This document shows positions 1 through 64,000 of a DNA stretch of 64,000 nt, piece after piece. Below the pieces are notes generated by a model. That model was not told the origin of the DNA. It ran no database searches and saw only the letters and a list, made by a program, of their open reading frames with translations. Source of the DNA: an uncultured Pelagibacteraceae bacterium. Its GTDB lineage: Bacteria > Pseudomonadota > Alphaproteobacteria > Pelagibacterales > Pelagibacteraceae. Location of the stretch: positions 73,052 through 137,051 of the forward strand of contig CACMAB010000001.1 of assembly GCA_902611635.1 (NCBI GenBank), given 5' to 3'. The position numbers and the translations under genes are program-made. The stretch's first letter is position 1. Every line of letters begins with the position of its first letter.

Positions 1-390
1 CTATTAGAGGTTAAGGATTATGATTCTTACATCTATAATCCAACTTGTTCTTTAGTTGAATTTACCAAATCTTTAAATGTTCCAGTGATTTGCTTCCCAC
101 GAGGTATAAAAAATTATAAAAAATATTGTGAAATTGTAAAACCAGATGCAATTTGTATAGATTATGAAGTTGATCCAATAAAAATTAAAAAAGAGATAAA
201 AATTCCTGTGCAAGGTGGCATGGATCCAAAAGTTTTACTTACTGATAAAGACAACCTTAAAAAAGAAGCAATCAAGTATCTGGATATTTTTAAAGATCAT
301 CCATATATATTTAATTTAGGTCATGGAATATTACCTGAGACAGATCCAAGCATGATGGATTACTTAGTTAAAACTATAAAAGATTATTGA
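1..390 (+). CDS. hemE: uroporphyrinogen decarboxylase, C-terminal part (5' end outside window)
   Basis: Frame is open from base 1; VQGGMDP and YIFNLGHGILPET motifs; directly upstream of hemH. Confidence 0.95.
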   Translation, partial: LLEVKDYDSYIYNPTCSLVEFTKSLNVPVICFPRGIKNYKKYCEIVKPDAICIDYEVDPIKIKKEIKIPVQGGMDPKVLLTDKDNLKKEAIKYLDIFKDHPYIFNLGHGILPETDPSMMDYLVKTIKDY

Positions 391-1388
391 TGGAAAAAGA
401 ACTAAATCACCCACCTATTAATTTTGGCAAAACAGGAGTTCTGATAATAAATTTGGGGACACCGGACTCCACAAGCTGGTTTGATATTAGAAAATACTTG
501 AAAGAATTTTTGTCTGATAAAAGGGTAATAGAAGTTAATCCTTTTGTTTGGCAAATTATATTAAATGTTTTTATATTAAATTTTAGACCATCTAAAACCG
601 CTAAAGCCTATAAAGAAATTTGGATGAAAGATAAAAATATTTCTCCCCTTCTCTTTTATACACAAGAACAAGCCAAGAAATTATCAAATTCCTTTTCAGA
701 ACAAAATTTGATCATTGATTATGCCATGAGGTATGGAAATCCAAGTATAAAAAGTAAAATTAAAAAACTACATGAAAAAGGTTGTGAGAACTTGATTATA
801 CTCCCTCTATATCCTCAATATGCTGCGGCGACAACAGCAACTGTTTGTGATGAAGTTTATAGAACGTTAATGAAAATGAGATGGCAACCATCAATCAAAA
901 TAATACCTCATTATGAGTCACATCCTTTGTATATAGATGCTTTGGTAAATTCACTAAATAAGAAAATAAAAGAAATAAATTGGAAGCCAGATTTAATATT
1001 GGCATCTTATCATGGTATACCCCAAAAATATTTTGATAAAGGAGACCCTTATCACTGCTATTGTCAAAAAACGACAAGATTGATTTCAGAGAAATTTAAT
1101 TCGATAGAAATTAAAACAACATTTCAATCTAGATTTGGTCCTCAAAAATGGCTTGAGCCTTATACAGATAAAACACTAGAGAAATTGCCCAAAGAGGGAA
1201 AGAAGAATGTTCTTGCAATATGTCCTGGTTTTTCCTCAGACTGTGTTGAGACATTGGAAGAAATTCTTATTCAAGGTAAAGAAGGTTTTTTAGAATCTGG
1301 TGGTGAAAATTTCGATATGGTACCATGTTTAAATGATAATAATGATCATATAAATTTATTAAAATCATTAATTCAACAAAACATATAA
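390..1388 (+). CDS. hemH: ferrochelatase
   Basis: NLGTP, MRYGNPS, LPLYPQY, SYHGIP, FQSRFG, DCVETLEEI motifs; ATG at 390 overlaps the hemE TGA. Confidence 0.97.
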   Translation: MEKELNHPPINFGKTGVLIINLGTPDSTSWFDIRKYLKEFLSDKRVIEVNPFVWQIILNVFILNFRPSKTAKAYKEIWMKDKNISPLLFYTQEQAKKLSNSFSEQNLIIDYAMRYGNPSIKSKIKKLHEKGCENLIILPLYPQYAAATTATVCDEVYRTLMKMRWQPSIKIIPHYESHPLYIDALVNSLNKKIKEINWKPDLILASYHGIPQKYFDKGDPYHCYCQKTTRLISEKFNSIEIKTTFQSRFGPQKWLEPYTDKTLEKLPKEGKKNVLAICPGFSSDCVETLEEILIQGKEGFLESGGENFDMVPCLNDNNDHINLLKSLIQQNI

Positions 1389-1391
1389 TCG

Positions 1392-1826
1392 ATGAATACT
1401 TATTTGCTTTTTAAATCTCTTCATTTAATAGCAGTAATCTCTTGGATGGCTGGTCTTTTGTATCTTCCGAGAATTTTTGTTTACCATTCACAAAGTAATG
1501 ACAAACCACTTGTTTCAGAAGTATTTAAAGTTATGGAAAAAAAACTTTTTTTTTACATTATGACACCTGCAATGATACTATCCTGGACGTTCGGGTTAGT
1601 ATTAATACATGAAATAGGTTTTGAGCAATTAGGACAAAAGTGGATGATATTAAAATTAGTTTTTGTGATTATTTTAACTCTGTACCATTTTTATCTAGGA
1701 AGAATTTTAGGACAATTTAAATTAGACACAAATAAACATTCCCATAAATATTATCGATATATTAATGAAATTCCCACATTATTGCTAATTTTGATTATAT
1801 TTGTTGTAATATTTAAGCCTATCTAG
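1392..1826 (+). CDS. hemJ: protoporphyrinogen oxidase HemJ
   Basis: KSLHLIAVISWMAGLLYLPRIFVYH and NEIPT...KP motifs; hem operon context. Confidence 0.93.
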   Translation: MNTYLLFKSLHLIAVISWMAGLLYLPRIFVYHSQSNDKPLVSEVFKVMEKKLFFYIMTPAMILSWTFGLVLIHEIGFEQLGQKWMILKLVFVIILTLYHFYLGRILGQFKLDTNKHSHKYYRYINEIPTLLLILIIFVVIFKPI

Positions 1827-1888
1827 GGTTGAATAATTTAAATTAGCATATATATTAAACTCATTATTAAGTCCTTAATAATTTACTC

Positions 1889-3157
1889 ATGAACATACAA
1901 GAATTAAAACTAAAATCATCAGAACAGCTTATTACTCAAGCTGAAGAGCTTGGGATAGAAAATGCAAGCACTTTAAGAAAGCAGGAGATACTTTTTGCGA
2001 TTCTGAAAAAAGTTGCAGAAAAGGAGGAAATAACTGGAGCGGGTGTACTTCAATTACTTCAAGATGGCTTCGGTTTTTTAAGAGCCATGGAGTCAAATTA
2101 TTTACCAGGTCCAGATGATATCTATGTAAGCCCAAGTCAAATAAGAAAATTTGGTTTAAGGACTGGTGATACTGTTGAGGGACCTGTTAGAGCCCCCAAA
2201 GAAGGTGAGAGATATTTTGCATTATTGCAAGTGAGTAAAATAAATTTTGAAGAACCTGATAAATCTAGACATAAAATAGCTTTTGATAACCTGACACCTT
2301 TATATCCTGATAAGCAGCTTGTTATGGAAGTTGAACAAGTAAAACCAGACAAAAAACAAGATTTAACTCCACGACTTATCGATTTAGTGAGTCCTATTGG
2401 TAAAGGTCAAAGATCAATTATTATCTCACCACCAAAGGCTGGTAAAACGATGATTTTGCAGAGTATAGCTAACTCAATAGCTAAAAATTATCCTGAATGT
2501 TACTTAATTGTTTTGTTGATTGACGAGAGACCAGAGGAAGTTACAGACATGCAAAGAACTGTAAAGGGTGAAGTAATTAGCTCCACATTTGATGAACCTG
2601 CACAGCGCCATGTTGCTGTTGCTGAGATGGTTATTGAAAAAGCTAAAAGATTAACTGAGCATAAAAAAGATGTTGTTATACTGTTAGATTCGATAACAAG
2701 ATTAGGAAGAGCTTATAACGCTGTAATACCGAGTTCAGGTAAAGTTTTAACAGGTGGTGTAGATGCTAATGCACTTCAAAGACCAAAGAGGTTTTTTGGT
2801 GCTGCTAGAAACATTGAAGAGGGTGGATCACTTACAATAATTTCTACTGCGTTAATAGATACAGGGAGCAGAATGGATGAAGTGATTTTTGAGGAATTTA
2901 AAGGGACTGGTAATAGTGAAACTGTTTTAGATAGAAAAATTGCTGATAAAAGAATTTATCCAGCTATTGATATTACAAAATCAGGTACCAGAAGAGAAGA
3001 ATTGCTGTTTGATAAAAATGACCTTCAAAAAATGAATGTATTAAGAAGAATTATTGCTCCAATGGGCACAATGGATGCAATTGAATTTATAAATTCTAAA
3101 TTAAAAGATACTAAAAATAATGCTGAGTTTTTTAATTCTATGAACAAGCCAGCATAG
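1889..3157 (+). CDS. rho: transcription termination factor Rho
   Basis: [45 protein letters not shown] motifs. Confidence 0.99.
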
Positions 3158-3166
3158 CTTTATGTA

Positions 3167-4846
3167 ATGGTATCAGTTCAAAATCTAGAATTTGAATTAC
3201 AAAGTTTATTTAAAGAAAAAAAATTTTCTGAGATAATTTTTGAAATAACCACAAAAACCCAAGAAAATGAAAGAACGACAGGTTTATTCGTTTTGTTAGG
3301 AATTAGTAGAATTTCTCTTAACAAGAAGAATAAAGATCAGGTAGATCTAGCTGTTAGTGACTTTAAAAAAGGATATCTTAAAGAACTAACAAGTGAAAAT
3401 AGTCTCAATGCACTTGTAAATTTGGTGCTTGCAAGTGTAATTTTAAGTGATTTTGAAAATACAAATGTAGATTTTGATGAGATAATAAATTTTTACAAAT
3501 CATCTCCAGAGACTTTTCAAAATAAAAGACCAATTAATATTGCGATGACAACAATTTATTCAAGGTTAAATGATTTTAAAGGCATGGTATATCATTTGGA
3601 GAAAGTGATTAAATCTGGAGATTTTATATCGAATGATTTGTGCAATTATGGTTTTTGGAGATGCTATGATCTAAGATGGTCTCAGAAAGATTTCTTTAAA
3701 TATGGACAATTTGTAGAAAAAAATTTAACTGAATTTTCCTCTGATCAAATAGTACAATTATCAAACAAAAAGAATAAAAAAATTAATTTAGGTGTTTTGT
3801 CGGCCGATCTAAAGACTGGACATTCTATAACTTTTTTTTTGAAAACTATTCTATTAAATCATAATAAAAATGAAATTGAGATTTATTTGATATCAAATCA
3901 AAAAGATATTACTTCAGTGTCAGCTGAAATTACTAATTTGGTTTTTAAAACAATCGATATTAGTCAATTAAGTGATTTAGATGCTTTAAATAAAATTAGA
4001 AAATTGAATTTAGACATAATGATAGATGTAATGGGCTACACCTCCAGGAATAGAATAGGATTGTTTAAAAATAGAATTGCAAAAAAACAAGTAATATGGA
4101 TGGGATATTGTAATACTACTGGATTAAAAAACATGGATTATATTATCTCTGATCGAAACTTAATTTATGAAAATGAAAAAGATTTATACGCTGAACAAGT
4201 TTTATATTTACCGGAAATTTGGAATACTCATTGTGGATTTGATTTTGAAAGAGAAGAAAATCCACCACCAATGATTAAGAATAATTTTATTACTTTTGGA
4301 TCATTTAATAACCCATCTAAGATCAATGAAAATGTAATTATGTGCTGGGCAAAAATTCTAAAAAATATTGAAAATTCTAAATTAATAATAAAATGCCCGA
4401 GCGATAAACAACAATTAATTAGAGTAAAAAAGTCTTTAAAAGAAAAAGGTATTTTCGATTCAGTGATTTTTCATACAAGTTTTGATGATAAAAAAGACCA
4501 TCTTAATTTATACAAAAAAGTAGATATTGCACTAGACACATTTCCTTACAATGGAGTAACCACATCATTCGAGGCCATATGGATGGGTGTGCCTGTTTTA
4601 ACTATGGCTGGTTATAATTTTAATTCTAGATGTGGTGAGTCAATAAATAAAAATTTGGGTGTGGAGCAATTAATCGCTAAAGATGAAATTGAATATGTTT
4701 CTAAGGCTGTTGATTTATCAAAAGATAAAGAAAAATATATTAATTTAAGAAAATTTATATTTAAAAATGCTATAAAAAGTCCTCTTTTTAATAAAAAAAA
4801 ATTTGCAGAAAATTTCTTTTATTTACTTAAAGAAATAATTAAATAA
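3167..4846 (+). CDS. SPINDLY/O-GlcNAc-transferase-like GT41 glycosyltransferase, copy 1
   Basis: SADLKTGHSI, DIMIDVMGYT, WMGYCNTTG, FGSFNNPSKIN, DTFPYNGVTTSFEAIWMGVPVLT; helical N-terminus. Confidence 0.85.
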   Translation: MVSVQNLEFELQSLFKEKKFSEIIFEITTKTQENERTTGLFVLLGISRISLNKKNKDQVDLAVSDFKKGYLKELTSENSLNALVNLVLASVILSDFENTNVDFDEIINFYKSSPETFQNKRPINIAMTTIYSRLNDFKGMVYHLEKVIKSGDFISNDLCNYGFWRCYDLRWSQKDFFKYGQFVEKNLTEFSSDQIVQLSNKKNKKINLGVLSADLKTGHSITFFLKTILLNHNKNEIEIYLISNQKDITSVSAEITNLVFKTIDISQLSDLDALNKIRKLNLDIMIDVMGYTSRNRIGLFKNRIAKKQVIWMGYCNTTGLKNMDYIISDRNLIYENEKDLYAEQVLYLPEIWNTHCGFDFEREENPPPMIKNNFITFGSFNNPSKINENVIMCWAKILKNIENSKLIIKCPSDKQQLIRVKKSLKEKGIFDSVIFHTSFDDKKDHLNLYKKVDIALDTFPYNGVTTSFEAIWMGVPVLTMAGYNFNSRCGESINKNLGVEQLIAKDEIEYVSKAVDLSKDKEKYINLRKFIFKNAIKSPLFNKKKFAENFFYLLKEIIK

Positions 4847-4918
4847 TTAACCTTATATTTAAATATTTAATCTATTATATAAAATTAATTTTATGAATAA
4901 GTTTGCCTAAATTTCTTT

Positions 4919-6610
4919 ATGGTCTTCTTAAAAAAACTAGAAATAGAAACAACAAAACTATTCAAACAAAAAAAATATTCTACTGTTGTATTTGAAATCA
5001 CGTCACAAACAACCGAAGATGAAAGATCAGTTTTTTTATGTAATTTATTGGGCCTAAGCAGGATTACAAACAATGAAAAAAACAAAGATGCTCTAACTTT
5101 AGCTATTAAAGATTTTAAGCTTGGATATTTAAAAGAAAAAAATACAATCCATGCTATAGATTGTCTTGCTAATTTCATTACATCAAATGTGCTTTTAATT
5201 GATTTAGAAAAAAATTATGAGTTTGATTTTAGTGAAATTTTTAATTTTTATGAATTGTCTGAAAAATTCTGTCAAAATCATAGACCAATTAACTTGGCAA
5301 TGGCCATGGTTTATCGAAGGTTAAATGATGCCAAAAAATTGATTTTTCATTTTAAAAAAGTACTAGAGTCCAAAAAATTTAATTCTAATGATTTATGTAA
5401 TTATGGCTATTGGCAGAACTTTGATAAAGAGTGGAAGCAACCTGATTTTTTAGATTATGGTAAGTTTTTAGATGAAAATTTAACAACGATTTCCCAAAAT
5501 CAATTAGTAGAAATTTCACAAAAATCTGGTTCAAAAATGAGGATAGGATTTTTGTCATCAGATATTATTGAAGGTCATTCAATTACTTATTTTTTAAAAA
5601 CTATTCTCTCAAATTATGATAAAAATAAATTTGAGATTGTGCTAATATTAAATAATCCAAAAGAAGATCAATCTACAAAAAACTTTAAGAATTTAGTTGG
5701 TGAAACAATAAATATTTCAAAATTAAACAATATTGATAGTATAAATCGATCAAGGGAGTTAAAATTAGATATTATGATTGACTTGATGGGCTATACTTCA
5801 AGACAAAGATTAGAGCTATTTAAAAACAGGATTGCAAAAAAACAAGTAATATGGATGGGATATTGTAATACCACTGGGTTAAAAAACATGGATTATATTA
5901 TCGCTGATCCAAATTTAATCTACTCGATTGAAGAGAATCATTATAGTGAAAAAGTTATATATTTACCCGAAATTTGGAATGCTCACTGTGGGTTTGAATT
6001 TGAAAGAAGAGAAAATTCTCCACCATTTTTTAAAAACAAATATTTTACTTTTGGATCATTTAATAATTTTGATAAAATTAATTCTTATGTTGTTTCTACC
6101 TGGTCAGAAATTTTAAAAAAAATTAATAATTCTAAGTTAGTTTTAAAAACATCATCAAAAAGACTTGCAACAAAAAGACTTAAAGATCTATTTGAAAAAA
6201 ATGGTGTACTAGAATCAGTAAAATTTATAGACAGAACAGAAAAATTCCAAGATCATCTTAATAATTATAATCTCATTGATATTGCTTTAGATACATTTCC
6301 CTATAATGGTGTAACTACCTCATTTGAGGCCACATGGATGGGTGTGCCTGTTTTAACTATGGCTGGGTATAATTTTAACTCTAGATGTGGAGAATCTATA
6401 AATAGAAATCTAAAAATGGAGCAATTGATTGCCAAAGATGAATATGACTATGTCCAAAAAGCTGTTAATTTATCAAACGATAAAGAAAAATATGTCAATT
6501 TAAGAAAATCCATCTTTCTTGATGCATTAAAAAGCCCACTATTTGATAGTCAAGGTTATGCAAAGAATTTTTTTGAAGCATTAGAGCGAATAGCTAGTAA
6601 AAAAATTTAA
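4919..6610 (+). CDS. SPINDLY/O-GlcNAc-transferase-like GT41 glycosyltransferase, copy 2 (tandem paralog)
   Basis: SSDIIEGHSI, DLMGYT, WMGYCNTTG, FGSFNNFDKIN, DTFPYNGVTTSFEATWMGVPVLT; colinear with copy 1. Confidence 0.85.
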   Translation: MVFLKKLEIETTKLFKQKKYSTVVFEITSQTTEDERSVFLCNLLGLSRITNNEKNKDALTLAIKDFKLGYLKEKNTIHAIDCLANFITSNVLLIDLEKNYEFDFSEIFNFYELSEKFCQNHRPINLAMAMVYRRLNDAKKLIFHFKKVLESKKFNSNDLCNYGYWQNFDKEWKQPDFLDYGKFLDENLTTISQNQLVEISQKSGSKMRIGFLSSDIIEGHSITYFLKTILSNYDKNKFEIVLILNNPKEDQSTKNFKNLVGETINISKLNNIDSINRSRELKLDIMIDLMGYTSRQRLELFKNRIAKKQVIWMGYCNTTGLKNMDYIIADPNLIYSIEENHYSEKVIYLPEIWNAHCGFEFERRENSPPFFKNKYFTFGSFNNFDKINSYVVSTWSEILKKINNSKLVLKTSSKRLATKRLKDLFEKNGVLESVKFIDRTEKFQDHLNNYNLIDIALDTFPYNGVTTSFEATWMGVPVLTMAGYNFNSRCGESINRNLKMEQLIAKDEYDYVQKAVNLSNDKEKYVNLRKSIFLDALKSPLFDSQGYAKNFFEALERIASKKI

Positions 6611-6644
6611 TTTAAATATTTAGTTAAGTCATTATAATTTATAT

Positions 6645-7976
6645 ATGACAATCTATGCTCTCTCATCGGGACCAGGAATTTCAGGAGTTGCAATTATTAG
6701 AATTTCTGGGTTAGACGCATCAAAAGCTATAACTTTACTCACTGGAAAATCTCCTCCCCAACCTAGAGTCGCTTCTCTTCGAAAAATAAACAATATTAAT
6801 ACTTCCGAACTAATTGACGAAGGTATAATTATATGGTTTCCGGGCCCTGAGAGCTATACAGGTGAGGATATGGCCGAAATTCATGTTCATGGAGGGAAAG
6901 CGATCGTTTTAGCATTACAAAATGAATTATCCAAAATAGAAAATTTTAGATTAGCTGAACCAGGAGAATTTACAAAGATAGCTTTTCAAAATGGAAAAAT
7001 TAATTTGTTAAAGGCCGAAGGCATAGCTGATTTGATATCTGCTGAGACTGAAATACAAAGATTACAGGCAACAAAAATTATAAAAGGTAAATTAGATAAG
7101 AAATTTGATTATTTAAGAGAAAAATTAATAAAGATTTTATCTTTTATTGAAGCAAAAATAGATTTTCCTGAAGAGGATTTGCCTGAAGAAAATATTCAAC
7201 AAATTAAAAAAGATTCGAATGAAGTTTTAAATCAAATTAAAAAAATTTTAGATGATCAAAAAGTAGGTGAAATAATTCGTGAAGGTTTTAAAATCGCTAT
7301 TGTTGGCCCAACAAATGCTGGTAAATCTTCATTATTGAACAATTTATCTAATAGAGATGTAGCTATTGTTTCTGAGATAGCAGGAACAACAAGAGATGTA
7401 ATTGAAACACATTTAAATATTGATGGTTATCCAGTTATTATTTCAGATACAGCAGGTATTAGAAATTCTAAAGACGAAATAGAAAAAAAGGGTATAAAAT
7501 TATCTTTAGAAAAAGCAGAAAATGCTGATTTGAAATTAGTAGTAGTAGATGCAAAAAGCATTGATCTAAGCGGATTTTTGAATGATTTATTAAAAGATAA
7601 TGCAATTTTAGTTGTAAATAAGTCAGATCTTATTGAGGGTGCACTAAACCAAGAGGTGGCTAAGTTAGATCATGTTTTAATTTCTTTAAAGAAAAACCTT
7701 AATTTAAATAAATTAATTTCAAAAATCAAAGATAGGCTAAAAACTAAATTTATTAAAAATGAAGATATATTAATTACTAGAGAAAGACATAGACAACATT
7801 TAGTTCAATGTTCAGATAATTTGACAAATTTCCTAGAAAAAAATGATAAAAAAGATTTTGATAAAGCCGCAGAGGATTTAAGGTTAGCTACTAGGCATTT
7901 AGGTATGATTGTTGGAAAGGTTGATGTAGAGGAAGTATTAGGCAGTATTTTCAACGATTTTTGTATTGGAAAATAA
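6645..7976 (+). CDS. mnmE: tRNA modification GTPase MnmE
   Basis: SYTGEDMAEIHVHGG, GPTNAGKSS, GTTRD, DTAG, C-terminal FCIGK. Confidence 0.98.
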   Translation: MTIYALSSGPGISGVAIIRISGLDASKAITLLTGKSPPQPRVASLRKINNINTSELIDEGIIIWFPGPESYTGEDMAEIHVHGGKAIVLALQNELSKIENFRLAEPGEFTKIAFQNGKINLLKAEGIADLISAETEIQRLQATKIIKGKLDKKFDYLREKLIKILSFIEAKIDFPEEDLPEENIQQIKKDSNEVLNQIKKILDDQKVGEIIREGFKIAIVGPTNAGKSSLLNNLSNRDVAIVSEIAGTTRDVIETHLNIDGYPVIISDTAGIRNSKDEIEKKGIKLSLEKAENADLKLVVVDAKSIDLSGFLNDLLKDNAILVVNKSDLIEGALNQEVAKLDHVLISLKKNLNLNKLISKIKDRLKTKFIKNEDILITRERHRQHLVQCSDNLTNFLEKNDKKDFDKAAEDLRLATRHLGMIVGKVDVEEVLGSIFNDFCIGK

Positions 7977-8015
7977 GAACCTTGTAAATTTTTTTTTCAA
8001 ATATAAATTCACATC

Positions 8016-9887
8016 ATGAAAAATGAATTTTCATTTGATGTTGTTGTAATTGGAGGTGGTCATGCTGGTTGTGAGGCAGCTGCTGCCTCTGCTCGTCTTG
8101 GTGCTAATACTGCTCTGTTTACTCACGACAAAAATACTATCGGTGAGATGTCATGTAATCCCGCAATTGGTGGTTTGGGAAAAGGTCATTTAGTCAGAGA
8201 AATAGATGCATTAGATGGTGTTATGGGAGAAATTGCAGATAAATCAGGAATACAATTTAGGCTGTTAAATCGAAGCAGAGGACCGGCTGTTAGAGGTCCT
8301 AGAACTCAATCCGACCGATCATTATATAAGAAATTTATGCAAGAAAAACTTGTAAACTATTGTAATTTAAGTATTTTTTCAGATCCAGTAGTAAAGTTTA
8401 TTTTTTCAAAAAATGCAATAAATGGCTTTTTAACATTCAAAGGTAACATTGTTAAGTGTAATAAAATTATCTTAACAACAGGCACTTTTTTAAATGGATT
8501 GATTCATATTGGTGACAAGCGCACTCCAGCAGGTAGATACAATGAAAAGCCTAGTACTGGTTTAAGCGAACAGCTAGAAAAGTATAAATTCAAAATAGGA
8601 AGATTAAAAACAGGTACTCCACCAAGACTTGACGCAAGAACAATAAATTTCAAAAATTTAGAAAAACAAGCAGCTGATAAAAATCCTTACTTCTTTTCCT
8701 TCCTAACAAAATCAACTTCTAATGAGCAAGTTTTGTGTTCTATGACCTACACAAACGAAAAGGTGCATAAGATTATTGAAAAGAATTTAACTAAGAGTGC
8801 GATGTATTCTGGTAGCATTCAAGGAGTAGGCCCTAGATATTGTCCATCAATAGAGGATAAAATAGTTAAGTTTGCTGGTAAGATGAGACATCAAATATTT
8901 TTAGAGCCCGAGGGGCTTGACGATTACACTATTTACCCGAATGGCATATCAAATTCTCTACCTGAGGTAATTCAAGCTGAAATACTTAATAATATCAGTG
9001 GTTTAGAAAATGTAAAAATAATTAGGCCAGGATATGCTATAGAATATGACTATATAGACCCTAGGGAGCTTTTTTTAACTCTTGAGACAAAAAAAATTAA
9101 AAACTTATATTTAGCTGGTCAAATTAATGGAACTACAGGATATGAGGAAGCTGCAGCCCAGGGGCTTATAGCGGGTACAAACGCAGCATTGTCATTTATG
9201 GGCAAAGAACCTTTTATTCTTGATAGGTCAGACGCTTATATAGGAGTAATGATAGATGATTTAGTCACAAAAGGTGTGGCCGAGCCTTACAGGATGTTTA
9301 CTTCAAGAGCTGAGTATAGGCTTAGTTTAAGAGCAGATAATGCGGATTTGAGACTTACGAATAAAGGCATTAAAATTGGTTTAATATCTGATGAAAGAAA
9401 ATTTAAATTTGAGGATAAATTTGTGAAAATGAGAGAAATTTCACTTCAAATGTCTAGTTTGAGGATATCCCCAACAAAAGCCCAAAAACATGGCATAAAA
9501 ATTGCAAAAGATGGTATTTTAAGGTCAGCAGAAGAAATTTTAGCCCAAAATGATGCTAATATGACTAAAATACGTAGAATTTGGCCTGAAATCAAGAATT
9601 TTGGCTCTGAAATAGATGAACAGATAGAAATTAATTCTCACTATAGGGGTTATTTAAAGAAGCAAAATGCAGATATCCTAGCTTTCAAAAGAGATGAAAA
9701 TCTAATTATTCCTGATAATATTGATTATGATCAATTTTCTGGTTTATCGAACGAAGTAAAGTCCAAATTTAAGGAAATAAGACCAAAAACTATGGGCCAA
9801 GCTTTACGAATAGACGGAATTACTCCAGCAGCCGTATATATTTTGTTGTCACACGTAAAAAGAAAGTCTATTAAGCATATAGCTTAA
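8016..9887 (+). CDS. mnmG: tRNA uridine-5-carboxymethylaminomethyl(34) synthesis enzyme MnmG (GidA)
   Basis: [44 protein letters not shown]. Confidence 0.99.
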
Positions 9888-10531
9888 TGGATTCGATAAT
9901 TTCTAAAAATTACTCTAAAATTACAAAATCTAAAGTTTCACGTGAAACTTGTAATGAACTTGAAAGCTTTATAAGCATGATTCAAAAAAAAAATGAGGAA
10001 ATCAACATAATTAGTAGAAAAAACTCTGGTCAAGGAGTTATAAGGCAAAGACATATTGTTGATTCAGCGCAAATAATTGATTTTGTTGACTTAAAAACTA
10101 ATACAACCTCTGATTTAGGTTCAGGGGGTGGTATCCCTGGACTAATCATAGCAATCTTAATGAAAAAATTAAAAAAAAGAATGAAAATAAAACTTTATGA
10201 AAAAAGTCATCATAAATGTGTTTTTTTAAAAGACGTTTCTGAAAAATTGGAATTAAACACAGAAATAATACAAAAAGATATCTTTGAACTTAGAGATATT
10301 GAAACTGGAACGATTATGTCCAGAGCTTTTAAACCAATGCCAATAATTCTTGATTTAGTTCAAAAAAATTTTCGGAAATACAAAAATATTATTTTATTCA
10401 TGGGCAAAAGTGGGAGAAAAATTTTAAATGAAACTCTAAAAATTTGGGATTTAGACTATGAGGAAAAAAAAAGTTTAACAAACAAAGACTCATTTTTGTT
10501 AAATATAAAAAATATGGAAAAAAAAATTTAA
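9887..10531 (+). CDS. rsmG: 16S rRNA m7G527 methyltransferase RsmG (GidB)
   Basis: RHIVDS, DLGSGGGIPG, SRAF; lies between mnmG and parA. Confidence 0.93.
   Translation: MDSIISKNYSKITKSKVSRETCNELESFISMIQKKNEEINIISRKNSGQGVIRQRHIVDSAQIIDFVDLKTNTTSDLGSGGGIPGLIIAILMKKLKKRMKIKLYEKSHHKCVFLKDVSEKLELNTEIIQKDIFELRDIETGTIMSRAFKPMPIILDLVQKNFRKYKNIILFMGKSGRKILNETLKIWDLDYEEKKSLTNKDSFLLNIKNMEKKI
9933..9950. other. parS centromere site inside rsmG
   Basis: Perfect palindrome AAGTTTCACGTGAAACTT containing the parS core GTTTCACGTGAAAC, about 0.6 kb upstream of parA. Confidence 0.9.
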
Positions 10532-11325
10532 TGAAAATTATTGCAATTATAAATCAGAAGGGTGGGGTTGGAAAAACAACCACCGTAATTAACCTTGCCT
10601 CTGCACTGACACAACAAGGAAAAAAAATTTTAGTTATTGACTTAGATCCACAAGGGAATGCAACAACTGGTCTTGGTTTATCTAATTCAGAAAAATCAGA
10701 CGAAACTATTTATGGTATTTTAAATGGAACTAAGTCTATCTCAGAGGTAATTAAAAAAACAAAATTTGATAATCTTGATTTGATAACTTCAAATGTCGAT
10801 TTGTCTGGTCTGGAGGTTGAAACAGCTGGGGATAGTGATCGGGCATTTATTCTAAAGGTAAAATTAGCCGCTTATTTAAATGATTCTGGAGCAATATACG
10901 ATTATATACTTATAGATTGTCCACCATCTCTAAGTTTATTGACAGTGATGGCACTGGTATGCTCAAACTCTCTTTTAGTCCCCCTTCAGACAGAATTTTT
11001 TGCGTTAGAGGGTTTAACTCAACTGATGAAAACAATTGATCGAATTAAAATCAATTTAAATCCAGGTTTAGAAATTCAAGGAATACTTTTGACGATGTAT
11101 GATAGGAGAAATAAATTATCTTCTCAGGTTGAGCAAGAAGCAAGAAATTATTTTAAGGAAAAGGTATATCAAACAGTGATCCCACGTAATGTAAGATTAT
11201 CCGAAGCACCTTCACATGGAGTACCAGTTTTAATTTATGATAAAAATTGCCCCGGGAGTAAATCATATTATAGTTTTACAGATGAATTTATAAACCAAGA
11301 AAATCAAATAGGGAGTGCAGCTTAG
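10531..11325 (+). CDS. parA: chromosome partitioning ATPase ParA
   Basis: NQKGGVGKTTT, DLDPQGNAT, IDCPP, PRNVRLSEAPSHG. Confidence 0.98.
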   Translation: MKIIAIINQKGGVGKTTTVINLASALTQQGKKILVIDLDPQGNATTGLGLSNSEKSDETIYGILNGTKSISEVIKKTKFDNLDLITSNVDLSGLEVETAGDSDRAFILKVKLAAYLNDSGAIYDYILIDCPPSLSLLTVMALVCSNSLLVPLQTEFFALEGLTQLMKTIDRIKINLNPGLEIQGILLTMYDRRNKLSSQVEQEARNYFKEKVYQTVIPRNVRLSEAPSHGVPVLIYDKNCPGSKSYYSFTDEFINQENQIGSAA

Positions 11326-12164
11326 TGAATAAGATAAAAAAAGGATTGGGTAGAGGATTATCATCTTTAATAGGTGAAACTAAGGTAGAGCAAACAACTA
11401 ACAAATTATCAATCAGTGCGTTGTATCCAAATAAATTTCAACCAAGAAAAATTTTCGAAGAAGATAGTTTGAATGATCTAGAAAAATCAATAAAGGAGAG
11501 GGGTATTATTCAGCCAATAATTGTAAGAAAATCTGATGAAAATTCAAAGTTTGAAATTATTGCAGGAGAGAGAAGATGGCTTGCAGCTCAAAAAGCTGGT
11601 CTTCATGAGGTACCAGTTGTAGTTACTGAAGCAGATGATTTAAAATCTCTAGAGTTTGCAATTGTTGAAAATGTTCAAAGGAATGATCTTAATCCTTTAG
11701 AGGAAGCTCAAGGTTATCAAAGATTAATAAATGATTTTTCCTATGATCAAGAAAAAGTATCAAAATTTATCGGAAAAAGTAGAAGTTACATAACAAATTG
11801 TTTAAGGATATTAACTTTACCAAGTGATGTATTAGACTTAATAGAAACAAAAAAAATTTCAGCTGGCCATGCAAAAATATTGGTTGGGCTTGAAAATGCT
11901 AGTTTTGTTGCAAAAAAAATTATTGAAAAAAAACTTTCAGTCCGTCAATCAGAAACCTTTGTCAAAATTTTTAAAAAGAAAAAAGGCTTTAATGTAAAAT
12001 TTAATGATCCAAATATTCAAAATCTTGAAAGATCGATTTCTGATAAGATTGGTTTAAATGTTTCAATTAAGAATAATAAAAAAAATAAAGGAACGATTAC
12101 TTTTGTTTATCATGATATTGAGCAACTAAACAAAATAATTGATATTATTAAATCTAATTATTAA
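11325..12164 (+). CDS. parB: chromosome partitioning protein ParB
   Basis: GLGRGL, QPRK, IIAGERRW, ENVQRNDLNPLEEA; GTG start. Confidence 0.98.
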   Translation: MNKIKKGLGRGLSSLIGETKVEQTTNKLSISALYPNKFQPRKIFEEDSLNDLEKSIKERGIIQPIIVRKSDENSKFEIIAGERRWLAAQKAGLHEVPVVVTEADDLKSLEFAIVENVQRNDLNPLEEAQGYQRLINDFSYDQEKVSKFIGKSRSYITNCLRILTLPSDVLDLIETKKISAGHAKILVGLENASFVAKKIIEKKLSVRQSETFVKIFKKKKGFNVKFNDPNIQNLERSISDKIGLNVSIKNNKKNKGTITFVYHDIEQLNKIIDIIKSNY

Positions 12165-13146
12165 TTTCTGAACGACTTTTCTCTAAAATAAAATTTGTAA
12201 CTATAAGAATTGAATTATTATAATTTTTCTTAATCTTTAGCTCAACATCGTTAATATTTTTAATTAGTTCTTTAATCTTCTCGGTTTTCCATTTATTTAG
12301 TTGAACCTTTACAATCTCTTTATCTTTCCAAAAAATAGGTGGTTTGGCTGAGTTTATTGTTTTATTCATATCTTTGTTTCTCTCAAGTTCTATCGCAAGT
12401 CTTAAAATTTTTTTTGTTTTAGATAAAAAGGTTCTAAGAATTATTATGCAATCCTCAGTACTATAATTATTTTCATTTAGAATATTTATTATCTTATTTT
12501 TGTTTTGTGCTAAACAATTATCAATTAGCTCTGATATTTCAAAGTTTTCACTTAAATTAATTAATCTTAAAATTTCTTGAGATGAAATTTTTTTCTTACT
12601 AAATGTATAATTTGTTATTTTATTAAGTTCATTATTCAAATTATGTCTATCCCCATTACATTTATCCACAATGATATTTATGTTTTGTTGGGATATAGGT
12701 ATATTTTCTTTTTTAAAAAAAATTGTGGCTAACTTAGATAGTGTATCATTATTATCTGGATATGTAGGTATACAAACTAAATCATCATTTTTTTCAAATA
12801 AAGATCTTAGTTTCGATCGAGTTTCTAAATGACCTGCATTTATGATGATAGTGATATTTGTTGTATTTCTAATAATTAAATCTTGAATAATTTCAAAAAT
12901 TTTATCAGATGCTCTGTTTATTATTATTACTTTGTTACTTTCAAATAATGAACCAGATAATATATTTTCATAAAATGATTCAGTTTCATCCTTAATTTGT
13001 TTTTCATCATAATTGAAAACATTTCCATCATTCTTCTCTAAAATTTGATTAATACAATCAGTTTTTAAACCCTCATTTTTTCCATATAATAGAAAAAAAA
13101 TTGCTTGATCTGGGATTTTTTTTAACTGGAATGTTTTGTAAATCAC
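12154..13146 (-). CDS. holA: DNA polymerase III delta subunit
   Basis: LLYGKNEG, SLF, PPIFWKDK; leuS-lptE-holA synteny. Confidence 0.88.
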   Translation of the reverse strand: MIYKTFQLKKIPDQAIFFLLYGKNEGLKTDCINQILEKNDGNVFNYDEKQIKDETESFYENILSGSLFESNKVIIINRASDKIFEIIQDLIIRNTTNITIIINAGHLETRSKLRSLFEKNDDLVCIPTYPDNNDTLSKLATIFFKKENIPISQQNINIIVDKCNGDRHNLNNELNKITNYTFSKKKISSQEILRLINLSENFEISELIDNCLAQNKNKIINILNENNYSTEDCIIILRTFLSKTKKILRLAIELERNKDMNKTINSAKPPIFWKDKEIVKVQLNKWKTEKIKELIKNINDVELKIKKNYNNSILIVTNFILEKSRSEINN

Positions 13147-13601
13147 TTAATCATGGCCAATCTAAGAATTAATTTTTCTGATATTGAATTTGCAAGATTT
13201 TTTTTGATATTTTGCTCGTAATTTTTTTCTTCATATTTGTCAGTCATTTTTTTAAAATTAAATTTTTCATTTACTGAAAAGCTTTCAGAGTCATCATCTT
13301 TTTCAATCATAAATGTCGTTATCACATTAGTCTGATAATCAGTTATAGACCCTGCACTATTTTTTGCTAGAATATTTTTTTTATATTGTGTGTCAAAAAC
13401 AATGTTTATGGTTTTGTCAGATTCTTCTTTGCTGGTTCTTTTTAGGTTTGTAGCTATTAAATTATTTATATCTTTATCACCAGTAAAACTTGTTATTACA
13501 ATTTTGTAATTTACTTTATTTTGTTTCGAGTAAACAGGCGTATAATCACAATGGTTTAACAAATTTAATGATAGAATTATAAAAAATATCTTTTTTAGCA
13601 T
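13143..13601 (-). CDS. lptE: LPS-assembly lipoprotein LptE-like
   Basis: Lipoprotein-like signal ending in C-DYTPVY; lies between leuS and holA. Confidence 0.7.
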   Translation of the reverse strand: MLKKIFFIILSLNLLNHCDYTPVYSKQNKVNYKIVITSFTGDKDINNLIATNLKRTSKEESDKTINIVFDTQYKKNILAKNSAGSITDYQTNVITTFMIEKDDDSESFSVNEKFNFKKMTDKYEEKNYEQNIKKNLANSISEKLILRLAMIK

Positions 13602-16135
13602 TAAATTATTATATTCAAAAGTTTGTCTTTAATATAAATTTTTTTCTTTATATTTTTTTGATCAAAATACTTAATTATTTTCTCATCATTCTTAATTATT
13701 TGAAAGAGTTTTTCCTCAGTAATATTTGGTTTAGTATGAATAAGACCTCTTTTTTTCCCATTAATTTGTATAACTACATTAATAGTATCCTCTTTAAGCA
13801 TTGAGACATCATATTTGGGCCATGTAAAATTTTTAGCTTTAATAACGCTTAAACATTCATTTGCAAAATGAGGAAGAATTGGTGTCATTACAATTAAAAT
13901 TTTTTCATAGTTTTCAAAAAGTGTATTTTTTGTATATGGTTTATCAATTTGTTTAATTAAAAATGAATACATTTCATACAAGTTAGCTATTATTTTATTA
14001 TAACTAAAACTTTCAAGATTATCGTGAACTTTTTTTAAATATTTATTAGTATATTTTATAATCTCATCATCATAGTCTGAATCATTGTTTTTATTAATTT
14101 CATCAACTATTTTCTCATTTAATTTCCAAAGTTTTTGAATAAATTTAAAAGATGAAACAATACCTTCTTCAGACCACTGAACATCTTTTTCTGGAGGACT
14201 ATCAGATAATATAAAAAGTCTTGCCGAGTCAGCACCATAATTAGCAATGATATCTTCTGGGTCTATGGTATTTTTTTTTGACTTGGACATCGATTCTGAT
14301 GGCCCAACAGAAATTAATTTAGATTTGTCATTTTTGAGATATTTTTTACCATTTATATTTTCAATTTCATCAGGACTGACCCAATTGTTATCAGGGTCCT
14401 TATAAGTTTCATGACACACCATCCCTTGTGTAAATAAACCACTAAATGGCTCTAAAATATTAAAACTATTATTATTATGTGATAATGCTTGCATAAAAAA
14501 TCTTGAGTAAAGCAAGTGTAAAATTGCATGTTCTACACCACCAATATACTGATCGACAGGCATCCAGTAATCAATATCTTCTTTTCTAAATCCATATTCA
14601 CTTTCTGTTGGTGAGCAAAACCTCAGATAATACCAAGACGAGCAAACAAAAGTATCTAAAGTGTCAGTCTCTCTAAACATTTTTTTTCCATCGATATTAA
14701 TTTCTTTCCAATTATTCTGACTATCAAGCGGATTACCTTTTACGTTTAATTCTATATTTTCTGGCAGTTCAACTGGCAACATTGATTTGGGAATTGGATG
14801 AACTTTTCCGTTTTCATCATATGCTATTGGGATTGGACATCCCCAGTATCTTTGTCTTGAAATACCCCAGTCTTTTAATCTGAAATTAATCTGTTTTTTA
14901 CCTAATTTTCTCTCCTCTAAAATTTTGATTGTTTCAAGAATTGAATTGTCTGGTGCTTCAAGGCCATTTAGAAAATCAGAATTAATTAATACACCTGATC
15001 CTGGATATGCTTCTTTCTCTACAATATAATCTTCATCTTTATCATGTGGTCGAACTACAGTTTTTATTTCTAAATTATATTTTTTTGCAAAATCAAAATC
15101 TCTTTGGTCATGAGCTGGACAACCGAAAACAGCACCAAAGCCATAATCCATTAATACAAAGTTAGCAAAATACACAGGCACTTTTTGTTCTGGGTTGAGG
15201 GGATTTACTGCGTTAAGATCGGTTTTAAAACCAATTTTTTCTCCAACTGCTATTGCTTCTTCAGTAGTGCCAGTTTTTGAACATTCATTTTTAAAATCTA
15301 AAAAACTTTTATCATTGATAAAATATTTTGAAATTTCGTGATCTATTGATAAAGCTAAAAAAGAAAATCCAAACAACGTATCTGGTCTTGTGGTAAAACA
15401 TTTGATATTTTGAACTGGTAATTCACCTTCAATTTTAAAATTTATCTCACAGCCAAAAGATTTCCCAATCCAATTCTTTTGCATTGTTTTTACTTTGTTT
15501 GGCCAAGCATCTAATTTTTCCAGACCATCTAACAACTCTTGGGAAAATTTTGAAATATTAAAAAACCATTGGTTCAATTTTTTTCTCTCAACAATTGCAC
15601 CAGATCTCCAACCCTTACCATCAATAACTTGTTCATTAGCCAAAACAGTTTCATCTACAGGATCCCAATTTACATAATTTTCTTTTCTGTAAACAAGTTT
15701 TTTATCAAATAATTCTAAAAAAAAGGCTTGTTGATGTTTATAATAGTCTTTGTTGCAAGTAGAAATTTCTCTATCCCAATCAATTGATAAACCCAGTTTT
15801 TTTAATTGGGTTTTCATATTTGTTATATTTTTTTGTGTCCATTTTTTTGGATCTAAATTATTTTGTTTGGCGGCATTTTCAGCAGGCATACCAAATGAGT
15901 CCCATCCCATAGGGTGTAAGACATTATATCCCTGAAGAGATTTATAACGAGCAAGAACATCACCTATAGTATAATTTCTAACATGGCCCATATGAATTTT
16001 TCCTGATGGATAGGGAAACATTTCAAGACAATAAAATTTTTTTTTTGAGAGATCTGTTTTAACTTTGAAACTTTTGTTTTTTTCCCAGTAATTTTGCCAC
16101 TTCTCTTCTATCGATTTAAAATTATATCTACTCAT
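13601..16135 (-). CDS. leuS: leucine--tRNA ligase
   Basis: [13 protein letters not shown] (HIGH-type) and SMSKSK (KMSKS-type) motifs, editing domain. Confidence 0.99.
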
Positions 16136-16174
16136 TACAATTAATGTTTAATCCTTAGAAACTACTTTCATTCA

Positions 16175-16744
16175 TTAATCTGGATTTGACATACGATAAG
16201 GTTTGTAATTTTTATCCTTCGATATTTTTTTATATATAGCCGCTTTTGTAAGAATCTGTTTTGTTATTTCTTTTTTTAGCTGACCCTCTTGTTTATTAAT
16301 TTTACAATTATTTACGGCCAAACATCTTTTGTAAAAAATATCTACGTCTATAGCGTCGGCTCTTACTTCATTACTTAAAAACCTTATTGTTATTTTTATC
16401 GACTCTTCTGCATTACCTTGTTCCGAATACCAGTCGGTGATTATAATGCCTCCACTATAATTTGCTGAGGTTAGGGGCATAAAATTTAAAACATCAAGAG
16501 ATGCCCGCCATAGTTCATTTGAACTTGCAAATTCAAAATTTGTACCTCCTCTATTACCTCCCATAGCATTACTTAATCTAAAACCTTTTCCTTCCTCTAA
16601 ATTTTTCTTAACTCTCAATTTAGGATCAGGTGGATTTTTTCTTGCATCCCCAGTTTTAAAAAAACCTTCTTTGGCACACGAACTAAGTGTAAAAAATATT
16701 AGAAAAAGTACGATAAAATTTTTGTTTTTAGGTGATTTAGACAT
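16175..16744 (-). CDS. DUF3576-like lipoprotein
   Basis: Lipobox LSSC; LWRASLDVLNFMPL...GGIIITDWY motif; upstream of leuS as in other alphaproteobacteria. Confidence 0.75.
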   Translation of the reverse strand: MSKSPKNKNFIVLFLIFFTLSSCAKEGFFKTGDARKNPPDPKLRVKKNLEEGKGFRLSNAMGGNRGGTNFEFASSNELWRASLDVLNFMPLTSANYSGGIIITDWYSEQGNAEESIKITIRFLSNEVRADAIDVDIFYKRCLAVNNCKINKQEGQLKKEITKQILTKAAIYKKISKDKNYKPYRMSNPD

Positions 16745-16818
16745 TTTGAGTTTTTAAAATAAAATTAAAACAAATATACATCTTATTGTAAAATAATTGA
16801 AAAAATTCACATAAATAG

Positions 16819-16836
16819 TGTTGCATAATTGCAACA
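16819..16836. promoter_or_regulatory. palindromic operator TGTTGCA-N4-TGCAACA between the divergent lipoprotein and porin genes
   Basis: Perfect 7-bp inverted repeat in the longest intergenic region of the window. Confidence 0.6.
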
Positions 16837-16947
16837 GCGAATAAATTTATTCAAAAAAAAAGGTAAATTAGGGGTTTAATTTGATAAAAATGTTAATTTG
16901 CCAATGTTTATTATTAATAATCAAACAATTACAAAGGAGTGATTAAT

Positions 16948-17928
16948 ATGAACAACTTTAAAAAAATCGGATTATCAGCATTAGCTGGTTCTCTCGTGGC
17001 TGTCTCTGCACACGCTGCTGAATTTTCAGTATCAGGTAGCGCGTCAATTACTATGGACAGACCAGTTCTAGATAAATATGGAGAAGGTGCTGCTACAGGG
17101 AATGATTTCTCTATGGGTGATAGCCTTACTTTTAACGCAAGCGGTGAGACTGACGGTGGTATTGGTGTTGCTGTAATGTATGAAATCGATAATGGTGCAC
17201 TAGACGATTACGACATGACACTATCAGGTGACTGGGGATCATTAAAATTTAATGGTTCAGGTACTTCATCTGCGTTAGGTGCAATTGATGACGTAACTCC
17301 AAATGCTTACGAAGAAGCATGGGATATCGTTGACTATGATGGAACTCTAACAGTTGGAGCTCCAACGATCATCGGCGGTGGTGGAGGAACAAATATGTTC
17401 ATCTACACGTCTCCAAGTTTTAGTGGTGCAACTATTACAGCTGCTTACCAAAACGATGGTGGCGCTGCTGCTGTAGCAGATTCATACTCTGACTTTGCTA
17501 TTAAGTTTTCACCAGAAATGGTTGAAGGCTTAACATTAGGTTATGGTGCAGGATCAGTTCCAGTAGCTGGTACAGACTTAGCAAAAGATAACTCTACTAT
17601 GTATGTTAAATATGCAATAGGTGGTTTCACTGTAGGTTATCAAGTATCTGAGTCAGATCATGACACAGCTTCTTCAAGCTTAGATTCTACAGCTTATGGT
17701 ATTACATATGCAGTAAACGATGATTTCTCAGTCGGTTACAGCTACCATGAGACAGAATTTGATGCTGCTGCATCAGATAACACTGATCAAGAATCAACTG
17801 GTATCTCTTTCTCATACACAATGGGTGGAATGACACTTGCTGGTGCTATGAACGATGTAGATTCAATGGATGGTGTTGCAACTGGTGACTATGAAGGTTA
17901 CGAGTTCAACTTAGCATTCGCATTCTAA
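16948..17928 (+). CDS. major outer-membrane porin
   Basis: Signal peptide ending AHA, Gly/Asp/Ser-rich beta-strand pattern, C-terminal F (NLAFAF); AAGGAG RBS before ATG 16948. Confidence 0.88.
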   Translation: MNNFKKIGLSALAGSLVAVSAHAAEFSVSGSASITMDRPVLDKYGEGAATGNDFSMGDSLTFNASGETDGGIGVAVMYEIDNGALDDYDMTLSGDWGSLKFNGSGTSSALGAIDDVTPNAYEEAWDIVDYDGTLTVGAPTIIGGGGGTNMFIYTSPSFSGATITAAYQNDGGAAAVADSYSDFAIKFSPEMVEGLTLGYGAGSVPVAGTDLAKDNSTMYVKYAIGGFTVGYQVSESDHDTASSSLDSTAYGITYAVNDDFSVGYSYHETEFDAAASDNTDQESTGISFSYTMGGMTLAGAMNDVDSMDGVATGDYEGYEFNLAFAF

Positions 17929-17948
17929 TTAAGTTAGAAAATAAATTT

Positions 17949-17981
17949 AAAAGAGGCCCCTTTTTAGGGGCCTTTTTTTTT
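17949..17981. terminator. bidirectional intrinsic terminator after the porin
   Basis: AGGCCCCT-TTTT-AGGGGCCT hairpin followed by a T-run and preceded by an A-rich run, between convergent genes. Confidence 0.9.
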
Positions 17982-18510
17982 ATTTAAAGTATGAAATTCC
18001 GGCAATACAGGATATATTTGTTAAATTAATTTTTTTTATATTTTTTTTGGATATACCACCTAGAGCAACAACTTTCTTGTTTGTATATTTAGCCAAAATT
18101 TTAAACTTATTAAATCCTAAATAATTTTTATTTTTTTTAAATAGTGAGGATATAAAAATGTTTTGGACTTTTTGTAGTTCTTTAATTCTTATTTCCTTAA
18201 GGTTGTGAGCAGATCCTATAACAGCAAAATTTAGAGATGTGGAATATGCCAGATGATTAAAATCTTTATTAAAAGAGGGTATATAAACCCCATCTAATTT
18301 TAGTTTTAATGCTAATTTAAAATTATTAGCTAAAAAAAACTTATTACCTTTTTTCTTCAAAAAATTTTTAAGTTTTATAATTTTGTTTAAATTGATATTT
18401 GACGAAGAATAATTTCTATAAATAATTATTGTTTCTCTATCTTGTTTTTGTAAATTATTTGTATCAAGAGTATTAATAAAGTAATATTTGGTAAGTAATT
18501 TAATATGCAT
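17980..18510 (-). CDS. thiamine-phosphate synthase (ThiE/TenI)-like TIM-barrel protein
   Basis: GSAHNLKEI and VVALGGI motifs; start placed at ATG 18510 (ORF track starts at 18522). Confidence 0.7.
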   Translation of the reverse strand: MHIKLLTKYYFINTLDTNNLQKQDRETIIIYRNYSSSNINLNKIIKLKNFLKKKGNKFFLANNFKLALKLKLDGVYIPSFNKDFNHLAYSTSLNFAVIGSAHNLKEIRIKELQKVQNIFISSLFKKNKNYLGFNKFKILAKYTNKKVVALGGISKKNIKKINLTNISCIAGISYFK

Positions 18511-19164
18511 AAAATAGTTCAAAATCTAGTAAATATAAAAGAAGAAATAAACTTTAATTTATCTAATCAAAAAAATCATAAAATACCAAAAATCATAGCT
18601 GTTTCAAAGACTTTTAGTATGGATAAAATATTACCGTTAATTGAATATGGACACTTGGATTTTGGTGAAAATAAAGTCCAAGAAGCAATCAAAAAATGGA
18701 GTGAGATTAAATTAGTTAATAATAATATAAAGTTGCACCTTATAGGTGGACTTCAAACCAACAAGGTTAAATTAGCTGTAAAATTATTTGACTATATTCA
18801 CTCAGTGGATAGTGAAAGACTTGCTAAAAAGATATCTGATGAACAACAAAAACAAAACAAAAAAGTAAAGATTTTTATTCAAGTAAATATTGGAAATGAG
18901 GAACAAAAATATGGAGTAGATAAATTATCAGTGTCTGAAATGTACTCTTATTGTAAAACCCTCAATCTTGAAGTGGTTGGGTTAATGTGTATTCCACCAC
19001 TAAATGAACCATCAGAAATTTTTTTTAAACAAATGAATGAGTTGAATAAAAAGTTAAATTTCAAAGAGTTGAGTATGGGTATGTCTTCAGATTATTTAGA
19101 TGCAATAAAAAATTCTGCAACATATGTGAGGATTGGCACTAATATATTTGGTCAGAGGAACTAA
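18505..19164 (+). CDS. yggS: pyridoxal phosphate homeostasis protein (YggS/PLPBP)
   Basis: IAVSKT, FGENKVQEA, HLIGGLQTNK, LSMGMSSD, RIGTNIFG. Confidence 0.96.
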   Translation: MHKIVQNLVNIKEEINFNLSNQKNHKIPKIIAVSKTFSMDKILPLIEYGHLDFGENKVQEAIKKWSEIKLVNNNIKLHLIGGLQTNKVKLAVKLFDYIHSVDSERLAKKISDEQQKQNKKVKIFIQVNIGNEEQKYGVDKLSVSEMYSYCKTLNLEVVGLMCIPPLNEPSEIFFKQMNELNKKLNFKELSMGMSSDYLDAIKNSATYVRIGTNIFGQRN

Positions 19165-19655
19165 ACAATTTTAATTTTTGCTTTTTTGTTTATTAATTTT
19201 AACATTATTAAAAAATCTTTTTTTTTCATGGCTACACAGCCAAGGGTAGGTTTATAATTATTTGTTAGATGAATAAAAATACAGCTTCCCATATATTTAA
19301 TAGGTTTTAAAAAATTATACTTAATTGGTATCATTAAATCATATATATGATCTTTTCTGTAAAGTTTTTCGCATTTAATTTTTTTATTAAGTTTGATTAA
19401 TCTATTATAATTTTTTATATCTAATGGGTCATCACACCACCCCATATTTTTTTCAATTTTAATACACTTTAAATTAGTAAATGGTTTTTGAATTCTATCT
19501 GATCTGTAATATAAATTTTCAATCGCGAATTGACCGATAGGAGTTTTTTTGTCTCCTTCTCTTTTTTTTTTACTTTTACCATTTTTACCAATAGAACATC
19601 TAAATTTAAAATCATCCACCTTAAGTGTATGTTTATTTTTTAAGCAAATTATCAT
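19161..19655 (-). CDS. L,D-transpeptidase family protein (YkuD-like)
   Basis: EGDKKTPIG, WCDDP, GSCIFIH...PTLGCVA (His/Cys catalytic pair). Confidence 0.85.
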   Translation of the reverse strand: MIICLKNKHTLKVDDFKFRCSIGKNGKSKKKREGDKKTPIGQFAIENLYYRSDRIQKPFTNLKCIKIEKNMGWCDDPLDIKNYNRLIKLNKKIKCEKLYRKDHIYDLMIPIKYNFLKPIKYMGSCIFIHLTNNYKPTLGCVAMKKKDFLIMLKLINKKAKIKIV

Positions 19656-19668
19656 ATTCTATATTTAG

Positions 19669-20235
19669 ATGAATAATTATAATCTCGTAATTTATGAATT
19701 TGAAGAACTATATAAGATTTTAATTGAAATTAAAAAAGATATAAATCTTAACTTTGAAAAAGCAAATAAACAACAACTGCCTGATCTTAATTCTAAATCT
19801 AATTATTTAATATTTACTAAAAAGGAAATACCTGGGTTAGTTAATCAAATAGTTTTTAAAGACTTTCCTATATCAATTTTTAAACTACTAGAAAAAATTA
19901 ATATTCAGTTTATAAAAAAAAAATTTCACGATCAATCTGATATCACGATTGGCAATTATAGTTTTAATTTAAATTCACGTTTAATGTCTTTTGAAGAAAA
20001 TAAACTTAAACTTACAGAAAAAGAGATTAATTCAATAGTATATCTTTCTAAAATTGGGAAAGAAGTCAAGATACAAGAATTACAAGATAAAGTTTGGGGA
20101 TATCAATCTCAATTAGAAACTCATACAGTTGAAACACATATTTATCGCTTAAGAAAAAAAATTTTAAAAACTTTTGGTGATGGAAACTTTATAATTAGTA
20201 AGAAAAATGGTTATAAAATTAAAGAAGAAAAATAG
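19669..20235 (+). CDS. OmpR-type winged-helix regulator, CenR-like, with degenerate receiver domain
   Basis: LTEKE...VWGY...THTVETHIYRLRKKI C-terminal domain; short N-terminus without recognisable receiver acidic motifs. Confidence 0.75.
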   Translation: MNNYNLVIYEFEELYKILIEIKKDINLNFEKANKQQLPDLNSKSNYLIFTKKEIPGLVNQIVFKDFPISIFKLLEKINIQFIKKKFHDQSDITIGNYSFNLNSRLMSFEENKLKLTEKEINSIVYLSKIGKEVKIQELQDKVWGYQSQLETHTVETHIYRLRKKILKTFGDGNFIISKKNGYKIKEEK

Positions 20236-20326
20236 ATTTGCTAAAGATCTTTTTTCTAAGAAATATAAACCTAGAGTAATTAAACCTAAAAAAGGTAAAG
20301 GAAGTTTTAAAAGGATAAAGAATTAA
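20207..20326 (+). CDS. arfA: ArfA-like alternative ribosome-rescue peptide, 39 aa (not in ORF track)
   Basis: Manual translation MVIKLKKKNRFAKDLFSKKYKPRVIKPKKGKGSFKRIKN; contains the ArfA KKGKGS(Y/F)xR signature; fills the gap between two genes. Confidence 0.7.
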   Translation: MVIKLKKKNRFAKDLFSKKYKPRVIKPKKGKGSFKRIKN

Positions 20327-21252
20327 AGTCTTGCACCAATTTGTTGAATCACTTTAGATGATAATTTAGTTGCTTGTTCTAAACACCCTTTAGTTGGTAG
20401 ATTATTTATAAAACCATGTAGATAACCAGCTGCAAAAAGATCTCCAGCGCCTGTTAAATCTTTAATTTCAAGATTTTTATTTGCTTTTATTTCAGTAATT
20501 TCGTCTCCAATAATTGAAATTGCACCTTTTTCTCCACGAGTAATTACAATGTGTTTTTTTGTTTCTTTAGCAAAAGTAATGACTTCATCGAAATTTTTAG
20601 TATTGATTAATGCCATTATTTCACTTTCATTCGCAAAAGTTAAATCTAATTTTTTTTTTACTAAGTATAAAAAATTTTGTTTGTGTCTTTCTACACAAAA
20701 AAGATCTGATAACGACATCGCAACCTTTTTGGCATTGTTAATTGCTTTTTCAAATGTTTTTTTTGGTTCCCCTTCATCCCACAAATAACCTTCTAAAAAA
20801 ATTAATTCACTTTTTTTTATAATTTTATCATCCACATCACGCTCATTAATTTTTCCTGCTATACCTAAAAAAGTGCACATTGTCCTTTCAGAGTCTGGTG
20901 TAACTAAAATCAAACAAGTGCCTGTTGGAAGATTTTCTTTACTTTTTGAGTAAAAATACTCAACATTTTCCTTTTTAAGTCCTTCCTCATACTTAGCCCC
21001 AAAAATATCGTCAGATATTTTTCCTATAAATCCAACATTGTTTTTGAGTTGAGATAAGCCAACTATTGAGTTAGCAACTGAACCTCCTGAAATAGTTTTT
21101 TCAATTTTTAAAGATCCTAAGAGACTTTTGAATTCTATTTCATCAAAAAATAACTTCATTGTACCTTTTGTGAGATTGTTTTCTTTAATAAAATTTTCCT
21201 CAACTTTACAAATTACATCAACTATTGCGTTTCCAATACCAAGGACTTTCAT
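20323..21252 (-). CDS. PfkB-family kinase (adenosine/inosine kinase-like)
   Basis: GNAIVD, GGSVANS, ERTMCTFLG, DLTGAGDLFAAG. Confidence 0.9.
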   Translation of the reverse strand: MKVLGIGNAIVDVICKVEENFIKENNLTKGTMKLFFDEIEFKSLLGSLKIEKTISGGSVANSIVGLSQLKNNVGFIGKISDDIFGAKYEEGLKKENVEYFYSKSKENLPTGTCLILVTPDSERTMCTFLGIAGKINERDVDDKIIKKSELIFLEGYLWDEGEPKKTFEKAINNAKKVAMSLSDLFCVERHKQNFLYLVKKKLDLTFANESEIMALINTKNFDEVITFAKETKKHIVITRGEKGAISIIGDEITEIKANKNLEIKDLTGAGDLFAAGYLHGFINNLPTKGCLEQATKLSSKVIQQIGARL

Positions 21253-21253
21253 A

Positions 21254-21907
21254 TTAAGGTTTTTTTGTTTTAATTGGTTTTTTTCTTTTAGGATAACAAG
21301 TGGTGCAAATTTTACAAGTTAGACCATAACACTCTCTTGCTTTACAATACTCTCGCCCATAATATATGATTTGAAGATGAAGTTTATTCCAACTTTTTTT
21401 AGGAAATAATCTTTTCAAATCCTCCTCAGTTTGAACAACGCTCTTTCCATTTGTTAAACCCCACCTTTGAGCCAATCTATGAATATGAGTATCGATTGGA
21501 AAAGCGGGATACCCAAAACCTTGAGACATCACAACACCAGCTGTTTTATGACCAACACCAGGAAGGTTCTCTAATTCTTCAAAGGTTTTAGGGACTTTAC
21601 CATCATGTTTTTCTATTATTATTTTCGACAGGTTGTAAATACTCTTTGCTTTAATTCTGAAAATACCAATTTTTTTAATTAATTTCTCAATTTTTTTTTT
21701 TCCAAGTTTAACAAAGTGTTGGGGTTTATAAAATTTTGGATATATATTTTTAGTTACATTATTTACATTTACGTCTGTGCATTGTGCTGAAAGTAGAACA
21801 GAAATTAAAAGGGTAAAAACATTTCTACTCTTCAATGGAACATATATTGAAGGATAAGTTTTATTTAAAATTTTAAAAACTATCTTAGCTCTTTGAATTT
21901 CATTCAT
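21254..21907 (-). CDS. nth: endonuclease III
   Basis: LLSAQCTD, HhH LPGVGHKTA, IDTHIHR, C-terminal Cys cluster. Confidence 0.95.
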   Translation of the reverse strand: MNEIQRAKIVFKILNKTYPSIYVPLKSRNVFTLLISVLLSAQCTDVNVNNVTKNIYPKFYKPQHFVKLGKKKIEKLIKKIGIFRIKAKSIYNLSKIIIEKHDGKVPKTFEELENLPGVGHKTAGVVMSQGFGYPAFPIDTHIHRLAQRWGLTNGKSVVQTEEDLKRLFPKKSWNKLHLQIIYYGREYCKARECYGLTCKICTTCYPKRKKPIKTKKP

Positions 21908-22683
21908 TATTTGAAATTCATTAAATCTCTCATTGAGTATAGACCAGGTTTTTTATTTATAAGCCATTTTGCTGCTGTCAACGCACCTTCAGAGTAAAGA
22001 GCTCTGTCAAAAGCCTCATGATTTAAAGTGATTATTTCTTTACCACTAGAAAATCTTACTTCGTGTTCTCCAATAATTTGACCTTTTCTTATAGAATTAA
22101 AATTTATTTTTTTACTATAAGGAAAAGTTTTCTTGTTTAAATATTTTTTTCCAAATAATGAGTAAAAATTCTTTTTTTTTCCAGCCGCTATTCCTTTACC
22201 TAGCATCAGTGCAGTACCTGAAGGATAATCTTTTTTATACTTGTGATGAGTTTCAAAAACTTTACTTAAAAAGTTTTTACCTAATGCATTTGATGTAACT
22301 TCAGTCAAATATACCAAAAGATTAATGCCTAAGCTCATGTTACCTGCTTTTAGAATTGGTATTTTTTTTGAGTACTTTTTAATAAGATTTTCTTGTCGTC
22401 TATTAAAGCCAGTAGTGCCAATCACAACTTTCTTTTTTAGTTTGGTCGCTATTTTTAGTATTTCAAGCGTACAACTGGGTATAGTGAAATCTATAATCAC
22501 CTCAGTTTTTTTAAAGGCTTTATCAGAGTTTAATACAGGTTTAATTCCATAAAATCTATTATTTACTAATCTATTTTCGGTAAGAGTAACTAATTTAAAA
22601 TTAATATCTTTTCTAGATGATTTTATGATTTGCTGACCCATCCTCCCCATACAGCCTGTAATTCCCAAATTAATTTTTCTCAT
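21907..22683 (-). CDS. dapB: 4-hydroxy-tetrahydrodipicolinate reductase
   Basis: GCMGRMG, IDFT, IGTTG, NMSLG, ETHHKYKKDYPSGTA. Confidence 0.96.
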   Translation of the reverse strand: MRKINLGITGCMGRMGQQIIKSSRKDINFKLVTLTENRLVNNRFYGIKPVLNSDKAFKKTEVIIDFTIPSCTLEILKIATKLKKKVVIGTTGFNRRQENLIKKYSKKIPILKAGNMSLGINLLVYLTEVTSNALGKNFLSKVFETHHKYKKDYPSGTALMLGKGIAAGKKKNFYSLFGKKYLNKKTFPYSKKINFNSIRKGQIIGEHEVRFSSGKEIITLNHEAFDRALYSEGALTAAKWLINKKPGLYSMRDLMNFK

Positions 22684-22694
22684 AATTTCTTATT

Positions 22695-23849
22695 TCACTT
22701 ACTTAATTTCTTTTCAAACTCTTTTTTTAATTTTTTTACTACATTTTCCCACGAAAAGTTTTCGTGGACTAGTTTACTTCTTGTCTCTTTTTTATTATCA
22801 GATTTATTTATAATTGAATTTAGAATTTCAATTAATGAATCTATTTTTGGACTGAGCAAAATATTATTATTAAGAATTTTTTCTTTACTTTCAATTTTAA
22901 AACCCATGCAATCATTAAAATAATCATCGGTTGAACCTCCATTGGTAACTACTATTTGTGTGCCGCATGCAGCTGCTTCGAGTGGAGTTAAATTAAATCC
23001 TTCAGCTTTGTATGGAGACACATAACAATCAGTTATTGAATAAATATTTCGTAATTGATCAAAATTTAAATTTTCTGAAATAATAATTATATCTTTATAC
23101 ATTTTATCATTAAAAATTTTGTTTTTTCTGTTAAATTCTGACTCAAATACTTTCTTCATTGGAAAGTCTGCCTTCCATTCATACAAATTACTTTGATCTT
23201 TTAAAATAAGTTTGAGATTATCATATTTTTTTTTTAGCATTCCATATGCTGCAATTAAAACTTCTACACCCTTATTAACTGTCATTGCACTAATATTTGT
23301 TAAAACAAAATCATCAGACTTAACTTTATATTCATTTCTAATTTTTTTTTTTTCTTCTTCAGAAATCAAATATAAAGTGTTTACATCTACGCCGTGAGGC
23401 ACAACGACGACTTGATCTTCTTTAAAACCAGCAGATAAGAAACCTTTCTTAGACCAGTTAGATGGAGTGTGTATAAAGAAATTTTCTTTTTTTCCAAGTT
23501 TATCTGGATCACAATTTATATAAAACTCTTCAGTCAGATTTCTGTACTCGGTGGTAGCAAACACAAAAAGTGCTTTGGAGTTAAACTTTTGGTCAAAATT
23601 AAATGGTGCTGAAATTCTATAAGTTATATCGTAATCAACATTTATTGATGGAGCTTGAATTTTTCTTATTGTATCTTTGATTTCATCTTTTAAACCACTA
23701 TCATTTTTTTTTGCATTCCAATTTTTATTAGGAAAAGGGATATCCCGAAAAAAAATATTTGATGATTTAACTAGTTCATTGATTTGCCACTGATTAACAA
23801 GAGCATATGAGTGGTTTATATTTCGCCAGCCCTCAATTAGAATATTCAT
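22695..23849 (-). CDS. glycosyltransferase, GT4/GT-B fold
   Basis: VVPHGVD, NKGVEVL, YVSPYKAEGFNLTPLEAAACG (E-x7-E motif), FSWE. Confidence 0.85.
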   Translation of the reverse strand: MNILIEGWRNINHSYALVNQWQINELVKSSNIFFRDIPFPNKNWNAKKNDSGLKDEIKDTIRKIQAPSINVDYDITYRISAPFNFDQKFNSKALFVFATTEYRNLTEEFYINCDPDKLGKKENFFIHTPSNWSKKGFLSAGFKEDQVVVVPHGVDVNTLYLISEEEKKKIRNEYKVKSDDFVLTNISAMTVNKGVEVLIAAYGMLKKKYDNLKLILKDQSNLYEWKADFPMKKVFESEFNRKNKIFNDKMYKDIIIISENLNFDQLRNIYSITDCYVSPYKAEGFNLTPLEAAACGTQIVVTNGGSTDDYFNDCMGFKIESKEKILNNNILLSPKIDSLIEILNSIINKSDNKKETRSKLVHENFSWENVVKKLKKEFEKKLSK

Positions 23850-23870
23850 TTAATAATTTAATATTTTTTT

Positions 23871-24038
23871 TTAGAATATAAAAATAGAAATTATCACAAT
23901 GAAAATGACAATTATAGACCAAATGAATAGATTTTTGATAAATCTTTTTGATTTTGAGTTAGATCTTAAAAATTCAGGTAGTACTAGAATTAGAACTGCT
24001 ATTAAAAAAATTGCCGGAATGATTTCTTCCAATCCCAT
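23871..24038 (-). CDS. small two-helix membrane protein, 55 aa (not in ORF track)
   Basis: Manual translation MGLEEIIPAIFLIAVLILVLPEFLRSNSKSKRFIKNLFIWSIIVIFIVIISIFIF; ATG 3 bp after the dnaJ stop. Confidence 0.7.
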   Translation of the reverse strand: MGLEEIIPAIFLIAVLILVLPEFLRSNSKSKRFIKNLFIWSIIVIFIVIISIFIF

Positions 24039-24041
24039 TCT

Positions 24042-25175
24042 CTAACTATTCCAAAAACTTTTAGCTTTTTGAAAAAATTTTTTTATACTTGGGTTTGATT
24101 TTTCATTTTCTATTTTTCTAAATCGCTCTAATAATTCTTTTTGCTCTCTATTTAAAAATACTGGTACTTCAGTTTTAACTTGAACATATAAGTCCCCAAA
24201 ATCACCTCTTCGCATGAATGGCATACCTTTACCTTTTAATCTAAATTGCTTACCATCTTGAGTTCCGTCTGGAATTTTTATTTTTGCCTTTTTTCCATCA
24301 ATTGTAGGGATTTCTATTGTTGTACCTAATGCAGCATCGGCTATTGAAATTGGAAATTCAAAAAATAAATTTACATCAGATCTTTTAAATAACTCATGAG
24401 ATTTAACATTTATAAATAAATATAAATCTCCACTAGTACCTCCTCTTGTCCCAGCCTCACCTTTGCCAGCAAGTCTTATTCTTGTGCCATCATCAACACC
24501 TTTGGGAATTGTTACAGATACTTTTTTGTTTGTTTGTTTATTACCTTGTCCGTTACAATCTCCACATGGATTGGTTATTTCTTCACCACTCCCAGCACAT
24601 TGTGGACAAGTTTGTTGAACTGTAAAAAAGCCTTGATTAGATCTAACTCTTCCGTTTCCTCCACAATAGGTACATCTATCTGGGCTAGAGCCTGGTTTGG
24701 AACCATTTCCTTTACAGGTATTACATTTTTCAGATGTAGAAAATTGGATATTTTGTTTTTTACCAGTATATGCCTCCTCTAGTGTAATTGATAAATCATA
24801 TCTTAGATCTGAACCTCTATTATTTGAGCTTCTTCTTGAACTTCTTCTGCCACCACCAAAGTCTCCAAAAAAATCTTCAAAAATGTCAGAGAAATCTGCC
24901 CCACTAAAACCTCCAAAACCTCCAAAACCTCCTCTACCACCGCCACTATTTTCAAATGCAGCGTGTCCAAAGTTATCGTAATTTTCTTTTTTTGACTTAT
25001 CAGAGAGCACACCATAAGCCTCACTGGCCTCTTTAAATTTATCTTCCGCAGATTTATCCCCAGGATTTTTGTCAGGGTGATATTTAACGGCTAATTTTCT
25101 GTAGGCTGATTTTAGATCGTCAGGGCTTGCGCTTTTACTCACTCCTAAGACATCATAATAATCTCTTTTAGCCAT
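24042..25175 (-). CDS. dnaJ: chaperone DnaJ
   Basis: J-domain HPD, G/F-rich linker, four CxxCxGxG repeats. Confidence 0.99.
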
Positions 25176-25203
25176 GTATATAACCTGGACAAATAGATGT
25201 CAG

Positions 25204-27129
25204 TTAAGCGCTTTTTTCTTTATTCTCTTCTTTTACTTCCTCAAAGTCCGCATCAACAACATTATCGTCTTTCTTTCCCTTTTCATCTTTGCCATCATCT
25301 TTACCAGAGTCTGGTTTTGTACTTTGTTGTGACTTGTAAATAGCTTCACCTAGTTTCATTGAAGCTTGTACTAATGCCTCTGTTTTTTTCTTAATGTCTT
25401 CAATATCTTCACCTTTAAGAGCTTCCTTTAATGCATTAGATCCATCTTCAATAGCTTTTTTCTCAGCATCTGAAACCTTAGATCCATGTTCTTTTAGATT
25501 TTTTTCGGTTGAATGAATTAAAGTATCTGCTTGGTTTCTAACATCCACAGACTCTCTTTTTTTCTTGTCTGCTTCTTTGTTGGCTTCAGCATCTTTAACC
25601 ATTTTTTCAATCTCCTCATCACTTAATCCACCAGAAGCTTGAATTTGAATCTTTTGTTCTTTACCCGTACCTTTGTCTTTAGCTGATACATTAACTATTC
25701 CATTAGCATCTATATCAAAAGTTACCTCAATTTGAGGAACTCCTCTTGGTGCTGGAGCAATACCAACTAGTTCAAAATTACCAAGTAATTTATTATCTGT
25801 TGCCATCTCTCTTTCACCCTGAAGAACACGTATCGAGACGGCTGGCTGATTATCTTCAGCAGTAGAAAATACTTGGCTTTTTTTTGTAGGTATCGTTGTA
25901 TTTTTTTCAATAAGTTTGGTAGAAACACCCCCTAGAGTCTCAATTCCTAAAGATAGTGGTGTTACATCTAATAAAAGAACATCTTTTACATCACCTTGTA
26001 AAACACCAGCTTGTATTGCTGCACCCATTGCAACCACTTCATCTGGATTAACACTTTTGTTTGGCTCTTTACCAAAGAAATTTTTTACTTCAGAAATGAC
26101 TTTTGGCATTCTAGTCATACCTCCGACCATTACCACTTCATCAACATCGCTAGCTGAAATTCCAGCATCTTTCAAAGCAGTTTTACATGGTGGAATAGTT
26201 TTAGCTATTAAGTCCTCAACTAAAGCTTCTAACTTGGCTCTAGTCATTTTTAAATTAATATGTTTAGGACCAGTTTTGTCAGCAGTTATAAATGGTAAAT
26301 TAATATCTGTTTGCTCAGCTGCTGAAAGTTCAATTTTTGCTTTTTCAGCTGCCTCTTTCAATCTTTGTAATGCCAACTTATCAGTTTTTAAATCAATACC
26401 GCTATCTTTTTTGAACTCAGAAATTAAATATTCCACAACAGCGTTGTCAAAATCTTCTCCACCTAAAAAAGTATCACCATTGGTAGATTTTACTTCAAAA
26501 ACTCCATCACCTAATTCAAGAATAGATACATCAAAAGTTCCACCACCTAAATCGTAAACTGCAATTTTTTTATTTTGCTTTTTATCCAAACCATAAGCTA
26601 GTGAAGCTGCAGTTGGTTCATTGATAATTCTTAAAACTTCTAACCCAGCTATTTTTCCAGCATCCTTGGTAGCTTGTCTTTGTGCATCATTAAAATATGC
26701 AGGAACAGTTATTACAGCTTTTGTAACAGCTTGACCTAAATATTTTTCAGCAGTCTCTTTCATTTTTTGGAGAATAAAAGCAGAAATTTGTGAAGGCGAA
26801 TATTTCTCTCCTTTCGCTTCAATCCATGCGTCACCTTTTTCAGAATTTACAATCTTAAAAGGTGCAGCCTCGATATCTTTTTTAACAGTTGGGTCTTCAA
26901 AATTTCTACCAATTAATCTTTTGACTGCAAAAATTGTATTCTCTGGATTTGTTACTGCTTGTCTTTTAGCAGGTTGTCCTATTAATTTTTCTTTTTCTTC
27001 AGTAAAAGCAACTACTGAAGGTGTAGTTCTTGCACCCTCTGCATTTTCCAAAACTTTTGCCTGGCTCCCTTCCATAATAGCCACACAAGAGTTTGTTGTT
27101 CCTAAATCTATTCCAATTATTTTGCTCAT
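25204..27129 (-). CDS. dnaK: chaperone DnaK
   Basis: [26 protein letters not shown]. Confidence 0.99.
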
Positions 27130-27146
27130 ATCAGTTATTTGTACTC

Positions 27147-27177
27147 CTCATATAGGGTTGAAATTGAATTCTACAAG
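27147..27177 (-). promoter_or_regulatory. sigma32 (RpoH)-type promoter of dnaK
   Basis: Minus strand CTTG-N17-CCTATATGAG matches the alphaproteobacterial RpoH consensus CTTG-N17/18-CYTATNTNNG. Confidence 0.8.
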
Positions 27178-27189
27178 TTCATTTAAATA

Positions 27190-27840
27190 TTATTTATCTC
27201 CTGAATTTTCTTTATTTTCCTCATTTTTTTCCTCTTTTTTTTCACTTTTTTTTGCTACGCCCACTAGAGCCGGTCTCAACAATCTATCTTTAATTGTGAA
27301 TCCTTTTTGTATTTCTTGAACAATTGTTCCGGGTTCTTTTTGATAATCTTCTATTTCAATCATTGCTTGGTGAAAGTTTGGATCTAATTTTTTATTGAGG
27401 CATTCAATAGGTTTGATTTTATTTTTTGAAAAAATTGAAATCAAATCTTTATTGATAATATCAAAATGTTCGAGTGTTTTTTTTAATGCTTCAGTATCCT
27501 TTAAAGTTTCATCGTTTGATAAAATTTGTTTTGATCTTTCAAGATTATCTATTAAATTTAAAGCTTCTCTTGCAAAAGAAAACCCTCCATATTCAAAAGC
27601 ATCTTCTTTTTCTTTTTCAAACCTTCTTCTTTGGTTTTCCATTTCAGCAAATGACCTTGCAAGCTTATCTTCTAACTCTAAAATTTTCTCTTCTGGTGTT
27701 TTTTCTTGCTCTTGATCCTGTTTTTGGTCTTGTTCTTTATTATTTGTTTCTAAATTTTCATTTTTAGGATCTTGATTTAAACCTTTTTGATTTTTCTCTG
27801 ATGCTTTGTCTCTATTATCTTGGTTTTGATCTTTTTTCAT
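27190..27840 (-). CDS. grpE: nucleotide exchange factor GrpE
   Basis: AEMENQRRR, DPNFHQA, QKGF...RLLRPALV. Confidence 0.97.
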   Translation of the reverse strand: MKKDQNQDNRDKASEKNQKGLNQDPKNENLETNNKEQDQKQDQEQEKTPEEKILELEDKLARSFAEMENQRRRFEKEKEDAFEYGGFSFAREALNLIDNLERSKQILSNDETLKDTEALKKTLEHFDIINKDLISIFSKNKIKPIECLNKKLDPNFHQAMIEIEDYQKEPGTIVQEIQKGFTIKDRLLRPALVGVAKKSEKKEEKNEENKENSGDK

Positions 27841-27848
27841 ATGGACAT

Positions 27849-27876
27849 ATATGGTAAGAAAAAATTAAATTTCTAG
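27849..27876 (-). promoter_or_regulatory. probable sigma32-type promoter of grpE
   Basis: Minus strand CTAGAA...CCATAT in the 36-bp gap between divergent grpE and rdgB. Confidence 0.5.
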
Positions 27877-28479
27877 ATGCTAAAAAAAAAAATTAAACAA
27901 CTCCTTATAGGTACAAATAACAAAGGAAAATTAAAGGAAATTAGAGATTTATTACCAGCTAATATTAAAACATTTCCTACCTCAAAGTTTAATTTAAAGA
28001 GCCCAAGAGAAACAGGAAAGACTTTTAAAGAAAATTCTCTGATTAAATCTCAATACTTTTCAAAAAAAACAAATCTAATCTGTTTAGCTGATGATTCTGG
28101 TTTAGAAATTGACATTTTAAATAAAAAACCAGGAATTTTTTCAGCACGATGGGCTGGAAAAAAATTAAATTTTAATAAGGCAATTCAAAAAGTTTATAAG
28201 GCATTAGATAAAAAAGATGAAAATTGGAGAAATAAAAAAATTAACGCCAGGTTTGTTTGTGCCTTGTCCATAAGTGATTTAAATAAAAAAATAGCTTGTG
28301 TTGTTGGAAAAGTTGAAGGGTATATTTCCAAAAAACCTAAGGGTAAAAATGGGTTTGGATACGATCCAATATTTATTCCTAAAAATAAAATAAAAACTTT
28401 TGGCGAGATGAAACCATTTCAAAAATATAAATTAGATCACAGATCTGATGCTTTCAAAAAGCTTAGAAAATTTCTTTAA
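27877..28479 (+). CDS. rdgB: dITP/XTP pyrophosphatase (RdgB/HAM1)
   Basis: TNNKGK, ADDSGL, PGIFSAR, GFGYDPIF, HR. Confidence 0.96.
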   Translation: MLKKKIKQLLIGTNNKGKLKEIRDLLPANIKTFPTSKFNLKSPRETGKTFKENSLIKSQYFSKKTNLICLADDSGLEIDILNKKPGIFSARWAGKKLNFNKAIQKVYKALDKKDENWRNKKINARFVCALSISDLNKKIACVVGKVEGYISKKPKGKNGFGYDPIFIPKNKIKTFGEMKPFQKYKLDHRSDAFKKLRKFL

Positions 28480-29617
28480 TCTCTCCCCCATCAATTTTGT
28501 AAAAGTTTAATCTATGATTTATTTTGTTATTTTTAACATCAAAAATACCAATCTTCCCTTTGAATGAATTTTCTTTTTTAAAAATATTGTTTATATCTGA
28601 AAAATCAGATTTTAAAGATAAATAATAAATCAATCCTAAGAGATCATAACTTAATAAGCTTAAATGATTTGGTTTTGAATTGTATTTATCTACGAATTTT
28701 TTATTAAATGTCTCTAGATTTTGTTTATTGATTGATGGATAATATAAAGGCTGGATATTTTCCTCTAAAAGTAAACTCTCATCAAACCATTGATTAAGAG
28801 TTATAAATAATTTATTTCTTGGTGATACATCAGTGTAAATAAGTGAAGTAATTACACTTTTAAGATTTTCATCAAAATCAGAAATAATAACTGAGTCAAA
28901 ATTTACATTTCCAATTGTATATCGTTTTTCCAATTTCTTAATTTGTTCCTCCTTATCAACTAAATCTGAGTTCTCAACTCTTAAAATTTCATCAGCAAGA
29001 TTTTGTTTTCTCACGTCATAATTTGTTATTTTTTCGATTTGCTTTGTAAGTTTAGTTGGTTCGGTTTCATAAGTGTATTGTTTAAAAATTTTGATTTTCG
29101 ATTGTTTAATTGCCTTTTTAATTTCATTTTTATAATCAAGGTCAGGTGTTAAAAAAATTGTTTTTTTTACTTCGCTTAATTCCAAAAAATCTTTAATTAC
29201 ATTTAACTGGGATAAAGAATTTACTCCGCTGCTTATCACATTTTTCGGTAAATCATTTGTTTTATTTGTTAAAGATAGAAAAATAACATCTTGTACTTCA
29301 TCCAAATACATTAAGCTTTTAAAAAAAATTGGACCGATAAAAATTTTTATTCCTTCATTTTTTAACTTAGTAGCTGATTTTAGAGTTTGATTAGGATCTA
29401 TACCTGTGTCCATTGGATAAATTTCAATATTGTCTGTTCCAATATCACTCAAAGCCATTCGGGTTGATTTAATTATTGATTGTCCTAATTCTTTATATTC
29501 ACCAGATAAAGGTGCAAGGAGCCCAATTTTAATTTTTTCATTTTGTGAAAATACAATGGAGTGATTTGTTAAATAGATAATTATTAATGTAAAAATAATT
29601 CTAAAAATTTTTTTCAT
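28463..29617 (-). CDS. periplasmic binding-fold protein, LpoA/penicillin-binding-protein-activator-like
   Basis: Signal peptide, KIGLLAPLSG, FIGPIF; divergent from rsmI as lpoA-type genes usually are. Confidence 0.7.
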   Translation of the reverse strand: MKKIFRIIFTLIIIYLTNHSIVFSQNEKIKIGLLAPLSGEYKELGQSIIKSTRMALSDIGTDNIEIYPMDTGIDPNQTLKSATKLKNEGIKIFIGPIFFKSLMYLDEVQDVIFLSLTNKTNDLPKNVISSGVNSLSQLNVIKDFLELSEVKKTIFLTPDLDYKNEIKKAIKQSKIKIFKQYTYETEPTKLTKQIEKITNYDVRKQNLADEILRVENSDLVDKEEQIKKLEKRYTIGNVNFDSVIISDFDENLKSVITSLIYTDVSPRNKLFITLNQWFDESLLLEENIQPLYYPSINKQNLETFNKKFVDKYNSKPNHLSLLSYDLLGLIYYLSLKSDFSDINNIFKKENSFKGKIGIFDVKNNKINHRLNFYKIDGGEIKEIF

Positions 29618-29649
29618 TTTAATGATACTATAATATTTTAATTATAAAT

Positions 29650-30513
29650 ATGATTGAAAATTTAAAATCTGCTAATAGAATGTTCAAAAAAAGTCTATAT
29701 TTAGTCTCAACTCCAATTGGAAATTTAAACGACATAAGTCTTAGAGCCATAGAAACTCTTAAAAGGTCAGATTATATTTTGTGTGAAGATACTAGAATCT
29801 CTAAAAATTTATTAGAAAAATACCAAATCAAATCAAATTTAATTGCCAATCATAAATTCAATGAGAAAAGAAATGTTTTTAAAATTATAAAGTTAATTAA
29901 TCAAGGATCACTTATTTCTTTAATTTCAGATGCTGGCACCCCAGGTATTTCTGATCCAGGTTCTATATTAGTTAATGAGTGTATAAAGAATAATATCAAT
30001 ATTATTCCTATACCCGGTGCTTCAGCGGTCATATCAGCATTATCAATATCAGGATTTTCAGAGAAGTTTTTCTTTTATGGATTTTTTCCTGAAAAGGATA
30101 AAATTTTAAAAGAGGATTTGGAAAATTTATCAAAATTAAATAGTTCAATCGTTTTTTTTATTTCGCCAAAGAAAATTAATAAGAATATTCCTCTAATTAA
30201 AAAAAATTTTATAGGAAGAAAAATCCTAATTTGTAGAGAAATGACAAAGTTTTATGAGGAGTATAAGAGATCTAAAGTTGAGGATTTAGAACCATTAAAG
30301 AGTAATTTAAAAGGTGAACTGACTATTGTTATTTCAGAAAAAATTCATGACAAAAAAGCTTCACAAACTTTAGATGAATCAGATAAAAGATTGATTAAAG
30401 CGATGATAAATAAACTAAGCATAAAAGAAATAACAGATTTAATAATTCGTAAAAATGATATTTCAAAAAAAATTATCTATGATTATTGTTTGAAAATTAA
30501 AGATGAAAAATAA
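29650..30513 (+). CDS. rsmI: 16S rRNA C1402 2'-O-methyltransferase RsmI
   Basis: STPIGNL, CEDTR, SDAGTPGISDPG, REMTKFYEE. Confidence 0.96.
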   Translation: MIENLKSANRMFKKSLYLVSTPIGNLNDISLRAIETLKRSDYILCEDTRISKNLLEKYQIKSNLIANHKFNEKRNVFKIIKLINQGSLISLISDAGTPGISDPGSILVNECIKNNINIIPIPGASAVISALSISGFSEKFFFYGFFPEKDKILKEDLENLSKLNSSIVFFISPKKINKNIPLIKKNFIGRKILICREMTKFYEEYKRSKVEDLEPLKSNLKGELTIVISEKIHDKKASQTLDESDKRLIKAMINKLSIKEITDLIIRKNDISKKIIYDYCLKIKDEK

Positions 30514-31096
30514 AATACTCATTTTACTTTTTTTTGGTTTTATTTTAAGTGGATGCGCAGGTGTATCATCCTCTGGAATTTTTGGAACTGGAGTAAGTGT
30601 TGCAATCGATCCAAGATCTTTAGGAACTCAAATAGATGACTCTTTGATGCAAAAAAACTTAACTGCTAGAATTTTACTCCTAAATAAAAATTATCTTTTA
30701 TCAGTAAAATCAAAAGTTTTAGATGGTAGAATTTTTTTAACTGGAAAAGTCGACGAGCCAGAGGAAAAATTGAAATTAACAAAAATTGCCTGGGAGACAA
30801 ATGGTGTAAGATCTGTTAGAAACGATATTAAAATAAAAGAGGTCTTTAACTTTAAACAATCTGCCAAGGATCTATTAATCACATCGCAATTAAGGACTGC
30901 ATTAATTTTGAACAAAGAAATTAAGGCAACAAATTACCAAATAGATACTTATAAAAAGAAAATCTATATTTATGGAATTTCACAAACTAAAGATGAAAAG
31001 GATCTCGTTATTACAGAGGCAAAAGAAATTTTAGATGTCGAAGATGTGATTGCTAGTATTTTACTAGTAGATAATTTAAGAATTAAAACTAACTAA
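30503..31096 (+). CDS. dual-BON-domain lipoprotein (DolP/YraP-like)
   Basis: Lipobox LSGC, DPRSLGTQIDD, two BON repeats; downstream of rsmI. Confidence 0.85.
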   Translation: MKNKILILLFFGFILSGCAGVSSSGIFGTGVSVAIDPRSLGTQIDDSLMQKNLTARILLLNKNYLLSVKSKVLDGRIFLTGKVDEPEEKLKLTKIAWETNGVRSVRNDIKIKEVFNFKQSAKDLLITSQLRTALILNKEIKATNYQIDTYKKKIYIYGISQTKDEKDLVITEAKEILDVEDVIASILLVDNLRIKTN

Positions 31097-33378
31097 TTTT
31101 TTTTATAATCAATTACATCAGCTGAGTAAGCTGCAATAGAGGCTAGATTTAAAATATCTGAAGTTGAAGATCTCAAAGGTGCTATTTCAATAGGTAAACC
31201 TAAACCAATTAATAAAGGTCCAATTACCTTTGCTCTACTCATTGACTTAATCATTTTATACGAAATAGCTGCACTATGTTGGCTGGGCATAATTAAAACA
31301 TTTGAGTTACCAACTATTTCTGAAAATGGATAAAGTTCTTTGTACATTTCTTCTAAAGCAACATCTGGTTGCATCTCACCATCAAATTTAAAATCAACTT
31401 TATCATTTTTTAAAATTTCAACAGCATCACTTAGTCTTTTTGTTCTATCTGTAGCTGGCTCTCCAAAAGTAGAGTGAGATAAAAAAGCAACTTTTGGATC
31501 AAAACCAAATAATTTTGCAACCCTCGCTGCTGATTTTGCCATTTCAGCTAATTGTTTTGCGTCTGGATACTCTATGACCGATGTATCGCAGATAAAGATT
31601 GTTTTACCTCTATTTACAACCAGGTTTAACCCGAACATAATTTCCCCAGGTCTTGGATCAACAACTTTAATAATTTTTTCTAGTGAAGATGAGTATCTCC
31701 TTGTGTTCCCAGTTATCATCGCATCTGCATCCTCACACGCAACCATGCATGAAGCCCAAATAACTCTATCGTTTCTTACAAGTCTATCACAATCCCATTC
31801 TAACATTCCCTTTTCTCTTTGAAGTTTTTTAAATAAATATTTTACATATTTTTCTCTTTTGGCTGTGTCTTTTGAGTTTACAATTTCAATATCAAAATTT
31901 TCATTATAACCAATTTTTTTTATTTGATTTTTAATTAGCTCCTCTTTTCCAACTAAGATGGGTATTCCTAATTCAGAGTTTTTAAAAGCTATAGCAGCTT
32001 TAAGTGTATTTTCATCCTCACCATCAGCAAAAACAACTTTTTTTTGTTTTTTCTTTATATAGCTATTTACACCTTGCATAATTGTTACAGTTGGATCTAA
32101 TCTTTGTTTAAGTTGGTCCTTGTAGATTTCAAAATTATCAATTTTTTTTCTTGCAACTCCAGTATCAATAGCAGCTTTTGCAACTGCAGCCGGTATAACA
32201 CTAATTAATCTTGGATCGAATGTTGAGGGAATTATGTAATCTTTTCCATAGTGAGGCCTCTCACCTCCCATTGCTGCAATGACTTCATCCGGCACATCTT
32301 CTTTAGCTAATTTTGCTATCGCATGTGCAGCTGCAATTTTCATCTCTTCATTAATTGTTTTTGATCGCACATCTAATGCACCTCTAAAAATATATGGAAA
32401 CCCTATTAAATTGTTTACTTGATTAGGATAATCTGACCTTCCAGTCGCTATAATTGCATCATCTCTAACCTCTTCAATTTCTTCAGGTGTAATTTCTGGG
32501 TCAGGGTTAGCACATGCAAATATAATTGGATTTTTTGCCATTTTTTTAACCATGTTTTTAGTTAACGCTCCTTTCGCAGATAAGCCTAAAAAAACATCTG
32601 CATTAGTAATAGCATCATCTAGAGTTCTATCTTTTGTTTCAATTGCATGACTTGATTTCCATTGGTTCAAATTATCTCGACCTCTGTAAATGACTCCTGT
32701 TCTGTCTACCATTGTAATATTTTTTTGGGGTACACCAGTCTTTTTAAATAAATTAGCGCAAGCCATAGCCGAAGCTCCGGCACCATTTACAACTATTTTA
32801 ACTTTATCAATTTTTTTTTTACTAATGTCCAAAGCATTAATAAGTGCTGCAGTTGTGATAATCGCAGTTCCATGCTGATCATCATGAAATACAGGTATAT
32901 CAAGTGTTTCTTTTAGCTTTTCTTCAATAATAAAACAATCAGGAGCAGCAATGTCCTCAAGATTAATACCTCCAAAACTTGGAGCAAAATTTTTTATACT
33001 ATTTATGATTTCATCTGGATTTTCGGAGTCTATCTCTAAATCAATAGAGTCAATATCAGCAAATCTTTTAAATAAAACAGCCTTTCCTTCCATCACCGGT
33101 TTAGATGCTAACGCACCTAAATTTCCCATACCTAAAATTGCTGAGCCATTACTAATTACTGCAACAAGGTTTCCTTTACTTGTATAATCAAACGCAGCCT
33201 CAGGATTATCACTGATTGCTCTTACAGGCGCAGCTACACCAGGCGAGTATGCTAAAGCCAGATCTCTTTTTGTCGTCATATTTTTTGAGGAAGATATTTC
33301 AATCTTGCCTGGCTTTTTACCTTTGTGAAAATCTAAAGCTTCTTTATCTGTGTAATGATCAATTTTTGTTTTTTTCAT
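31093..33378 (-). CDS. maeB: NADP-dependent malic enzyme with phosphotransacetylase-like C-terminal domain
   Basis: LALAYSPGVA, PVMEGK, FHDDQHGT, GRSDYPNQVNN; PTA-like DGEMQPD. Confidence 0.96.
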   Translation of the reverse strand: MKKTKIDHYTDKEALDFHKGKKPGKIEISSSKNMTTKRDLALAYSPGVAAPVRAISDNPEAAFDYTSKGNLVAVISNGSAILGMGNLGALASKPVMEGKAVLFKRFADIDSIDLEIDSENPDEIINSIKNFAPSFGGINLEDIAAPDCFIIEEKLKETLDIPVFHDDQHGTAIITTAALINALDISKKKIDKVKIVVNGAGASAMACANLFKKTGVPQKNITMVDRTGVIYRGRDNLNQWKSSHAIETKDRTLDDAITNADVFLGLSAKGALTKNMVKKMAKNPIIFACANPDPEITPEEIEEVRDDAIIATGRSDYPNQVNNLIGFPYIFRGALDVRSKTINEEMKIAAAHAIAKLAKEDVPDEVIAAMGGERPHYGKDYIIPSTFDPRLISVIPAAVAKAAIDTGVARKKIDNFEIYKDQLKQRLDPTVTIMQGVNSYIKKKQKKVVFADGEDENTLKAAIAFKNSELGIPILVGKEELIKNQIKKIGYNENFDIEIVNSKDTAKREKYVKYLFKKLQREKGMLEWDCDRLVRNDRVIWASCMVACEDADAMITGNTRRYSSSLEKIIKVVDPRPGEIMFGLNLVVNRGKTIFICDTSVIEYPDAKQLAEMAKSAARVAKLFGFDPKVAFLSHSTFGEPATDRTKRLSDAVEILKNDKVDFKFDGEMQPDVALEEMYKELYPFSEIVGNSNVLIMPSQHSAAISYKMIKSMSRAKVIGPLLIGLGLPIEIAPLRSSTSDILNLASIAAYSADVIDYKKN

Positions 33379-33428
33379 TTATGCTAATTAGGTGTACAAA
33401 TGGGGTAAAATTAAGACTAATATGATTT

Positions 33429-34958
33429 ATGAATTTAGTTAAGTCAACAGGGACTTTTGGTTTTTATACTATTATCAGTAGATTACTTGGTTATTTAAGA
33501 GATGTTTTGATAGCGATCTTTCTTGGAACAAGTTTTTTAGCAGATGTATTTTTTGTAGCATTCAGAATACCCAATACTTTTAGAAGATTATTTGCAGAAG
33601 GAACTTTCAATGCTGCTTTTATACCAAGTTACACTTCAGAATTAGTAAAAAAAAAAACTGGATCACAAAAATTTGCTAACGAAATTTTCAATTTATTATT
33701 TTTAGGACTATTGTTTTTAGTTTTGATTATAGAAATTTTCATGCCAGTTTTTGTAAGGTTAATAGCACCAGGTTTTGTTGATAATTCAGAAAAAATTCAG
33801 CTAGCTGTCAATCTTACAAGGATAACTATGCCATTTTTAATTTTTGTGAGTCTATCTTCTTTTTTTGCTGCAATTCTAAATTCTCACAATAAGTTTGCTG
33901 CGGCCTCTGCAGCTCCAATAATCCTTAATATAGTATTGATTGGAATTTTATTTTTTGGAAAATTTCTTAACGACGAACTAGTTAATTATTTATCATATGG
34001 AGTTTCTATTGCAGGATTATTACAACTTATCTTTTTATATCAATTTGCGAAAAAATTTTATTCTATAAATCTTAAATTTAATTTCAAAATTAATAATAAG
34101 GTCAAATTTTTTTTTAAAAAACTTTTACCCAGTATTTTTTCATCTGGTGTAACACAAATTAATATTCTTGTAGGTACTATAATTGCATCTTTTCAAGCTA
34201 GTGCCGTATCTTATCTATATTATGCTGATAGGATTTATCAAATAAATCTTGCAATCGCAGGAATTGCGATAGGCGTGGTTGTTCTGCCACAACTTTCAAA
34301 ACATGTTTTCTTAAAAAAGAAAAATAAAATTCTTTTACTACAAAATAAAGCGCTTGAGCTTAGTATGTTTTTAAGTCTACCAGCTGCAGTAGCTTTAATT
34401 GTAGGATCAGAGCAAATTATTTCAGCATTATTTGGCTATGGTTCTTTTGATGAGCTGTCAGTGTCTAACTCGGCAAATGCACTTTACTATTTTGGATTAG
34501 GATTACCTGCTTTTGCCTTAATTAAAGTATTTTCGACTTTTTTTTTCGCAAACCACGATACCAAAACACCATTTTATATTTCATTATTTTCAGTAATTCT
34601 AAATATATTAATAAGTATTTATTTTTTTAGAGAAATTGGTTTTATAATCATTCCTATAGCTACGACAATTTCATCATGGTTCAATGCAATAATATTATTT
34701 GTTTACTTAAAAAATAAAGATTTATTTAATTTTAATGAATTATTTTTTGCCAAATTAATAAAAATATTTATGGCATCTATAATAATGGGAATATTTTTTA
34801 ATTACTTAATTTTGTTTTTTGAAAATAAATTGCTTTATGAATATAATTTTAAATCTTTTTATTTGATACTTTCAGCTTTTTTAAGTCTTATATTTTATTT
34901 GAGTTTTTCATTATTTATCAAAGCTTTCAAATATGGTGATATTAAACTAAAGTATTAA
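33429..34958 (+). CDS. murJ: lipid II flippase MurJ
   Basis: [32 protein letters not shown]; many TM helices. Confidence 0.96.
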
Positions 34959-34960
34959 CT

Positions 34961-35962
34961 ATGGGAAAAAAAATTTTTTCAGGTGTTCAACCTACTGGAA
35001 ACCTTCATCTTGGAAATTATTTGGGAGCAATCAAAAATTTTGTAAAACTTAACAATGAAGATCAAAATGAGTGTGTGTTCTGTGTTGTTGATCTTCATGC
35101 TATTACAGTTGCTCAAGATCCAAAAAAATTAAAAGATAATATTTATGAAACTGTAGCAACTTTTATTGCTAGTGGCATTGATCCTGCAAAAAGTATTATC
35201 TTTAATCAATCAAGAGTGAGTGCTCATTCAGAAACGGCCTGGATATTAAGTTGTGTTGCTAGAATGGGATGGCTTAATAGAATGACCCAATTTAAGGAGA
35301 AAGCTGGAAAAGATAAAGAAAAAGCAAGCATTGGTCTTTATTCTTATCCTGTTTTAATGGCTGCAGATATTTTGCTATATGACACAACTCACGTACCTGT
35401 TGGTGATGATCAAAAGCAACATTTAGAACTTTGCCGAGATATAGCCCAAAAGTTTAATAATGATTTTAGTGCTGACAATTTTTTTAAAATTCCTGAGCCA
35501 TTAATTCAAAAAGAGTTTTCAAGAATTATGAGCTTGAGAGATGGTACAAAAAAAATGAGTAAATCTGAATTATCAGATCTGAGCAGGATAAATTTAACAG
35601 ATGATAAAGACCAAATAATAAATAAAATCAAAAAAGCAAAAACTGATACTTTACCATTACCATCCACTAGTGCAGATTTAGAAAAAAGACCCGAAGCAAA
35701 GAATTTGATGGGTATATATTCTAGTTTAATGGATGTAAGTTTAGAGGTTACAATAAATAAATTTTCTGGAAAAAATTTCTCAGAATTTAAAGAAAATTTA
35801 TCACAAGTTATGGTTGATAAAATTTACCCAATATCTTTGGAAATTAAAAAGTTGTTAAGTGAAAAAAAATATTTAGATAAAATACTATTAGAGGGAACTC
35901 AAAAAGCAGATAAAATAGCTTCGGAAAAGGTAAAGAAAATCCAAGAACTTGTTGGTTTTTAG
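34961..35962 (+). CDS. trpS: tryptophan--tRNA ligase
   Basis: [28 protein letters not shown]. Confidence 0.99.
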
Positions 35963-36014
35963 GATTTTTTTATTAACAAGTTTCATTTTTATAATTATTG
36001 ATTATATATAAATC

Positions 36015-36554
36015 ATGTTTGTTCAGACCGAAATAACACCGAACCCAAATTCTTTAAAATTCTTACCTGGTAAGATTGTTTCAAATAAAGGTTCATTTGA
36101 AATTACACAAAATGATCGAACTAATAATGAGTTAGTTAAAAACTTGCTATCCATAAATGGTGTCGAAGGTATTTTTCTAGGTAAAGATTTTATCTCAATA
36201 AATAAATATGATGACACATCATGGGATGAAATAAAACACATAGTAATTTCTTTAATCAATGATTTTTACTCTAGCGGAAAAGAGTGTGTTGTTGAAAATA
36301 CCTTAATTGAAAATAACGAAAATTTAAAAGATATAGAAAAAAAAATAGTTAAAATATTAGATGAAAAAATTAGACCTGCAGTTGCGAAAGATGGTGGAGA
36401 TATTAAGTTTAAAGAGTTTAAAGATGGTATTGTTAAAGTGCAGCTCCAAGGGAGCTGTTCAGGTTGTCCAAGTTCAACTATGACATTAAAACAAGGTGTA
36501 CAAAATCTGCTTTGTCACTATCTACCAGAAGTTAAGAAAGTTGAGGCTCTTTAA
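36015..36554 (+). CDS. nfuA: NifU/NfuA-family Fe-S carrier
   Basis: TPNPNSLKF N-terminal domain; IRPAVAKDGGD and GSCSGCPSS. Confidence 0.9.
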   Translation: MFVQTEITPNPNSLKFLPGKIVSNKGSFEITQNDRTNNELVKNLLSINGVEGIFLGKDFISINKYDDTSWDEIKHIVISLINDFYSSGKECVVENTLIENNENLKDIEKKIVKILDEKIRPAVAKDGGDIKFKEFKDGIVKVQLQGSCSGCPSSTMTLKQGVQNLLCHYLPEVKKVEAL

Positions 36555-37703
36555 ATGTTTAATTTTAAATTAAAAAATCTAAAATTTTTAAACCAATTGA
36601 TTTTTTTTAAGTCAAAATTTTATCTTGTTAGAATGAGAAGGAAGAACTTAAAAATGTTTAAGTTTTTTGATGACAGACGAATTGGTGCAATTCCAAGAAT
36701 ATTTTTAACAAGTATTTTTGTTGTTTTTTCATTCTATCACATTCCATCAATAATTAATTTTGCTAATAAGCAACTTTTAGAAGATAAAGAATTTCAAAAT
36801 AATTCAAAAGCCATTCTAGCATATACACTCAATAAAAAAGAGGGTGTCGAGTCTGATGAAGGAGAATTAAATGAAAAAGATTTGTTAATCGATATTTTTA
36901 GTTTGAATGATCTTGAAACAGACACAGTAAGATTAAATGCATCTACAATTAAACAATTATTTCAAGACACCGATTATAAACTAGATGATGTAAGGGAAAC
37001 AAAGTTAGTTAAGCCTGTTGCATTAACTTTACTTCCTGGTGAAATAAAAATGATCGAAAGTACTAAGAAAAGAAAAGAGTTTTTTATTCAAATTGTTTTA
37101 CCTTTAGTCTTAAAAGAAAATAATAATATTAGATTAGATCGAAAGACTTTGTTTAAAATTATAAATAAAAGCAATAATACTAAATTAGAAAAAAAATGGC
37201 TTGAAAAAAAATACAAACAGTATGGAGTAACATCAAAAGATTTAACAACACTCAAAATCAGGATGGATGAAATACCAGTTTCTTTAGCACTTGCTCAAGC
37301 TGCGAAAGAAACAGGATGGGGAACATCAAGATTTGCACAAGAGGGTAATGCACTTTTCGGGCAATGGACTTGGTCTGGTGAGGGCTTAAAGCCTAAAGAG
37401 GCTGATGAGAATAAGGGGCATAAAGTTATGAAATTCAATGTATTACAGGCCTCAGTTAGAGCTTATCAAAGAAATTTAAATACCCATCGATCATATAAAA
37501 ACTTTAGATTAGCAAGAGCACATTTAAGAGATAATAATCAACCTTTAGACAGTTTAATTCTTTCTCAATTTTTAAAAAATTATGCTGAAACAGGAAATCA
37601 ATATGTGGAAGTTTTGCAAAAAATTATTAATCAAAACAATTTAAAAGATTTTGATGATGCTAAGTTACTTCCTTCAAGCAAAGAGCTTGAAAGTTTAATT
37701 TAA
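36555..37703 (+). CDS. membrane-anchored glucosaminidase-domain (Bax-like) protein
   Basis: LAQAAKETGWGTSRFA, NALFGQW, NLNTH, YAE; real start is probably ATG 36633 or 36654. Confidence 0.85.
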   Translation: MFNFKLKNLKFLNQLIFFKSKFYLVRMRRKNLKMFKFFDDRRIGAIPRIFLTSIFVVFSFYHIPSIINFANKQLLEDKEFQNNSKAILAYTLNKKEGVESDEGELNEKDLLIDIFSLNDLETDTVRLNASTIKQLFQDTDYKLDDVRETKLVKPVALTLLPGEIKMIESTKKRKEFFIQIVLPLVLKENNNIRLDRKTLFKIINKSNNTKLEKKWLEKKYKQYGVTSKDLTTLKIRMDEIPVSLALAQAAKETGWGTSRFAQEGNALFGQWTWSGEGLKPKEADENKGHKVMKFNVLQASVRAYQRNLNTHRSYKNFRLARAHLRDNNQPLDSLILSQFLKNYAETGNQYVEVLQKIINQNNLKDFDDAKLLPSSKELESLI

Positions 37704-38761
37704 TTTTCCATTATAACAAATTGGGTTCCAAACCAACGCCACTTGCCATCATCATTTAAGGAACAATTTATTCTTCCGCGTCTTGGTAAAAATTTAGACT
37801 CGAAATTGATATAAAGAATATTTTTTTCGAATACTAAATTTGGTTGACCCCATGAACCACCATCATTTGAATAACAATTGATATTTTTAATATTTTTTTG
37901 ATTATCAAAAAATTCTACAATCAATTTAGGTGGATTATCATAATTTTCTAATTTTTTTTCTACTGGTTTAAGAGATTTGTACTCTAGAGGATTATAATTG
38001 ATTAGTGAGTTAAATCGTTTTAAATCTCCATACTTTTCATTTATTGGAAATCTTGGTAATTCAAATTTATCTTTATTATTATCAATTATTCCAGAGTGTT
38101 GTCCAAAAGCAATTTCAAAATTTTTTGATATATAATTTTTCATAAAAAGAGAATATTCACCAAAAGGATATGAAAATATTGGTGGTACATACCCTAGTTT
38201 ATCTTTAAAAATTTCAGTTGCTGTTTCTATATCGTTTATGAATTCTTTTTCTGTCATATCAATTAAATATTCATGTGTATGTGAATGGTGTCCTATATAG
38301 CCTATATCGGAGTCATCAATTTCTTTAATTTCATCCCAAGTCATATACCCTTTTTTACCTACAGGTTCAGTAGATACAAATAAGATGAATGGAATTTTAT
38401 TTTTTTTAAGATATGGCCAGGCTTCATTATAAAATGACTTAAACCCATCATCAATTGTAATTAAAAATTTCTTATTCTTTTTTACTTTATCAAATTCATT
38501 TAAAAAATTGTTAGGATCATAAAATTCATACCCTTGATTTTTAATGATTTTCATTTGCTCATCAAACATATCCATTCTAATATTTGTTGATGGATATTTA
38601 TTTTCATTAAATCGATGATACATCAATGATAAAACACCACTATCTCTAGAATAAGATTTGATATTATTCTCTTGTGCAATAGAATTAACTAGAAAAATAA
38701 ATTGTAAAATGAATAAGCTAATTATAGATGCCGCTAAAGATAAAATTTTTTTAATGATCAT
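37700..38761 (-). CDS. secreted polysaccharide deacetylase (CE4/NodB)
   Basis: LMYHRF, ITIDDG, HSHTH, FSYPFGE; signal peptide from ATG 38761. Confidence 0.9.
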   Translation of the reverse strand: MIIKKILSLAASIISLFILQFIFLVNSIAQENNIKSYSRDSGVLSLMYHRFNENKYPSTNIRMDMFDEQMKIIKNQGYEFYDPNNFLNEFDKVKKNKKFLITIDDGFKSFYNEAWPYLKKNKIPFILFVSTEPVGKKGYMTWDEIKEIDDSDIGYIGHHSHTHEYLIDMTEKEFINDIETATEIFKDKLGYVPPIFSYPFGEYSLFMKNYISKNFEIAFGQHSGIIDNNKDKFELPRFPINEKYGDLKRFNSLINYNPLEYKSLKPVEKKLENYDNPPKLIVEFFDNQKNIKNINCYSNDGGSWGQPNLVFEKNILYINFESKFLPRRGRINCSLNDDGKWRWFGTQFVIMEN

Positions 38762-39095
38762 TAATAACAATATTAATTACAGCATTACACATGAAAATTC
38801 CAAAATAAATTATGAAAAATTATCAATTCTGATTAATGATTTTTTAAATAAGAAAAATTTAGATTTAGATAAAGTTTCACAAATTTATGTAAATCGAGGT
38901 CCAGGAAGTTTTGCGGGGATAAGAAATTCTTTATCAATTGTTAAAGCTTTTCATTTAGTTAATAAAATTGATTATTATTGTTATAGTTTAGAGGATTTTA
39001 GTGAAAAAAATGAGGTTAAATACGAAAATATCCCAAAACTTTGCGATAAATTGAAAGTTGAAAAAAATTTGATAAATCCTATTTATTTGAGTTAA
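38709..39095 (+). CDS. tsaB: tRNA threonylcarbamoyladenosine biosynthesis protein TsaB, short form (128 aa)
   Basis: MNKLIIDAA start matches the TsaB N-terminus; GPGSFAGIR motif; upstream of fur-miaB. Confidence 0.8.
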   Translation: MNKLIIDAAKDKIFLMIINNNINYSITHENSKINYEKLSILINDFLNKKNLDLDKVSQIYVNRGPGSFAGIRNSLSIVKAFHLVNKIDYYCYSLEDFSEKNEVKYENIPKLCDKLKVEKNLINPIYLS

Positions 39096-39103
39096 AATCA
39101 ATT

Positions 39104-39541
39104 ATGTCAGATACAATTGAACAACAATGTTTATCTAAAGGGGTAAAATTAACTGAACAGAGGCGAATTATTGCAAAGGTTATTTCAGAGTCAAAAGCCG
39201 CCTATGGTGAGTCTGATCATCCAGATGTTGATGAGTTATATAGTCGTGTATCAAAAGTTGATCCAAAAATAAGCATAGCCACAGTTTATAGGACAGTGAA
39301 GCTTTTCGAAGAAGCAGGAATTTTAACTAAACATGATTTTAAAGGTGGGAAGGCTAGATATGAAGCAATGATAGAGAGTCATCATGATCATTTGATTGAT
39401 ATAAAATCTGGTGAAATAATTGAATTTGTGGATGAAGAAATTGAAGAGTTGCAAAAAAAAGTTGCAAAAAAATATGGTTATAAGTTAGTAGACCATAAAC
39501 TCGAGTTATATGGTGTCAAAGTAAACTCAAAAGATGAATAA
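39104..39541 (+). CDS. fur: Fur/Mur-family metal uptake regulator
   Basis: TEQRR, DHPDVDELY, SIATVYRT, HHDHLID, HKLELYG. Confidence 0.93.
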   Translation: MSDTIEQQCLSKGVKLTEQRRIIAKVISESKAAYGESDHPDVDELYSRVSKVDPKISIATVYRTVKLFEEAGILTKHDFKGGKARYEAMIESHHDHLIDIKSGEIIEFVDEEIEELQKKVAKKYGYKLVDHKLELYGVKVNSKDE

Positions 39542-40862
39542 AAAGATATTTATCAAAACTTTCGGTTGTCAAATGAACGAATATGACACTAACAGAATAT
39601 TTGATACTGTGAGAGAAATAGGTTTTGTAAAAACTGAAAATCTAGATGAGTGTAATTGTTATCTACTTAACACGTGCCATATTCGGGATAAAGCTAAAGA
39701 AAAAGTTTATCATGAGATTGGACGGTTAAAAAAAAATTTTAGATCACGAAAAAAACCAATCGTTATAGTTGCTGGATGTGTTGCTCAGGCTGAAAATGAG
39801 GAAATGATCAAAAGAGAACCATATATTGATATCGTGATTGGACCGCAAGCCTATCATAAAATAAATGACAAAATTGAGGAATTTTTATTCAAACAAAAAA
39901 AAATAGATGAAACCGAATTTGATGCCATGACAAAATTTGATTATTTAGGTAATATTAAGAATTCATCAAAAAAAATCTCATCATTTTTAACTATTCAAGA
40001 GGGCTGTGATAAATTTTGCCATTTCTGTGTAGTACCATTTACAAGAGGTCCGGAATATTCAAGACCATTCAAAAAAATATTAGAAGAAGCAGAGAATTTG
40101 TCAGAAAATGGAGTTCGTGAAATAACACTACTAGGTCAAAATGTTAATGCTTATAATTATGAAAATTACAGATTGTCAGATTTAATTTTAAAAATAGAAA
40201 AGTTGGATGGAATTAAAAGAATTAGATATACAACTTCTCACCCAAGGGATATGACAGAAGATCTTATCAATGTATATGGTGTTTCAAAGAAATTAATGCC
40301 TTTAGTTCACCTGCCTGTTCAAAGTGGATCTGATAAGATCCTAAAGTCAATGAATAGAAAACATCAAATAAGTGATTATTTTAATACTTACGAAAAACTT
40401 CAAAAAATTAACCCAAAAATAAAGTTTTCGAGTGATTTTATAATTGCCTATCCGGGTGAGGATGAGAAGGACTTTAATGAAACATGTGATTTAATTAAAA
40501 AAATTGAATTTATAAATTCTTTTTCTTTCATATTTAGTCCAAGACCAGGAACAACTGCAGCAAATTTTGAGTTAATTGATAAAGAAATTTCACTTTCAAG
40601 ATTGGAAAAAGTTCAAAAACAATTATTTACGAATCAAATTAATATGAATAAATCGCTTGAGGGTAAAGAAATAGATGTTTTGGTTGAAAATAAAATAGAT
40701 GGTGGCACAAAGTTTTTTGGTCGATCAGAATATATGACTTCAGTTATTTTTGATGGTAATGATTTAGATATGGGAAATGTTATAAAAGTAAAAATAAATA
40801 GCAGTAATCAAAATACATTGTTTGGTAAAAGCTTAAATAATTCAGAACAAAGAGTGGCTTAA
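39534..40862 (+). CDS. miaB: tRNA-2-methylthio-N6-dimethylallyladenosine synthase
   Basis: TFGCQMN, NTCHIR, radical SAM CxxxCxxC (GCDKFCHFC), TRAM-like C-terminus. Confidence 0.97.
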   Translation: MNKKIFIKTFGCQMNEYDTNRIFDTVREIGFVKTENLDECNCYLLNTCHIRDKAKEKVYHEIGRLKKNFRSRKKPIVIVAGCVAQAENEEMIKREPYIDIVIGPQAYHKINDKIEEFLFKQKKIDETEFDAMTKFDYLGNIKNSSKKISSFLTIQEGCDKFCHFCVVPFTRGPEYSRPFKKILEEAENLSENGVREITLLGQNVNAYNYENYRLSDLILKIEKLDGIKRIRYTTSHPRDMTEDLINVYGVSKKLMPLVHLPVQSGSDKILKSMNRKHQISDYFNTYEKLQKINPKIKFSSDFIIAYPGEDEKDFNETCDLIKKIEFINSFSFIFSPRPGTTAANFELIDKEISLSRLEKVQKQLFTNQINMNKSLEGKEIDVLVENKIDGGTKFFGRSEYMTSVIFDGNDLDMGNVIKVKINSSNQNTLFGKSLNNSEQRVA

Positions 40863-40864
40863 AT

Positions 40865-41866
40865 TTGAGTAATACTATTAAAAAAGATATTAATTCATCT
40901 CTAAAATTTGTTTATTCAGAAAATAATTCAATTAGTGTAATTTTTCATGAAAATGATCTCCTGATAGGAGTAGTTGGTGAATTTAACCAAAACTTGAAAG
41001 AGTTAGAAAAAATAACTAATTCAAGTATTTATTCCAGGGGAAATTCAATCTTAATCAAATCAACTTCAGAAAAAAATGAAATTTTGAAGAATGCAATTCA
41101 ATTTCTTGCAAATCAATTTAAAAATAATGGTAGTATAGAACAAAAAGATATTTTATCCTCAGTTGATCAATTTATGATAAATGAAAAGGTAAAAAATACA
41201 AACGTTACTGATATAATCAAAACTCCAAAAAAATCTATAATTCCAAGATCAGAAAAACAAAAAGAGTATGTTAGAGCGTTGAGACAAAATGAAATAATAA
41301 TATCCGCTGGACCTGCTGGTACAGGAAAAACCTTTCTTGCTGTTGCTGTTGGTTTAACAATGTTGTTAGAAAAAAAAATAGAGAGGATTATACTTTCTAG
41401 ACCTGCGGTTGAGGCAGGTGAGAGATTAGGATTCCTGCCAGGAGATATGAAAGAGAAAGTTGATCCATATCTACGTCCTTTGTATGACTCTTTGTATGAT
41501 CTGTTTCATTTTGAAAAAATTCAGAGAATGATTGAAATTGGCGACATTGAAATTGCTCCTTTAGCTTTTATGAGAGGAAGAACTTTAAAAAATTCTTTTG
41601 CAATTTTAGATGAAGCTCAAAATGCCACTGATACACAAATAAAAATGTTTCTTACTAGGATAGGTGAAAATTCAAAAATAGTTGTCAATGGTGATCCTAC
41701 CCAAATAGATTTACCTAACAAAAAAATGTCAGGTTTAGAAAGATCAAAAAAGATATTATCACATTTGAATGAGATTGCAGTTATAGACTTTGATCATTCA
41801 GATGTTGTGAGGCATCCTTTAGTTTCAAAAATTGTGAAAGCGTACAACAATAATGATCAAAGTTAA
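40865..41866 (+). CDS. phoH: PhoH-family ATPase (YbeZ)
   Basis: GPAGTGKT, RPAVEAGE, FMRGRT, DEAQN; TTG start. Confidence 0.93.
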   Translation: MSNTIKKDINSSLKFVYSENNSISVIFHENDLLIGVVGEFNQNLKELEKITNSSIYSRGNSILIKSTSEKNEILKNAIQFLANQFKNNGSIEQKDILSSVDQFMINEKVKNTNVTDIIKTPKKSIIPRSEKQKEYVRALRQNEIIISAGPAGTGKTFLAVAVGLTMLLEKKIERIILSRPAVEAGERLGFLPGDMKEKVDPYLRPLYDSLYDLFHFEKIQRMIEIGDIEIAPLAFMRGRTLKNSFAILDEAQNATDTQIKMFLTRIGENSKIVVNGDPTQIDLPNKKMSGLERSKKILSHLNEIAVIDFDHSDVVRHPLVSKIVKAYNNNDQS

Positions 41867-42320
41867 TGTGCTTTCAGAAGAAAATTCTTGGTCAAAAAAG
41901 ATAAAAAAAAAAGAATTATTTTTTAATACAGTATGTAACAAGTTCCCAAAAAAATATAGATTTATCAACAAAAAAATCTATTTAACGCTGCTACTATCAA
42001 ATAATAAAACAATTAAAACTTTAAACAAAAAATTTAGAAATAGGGATAAACATACCGATGTACTTTCTTTTCCATTTAATAAAAAACAAAAAAAATTAAA
42101 AGAAAATTATCTTGGTGATATAATTATAAGTTTTAATTATATGAATAAGCCGAAAAATTTAGACAATTATGAATTTAAAATAAAAACAATAAAAATTTTT
42201 ATACATGGTTTTCTACATTTATTGGGTCATGATCATCAAAAAAGTAAAGAGTATAAAAAGATGTTAAATGAAGAAAAAAAAATTTTTAGATCTATAGAAA
42301 AAACTTCCATTTTAAATTGA
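41853..42320 (+). CDS. ybeY: rRNA maturation RNase YbeY
   Basis: TDVLSFP, LGDIII, HGFLHLLGHDH. Confidence 0.96.
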   Translation: MIKVNVLSEENSWSKKIKKKELFFNTVCNKFPKKYRFINKKIYLTLLLSNNKTIKTLNKKFRNRDKHTDVLSFPFNKKQKKLKENYLGDIIISFNYMNKPKNLDNYEFKIKTIKIFIHGFLHLLGHDHQKSKEYKKMLNEEKKIFRSIEKTSILN

Positions 42321-43855
42321 AAAAAAATTTTATATTTGAGACTTTATTGATAATTTTTTTAGGAAGCTTAACTTCCTTAAGTTTGCCTCCTTATAATTTT
42401 TTTTTTTTAAATTTTTTCACATTTAGTGTTTTCTTTATTTTTTTATTTAAGAGACTAAAACAAGGAATAAAAAAATCCTTTTATTACGGATGGTTGTTTG
42501 GTTTTAGTTATTTTTTATCCAGTCTGTATTGGTTAACTATATCCTTAAGTTTTGATCAAAGTTTTAATTTTTTAATACCTATATCTTTAATTGTCATCCC
42601 AGCATTTTTAGGCTTATTTTATGCATTATGCATTGCTTTTTTTTATCTATACAAACCGAAAAATATATTAAGTGCTTTTTTCCTATTTTCTCTTTTGTTT
42701 GGTTTAATAGAGTTTATTAGAGGAACAATTTTAACTGGGTTCCCTTGGAACTTGGTAATTTACAGTTTTTCTGAAATTAATAGTTTCCTAAGCATTTTGT
42801 CAATATTAGGAACTTATTCATTAAATCTTATAGTAGTAAGTTTTTTTACAGCTCCCGCCCTTTTCATATTTAGAAAATCTAAAAAAGAAGTGGTTGTGTG
42901 TATCTTTTTACTGCTATTACCTATCTCTTTTTATACATACGGAGAATTTTTAAAAAAAAATTTTTATAATAGTAAAGAGAAAGAACTTCCTTTTGCGGTT
43001 AGGGTAATTGGAGCAAATATAAGTTTAGATAGGTACTATAAAAACGTTAATGCGGAGAGTGTGATTAATGAGCTAATTTCAATTAGTTCACCCATTGAAG
43101 AAAAAAAGATATTTTTTGTATGGCCAGAGGGAATAATACCCAACACTTATGAAGATCAATTAGATTTATACAATGACATATTTGAAAAATATTTTAGTGA
43201 AAATCATTTAATCGGTTTAGGAATAACAAGCAGAAAGACTATGAACAATGATTACAATTATTACAATTCATTTTCAATATTTGATAGTAAAGTAAATTTA
43301 ATTGACAATTATAACAAAATTAAACTTGTACCTTTCGGTGAATTTGTTCCTATTGAAAATATTCTTAACAAATTCGGTTTAAAAACAATCACAAATAATA
43401 TTGGATCATTTGAAAAAGGTGTTAATAGAAAAATTATTAAAATCCAAGATGATCTTAAAAAAATAAATTTTTTGCCATTAATTTGTTATGAAATTATATA
43501 TAGTGGAAATTTAACTAAAGATTTCGATTTCGATTTTATATTGAATATTTCAGAAGATGGATGGTTTGGTAAATCTATTGGACCCAAACAACATTTTATC
43601 CACAGTAAATTTAGAGCAGTTGAAAATGGAAAGTACATAATTAGATCATCTAATAACGGGATGGCAGCAATTATAAATCCATTAGGTTATATTGAGAATA
43701 AAATAGATTATGGAGTTTCAGGTTACATTGATTTAGAAAGCATAAGAGATTTTAAACCAACATTGTTTTCTAAATATGGAAATAACATATTTTTCACATT
43801 AATTTTATTGTATATTGTTTTAACTTTTTCATTTAATAGGATCAAAAATGAGTAA
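42317..43855 (+). CDS. lnt: apolipoprotein N-acyltransferase
   Basis: GFPW, VWPE, KLVPFGE, ICYE catalytic motifs. Confidence 0.95.
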
Positions 43856-45017
43856 TTTAAAAAATTTTCTTTTTACAAGTGAGTCTGTTTCTGAGGGACA
43901 CCCAGATAAAGTGTCGGATAGGATATCTGACATGGTGGTAGACACTTACTTATCTAACGATCCATATTCAAGAGTTGCATGTGAAACTCTCACAACTACC
44001 AATAAAGTTGTATTAGCTGGTGAGGTTAGGGGACCAGAAATTAAAAAAGATGATTTAATCAATAAGGTAAGAGAATGCATTAAAGATATTGGATATGATC
44101 AAGATGGTTTTACCTGGAAAGAAGCTACAAAAATAGAAAGTCATCTTCATTCACAGTCAAGTGACATTGCCATGGGTGTAGACTCCTCGGGAAATAAAGA
44201 TGAGGGCGCAGGAGATCAAGGTATTATGTTTGGTTATGCCTGTAATGAAACTGATGTTTTAATGCCAGCACCAATTCATTTTTCTCATAAAATTTTAAGG
44301 TTAATGGCTGAAGATAGAAAATCAGGTAAATTAAAAAATATAGAACCAGACTCTAAAAGTCAGGTAACTTTTGAATATGAAAATGGTAAACCATCAAAAG
44401 TTAAATCAGTTGTAATATCTTCTCAGCATACCGCAAATGTTAATCAAGAACAGGTAAGGGAATTATTGAGACCATATTTGATTAATTCTATACCAAAAAA
44501 TTTTCTAGAGGATTTTAATGAGAATGAATTTTATGTTAACCCAACTGGAAATTTTGTAATAGGTGGTCCTGATGGAGATTGTGGTTTAACGGGCAGAAAG
44601 ATTATTGTAGATACTTATGGTGGTGCCGCGCCACATGGTGGAGGTGCTTTCTCGGGAAAAGATCCAACCAAAGTAGATAGGTCTGCAGCTTATGCAGCAA
44701 GATATATTGCCAAAAATGTTGTTGCATCGAAAATTGCTGATAAATGTTTGATACAATTGGCTTATGCAATTGGGGTTTCAAAACCATTATCTATTTATGT
44801 AAATCTTTTTGATAATGATTTAGATAAAAATAAATTTGTTGAAGATAAGATTAAAGAAAGTTTTGATCTTAGCCCAAGAGGAATAAGAGAGATGTTGGGG
44901 CTTAATAAACCTATATATGAAAAAACATCTGCATATGGGCATTTTGGAAGAGAACCAGATAAAGAAGGTGCTTTTTCTTGGGAAAATACCAACAAATCTG
45001 ACATTTTCTTAAAATAG
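43848..45017 (+). CDS. metK: S-adenosylmethionine synthetase
   Basis: [33 protein letters not shown]. Confidence 0.99.
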
Positions 45018-45074
45018 TTTTTATTGAAAAATAAAAAAAAACTTTTATATATTCATTTACATTGTTGAATTATC

Positions 45075-45101
45075 AAAATGGGCTTTGGCCCATTTTTTTT
45101 T
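45075..45101 (+). terminator. leader terminator/attenuator upstream of nusA
   Basis: AAAATGGGC-TTTG-GCCCATTTT hairpin with T-run, immediately followed by GGAG RBS and ATG 45117. Confidence 0.75.
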
Positions 45102-45116
45102 GGAGAAAACAAAATT

Positions 45117-46670
45117 ATGCTAAATAAAAGAGCAGATAAACTTGAACTATTAAGAATTGCAGAAGCAGTAGCTTTAGAAAAATCGATTGATAAAGATCTT
45201 ATAATTAGTTCGATGGAAACTGGGATTGCTAAAGCAGCAAAATCTAAATTTGGCCAGGATAATGAGATTAAGGTCGTTATTAATAGAGATAACGGCGATA
45301 TTGAAATTTTTAGAAAATTGATAGTTACAGAAAATCCAGAAAATACAAACACTGAGATCAAATTAGAGGATGCAATTATATTGAATGAGACTAATAAAGA
45401 CAAAGTGATTGGAGACGAAGTTTTGCAACCATTACCCTCATTTGATTTTGGAAGAATAGCTGCTCAAACGGCTAAACAAGTAATTAATTTTAATGTCAGA
45501 GAAGCAGAGCGAGAAAGACAATTTAATGATTTTATTGATAAAAAAGACTCAATATTAAGCGGAATAGTGAAAAGATTAGAGTTTGGAAATGTGATCGTAG
45601 ATCTTGGAAGAACAGAAGCAATAATTCAAAAAAATGAAATTATACCAAGAGAAAATATTAAAGCCGGAGATAGAATTAAAGCTTATTGTTTCGATGTAAG
45701 AAGAGAGCCTCGTGGTCAACAAATTTTTTTATCAAGAGCTCACCCAAAGTTTATGGAAAAACTTTTCGTTCAAGAAGTTCCTGAAATTTATGATGGTCTA
45801 ATTGAAATTAAATCATCTTCTAGAGATCCAGGAAGTAGAGCAAAAATTTGTGTTAAAGCAGTTGATACATCACTCGATCCAGTTGGAGCATGTGTAGGAA
45901 TGAGAGGATCTAGAGTTCAAGCAGTTGTAAATGAATTACAAGGTGAAAAAATTGATATTGTAAATTGGTCAGAGGATCCAGCAATATTAGTATCTAATGC
46001 TTTATCCCCAGCCGAAGTTCAAAGAGTAAATGTAGATTTAGAAAGAAAAAAATTAGATGTGATTCTTACTGAGGAAAATTTAAGTAAAGCTATCGGGAGA
46101 AGAGGACAAAATGTTAGGCTTGCTACAAAATTATTGAATTTTGAGATAAATATTATGACAGATGCAGAGGATTCGGAAAGAAGACAATTAGAGTTTAAGG
46201 AGAAAACAGAAAATTTTGTTAAGAATTTAGAGCTAGATGAAACACTTGGACAACTTCTTGTGGCCGAGGGTTATTCCACCATTGATGATATAAAAGATAG
46301 TTCGGCAGAAAATTTATTAAAAATTGAAGGTATAGAGGATGAAACTGCAAAAGCTCTTATAGAAAGAGCAAAAGAATTTCACCAAAAAGATCAAGAAGAT
46401 ATTTCTGAAAGGATTAAAGAATTAGGTTTAGATGATGGACTAATTAATTTAAAAGGGTTAACTCCTGGAATGTTGGTCACATTAGGTGATCAAAAAATCC
46501 TTACACTACAAGATTTTGCTGATTTAGCATCAGATGAGTTAACTGGTGGATATGATGTGGTGAAAGGTGAAAGAGTAAAGATTCAGGGTTACTTGGAAGA
46601 TTTTGCGTTATCAAAAGAAGAAGCAGATGAACTCATTATGTCTGCAAGAAAAATTATTTATGAAGATTGA
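45117..46670 (+). CDS. nusA: transcription termination/antitermination factor NusA
   Basis: FGRIAAQTAKQ, S1/KH domains, DPVGACVGMRG, AIGRRGQNVRLA; start placed at the RBS-preceded ATG 45117. Confidence 0.98.
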   Translation: MLNKRADKLELLRIAEAVALEKSIDKDLIISSMETGIAKAAKSKFGQDNEIKVVINRDNGDIEIFRKLIVTENPENTNTEIKLEDAIILNETNKDKVIGDEVLQPLPSFDFGRIAAQTAKQVINFNVREAERERQFNDFIDKKDSILSGIVKRLEFGNVIVDLGRTEAIIQKNEIIPRENIKAGDRIKAYCFDVRREPRGQQIFLSRAHPKFMEKLFVQEVPEIYDGLIEIKSSSRDPGSRAKICVKAVDTSLDPVGACVGMRGSRVQAVVNELQGEKIDIVNWSEDPAILVSNALSPAEVQRVNVDLERKKLDVILTEENLSKAIGRRGQNVRLATKLLNFEINIMTDAEDSERRQLEFKEKTENFVKNLELDETLGQLLVAEGYSTIDDIKDSSAENLLKIEGIEDETAKALIERAKEFHQKDQEDISERIKELGLDDGLINLKGLTPGMLVTLGDQKILTLQDFADLASDELTGGYDVVKGERVKIQGYLEDFALSKEEADELIMSARKIIYED

Positions 46671-46680
46671 GAGATGAGCT

Positions 46681-48903
46681 ATGGAAAAAAAAACAAAATT
46701 AACAATATCAGGTGGCATAGCCAAAAAGTCTATCAAAAATATAGATAAAGCAAAAAATCTTGGAAAAAATTCTGTAATAATAGAAAAACAAACTGGTAAA
46801 TTTACTAGTAGAGGTGGTTCATTTAAGTCAAACCTATCTAAGACCAAAAATAATTTTACAAGCAATAAAGGAACCTTTGGTAAACCGAATTACATCCCTA
46901 AATCACCGCCTTTAACGAGTGATTTTGAAAGACGTAAATTAGCTGAGCAAAGAGCTACTAAAAGACTTAAAGAGGAAAATGATAATAAGAATAAAAAATC
47001 AATAAAATCTAATTCAAAAAAAAGAGAGTTAAAATTAACAGTCTCTAGAGCTTTGAGTGATCAAATTGAAGCTAGAGAACGAAGTTTAGCTTCTGTTAAA
47101 AGGGCAAGACAAAAAGAAAATAGAAGTCTGACCAAAGAGGAAGTTCAAGAAAATTTAAAGCCTATTAAGAGAGATGTAAACATCCCAGAGGTAATCACTG
47201 TTAGAGAACTTGCAAATAGAATGGCAGAACAATCAAGTAATATAATTAAGCATATGTTTGGGATGGGAGTGACAGTAACAATAAACCAAAATCTAGCAGC
47301 TGATACTGCAGAATATTTAGTTAAAGAATTTGGTCATAACCCAATTCGAGAAGAAAAAGCAGAGGAGATTATCCAGAAAATAAAAGCCTCAAGGACTGAA
47401 AATTTAAAGAATAGACCACCAATAATCACAGTTATGGGCCATGTGGATCATGGTAAAACTTCAGTTCTAGACGTCTTGAGAAGTGCAAATGTAGTATCAG
47501 GGGAGTTTGGTGGAATTACCCAACACATTGGCGCTTATCAAATAGACCATCAGTCAAATAAATTAACCTTTATCGATACACCAGGCCATGCAGCTTTTAC
47601 TGAAATGAGAGCAAGAGGATCAAAGCTAACAGATATTGTTGTTTTAGTTGTTGCGGCTGATGATGGTGTTAAACCTCAAACTATTGAGTCAATAAAACAT
47701 GCAAAGGCTGCAAACGTACCAATAGTTGTAGCAATTAATAAATGTGATTTACCCGAGGCTGATCCTCAAAAAATTAAAAATCAATTACTTGAGCATGAAT
47801 TAATAGCTGAAGATTTATCAGGAGACACTTTGATGGTAGAGATATCAGCAAAAACTAAATTAAACTTAGATAAACTTATTGATGCGATTATTCTTCAGGC
47901 TGAAATTCTAGATCTTAAAACTGATTTTGAGTCAAAAGCTACGGGGGTTGTTTTAGAGTCGAAAATTGACACTGGAAGAGGACCAGTTGCAACAATAATT
48001 ATAACAACTGGAACTTTAAAAAAAGGAGATTTTTTTGTAAGTGGTCTTAAATGGGGAAAAATCCGAGCCATTATTAACGATAAAGGTAAAAATATTAATG
48101 AAGCTCTGCCATCTTCTCCAATAGAAATACTTGGAATAAATGGTGCTGCAAGAGCTGGGGATGATTTTATAGTTTTAGAAAATGAGAAAGAGGCTAAAAC
48201 TTTGAGCGAAAATAGAGCTCAAGAGAGCAAAGATGGTAAAAATCCTCTGACATTTGCCACTCAAGAGTCTGCCTTTACTAATAAGTCTACTGAAGAATTG
48301 AATCTTATAATTAAGTCTGATGTTCACGGATCCTCAGAGGCAATAAAAAATGCTGTGAGTCAAATTAAGCACGATGAGGTAAAACTAAAAATAATTTTGG
48401 CAGACATTGGAATGGTTACGGAGACCGATGTGACTTTGGCAAAAGCTTCAAATGCAGTTTTGATAGCATTTAATGTAAAGCCAAGCAAAGAAGCTAAAAA
48501 ACTTGCTGAAAATGAAAAGATAAATATTTCATCATACAATATAATTTATGAAGTTTTGGATTTTGTAAAAAAAAGAATGTCTGGATTATTAACTCCTGAT
48601 ATAGAGGAGAAAGTAATTGGGACTGCACAAATTTTAGAAATTTTCAAAGTTTCAGGGGCTGGTAAAGTTGCTGGTTCTAAAGTAACTGATGGAGAAATTA
48701 ACAGCAATTCAGATGTAAGAGTAATTAGAGATGGTTCAATAGTTTTTACAGGAAAAGTCGGAAGTTTGTTTAGAGAAAAAAACCAAGTAAAACAGGTTAA
48801 CAATGGTCAAGAATGTGGAATTGCACTCAAAGATTATATGGATTTTAAAAAAAATGATACAATAGAGGCTTTTAGTGTTACATCTAAAGAGAGGACAATT
48901 TAA
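46681..48903 (+). CDS. infB: translation initiation factor IF-2
   Basis: [31 protein letters not shown]. Confidence 0.99.
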
Positions 48904-49271
48904 TGGCAGATAGAATAGGTAAACCAATTTCACAGAGACAATTAAGGGTGGGTGAAATGATTAAACAATCTTTAAGCATGATTTTTATAAGAAATGAGGC
49001 TAAAGTTCCAAATTTAGAGACAAATACTATAACAGTTACTGAAGTGAGAATGAGTCAAGATTTGAAAATAGCCAAAGCATATGTACTTCCTCTCGGAGGA
49101 AAAAATGCAGAGGAAACTGTTAATACTTTGAAAGAATACTCATTTTTAATTAGAAAAATTTTATCTCAAAAAGTAGTGATGAAATTTTTACCAAAATTAC
49201 TTTTTAGAAAAGATGAATCTTTTGAGTATGCTGAAAAAATAGAGAATTTAATTAAACAAACAAATAAATAG
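48903..49271 (+). CDS. rbfA: ribosome-binding factor A
   Basis: QRQLRVGE, ITVTEVRMSQDL, PKLLFRKD; downstream of infB. Confidence 0.95.
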   Translation: MADRIGKPISQRQLRVGEMIKQSLSMIFIRNEAKVPNLETNTITVTEVRMSQDLKIAKAYVLPLGGKNAEETVNTLKEYSFLIRKILSQKVVMKFLPKLLFRKDESFEYAEKIENLIKQTNK

Positions 49272-49283
49272 GAAAAAGGAAGT

Positions 49284-49532
49284 ATGAACAAAAAAGCTCA
49301 AGAGTTAGCAATGCATGAAAAAGACACTGGATCGTCAGAAATCCAAATTGCTTTGTTAACAGAAAAAATTGAAACGCTCTCAAAACATATAAAACAATTC
49401 AAAAAAGATAAACATTCATCTGTTGGATTACTGAGGGCGGTCAATAGAAGAAAAAAATTGTTAGATTATCTTAAAAGAAATAAGGTAGATTCTTACAAGA
49501 ATGTCCTGTCGAAATTGAATTTGAGAAAATAA
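49284..49532 (+). CDS. rpsO: 30S ribosomal protein S15
   Basis: DTGSSEIQIALLT, KDKHS, RRKKLLDYL. Confidence 0.97.
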   Translation: MNKKAQELAMHEKDTGSSEIQIALLTEKIETLSKHIKQFKKDKHSSVGLLRAVNRRKKLLDYLKRNKVDSYKNVLSKLNLRK

Positions 49533-49592
49533 GAGTCAAGATAGATAGAACGAGATGGAACGAAACGAACGAAATGAAATGGAAATGAAATG
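49533..49592 (+). repeat. purine-rich degenerate GAA(A)(C/T) repeat forming the rpsO-pnp spacer
   Basis: GAAC GAGATG GAAC GAAAC GAAC GAAAT GAAAT GGAAAT GAAAT G, ending in the pnp ATG. Confidence 0.7.
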
Positions 49593-51662
49593 TTTAAAGT
49601 ATACAAGAAGGAAGTTGAAGTAGCAGGTAAGAAGATTAGTTTAGAAACAGGTAAAGTAGCAAGACAGGCAGACGGAGCAATCATCGCAACATGTGGGGAG
49701 ACAGTCGTTTTAGCAACAGTCGTTGGAGCAAAAAAAGTTAATCCAGATATGGATTACTTTCCATTATCTGTAAATTATCAGGAAAAATATTATGCAGCAG
49801 GAAAAATTCCTGGTGGATATTTTAAAAGAGAAGCAAGACCAACTGAGAGTGAGACATTAATCTCAAGATTAATTGATAGACCGATCAGACCATTGTTTCC
49901 TGATGAATTTAAAAATGAAGTTCAGTTGTTACCAACTGTAATTTCTTATGATAAAGAAAATGAAGCAGATATTTTGTCAATTATTGCATCCTCTGCAGCT
50001 TTAGCTATATCAGGAATGCCATTCTTGGGTCCTGTTGGAGCTTCTAGAGTTGGATACATCGACGGCAAATATATTTTGAATCCGTCAAAAACTGAACTTG
50101 AAAAATCAAAATTGGATTTAGTTGTCGCTGGTACTAAAGATGCTGTGCTTATGGTTGAGTCTGAAGCGAGCGGGTTAACAGAGGAGGAAATGTTAAATGC
50201 AGTAAAATTTGGTCACGAAGGATTTGTTCCAGTGATTAAAATGATAGAGGAACTGGCTAAAGAATGTAGAAAACCAGAGTGGACTGTTGAAAAGAAGGAT
50301 TTATCTGATGTAAAGAAAAAACTAGAAGAAACTTTTACTGCAGATCTTAAAAAAGCATTTGCGACAAGAGACAAACAAGACAGATCAAATCAAATTTCAG
50401 AAATTACTGATAAGGCAAAAAAACTTTATGAGGAAGATGAAAACTACACAGATCTTGATGTAAACTCTGAACTAAAAAATCTTGAAAAAACAATTGTCAG
50501 ATCAGATATTTTAAAAAATAAAAATAGAATTGATGGTAGAGGTTTGTCTGATGTAAGGCCAATCTCATGTGAGGTTGGTGTTTTGCCAAGAACTCATGGC
50601 TCTGCTTTGTTTACCAGAGGCGAAACGCAAGCAATCGTAACTGCCACTTTAGGCACATCTGACGATGAACAGAGAATTGAGAGCTTAGATGGATTACAAA
50701 GAGAAAGGTTTATGCTTCATTACAATTTTCCTCCTTTTTCAGTTGGAGAAACAGGAAGAATAGGAACTGGTAGAAGAGAAATAGGACATGGTAAATTAGC
50801 ATGGAGAGCTATTCACTCTTCATTACCGTCGAAAGAAGCATTTCCTTATACTTTTAGAGTAGTATCAGAAATCACAGAGTCCAATGGTTCATCATCAATG
50901 GCTACAGTTTGTGGAACATCACTTGCACTAATGGATGCGGGAGTGCCAATAAAAGAACCTGTTGCAGGTATAGCAATGGGTCTAATTAAAGAGGGTAATG
51001 ATTTTAGCGTGTTATCAGATATTTTAGGTGATGAGGATCATTTAGGTGATATGGATTTCAAAGTTGCTGGAACAAAAGATGGAATTACTTCACTACAAAT
51101 GGATATTAAAATTACTGGTATTACTTTTGAAATTATGGAGCAAGCATTAAGCCAAGCTAAAGATGGAAGAGTTCATATTTTAGGTGAAATGAATAAAGCA
51201 TTATCAGCATCAAGATCTGATGTTGGAAAACATACTCCAAAAATGGAAAAAATTAATGTTGATAAGAAAGAGATTGCTGCTGTTATTGGAAAAGGTGGTG
51301 CAACAATCAGGGAGATTGTTGAAAAATCAGGCGCTAAAGTCGATGTAAATGACGAGGGAGTCGTAACAGTTGCAGCTCCGGATGAGGAGTCTAGAAACAT
51401 TGCTATGCAAATGATTAAAGACATCACCGCCAAAGCTGAACTCAATAAAATTTATTCAGGTAAAGTTATGAAGATTATGGAATTTGGTGCATTTGTAAAT
51501 TTTTTAGGAAAACAAGATGGACTTGTTCATATTTCAGAACTTGCAGATAAAAGAGTAGCTAAAGTTACTGATGTAGTGAAAGAAGGTGACGAGGTAAAAG
51601 TTAAAGTTATTGGTTTCGATAGAGGAAAAGTAAAACTTTCGATGAAACAAGCTTCAGAGTAA
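49590..51662 (+). CDS. pnp: polyribonucleotide nucleotidyltransferase
   Basis: [37 protein letters not shown] and S1 domains. Confidence 0.99.
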
Positions 51663-51705
51663 ATTATTTACGATATATTGGGGCATAGATTGAGATTTAA
51701 GCTTT

Positions 51706-52710
51706 ATGTTAATTGACGAATTAATAAGAGACGAAAAAAAAAATAATAAATCTCTTTATTCATCTGGACCATACTGGGACTATAAAAATTCAAGAGCTAT
51801 ATTAGAAATTCAAAAAAAGGGCATACAAGATTTTAGAGGATTGACAGCAGGTATTGGGACATCTTTTTCTGACAATGAAGTTTTAGATGTTAGAAACGAG
51901 TATAATATCAAAGGGAGGATTGTTGGAAAAATATTCTCTTTACCGCTTTTAAATATTATTTTTAATTCTCAATTAAAACTTACAAAAAGGTATATTCATT
52001 CGTATTTACTAAATAAATCACTTGTTTACGAGAATGATAGAAATGTTCATGATTTGTTAAAAAAATATAAATTTGAGAATACAACTGAATTTGGATGTAT
52101 TTCCTCATTTAAGTATTTGAATAAAAAGTATTCTTGCCACTATTTAGAGATGGCAGATAGAATTAGTAAATTATCAAAACAATTCAATTTTAATGATATA
52201 TCTAGTCTTTTTGAAATAGGTGGAGGTTTTGGAGCAAATATTCATTTTCTAATTACAAATTTCCCAAATATAAAAAAAATTTTATATTTAGATGTTGTTC
52301 CTAATATTTATGTGGGGACAGAATATTTAAGAAGATTCTATAAGGATAATATAAAAGATTATTCAGATCTTAAAAATTTAGATACAATCTCTTTCTCTAA
52401 AAATAATGAATTAGAGATTTTATGTATTCCTCCATGGTTAATTGAAAAAGTAGACGCTAACATAGATCATTTTCATAATGCTGCGAGTTTTGTCGAAATG
52501 CCGAAGAACATAGTCGAGAATTATGTCAAATTTATACGTAAATTTAAAACAAAAGAAATTTCATTAATTTCTTATGATAGGTTCGATTCAAATACTACTT
52601 TTAATCCAGAGGAGTTAAATATCTTTTTTAATAATGAATTAAAAATTTCACGGAAAAATACTTTAATTGAAGGATATAATAGAAAGCTAATTTATTTAAC
52701 TTCTAAATAA
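51706..52710 (+). CDS. putative sugar O-methyltransferase (class I SAM-dependent)
   Basis: FEIGGGFG motif I, LDV, FHNAASFVEMP; single gene between pnp and fabI. Confidence 0.65.
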   Translation: MLIDELIRDEKKNNKSLYSSGPYWDYKNSRAILEIQKKGIQDFRGLTAGIGTSFSDNEVLDVRNEYNIKGRIVGKIFSLPLLNIIFNSQLKLTKRYIHSYLLNKSLVYENDRNVHDLLKKYKFENTTEFGCISSFKYLNKKYSCHYLEMADRISKLSKQFNFNDISSLFEIGGGFGANIHFLITNFPNIKKILYLDVVPNIYVGTEYLRRFYKDNIKDYSDLKNLDTISFSKNNELEILCIPPWLIEKVDANIDHFHNAASFVEMPKNIVENYVKFIRKFKTKEISLISYDRFDSNTTFNPEELNIFFNNELKISRKNTLIEGYNRKLIYLTSK

Positions 52711-52745
52711 TTTTGATTTTTTGTTTCTTTAAGATATAAAAAAAA

Positions 52746-53531
52746 TTAAGTAATATTCCTAGGATCAGGCATTCCAACTTTGTTATATCCAGCATCTACG
52801 TAGTGAATTTCACCAGTGACACCGTTTGCAAGATCACTTAATAGATATAATGCTGAATTTCCAACATCATGGATATCTACATTTCTTTTAAGGAAAGAAT
52901 GATCTTCATTCCATTTATATAAGAATTTTGCATCTCCTATAGCTGAAGCCGCCAAAGTTTTAATAGGCCCAGCACTTATAGCATTTACTCTCATACCTTT
53001 ACTACCTAGATCTCTAGCGAGGTATTTTACACTAGCCTCTAAAGCTGATTTACAAACACCCATTACATTGTAATTTGGAATAGCTTTGGTTGACTCGTAA
53101 GTTAAAGTTAGCATACTACCTCCTTTCTTCATTACTTTAGATGCTTCTTTTGCAACTTCAGTAAAAGAGAAACACGATATTAACATACTTCTTAAAAAAT
53201 TTTCTCTAGTGGTATTTAAATACTCGCCTGATAGTTCTGATTTATCTGAAAAAGCAACTGCGTGAACTACAAAATCTATTTCATTCCATTTTGATTTTAT
53301 ATCCTCAAATAATTTTATTACGTCTTCTTTTTTTTCAACATCACAACTAAAAGTTATATTTGAGTTTAATTTTTCCGCCAAGGGAACTACTCTTTTTTTT
53401 AAAGCATCTCCTAAATACGTAAATGCTAGATCAGCTCCTGCTTCAGATAGTTTTTGAGAAATACCCCAAGCGATAGATCTCTCATTTGCAACACCCATTA
53501 TCAATCCTTTTTTACCTTTCATTAAACTCAT
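52746..53531 (-). CDS. fabI: enoyl-ACP reductase FabI
   Basis: GVANERSIAWG, YNVMGVCK, ISAGPIKTLA. Confidence 0.97.
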   Translation of the reverse strand: MSLMKGKKGLIMGVANERSIAWGISQKLSEAGADLAFTYLGDALKKRVVPLAEKLNSNITFSCDVEKKEDVIKLFEDIKSKWNEIDFVVHAVAFSDKSELSGEYLNTTRENFLRSMLISCFSFTEVAKEASKVMKKGGSMLTLTYESTKAIPNYNVMGVCKSALEASVKYLARDLGSKGMRVNAISAGPIKTLAASAIGDAKFLYKWNEDHSFLKRNVDIHDVGNSALYLLSDLANGVTGEIHYVDAGYNKVGMPDPRNIT

Positions 53532-53533
53532 AA

Positions 53534-54745
53534 TTATAATTTTTCAAAAATTAAAGCAGCGTTAGTTCCACCAAAACCAAAACTATTAGACATTACTGTG
53601 TTTAAAGTGGAATTAGTTTCAGTTTTTGAAACTATTGGAAATTTTTTAGCATCCTCATCCATTTCAGAAATATTTGCTGATCCAGCAATAAAATTATTTT
53701 TCATCATAATTAAGCAATATATGGCCTCATGAACTGATGCAGCACCTAAAGGGTGGCCAGATAAAGACTTTGTTGAGCTTATTTTTGGAATTTCTACCCC
53801 AAAGGTTTCCTTGATAGCCTTTAGTTCAGTTATGTCACCTACTGGTGTAGAAGTTCCATGAGTATTAATATAATCAATTTTGTTTTTAGTGGTTGCCATT
53901 GCCATTTTCATACACCTTACAGCTCCTTCTCCAGATGGAGCTACCATGTCATATCCATCTGAGGTGGCACCATAACCTGTCAATTCTGCATAAATTTTGG
54001 CACCCCTAGCTTTTGCGTGCTCATATTCTTCTAAAACTAATACACCCGCTCCACCAGCGATTACAAACCCATCTCTAGTTTTGTCATATGCTCTTGATGC
54101 TGATTGAGGTGTATCATTATATTTGGACGATAGAGCAGTCATGGCATCAAACATAGCTGTCATTGCCCAATGTATTTCTTCACTTCCACCAGCAAAAACA
54201 ATATCCTGTTTTCCCATTTGAATTAATTCCATTGAATTTCCAATGCAGTGACCACTAGTTGCACATGCGGAACTCATTGTATAATTAGTTCCTTTGATTT
54301 TGAATGGAACTGCTAAAGTAGCAGATGCGGTACTTGCCATGGTTCTTGGAACTATAAAAGGACCCATTAATTTTGGGGTTTTTGCTCTTGTTTTGTCAGC
54401 CGCTAAAATTACGTTTTCAATTGAAGGCCCTCCAGATCCCATGACTATACCGGTACTAAAATTACTTACTTCTTTTTCCTCAAGACCAGAATCTTTGATC
54501 GCCTCTTTCATCGCAATATAGTTATAAGCTGATCCTGAACCCATAAATCGAATTGTTTTTCTATCTATATGATCTTCAAGTTTGATTTTTGGTTTACCAT
54601 GAACATGACTTTTTAAATTATGCTCTTTATACTCTTCAGCAAATGAGATTCCTGATTTTGAATTTAATAAAGATTGATGAACTTCTTCTTGATTATTACC
54701 CAAACAAGAAACTACACCCAAACCAGTTATTACAACTCTTCTCAT
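53534..54745 (-). CDS. fabB: beta-ketoacyl-ACP synthase I
   Basis: [27 protein letters not shown]; in fabA-fabB-fabI operon. Confidence 0.96.
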
Positions 54746-55245
54746 TATTTAAATAACCCCACTTTTAAATTGTCCGCTGAATAAATTTTTTTTTCGTCTG
54801 CTAATAATATCCCATTAGCCAAACCAACAGTTGTACCACCAGGAGACATAATTTTTTTCATATCGATTTCATATTTGACTAATTTAACATTTTGTAAAAC
54901 TTCTCCTGTAAATTTTACTGTTCCAACGCCTAAGGCTCTGCCTTTTCCAGGATTTCCAATCCAGCCTAAATAAAATCCTACGAGTTGCCACATAGCATCA
55001 AGTCCAAGACATCCTGGCATCACAGGATCTTCTTTAAAATGACAATCAAAAAACCAAAGGTCTTTCTTTATATCTAATTCAGCTTTTAAAGAGCCTTTTT
55101 TAAAAGCACCATCCTTGTCATTAATTTCTGTAATTCTATCAAACATCAACATTGGTGGAAGTGGTAATTTTGCATTCCCTGGACCAAAAAGACCTCCGTT
55201 TCCGCAACTTATAAGTTCTTCATAAGAATAGGAGTTTTTTTTCAT
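54745..55245 (-). CDS. fabA: 3-hydroxydecanoyl-ACP dehydratase/isomerase
   Basis: [28 protein letters not shown]; start placed at ATG 55245 behind AAGGTGAT RBS. Confidence 0.97.
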
Positions 55246-55294
55246 AAAATAGATCACCTTAATACTTGATTTTAACCCATTATAATATACATAA

Positions 55295-55315
55295 AGTTTA
55301 GAATAATTATAATTT
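55295..55315. promoter_or_regulatory. ICE/Per-like operator upstream of irr
   Basis: AGTTTAGAATAATTATAATTT, 3 bp before the irr ATG; near-copy of the box at 55801. Confidence 0.65.
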
Positions 55316-55318
55316 ACA

Positions 55319-55747
55319 ATGTTAAAAAATAGCGAATTTGTTAACAAATTAAGAAATTCTTGTCTAAGACCAACTAAACAACGACTTAAAATTTGTGAAG
55401 TCTTATTTAATAGAGACAAAACGTTTCACTTTACCATTAATGATTTAGCAAAAATTATTTCACAAAAGTTTAATGAAAAAATATCACTAGCTACAATTTA
55501 CAATACAGTTCATGCTTTTAAAGATAAAGGTTATTTAAAAGAAATTACGATCAGTAGTGATAAAAGTTATTTTGATACCAATATTACTAAACATCATCAT
55601 TTTTATGATGAGGATACAAATTTACTTATAGATTGTAATGATAACGAAATTGGAAAAGTTAATATCAAAAATAATATTACAGGAAAAAAAATTAGTTCTG
55701 TTGAAGTTTTAGTAAGAGTTGCGAGTGATACTCAAAATCAGAATTAA
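55319..55747 (+). CDS. irr: iron response regulator Irr (Fur family)
   Basis: [25 protein letters not shown] motif; divergent from fabA as in other alphaproteobacteria. Confidence 0.85.
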
Positions 55748-55769
55748 AAAAATCAATCTGTCTAAATTT

Positions 55770-55821
55770 ATATTATAATCATTCTAAATTGTTGACATTT
55801 AGTTTAGAACTATTATAAATT
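55770..55821 (+). promoter_or_regulatory. katG promoter with two ICE/Per-like operators flanking a TTGACA -35
   Basis: ATATTATAATCATTCTAAATT (55770-55790), TTGACA (55792-55797), AGTTTAGAACTATTATAAATT (55801-55821) overlapping the putative -10. Confidence 0.75.
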
Positions 55822-55856
55822 CACTATTCTATAACCATGGGGGAAATATTAAAATT

Positions 55857-58094
55857 ATGAGTACTGAAAATTTCAAAAACAAGTCTTTTAAAGCTAATCA
55901 AATGAGCAAGTGTCCTTTTACCGGAGCGGGAACACCAGCAAAGTTTTCTGCAGGTAGAGGTCAAACAGTAAGGGACTTTTGGCCAAATAGTTTAAATCTT
56001 AAAATTCTTAGTCAGCATTCAAATTTATCAAACCCTATGGATAAAAAATTCAGTTATGCAAAAGAATTTAAAAAATTAAATTATAAAGCACTAAAAAAAG
56101 ATCTAAAAAAATTGATGACAGATTCACAAGATTGGTGGCCAGCAGATTATGGTCATTATGGTCCGTTATTTATTAGACTAGCTTGGCATGCTGCAGGAAC
56201 TTACAGAACTGGTGATGGTAGAGGTGGAGCAGGAACAGGTAATCAAAGATTTGCGCCACTTAATTCTTGGCCAGATAACGTAAACTTAGATAAAGCCAGA
56301 TTACTTTTATGGCCTATTAAAAAGAAATATGGAAGAAAAATTTCATGGGCAGATTTATTCATCCTTGTTGGAAATGTGGCCTTAGACTCAATGGGTTTTA
56401 AAACTTTTGGTTTTGGAGCTGGCAGAACTGATATTTGGGAACCAGAGGATGATATTTATTGGGGTTCAGAAAAAGAAATGTTAGGTGTGGAACGATATAG
56501 CGGAAAAAGAGATTTAGAACAGCCATTAGGAGCTTCACATATGGGTTTAATTTATGTAAATCCGCAAGGTCCTGATGCTAATCCAGATCCAAAACTAGCA
56601 GCGCATGATATTAGAGAGACATTTGGTAGAATGGCTATGAATGACTATGAGACAGCAGCATTAGTCGCTGGAGGACATACGTTTGGAAAATCTCATGGTG
56701 CAGCATCAGAGTCGTATAAAGGACCGGATCCTGAAGCTTCAAGACTTCAAGACCAGTCAACAGGATGGAATAGTGGATATAAATCTGGAAAAGGTGTTGA
56801 TACAATAAGTAGTGGTATTGAGGGCGCTTGGACTCAAAATCCAATTCAATGGGATATGGGTTACTTGGATTGTTTATATGGACATGAGTGGGAGCTTACA
56901 AAAAGCCCAGCTGGTGCTCATCAATGGACTCCGAAGAAAAATGGGCAAGAGATTAAAATGGTTCCTGATGCACATCAAAAAGGTGTGCTTCATCCACCAA
57001 TGATGCAAACAACCGACATATCGATGAAAGTTGACCCTAGTTATGGACCTATCACTAAACATTTTCATCAAAATCCAAAAGAGTTTCACGATGCTTTCGC
57101 GAGAGCATGGTTTAAATTAACTCACAGAGATATGGGGCCAAGAGTTTGTTATCTTGGTAGCGAGGTTCCAAAAGAACAACTAATTTGGCAGGATCCAATT
57201 GATAGGCCTAAATACAAACTTAAATCAAAGGATGTTAAAGATTTAAAAAGTAAAATCTCTAAATCAAAAATATCAATTTCAGATTTAGTTTCTACTGCAT
57301 GGGCTTCAGCATCTACGTTCAGAGGCTCTGATAAAAGAGGTGGTGCTAATGGTGCGAGAATAATGTTGGAACCACAAAAAAATTGGAAAGTGAACAATCC
57401 AAAAAAATTATCAAATGTAATTAAAGCTTTAGAAAAAATTAAAAGCAAATTCGATAGTAAAAAGAAAAGTGTTACAATGGCAGATTTAATTGTACTAGCT
57501 GGTGGTGTTGGTATCGAAATGGCTGCAAAAAAAGCTGGCTATAAAGTTCAAGTTCCATTTTCAGCAGGAAGAGGAGATGCAAGACAAGATCAGACTGATG
57601 TTAACTCATTTGGTCTTTTAGAACCACAAGCAGATGGTTTTAGAAACTACCTAAATGGTGGAGCTTCAAATGTTTCTGCAGAGGAAAAACTGGTTGATAA
57701 GGCTCAATTGATGGGTTTAACAGCTCCAGAAATGACTGCACTTGTAGGTGGAATGAGAGTATTAAATACAAACTTTGATGGCTCGAAACATGGTGTTTTT
57801 ACTAACAGACCTGGTTCTCTTACTAACGATTATTTCATAAATCTTTTAGACATGAATACAACTTGGAAAGAGGAAGATAAATCTGAACAAACATTTATTG
57901 GTAAAGATAGAAAAACTCAAAAAACTAAATGGAAGGCGACAAGAGTTGATTTAATTTTTGGTTCAAATTCTCAACTAAGAGCTTTAGCGGAAGTTTATGC
58001 ATGTGAAGATTCGGGTGATAAATTTGTTAAAGATTTTATCGCAGCATGGGTAAAAGTTATGAATTCTGATCGATTTGATTTGAAATTAAACTAA
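55857..58094 (+). CDS. katG: catalase-peroxidase
   Basis: [11 protein letters not shown] distal motif, [14 protein letters not shown] (Met-Tyr-Trp adduct residues), GGHTFGK proximal His, duplicated C-terminal domain. Confidence 0.98.
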
Positions 58095-58118
58095 TTCTAT
58101 AAAACAGGACAAAAAAAT

Positions 58119-58715
58119 ATGGGAACAGCAAATTTTGAGGACTTCTACGAAGTTCCTAATCTTAATTTTGATATATCAAAGTTGAGAAATGATTTGGATA
58201 AAGTTTTAAAAGCTAAAAAGTTTAACTCTCCAGGGGTTACTCACTTCGGAGCAATACCATTAAATCAAATCCCAAATGATAGAAGTTCTATCGAGGGAAA
58301 TAATATTAGAGGAAAATATTGGACAATTGCCGATGAAACTGGAAAAGAAGTTTCTCGAGATGTTGACATAGATGAGTCAAAATATACTCAATTGGTTCCT
58401 GAATTTGAAAATACTTATTTTAAAGAAGTTTACGACACTTTAAGTAAAAGGTTTAAACTAGGTAGAGTAAGATTATTATTAAAAGAGCCAAGATCGACAT
58501 TAAGCTGGCATAAAGATCCTGAATGTAGACTGCATGTGCCCATCATAACTAATAAGGGCTGTTCAATGGTAATTGAAAATGTAGCAAAACATCTTCCAGC
58601 AGATGGTAAGGTATGGATAACAAATAATACAAAATATCATAATTTTTTTAATGGTGGAGAACAGGCTAGAGTACACCTAGTTGCTTGTGTGCTTGATAGT
58701 CCGTTTAAAAAATAA
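58119..58715 (+). CDS. 2-oxoglutarate/Fe(II) dioxygenase, aspartyl/asparaginyl beta-hydroxylase-like
   Basis: WHKD (HxD), RLHVPIITN, YHNFFN (distal His), RVHLV (2OG-binding Arg). Confidence 0.8.
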   Translation: MGTANFEDFYEVPNLNFDISKLRNDLDKVLKAKKFNSPGVTHFGAIPLNQIPNDRSSIEGNNIRGKYWTIADETGKEVSRDVDIDESKYTQLVPEFENTYFKEVYDTLSKRFKLGRVRLLLKEPRSTLSWHKDPECRLHVPIITNKGCSMVIENVAKHLPADGKVWITNNTKYHNFFNGGEQARVHLVACVLDSPFKK

Positions 58716-58957
58716 TGGAATTAACAACCGGCATATTCAAAGCTGCTGGACAAATTTACACGAATAATAGAGGTTCAATTTTAAGAACCATTATTTATAC
58801 AATCGGTCATTTTGCTATAGCTATAACTGTTTTAATGTTTGTTGCTGATGTCAGCTTTATGATAGCACTAACAGACGCAATAGTTGAACCAATAGCTAAT
58901 TCTATATGGTATTTTATTTTAGATAAGTGGTGGGCGAGTAAATCAAAAAACTCTTAA
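58715..58957 (+). CDS. small membrane protein, DUF2061-like
   Basis: RSxxRTxxY-like start (RGSILRTIIYT), two hydrophobic segments, WYFILDKWW; start overlaps upstream stop. Confidence 0.6.
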   Translation: MELTTGIFKAAGQIYTNNRGSILRTIIYTIGHFAIAITVLMFVADVSFMIALTDAIVEPIANSIWYFILDKWWASKSKNS

Positions 58958-59409
58958 TCTAATACACCCCAAATATTGTCTGTCTTTATCCAACCTTCAA
59001 AATCGTCTGTATTTATTCTGCACCAAATTCCATTGCATTTTTGAACTATTAGAACTCTTCCACTTTTAATTTTAGCCAATGGTTTAGAAAAATTTGTCGG
59101 ATTTTCAAACAAAATTTTGTCTTTTGTGGGAATTATTGAATTTATTTTTTTTAATTGAGACCAATGTATCCATCCGCTGTTGTTTTTAAAATCAATTACT
59201 CTTCGCCAGTTCTCTTTTTTATCAATTTGCTTTAGAGGCAAATTCACTTTTTTATAAATAAACTTTATAGGAGATTCAAAACTCGGTCCATACCTTACAT
59301 TCACTTTACTTTTCTTTAAAGACAAGAAAGTTTCTTGAGTATAACTTAATGAGGTAAAAGATAATAAAAATAAAGTTATAAGAAAAAGTTTAAATTTTTT
59401 TTTTAACAT
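58954..59409 (-). CDS. secreted tandem bacterial SH3-domain protein
   Basis: Signal peptide, VNVRYGPS, WRRV...GWIH, WCRI...GWI. Confidence 0.85.
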   Translation of the reverse strand: MLKKKFKLFLITLFLLSFTSLSYTQETFLSLKKSKVNVRYGPSFESPIKFIYKKVNLPLKQIDKKENWRRVIDFKNNSGWIHWSQLKKINSIIPTKDKILFENPTNFSKPLAKIKSGRVLIVQKCNGIWCRINTDDFEGWIKTDNIWGVLD

Positions 59410-60148
59410 CTTTTAACTTTTTAAATTTAATTTTTCTAAAATTCAGATTTAATAGATCTATAACCAAAACTTGACCATTCAAATTTTTACCGATAGATAA
59501 AATTTTTTTTAAAATTTCATTCGCTTGCATAATTCCTATTATACCAGCCACTGTCCCCAAGATGCCTTCATATTCACAATTTAATATATCGTCTGAAATC
59601 TCATATTCTTGATAAAAAGATCTTATACAAGGTGTTTTTTTATTTTTAAAATCAAAACTAAAAATATGACCATCAAATTTACTTATTGCTCCAGTCACAA
59701 GAAATTTTTTATACTTTCTTGAAACATCATTAATTAAAAACTTTGTTTCAAAATTATCTGATCCATCAATTATGTAGTCATAATTTTTTATAATTTTTTG
59801 ATAATTATTTATATTTAATCTTATTTTATACGCGTTTACTTTTATTTTTGAGTTTATCTTTTTTAATTTTTTTTGAGCAGATTTTATTTTGGATTTTTTT
59901 AAGTCTTCGATGCTGTAAAGACTTTGTCTGTGAATATTTGATAAATTAACAATATCAGGGTCAACAATGCCCAAAACACCTACGCCTGCTCTTGCTAAAA
60001 ACTCAGCTGCAGGACAACCTAAACCCCCCATTCCAATGATTAAAACTTTAGCTCCAATAATTTTTTTTTGACCTAAGCTTCCAATATTTTTTAAAACTAT
60101 TTGTCTTGAAAATCTCTCTATTTGATTTTTATCTAAATTTATATTCAT
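59390..60148 (-). CDS. moeB: HesA/MoeB/ThiF-family adenylyltransferase
   Basis: RFSRQI, GMGGLG, SNIHRQ, DGSDNF. Confidence 0.85.
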   Translation of the reverse strand: MNINLDKNQIERFSRQIVLKNIGSLGQKKIIGAKVLIIGMGGLGCPAAEFLARAGVGVLGIVDPDIVNLSNIHRQSLYSIEDLKKSKIKSAQKKLKKINSKIKVNAYKIRLNINNYQKIIKNYDYIIDGSDNFETKFLINDVSRKYKKFLVTGAISKFDGHIFSFDFKNKKTPCIRSFYQEYEISDDILNCEYEGILGTVAGIIGIMQANEILKKILSIGKNLNGQVLVIDLLNLNFRKIKFKKLKDVKKKI

Positions 60149-60582
60149 TTACCTGTTGAACCAAATCCACCTTTACCTCTGACAGACTTAGGTAAATCAT
60201 TTTTTTCTTCTAATTCCATCTTGACCACAGGCGCTAGGATCATTTGAGCAATTCTATCACCATTATTAATTGAAAAATTTTCATTACCATGATTATAGAT
60301 GATAACCTTTATTTCTCCTCTATAATCACTATCAATTGTTCCTGGAGTGTTTAACACACTAATATTATTTTTGGCTGCTAAACCTGATCTTGGTCTTATT
60401 TGAATCTCGTAATCTTCTGGGAAAGCAACAGATAATCCTGTGGGAATTAAAACAGATGTTTTAGGATCTAGATTAATGGGTTCTTTTATAAATGCGATTA
60501 AGTCTACACCTGATGCACCACTGGTTTTATATTCGGGTAATTGTACAGCTGGGTCAAGTTTTTTGATTAGAACTTTAACCAT
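60145..60582 (-). CDS. dut: dUTP diphosphatase
   Basis: RPRSGLA, GTIDSDYRGE, RIAQ, RGKGGFGSTG. Confidence 0.98.
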   Translation of the reverse strand: MVKVLIKKLDPAVQLPEYKTSGASGVDLIAFIKEPINLDPKTSVLIPTGLSVAFPEDYEIQIRPRSGLAAKNNISVLNTPGTIDSDYRGEIKVIIYNHGNENFSINNGDRIAQMILAPVVKMELEEKNDLPKSVRGKGGFGSTGK

Positions 60583-61787
60583 TAATTTATTTGAGCAACT
60601 ATTCTATCTACAATTTCCTCTGAAATCTCTGACTTCTTTTTTAATGAAAGTTTCTCCTTTTTCATTTTTTCATTTTTATAGAAAATTGTAACCTGATTAT
60701 TTTCATTATCAAAACCACTTTCATCTTTTGAGACATCGTTAGCTATTATCCAGTCGCAATTTTTATCTTTTAATTTTTGCACAGCATTTTTCTCTAAACT
60801 TGTTGTTTCAGCAGCAAAACCTATAACCATTTTTGGTCTCATAGAGTTATGATTAGAAACATAGTTCAAAATATCGATATTCCTTTCCAGGTTTAATGTT
60901 AAATTGTCAATTTTTTTAATCTTTTCTTTATGTTCATAACTAGCTTTGAAATCAGCAACAGCAGCAGCAAATACAGCTATATCAGTCGGAAGATTTTTTT
61001 GAGTGGCCTTAAACATTTCTTCAGCAGTCTCAACTTTGATTAATTTAATATTTTCATCTATTTTTAGGTTTGTAGGTCCAGATATTAAAGTGGTATCAAA
61101 ACCTCTTTTATAGAGCGATTTTGCTATCTCGTAACCCTGTTTACCGCTAGATTTATTTGTAATAAATCTTACAGGGTCTATATATTCATTAGTAGGACCC
61201 GCGGTTACTAGGGCTTTGAGTTTATTATTTTTAATTTTACTTAATAAAAAATTTTGAATTTCTTCATAAATAACTAAAGGTTCAGACATTTTACCTTCAC
61301 CATATTCACCACAAGCCATATCACCTATTTCAGGTCCAATAATTTTGTAGCCAAAATCTTTCAATGTTTTTAGATTATTTTGTGTAGACTGATGTTCCCA
61401 CATCCTAACATTCATTGCTGGAGCTAAAAAAACTTGTTTATTTGAGGCTAATATAACTGTGGATGCTAACTCGTCTGAGTTACCCTGGCTTAATTTAGAA
61501 ATGGTGTTGGCAGTTGTTGGAGCGACGATGATTACATCGGCCCATCTTGATAAAGAAATATGGTCCATTTCTGTCTCATTCTCTAGGCTAAATAAATCAT
61601 CATAAACTTTACCTTGAGATAATGAGGCTACAGATAATGGGGTTACAAACTCCTTTGCACTTTTAGTTAGTATTGTTTTTATTTCAGCATTATTCTTTCT
61701 AAACATTCTTATCGTTTCAAGACTTTTGTAAGCAGAAATTCCACCACATATTATAAAAAGAATTTTTTTGTTTGATAAATCTTTCAT
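60582..61787 (-). CDS. coaBC: phosphopantothenoylcysteine decarboxylase/ligase
   Basis: GGISAYK, APAMN, ACGEYGEG, TAGPT...IDPVRFITNKSSGKQG. Confidence 0.97.
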   Translation of the reverse strand: MKDLSNKKILFIICGGISAYKSLETIRMFRKNNAEIKTILTKSAKEFVTPLSVASLSQGKVYDDLFSLENETEMDHISLSRWADVIIVAPTTANTISKLSQGNSDELASTVILASNKQVFLAPAMNVRMWEHQSTQNNLKTLKDFGYKIIGPEIGDMACGEYGEGKMSEPLVIYEEIQNFLLSKIKNNKLKALVTAGPTNEYIDPVRFITNKSSGKQGYEIAKSLYKRGFDTTLISGPTNLKIDENIKLIKVETAEEMFKATQKNLPTDIAVFAAAVADFKASYEHKEKIKKIDNLTLNLERNIDILNYVSNHNSMRPKMVIGFAAETTSLEKNAVQKLKDKNCDWIIANDVSKDESGFDNENNQVTIFYKNEKMKKEKLSLKKKSEISEEIVDRIVAQIN

Positions 61788-61795
61788 CGACTGAA

Positions 61796-63364
61796 TTAAA
61801 ATATTAAAAGACCAAAAATTACAAGGATTAATAAACCAATAATAGATTGGTTTCTAAAAGCAGTCATTTCTGATTTTTGAGTGTTTAAGGCCGTATAAGA
61901 ATTTGAGTTTTGTGGGATTTGTCCACTAGCAAGATAAGTAAGAGCTTGATTAGCTTTATCCATAATTTCAGGAAATTCCGGTAATCTTTTTATTACTTCA
62001 GATGTATTTTGAAGTGTCTCATTTAGTTTTGTCATTGGATCTTTTGTTTCTTTTAGCCAACTTTCAAGAACTGGTTTTGAAGTGGTCCAAATATTTGTGT
62101 TTGGATTTAATTTTCTAGCTACACCTTCAACAACAACCATTGTTTTCTGTAACATTAGAAGCTGAGGTTGAGTTTGCATGTTAAATTTTTCTGTGACATC
62201 AAATAGTTGCTTTAATAATTTTCCCCCAGAAATATCTTTAACTGCTTGACCAAAAATTGGTTCACCTATGGATCTTAGGGCTTGAGCTAAATCATCTATT
62301 GGAACTTCTTTTGGCACAAGACCTGCAATCAAATGTACTTCAGCAACTTTACGATAATCTCTTTGTATAAAACCAAATAAAATTTCAGCTAAAAATCTTT
62401 TACTCATTTTATCTAATCTACCCATAATTCCAAAATCAATAGGAACAATTTGACCATCATTATCTATGAAAATATTGCCTTGGTGCATATCTGCATGAAA
62501 AAAACCATCTCTTACAGCATGTCTTAAAAAATTTTGAATAATATCTTCTGCAATTTTTTCAGTATTAAATTCTTTATTTTTTAGTTCTTCCGTTTCTCTA
62601 ATAGATATTCCATCCACCCAATCTAGTGTCATTACATTTTCGCTTGTATAATTCCAATAAATTTTAGGAACTCTAAATCCAACATCATTCTTTGTGTTTT
62701 CAGCATATTCATTTGCAGCAGCTGCTTCAAATCTTAAATCCATCTCTAGATTTGTGATTTCTTTTAATAAAAATACTACTTCTACCAGCTTGAGTCTTTT
62801 TGTCTTTTTAATAAATGATTCTATTAAGAAAGCAAAAAGCATTATTGCATCAATCTCCTCATTAAATATTTTTTTTATGTTTGGTCTTAGAATTTTAATT
62901 GCAACGTCCTTAAGAACTCCATTGTCATTAATTTGAGCTTTGTGGACTTGAGCAATTGAAGCAGCAGCAACTGGTTCACTTAAATTTAATATAGAGTCAT
63001 AACTTTCGTTACCTAGATCATTTTTAATTATTTCTTTAGCTTGTAACAGAGAAAATGGTGGCAATTTATCTTGAAGGTTTTCAAGTTTTTTGGAAAGTTC
63101 TTCACCAATTATATCAGGTCTGGTTGCTAAAAATTGACCAAGTTTAATAAAAGTTGTTCCCATTGACTCCAAAGAGTCAGATAGTCTCTCTCCCTCGTCT
63201 TTATTTACATCTATTTGTTTTTTTGGTGAAAAGGAGAATGATAGTATCTTAAATAAAATCTTTATAGATAAAGGTGGTTCCTTAAATTTTGATACAATAT
63301 TTAAAATATCAGAACAAGCTACTTTTCTTCCAAGTTTAAAGAGAATAATTAATTTTTTTACCAT
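61796..63364 (-). CDS. ubiB: ubiquinone biosynthesis kinase-like protein UbiB
   Basis: IKLGQFLATRPD, AASIAQVH, FHADMHQGN, DFG; ATG 63364 overlaps the ubiE TGA. Confidence 0.96.
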   Translation of the reverse strand: MVKKLIILFKLGRKVACSDILNIVSKFKEPPLSIKILFKILSFSFSPKKQIDVNKDEGERLSDSLESMGTTFIKLGQFLATRPDIIGEELSKKLENLQDKLPPFSLLQAKEIIKNDLGNESYDSILNLSEPVAAASIAQVHKAQINDNGVLKDVAIKILRPNIKKIFNEEIDAIMLFAFLIESFIKKTKRLKLVEVVFLLKEITNLEMDLRFEAAAANEYAENTKNDVGFRVPKIYWNYTSENVMTLDWVDGISIRETEELKNKEFNTEKIAEDIIQNFLRHAVRDGFFHADMHQGNIFIDNDGQIVPIDFGIMGRLDKMSKRFLAEILFGFIQRDYRKVAEVHLIAGLVPKEVPIDDLAQALRSIGEPIFGQAVKDISGGKLLKQLFDVTEKFNMQTQPQLLMLQKTMVVVEGVARKLNPNTNIWTTSKPVLESWLKETKDPMTKLNETLQNTSEVIKRLPEFPEIMDKANQALTYLASGQIPQNSNSYTALNTQKSEMTAFRNQSIIGLLILVIFGLLIF

Positions 63365-64000
63365 CAAAATTTCCATCCACTATGAATCGAAACTATTCCG
63401 CCTGATAAATTTCTATAGGTACACTTTTCAAAATTGTTTTTAACCATTGCGTCAATTAATTCCTCTTGGTTTAAAAAATCTTCAATACTTTTAATTAGAT
63501 ATTCATACGGCTGTTTTTCACCAACAACAAACTTACCAATAGAAGGTATTAGTTTAGAGTAATTTTTATAAAGGGTTTCTAAATTTGTGTTCTGAATTTT
63601 TGAAAACTCTAAGCATAAAAAACGACCCCCTGGTTTTAAAACTCTATAAGCCTCAGAAAGAGCCTTATCTATATTGGCAGTGTTTCTTAAACCAAAGCTT
63701 ATAGTATAAAAGTCGAATAAATTATCAGATAAAGGAATTTTTTCGGCTGGAGATATAATCCAATTTATATTTTTAAACTTAGATAACTTTTCTTTCCCTT
63801 TACTTATCATCCCTTTATTTGGATCGACACATGCAATACGAGATAATTCATTTACATGTTTAACAAATAGTTTAGCTATGTCTCCAGTACCACAAGCAAC
63901 ATCAATTAAATTTTGATTACTGGATGGATTCATCATATTTAATAGACTTTTTTTCCACAATCGATGAATCCCCAATGACATAAAATCATTCATTAGATCA
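63364..64000 (-). CDS. ubiE: ubiquinone/menaquinone C-methyltransferase UbiE (5' end outside window)
   Basis: MNDFMSLGIHRLWK, DVACGTGD, FGLRN, LKPGG, CLEFS. Confidence 0.96.
   Translation of the reverse strand, partial: DLMNDFMSLGIHRLWKKSLLNMMNPSSNQNLIDVACGTGDIAKLFVKHVNELSRIACVDPNKGMISKGKEKLSKFKNINWIISPAEKIPLSDNLFDFYTISFGLRNTANIDKALSEAYRVLKPGGRFLCLEFSKIQNTNLETLYKNYSKLIPSIGKFVVGEKQPYEYLIKSIEDFLNQEELIDAMVKNNFEKCTYRNLSGGIVSIHSGWKF

Follow-up and report, generated by a model that had tools for sequence, protein, structure and literature searches.

Does a frame of 39 codons, lodged between a regulator gene and a kinase gene of a SAR11 bacterium, encode the ribosome-rescue factor ArfA, and is this factor made in an already-short form that could lie outside the control of tmRNA? 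According to a review, ArfA occurs only in some beta- and gammaproteobacteria (PMC8012679), and a nucleotide-HMM survey of 2024 counted 0 arfA genes in 2327 Alphaproteobacteria (PMC11257542 Table 1). The SAR11 genes analyzed here and the long-tailed ArfA homologues of other alphaproteobacteria contrast with this published count of zero for the class. The frame is located in a stretch of 64,000 nt (the window) from an uncultured Pelagibacteraceae bacterium, in which a sequence-only reading had proposed an unannotated, minimal rescue factor of the ArfA type. The frame is indeed missing from the window's own annotation track; elsewhere, the label does not hold, as the NCBI name of a relative with 35 aa is 'alternative ribosome rescue factor ArfA [Candidatus Pelagibacter sp.]' and JGI names relatives 'alternative ribosome-rescue factor'. 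The exact protein of the window is also already present in a public protein collection. The gene is, hence, not categorically new, since annotation pipelines already call its relatives ArfA. Our literature search returned no paper on a natively short, stop-terminated ArfA, nor on the rescue activity of the short forms from SAR11 and phages.

The arfA locus and its neighbors

The features of the locus, in positions of the window, are the following.

20207-20326, + strand: arfA-like gene, 39 codons and a TAA stop, ATG start, with a match to Pfam PF03889
20225-20314, + strand: conserved core of arfA, residues K7-R36, from the alignment of 21 species and the HMM alignment to the PDB ArfA chains
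20288-20305, + strand: KKGKGS motif, residues 28-33, from the sequence (invariant columns), with a channel role known from E. coli (PMC5378476)
20306-20326, + strand: short basic tail FKRIKN and stop, ending at the equivalent of E. coli K44
19669-20235, + strand: upstream gene for a predicted atypical OmpR/PhoB-family regulator, 188 aa (Trans_reg_C, E 1.2e-10)
20323-21252, - strand: convergent gene for a PfkB-family sugar or nucleoside kinase, 309 aa (PF00294, E 6.8e-41)

The start of arfA is overlapped by the last 29 nt of the regulator gene, which ends at 20235, and its TAA stop, six codons past KGKGS, overlaps the stop of the convergent PfkB gene by 4 nt, so that a terminator could not fit between the two genes. 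The sequence-only reading had given this same frame, peptide, pair of overlaps, and stop position, and they agree with the ORF list and the sequence; the E. coli ArfA string that it quoted likewise matches the MG1655 gene. The PfkB kinase is the convergent neighbor in most orthologous arfA loci, and in nearly all loci the arfA stop and that of the convergent gene are a few to 15 nt apart (in L004, the gap is 144 nt). The regulator adjoins arfA in 31 of the 34 same-genus loci; two of the remaining three are cut by a contig end, and in the third our script detected no regulator. Across the 31 loci, the regulator stop lies between -53 and +29 nt relative to the arfA start, the commonest overlaps being 1, 4, 8, 20, or 29 nt. 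As the regulator directly precedes arfA and the abutment or overlap is conserved, co-transcription of the two genes is plausible, and the short overlaps fit a translational coupling of arfA to the regulator. No phage genes flank arfA among the ORFs of the window. In E. coli MG1655, arfA overlaps the convergent mscL by 4 nt (L123:2432-2650), as arfA and the PfkB gene do here, and this shared overlap is probably a coincidence.

By sequence, the regulator matched only the OmpR/PhoB winged helix (Trans_reg_C), with no match to a receiver domain. The full-length fold of its AF2 model (pLDDT 87.9) matches response regulators, among them atypical, orphan ones that are phosphorylation-independent. Its N-domain is receiver-like and shortened, and 26 orthologues share no invariant Asp. 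These features, taken from sequence and model, mark the protein as an atypical member of the OmpR/PhoB family; the earlier designation of an envelope regulator gained no support from a winged helix joined to a shortened receiver-like domain without an invariant Asp.

Conservation and selection of the arfA frame

Of 24 species genomes from the same genus, 20 keep the arfA frame open (58-90% identity), and in these 20 the start codon sits just ahead of a conserved KKN. Over the ungapped core of 30 codons from 21 species, the in-frame pN/pS was 0.26, and four of the five other frames gave values of 1.0-1.5; the remaining frame, which is antisense with shared third positions, gave 0.42. The most variable codon sites of the core are third positions. 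An alignment of 21 arfA orthologues served as a profile (A1) for the searches of genomes, PDB, protein clusters, and IMG/VR. Of 180 family genomes (≥85% complete), 137 have arfA by the A1 search, a count that takes in one unpublished genome, G099, on which no claim rests. Clear copies were found in six of the seven genera sampled (its own genus and five of six others), and genus g6 gave two marginal matches only, among five genomes. In a collection of 5.8 billion proteins, at least 7972 protein clusters match A1, mostly of 35-50 aa and from marine metagenomes.

The sequence-only reading had suggested conservation in relatives and an ArfA HMM as checks, and both turned out in its favor: 112 of the 151 genomes from the genus have the frame open, the window copy matches PF03889 (E 3.7e-5), and so do all 21 orthologues. 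Because the frame is kept open in the genus, its in-frame pN/pS is low, and its orthologues match ArfA, a chance lysine-rich frame is excluded, and the 39 codons are to be regarded, on this sequence evidence, as a real and conserved gene.

Membership in the ArfA family

The match of the window peptide to PF03889 scores 23.5 bits, slightly under the gathering cut-off of 25.5 bits; the 21 aligned orthologues all match at E≤0.01 (best 2.6e-8), some of them above the gathering score. When A1 was compared with all PDB chain sequences, six distinct sequences were matched, and all six are E. coli ArfA (E 3e-6 to 9e-6). Positions 4-36 of A1 align without a gap to K12-K44 of E. coli ArfA, and the core of the window peptide, K7-R36, aligns equally gap-free to K12-R41. 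A Pfam scan of the peptide at E≤10 returned no family other than ArfA, with no RF-1-type catalytic domain as in ArfB (YaeJ) and no similarity to ArfT or KGG-repeat helices; NCBIfam and PHROGs gave no match to the peptide. ArfT is a member of the KGG-repeat family (PMC6514570).

Across the 21 species, N9, L15, K28, K29, G30, G32, S33, and R36 are invariant, and the KKGKGS motif, invariant or nearly so, is followed by [FY]x R K K. With reference to E. coli ArfA, the residues kept are N14, L20, F25 (as Y/F), R28, V29, and KKGKGS[YF]xR, and those not kept are A18, replaced by a near-invariant Lys, L19, replaced by Asp/Glu, and L24, replaced by Lys. Residues 1-11 of E. coli ArfA, I11 included, have no counterpart in the SAR11 peptide. 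Lys/Arg makes up more of the tail in SAR11 ArfA than in E. coli. Away from the ribosome, ArfA has no ordered structure. In ribosome structures, the KGKGS segment of E. coli ArfA lies in the empty mRNA channel (PMC5378476). According to Demo et al. (2017), A18 packs on I11 and rRNA C1914, the residues L19, L24, and F25 contact Trp319 of RF2, and residues 2-16 become ordered only once RF2 opens (PMC5378476). E. coli ArfA is active when cut at N47 and inactive when cut after M40 (PMC5378476). The last residue of the window protein corresponds to K44, which falls between the two cut points. On these matches, the peptide is solidly placed within the ArfA family, of which it represents a genuine, pared-down form (34-43 aa). 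That its RF2-activation step would be the same as that of E. coli ArfA is less secure than the family membership, because the N-terminal minidomain is only partly kept.

Partner genes and the release step

An alpha-type two-piece tmRNA and SmpB are present in the genome of the window (alpha_tmRNA 224 bits; SmpB E 5.6e-57) and in four complete relatives. Each of these five genomes has exactly two ORFs with an RF-1 domain, both of RF1/RF2 size, and an ORF of ArfB size with this domain was found in none of the five. In the genome of the window, one of the two is RF2 (prfB, TIGR00020 462 bits) and the other is RF1. At 48% identity to the E. coli protein, SAR11 RF2 retains SPF, GGQ, and Trp319 of the switch loop (IGWG), the residue that ArfA contacts in E. 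coli (PMC5378476); SAR11 RF1 has Thr at the switch-loop position (IGTG). The SAR11 prfB gene (L134; G000 contig C2) also carries a programmed +1 frameshift site, CTT TGA, after an AGGAG element; near arfA, strong Shine-Dalgarno sites are otherwise scarce in this genome.

Conceivably, the peptide is an ArfA-derived ribosome-binding peptide with a different second step, which might use RF1 or RF2 as ArfT does, or occupy the channel without release. The truncated RF2-activating minidomain, with charged residues in place of A18, L19, and L24, would suit such a peptide, and the phage proteins in which the module is fused to unrelated domains suggest a portable ribosome-targeting unit. Against it, the equivalents of N14, L20, F25 (Y/F), R28, and V29 are kept, the alignment is gap-free over the mid-region that contacts RF2, the RF2 of SAR11 retains Trp319, and ArfA was the only family returned by the permissive Pfam scan. 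We consider a different second step quite unlikely, and an RF2-type rescue remains the preferred reading.

Short form, stop codon, and tmRNA control

In E. coli, arfA contains a long hairpin within the ORF, and RNase III cleavage or termination at this hairpin yields a non-stop mRNA (PMC3989581; PMC8012679). The ArfA made from this non-stop mRNA is tagged by tmRNA, and the rare full-length protein, which carries a hydrophobic tail, is unstable (PMC3989581; PMC8012679). In the SAR11 genes, a real stop is present in 36 of 36 loci (27 TAA, 7 TAG, and 2 TGA), placed 4-11 codons after KGKGS in the orthologues behind a basic tail, and the sequence alignment reveals no hydrophobic tail in the window peptide or its orthologues. 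From KGKGS onward, 120 nt of each of the 21 orthologues fold no better than shuffled sequences (z -2.0 to +1.1, mean -0.18), and the same segment of E. coli arfA, our positive control, folds into a long stem at -39.9 kcal/mol (z -3.3). The window arfA together with 94 nt downstream gave a fold z of -0.72 and no stable hairpin, and no terminator-like site was found at the gene. The sequence-only reading had inferred an ArfA-like factor in already-short form, without hydrophobic tail or hairpin, and this description is borne out by the contrast of z values, the Pfam match, the PDB profile match, and the stops at every locus.

The non-stop-mRNA device of the E. coli type is absent from SAR11 arfA. 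With a real stop, no hydrophobic tail, and no RNase III/terminator hairpin, SAR11 ArfA is probably not made from a non-stop mRNA; and since a real stop codon is present and a hairpin is not, an escape from tmRNA control is plausible. This feature concerns the regulation of the factor, and neither its fold nor its activity. ArfA-family matches above the Pfam cut-off occur in a few non-SAR11 alphaproteobacterial families (L124, L126, L128, L129, and L132). Such homologues were found in 7 of about 397 non-SAR11 genomes sampled, and they extend 18-62 aa past KGKGS, in some cases with hydrophobic residues. As the other alphaproteobacterial homologues keep long tails, the alignments indicate that the short form is a derived trait of the branch that comprises SAR11 and phages.

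Trans-translation could nevertheless still hold ArfA in check if the transcripts end or are trimmed within the last codons, whether by exonucleases, convergent transcription, or RNase E, and the resulting non-stop products are tagged. The 3' ends could fall inside the arfA ORF because there is no terminator and a convergent gene lies over the stop: no terminator-like site or stable hairpin guards the end of the gene, the convergent stop is within a few to 15 nt at nearly all loci, and a convergent overlap of 4 nt likewise exists between E. coli arfA and mscL. On the other hand, we found no conserved structure or cleavage signal, and the stop is present at all 36 loci, though a G+C content of 29% makes chance stops common. 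Francisella ArfT, with 40 aa and a real stop, has no such control (PMC6299226). We judge the trimming of arfA mRNA to be unlikely as the basis of its control, and favor expression from an ordinary, stop-terminated ORF.

Absence polymorphism at a fixed site

About one quarter of the same-genus genomes, many of them closed, are without arfA. Five such genomes were checked at the locus (G044, G045, G046, G048, and G053; L038-L042). In four closed genomes, the regulator and the PfkB kinase genes converge directly, and no ORF separates them; in G045, the site has different neighbors and likewise no arfA frame. A diverged, hidden copy of arfA was considered for these genomes and ruled out, as regulator and kinase abut in four of the five and G045 is frame-free. 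RF-1-domain genes were looked for in three of the four genomes with abutting regulator and kinase, and none of the three yielded an ArfB; tmRNA appears to be the sole known rescue system of these three. Because closed genomes exist without arfA and also without ArfB, the gene is dispensable, and it is polymorphic at a fixed site. In genomes without ArfB, this natural variation in arfA could be used to ask if streamlined cells get by on tmRNA alone.

That the gene is present in some genomes and missing from others at a single locus would also be in keeping with a phage-derived passenger without a host role, or with a lysine-rich frame that is spurious and owed to a high AT content. Purifying selection across 21 species and the constant place of arfA after one and the same regulator in the whole genus argue against both.

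ArfA modules in phages and a possible diverged relative

Scanning IMG/VR with A1 returned at least 153 viral loci with the ArfA core module. Many of the viral copies are equally short with real stops (e.g., L050, L071, L105, and L110), and others form part of fusion proteins (121-171 aa) that have additional domains at the N- or C-terminus. Examples of the fusions, within L043-L122, are L052:3893-4300, L082:3980-4405, and L102:3980-4492, and the conserved C-terminal region of the fused proteins (GNYTKP...GQWSARKAQ) had no match in Pfam. A search of phages had also been suggested by the sequence-only reading; the profile scan of IMG/VR succeeded, and the phage collection of GenBank, queried by tblastn with the peptide, gave no match, with low-complexity masking as the probable cause. 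One phage protein, gp30 of the pelagiphage HTVC027P, is named ArfA in a transcriptome study that reports only its expression timing and not its activity (PMC12753301).

The chromosomal neighbors, regulator and kinase, are absent at all 80 viral loci kept. An origin of the viral matches from mis-binned SAR11 fragments was ruled out by this absence (80 of 80) and by the phage genes of L110, a genuine phage contig with PHROG matches on seven of nine ORFs, endolysin included. This contig (IMGVR_UViG_3300044237_000020) carries at L110:4001-4093 a SAR11-type ArfA of 33 aa, the core of which is about 80% identical to that of the window, and the copy hints at an exchange of ArfA between host and phage.

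The abundance of viral contigs with the module, including the phage copy so close to the window's in its core, could again point to a phage-derived passenger. Yet the 80 viral loci lack the chromosomal neighbors, no phage genes flank the window copy, and the gap-free profile match to ArfA is beyond chance. By selection, the PDB profile match, and the fixed position, a passenger or spurious ORF is largely refuted, and we regard it as extremely improbable; a selected chromosomal arfA is the reading retained.

In a second SAR11 family, a short basic ORF encodes about 42 aa, counted from its ATG (L023:1468-1611 in G031; L024:1432-1614 in G030). The stop-to-stop frames are of 47 and 60 aa, with an ArfA-like N-half, NPIARELRTTKYKP, and a different basic tail in place of KGKGS. 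The matches are weak (E about 2e-4 to 6e-4), and these ORFs may be diverged relatives of ArfA.

Proposed mechanism and significance

In the mechanism that we propose, the KKGKGSF-K/R-rich tail would insert in the mRNA channel left empty when a ribosome has stalled on the 3' end of a truncated message, and the short N-terminal part (N-x-[IF]-A-K-[DE]-L-F ... Y-K-P-R-[VI]) would engage RF2. The engaged RF2 would then hydrolyse the peptidyl-tRNA without a stop codon. SAR11 arfA would be an ordinary ORF that is probably linked to the regulator by co-transcription or translational coupling. An ordinary ORF with a real stop behind a regulator gene makes a low, constitutive level of ArfA probable, so that the factor would act beside tmRNA-SmpB and not only when trans-translation fails.

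A minimal ArfA that performs RF2-type rescue and is expressed from an ordinary, stop-terminated ORF is, in our assessment, the probable explanation of this locus. The gene, its homology to ArfA, the selection on it, its partner genes, and the absence of the hairpin and of the hydrophobic tail are seen directly; we infer the RF2 dependence, the rescue activity, and the independence from tmRNA. More tentatively, SAR11 and many phages might share the use of a native ArfA of 35-40 residues, without the first 11 residues and without non-stop-mRNA control. Such a factor could be a constitutive parallel path of rescue and the smallest natural activator of RF2, and in phages it could possibly recycle ribosomes from degraded host mRNA; we find this wider proposal conceivable, yet open to considerable doubt.

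If the short form is active, about 30 conserved residues would constitute a minimal ArfA for sensing the empty mRNA channel and switching on RF2. The tmRNA-gated control through non-stop mRNA would, in that case, be an add-on and not an intrinsic trait of the family. SAR11 are the most abundant bacteria of the ocean, and arfA is present in about three quarters of the genomes of one SAR11 family and in many marine phages.

Comparison with known rescue systems

E. coli ArfA (YhdL; PF03889; 5MGP, 5U4I, 5MDV, 5H5U, and 7OJ0) resembles the SAR11 peptide without a gap over E. coli residues 12-44. As in E. coli, arfA of SAR11 coexists with tmRNA-SmpB and with an RF2 that keeps Trp319. The E. coli protein has 72 aa, whereas the SAR11 ORF encodes 34-43 aa; the former possesses residues 1-11 along with A18, L19, and L24, whereas the latter lacks the first eleven and has K, D/E, and K at the three positions. 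E. coli arfA has the RNase III/terminator hairpin and the hydrophobic tail, and SAR11 arfA has neither of them, ending instead in a real stop 4-11 codons past KGKGS.

The long-tailed ArfA of other alphaproteobacteria (L124, L126, L128, L129, and L132) shares with SAR11 the short N-terminus and the pattern [KR]NP[VI]A..L ... KGKGS[YF]. It differs in frames that run on for 18-62 residues beyond KGKGS, some of them hydrophobic as in the E. coli type. The ArfA of marine phages (HTVC027P gp30; IMG/VR L043-L122) has the same core module, and differs in being phage-encoded and, in some cases, fused.

Francisella ArfT (PMC6299226) works with RF1 or RF2, is placed outside PF03889, and has the tail KKGGSTNKK, whereas the SAR11 peptide matches ArfA only. 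Like the SAR11 peptide, ArfT is natively about 40 aa long, has a KGKGS-like basic tail and an ordinary stop, and is encoded with no terminator or RNase III site ahead of that stop (PMC6299226). The level of ArfT mRNA is unchanged in an ssrA mutant (PMC6299226). In essence, SAR11 arfA belongs with the E. coli factor by family, and ArfT is its closest regulatory parallel.
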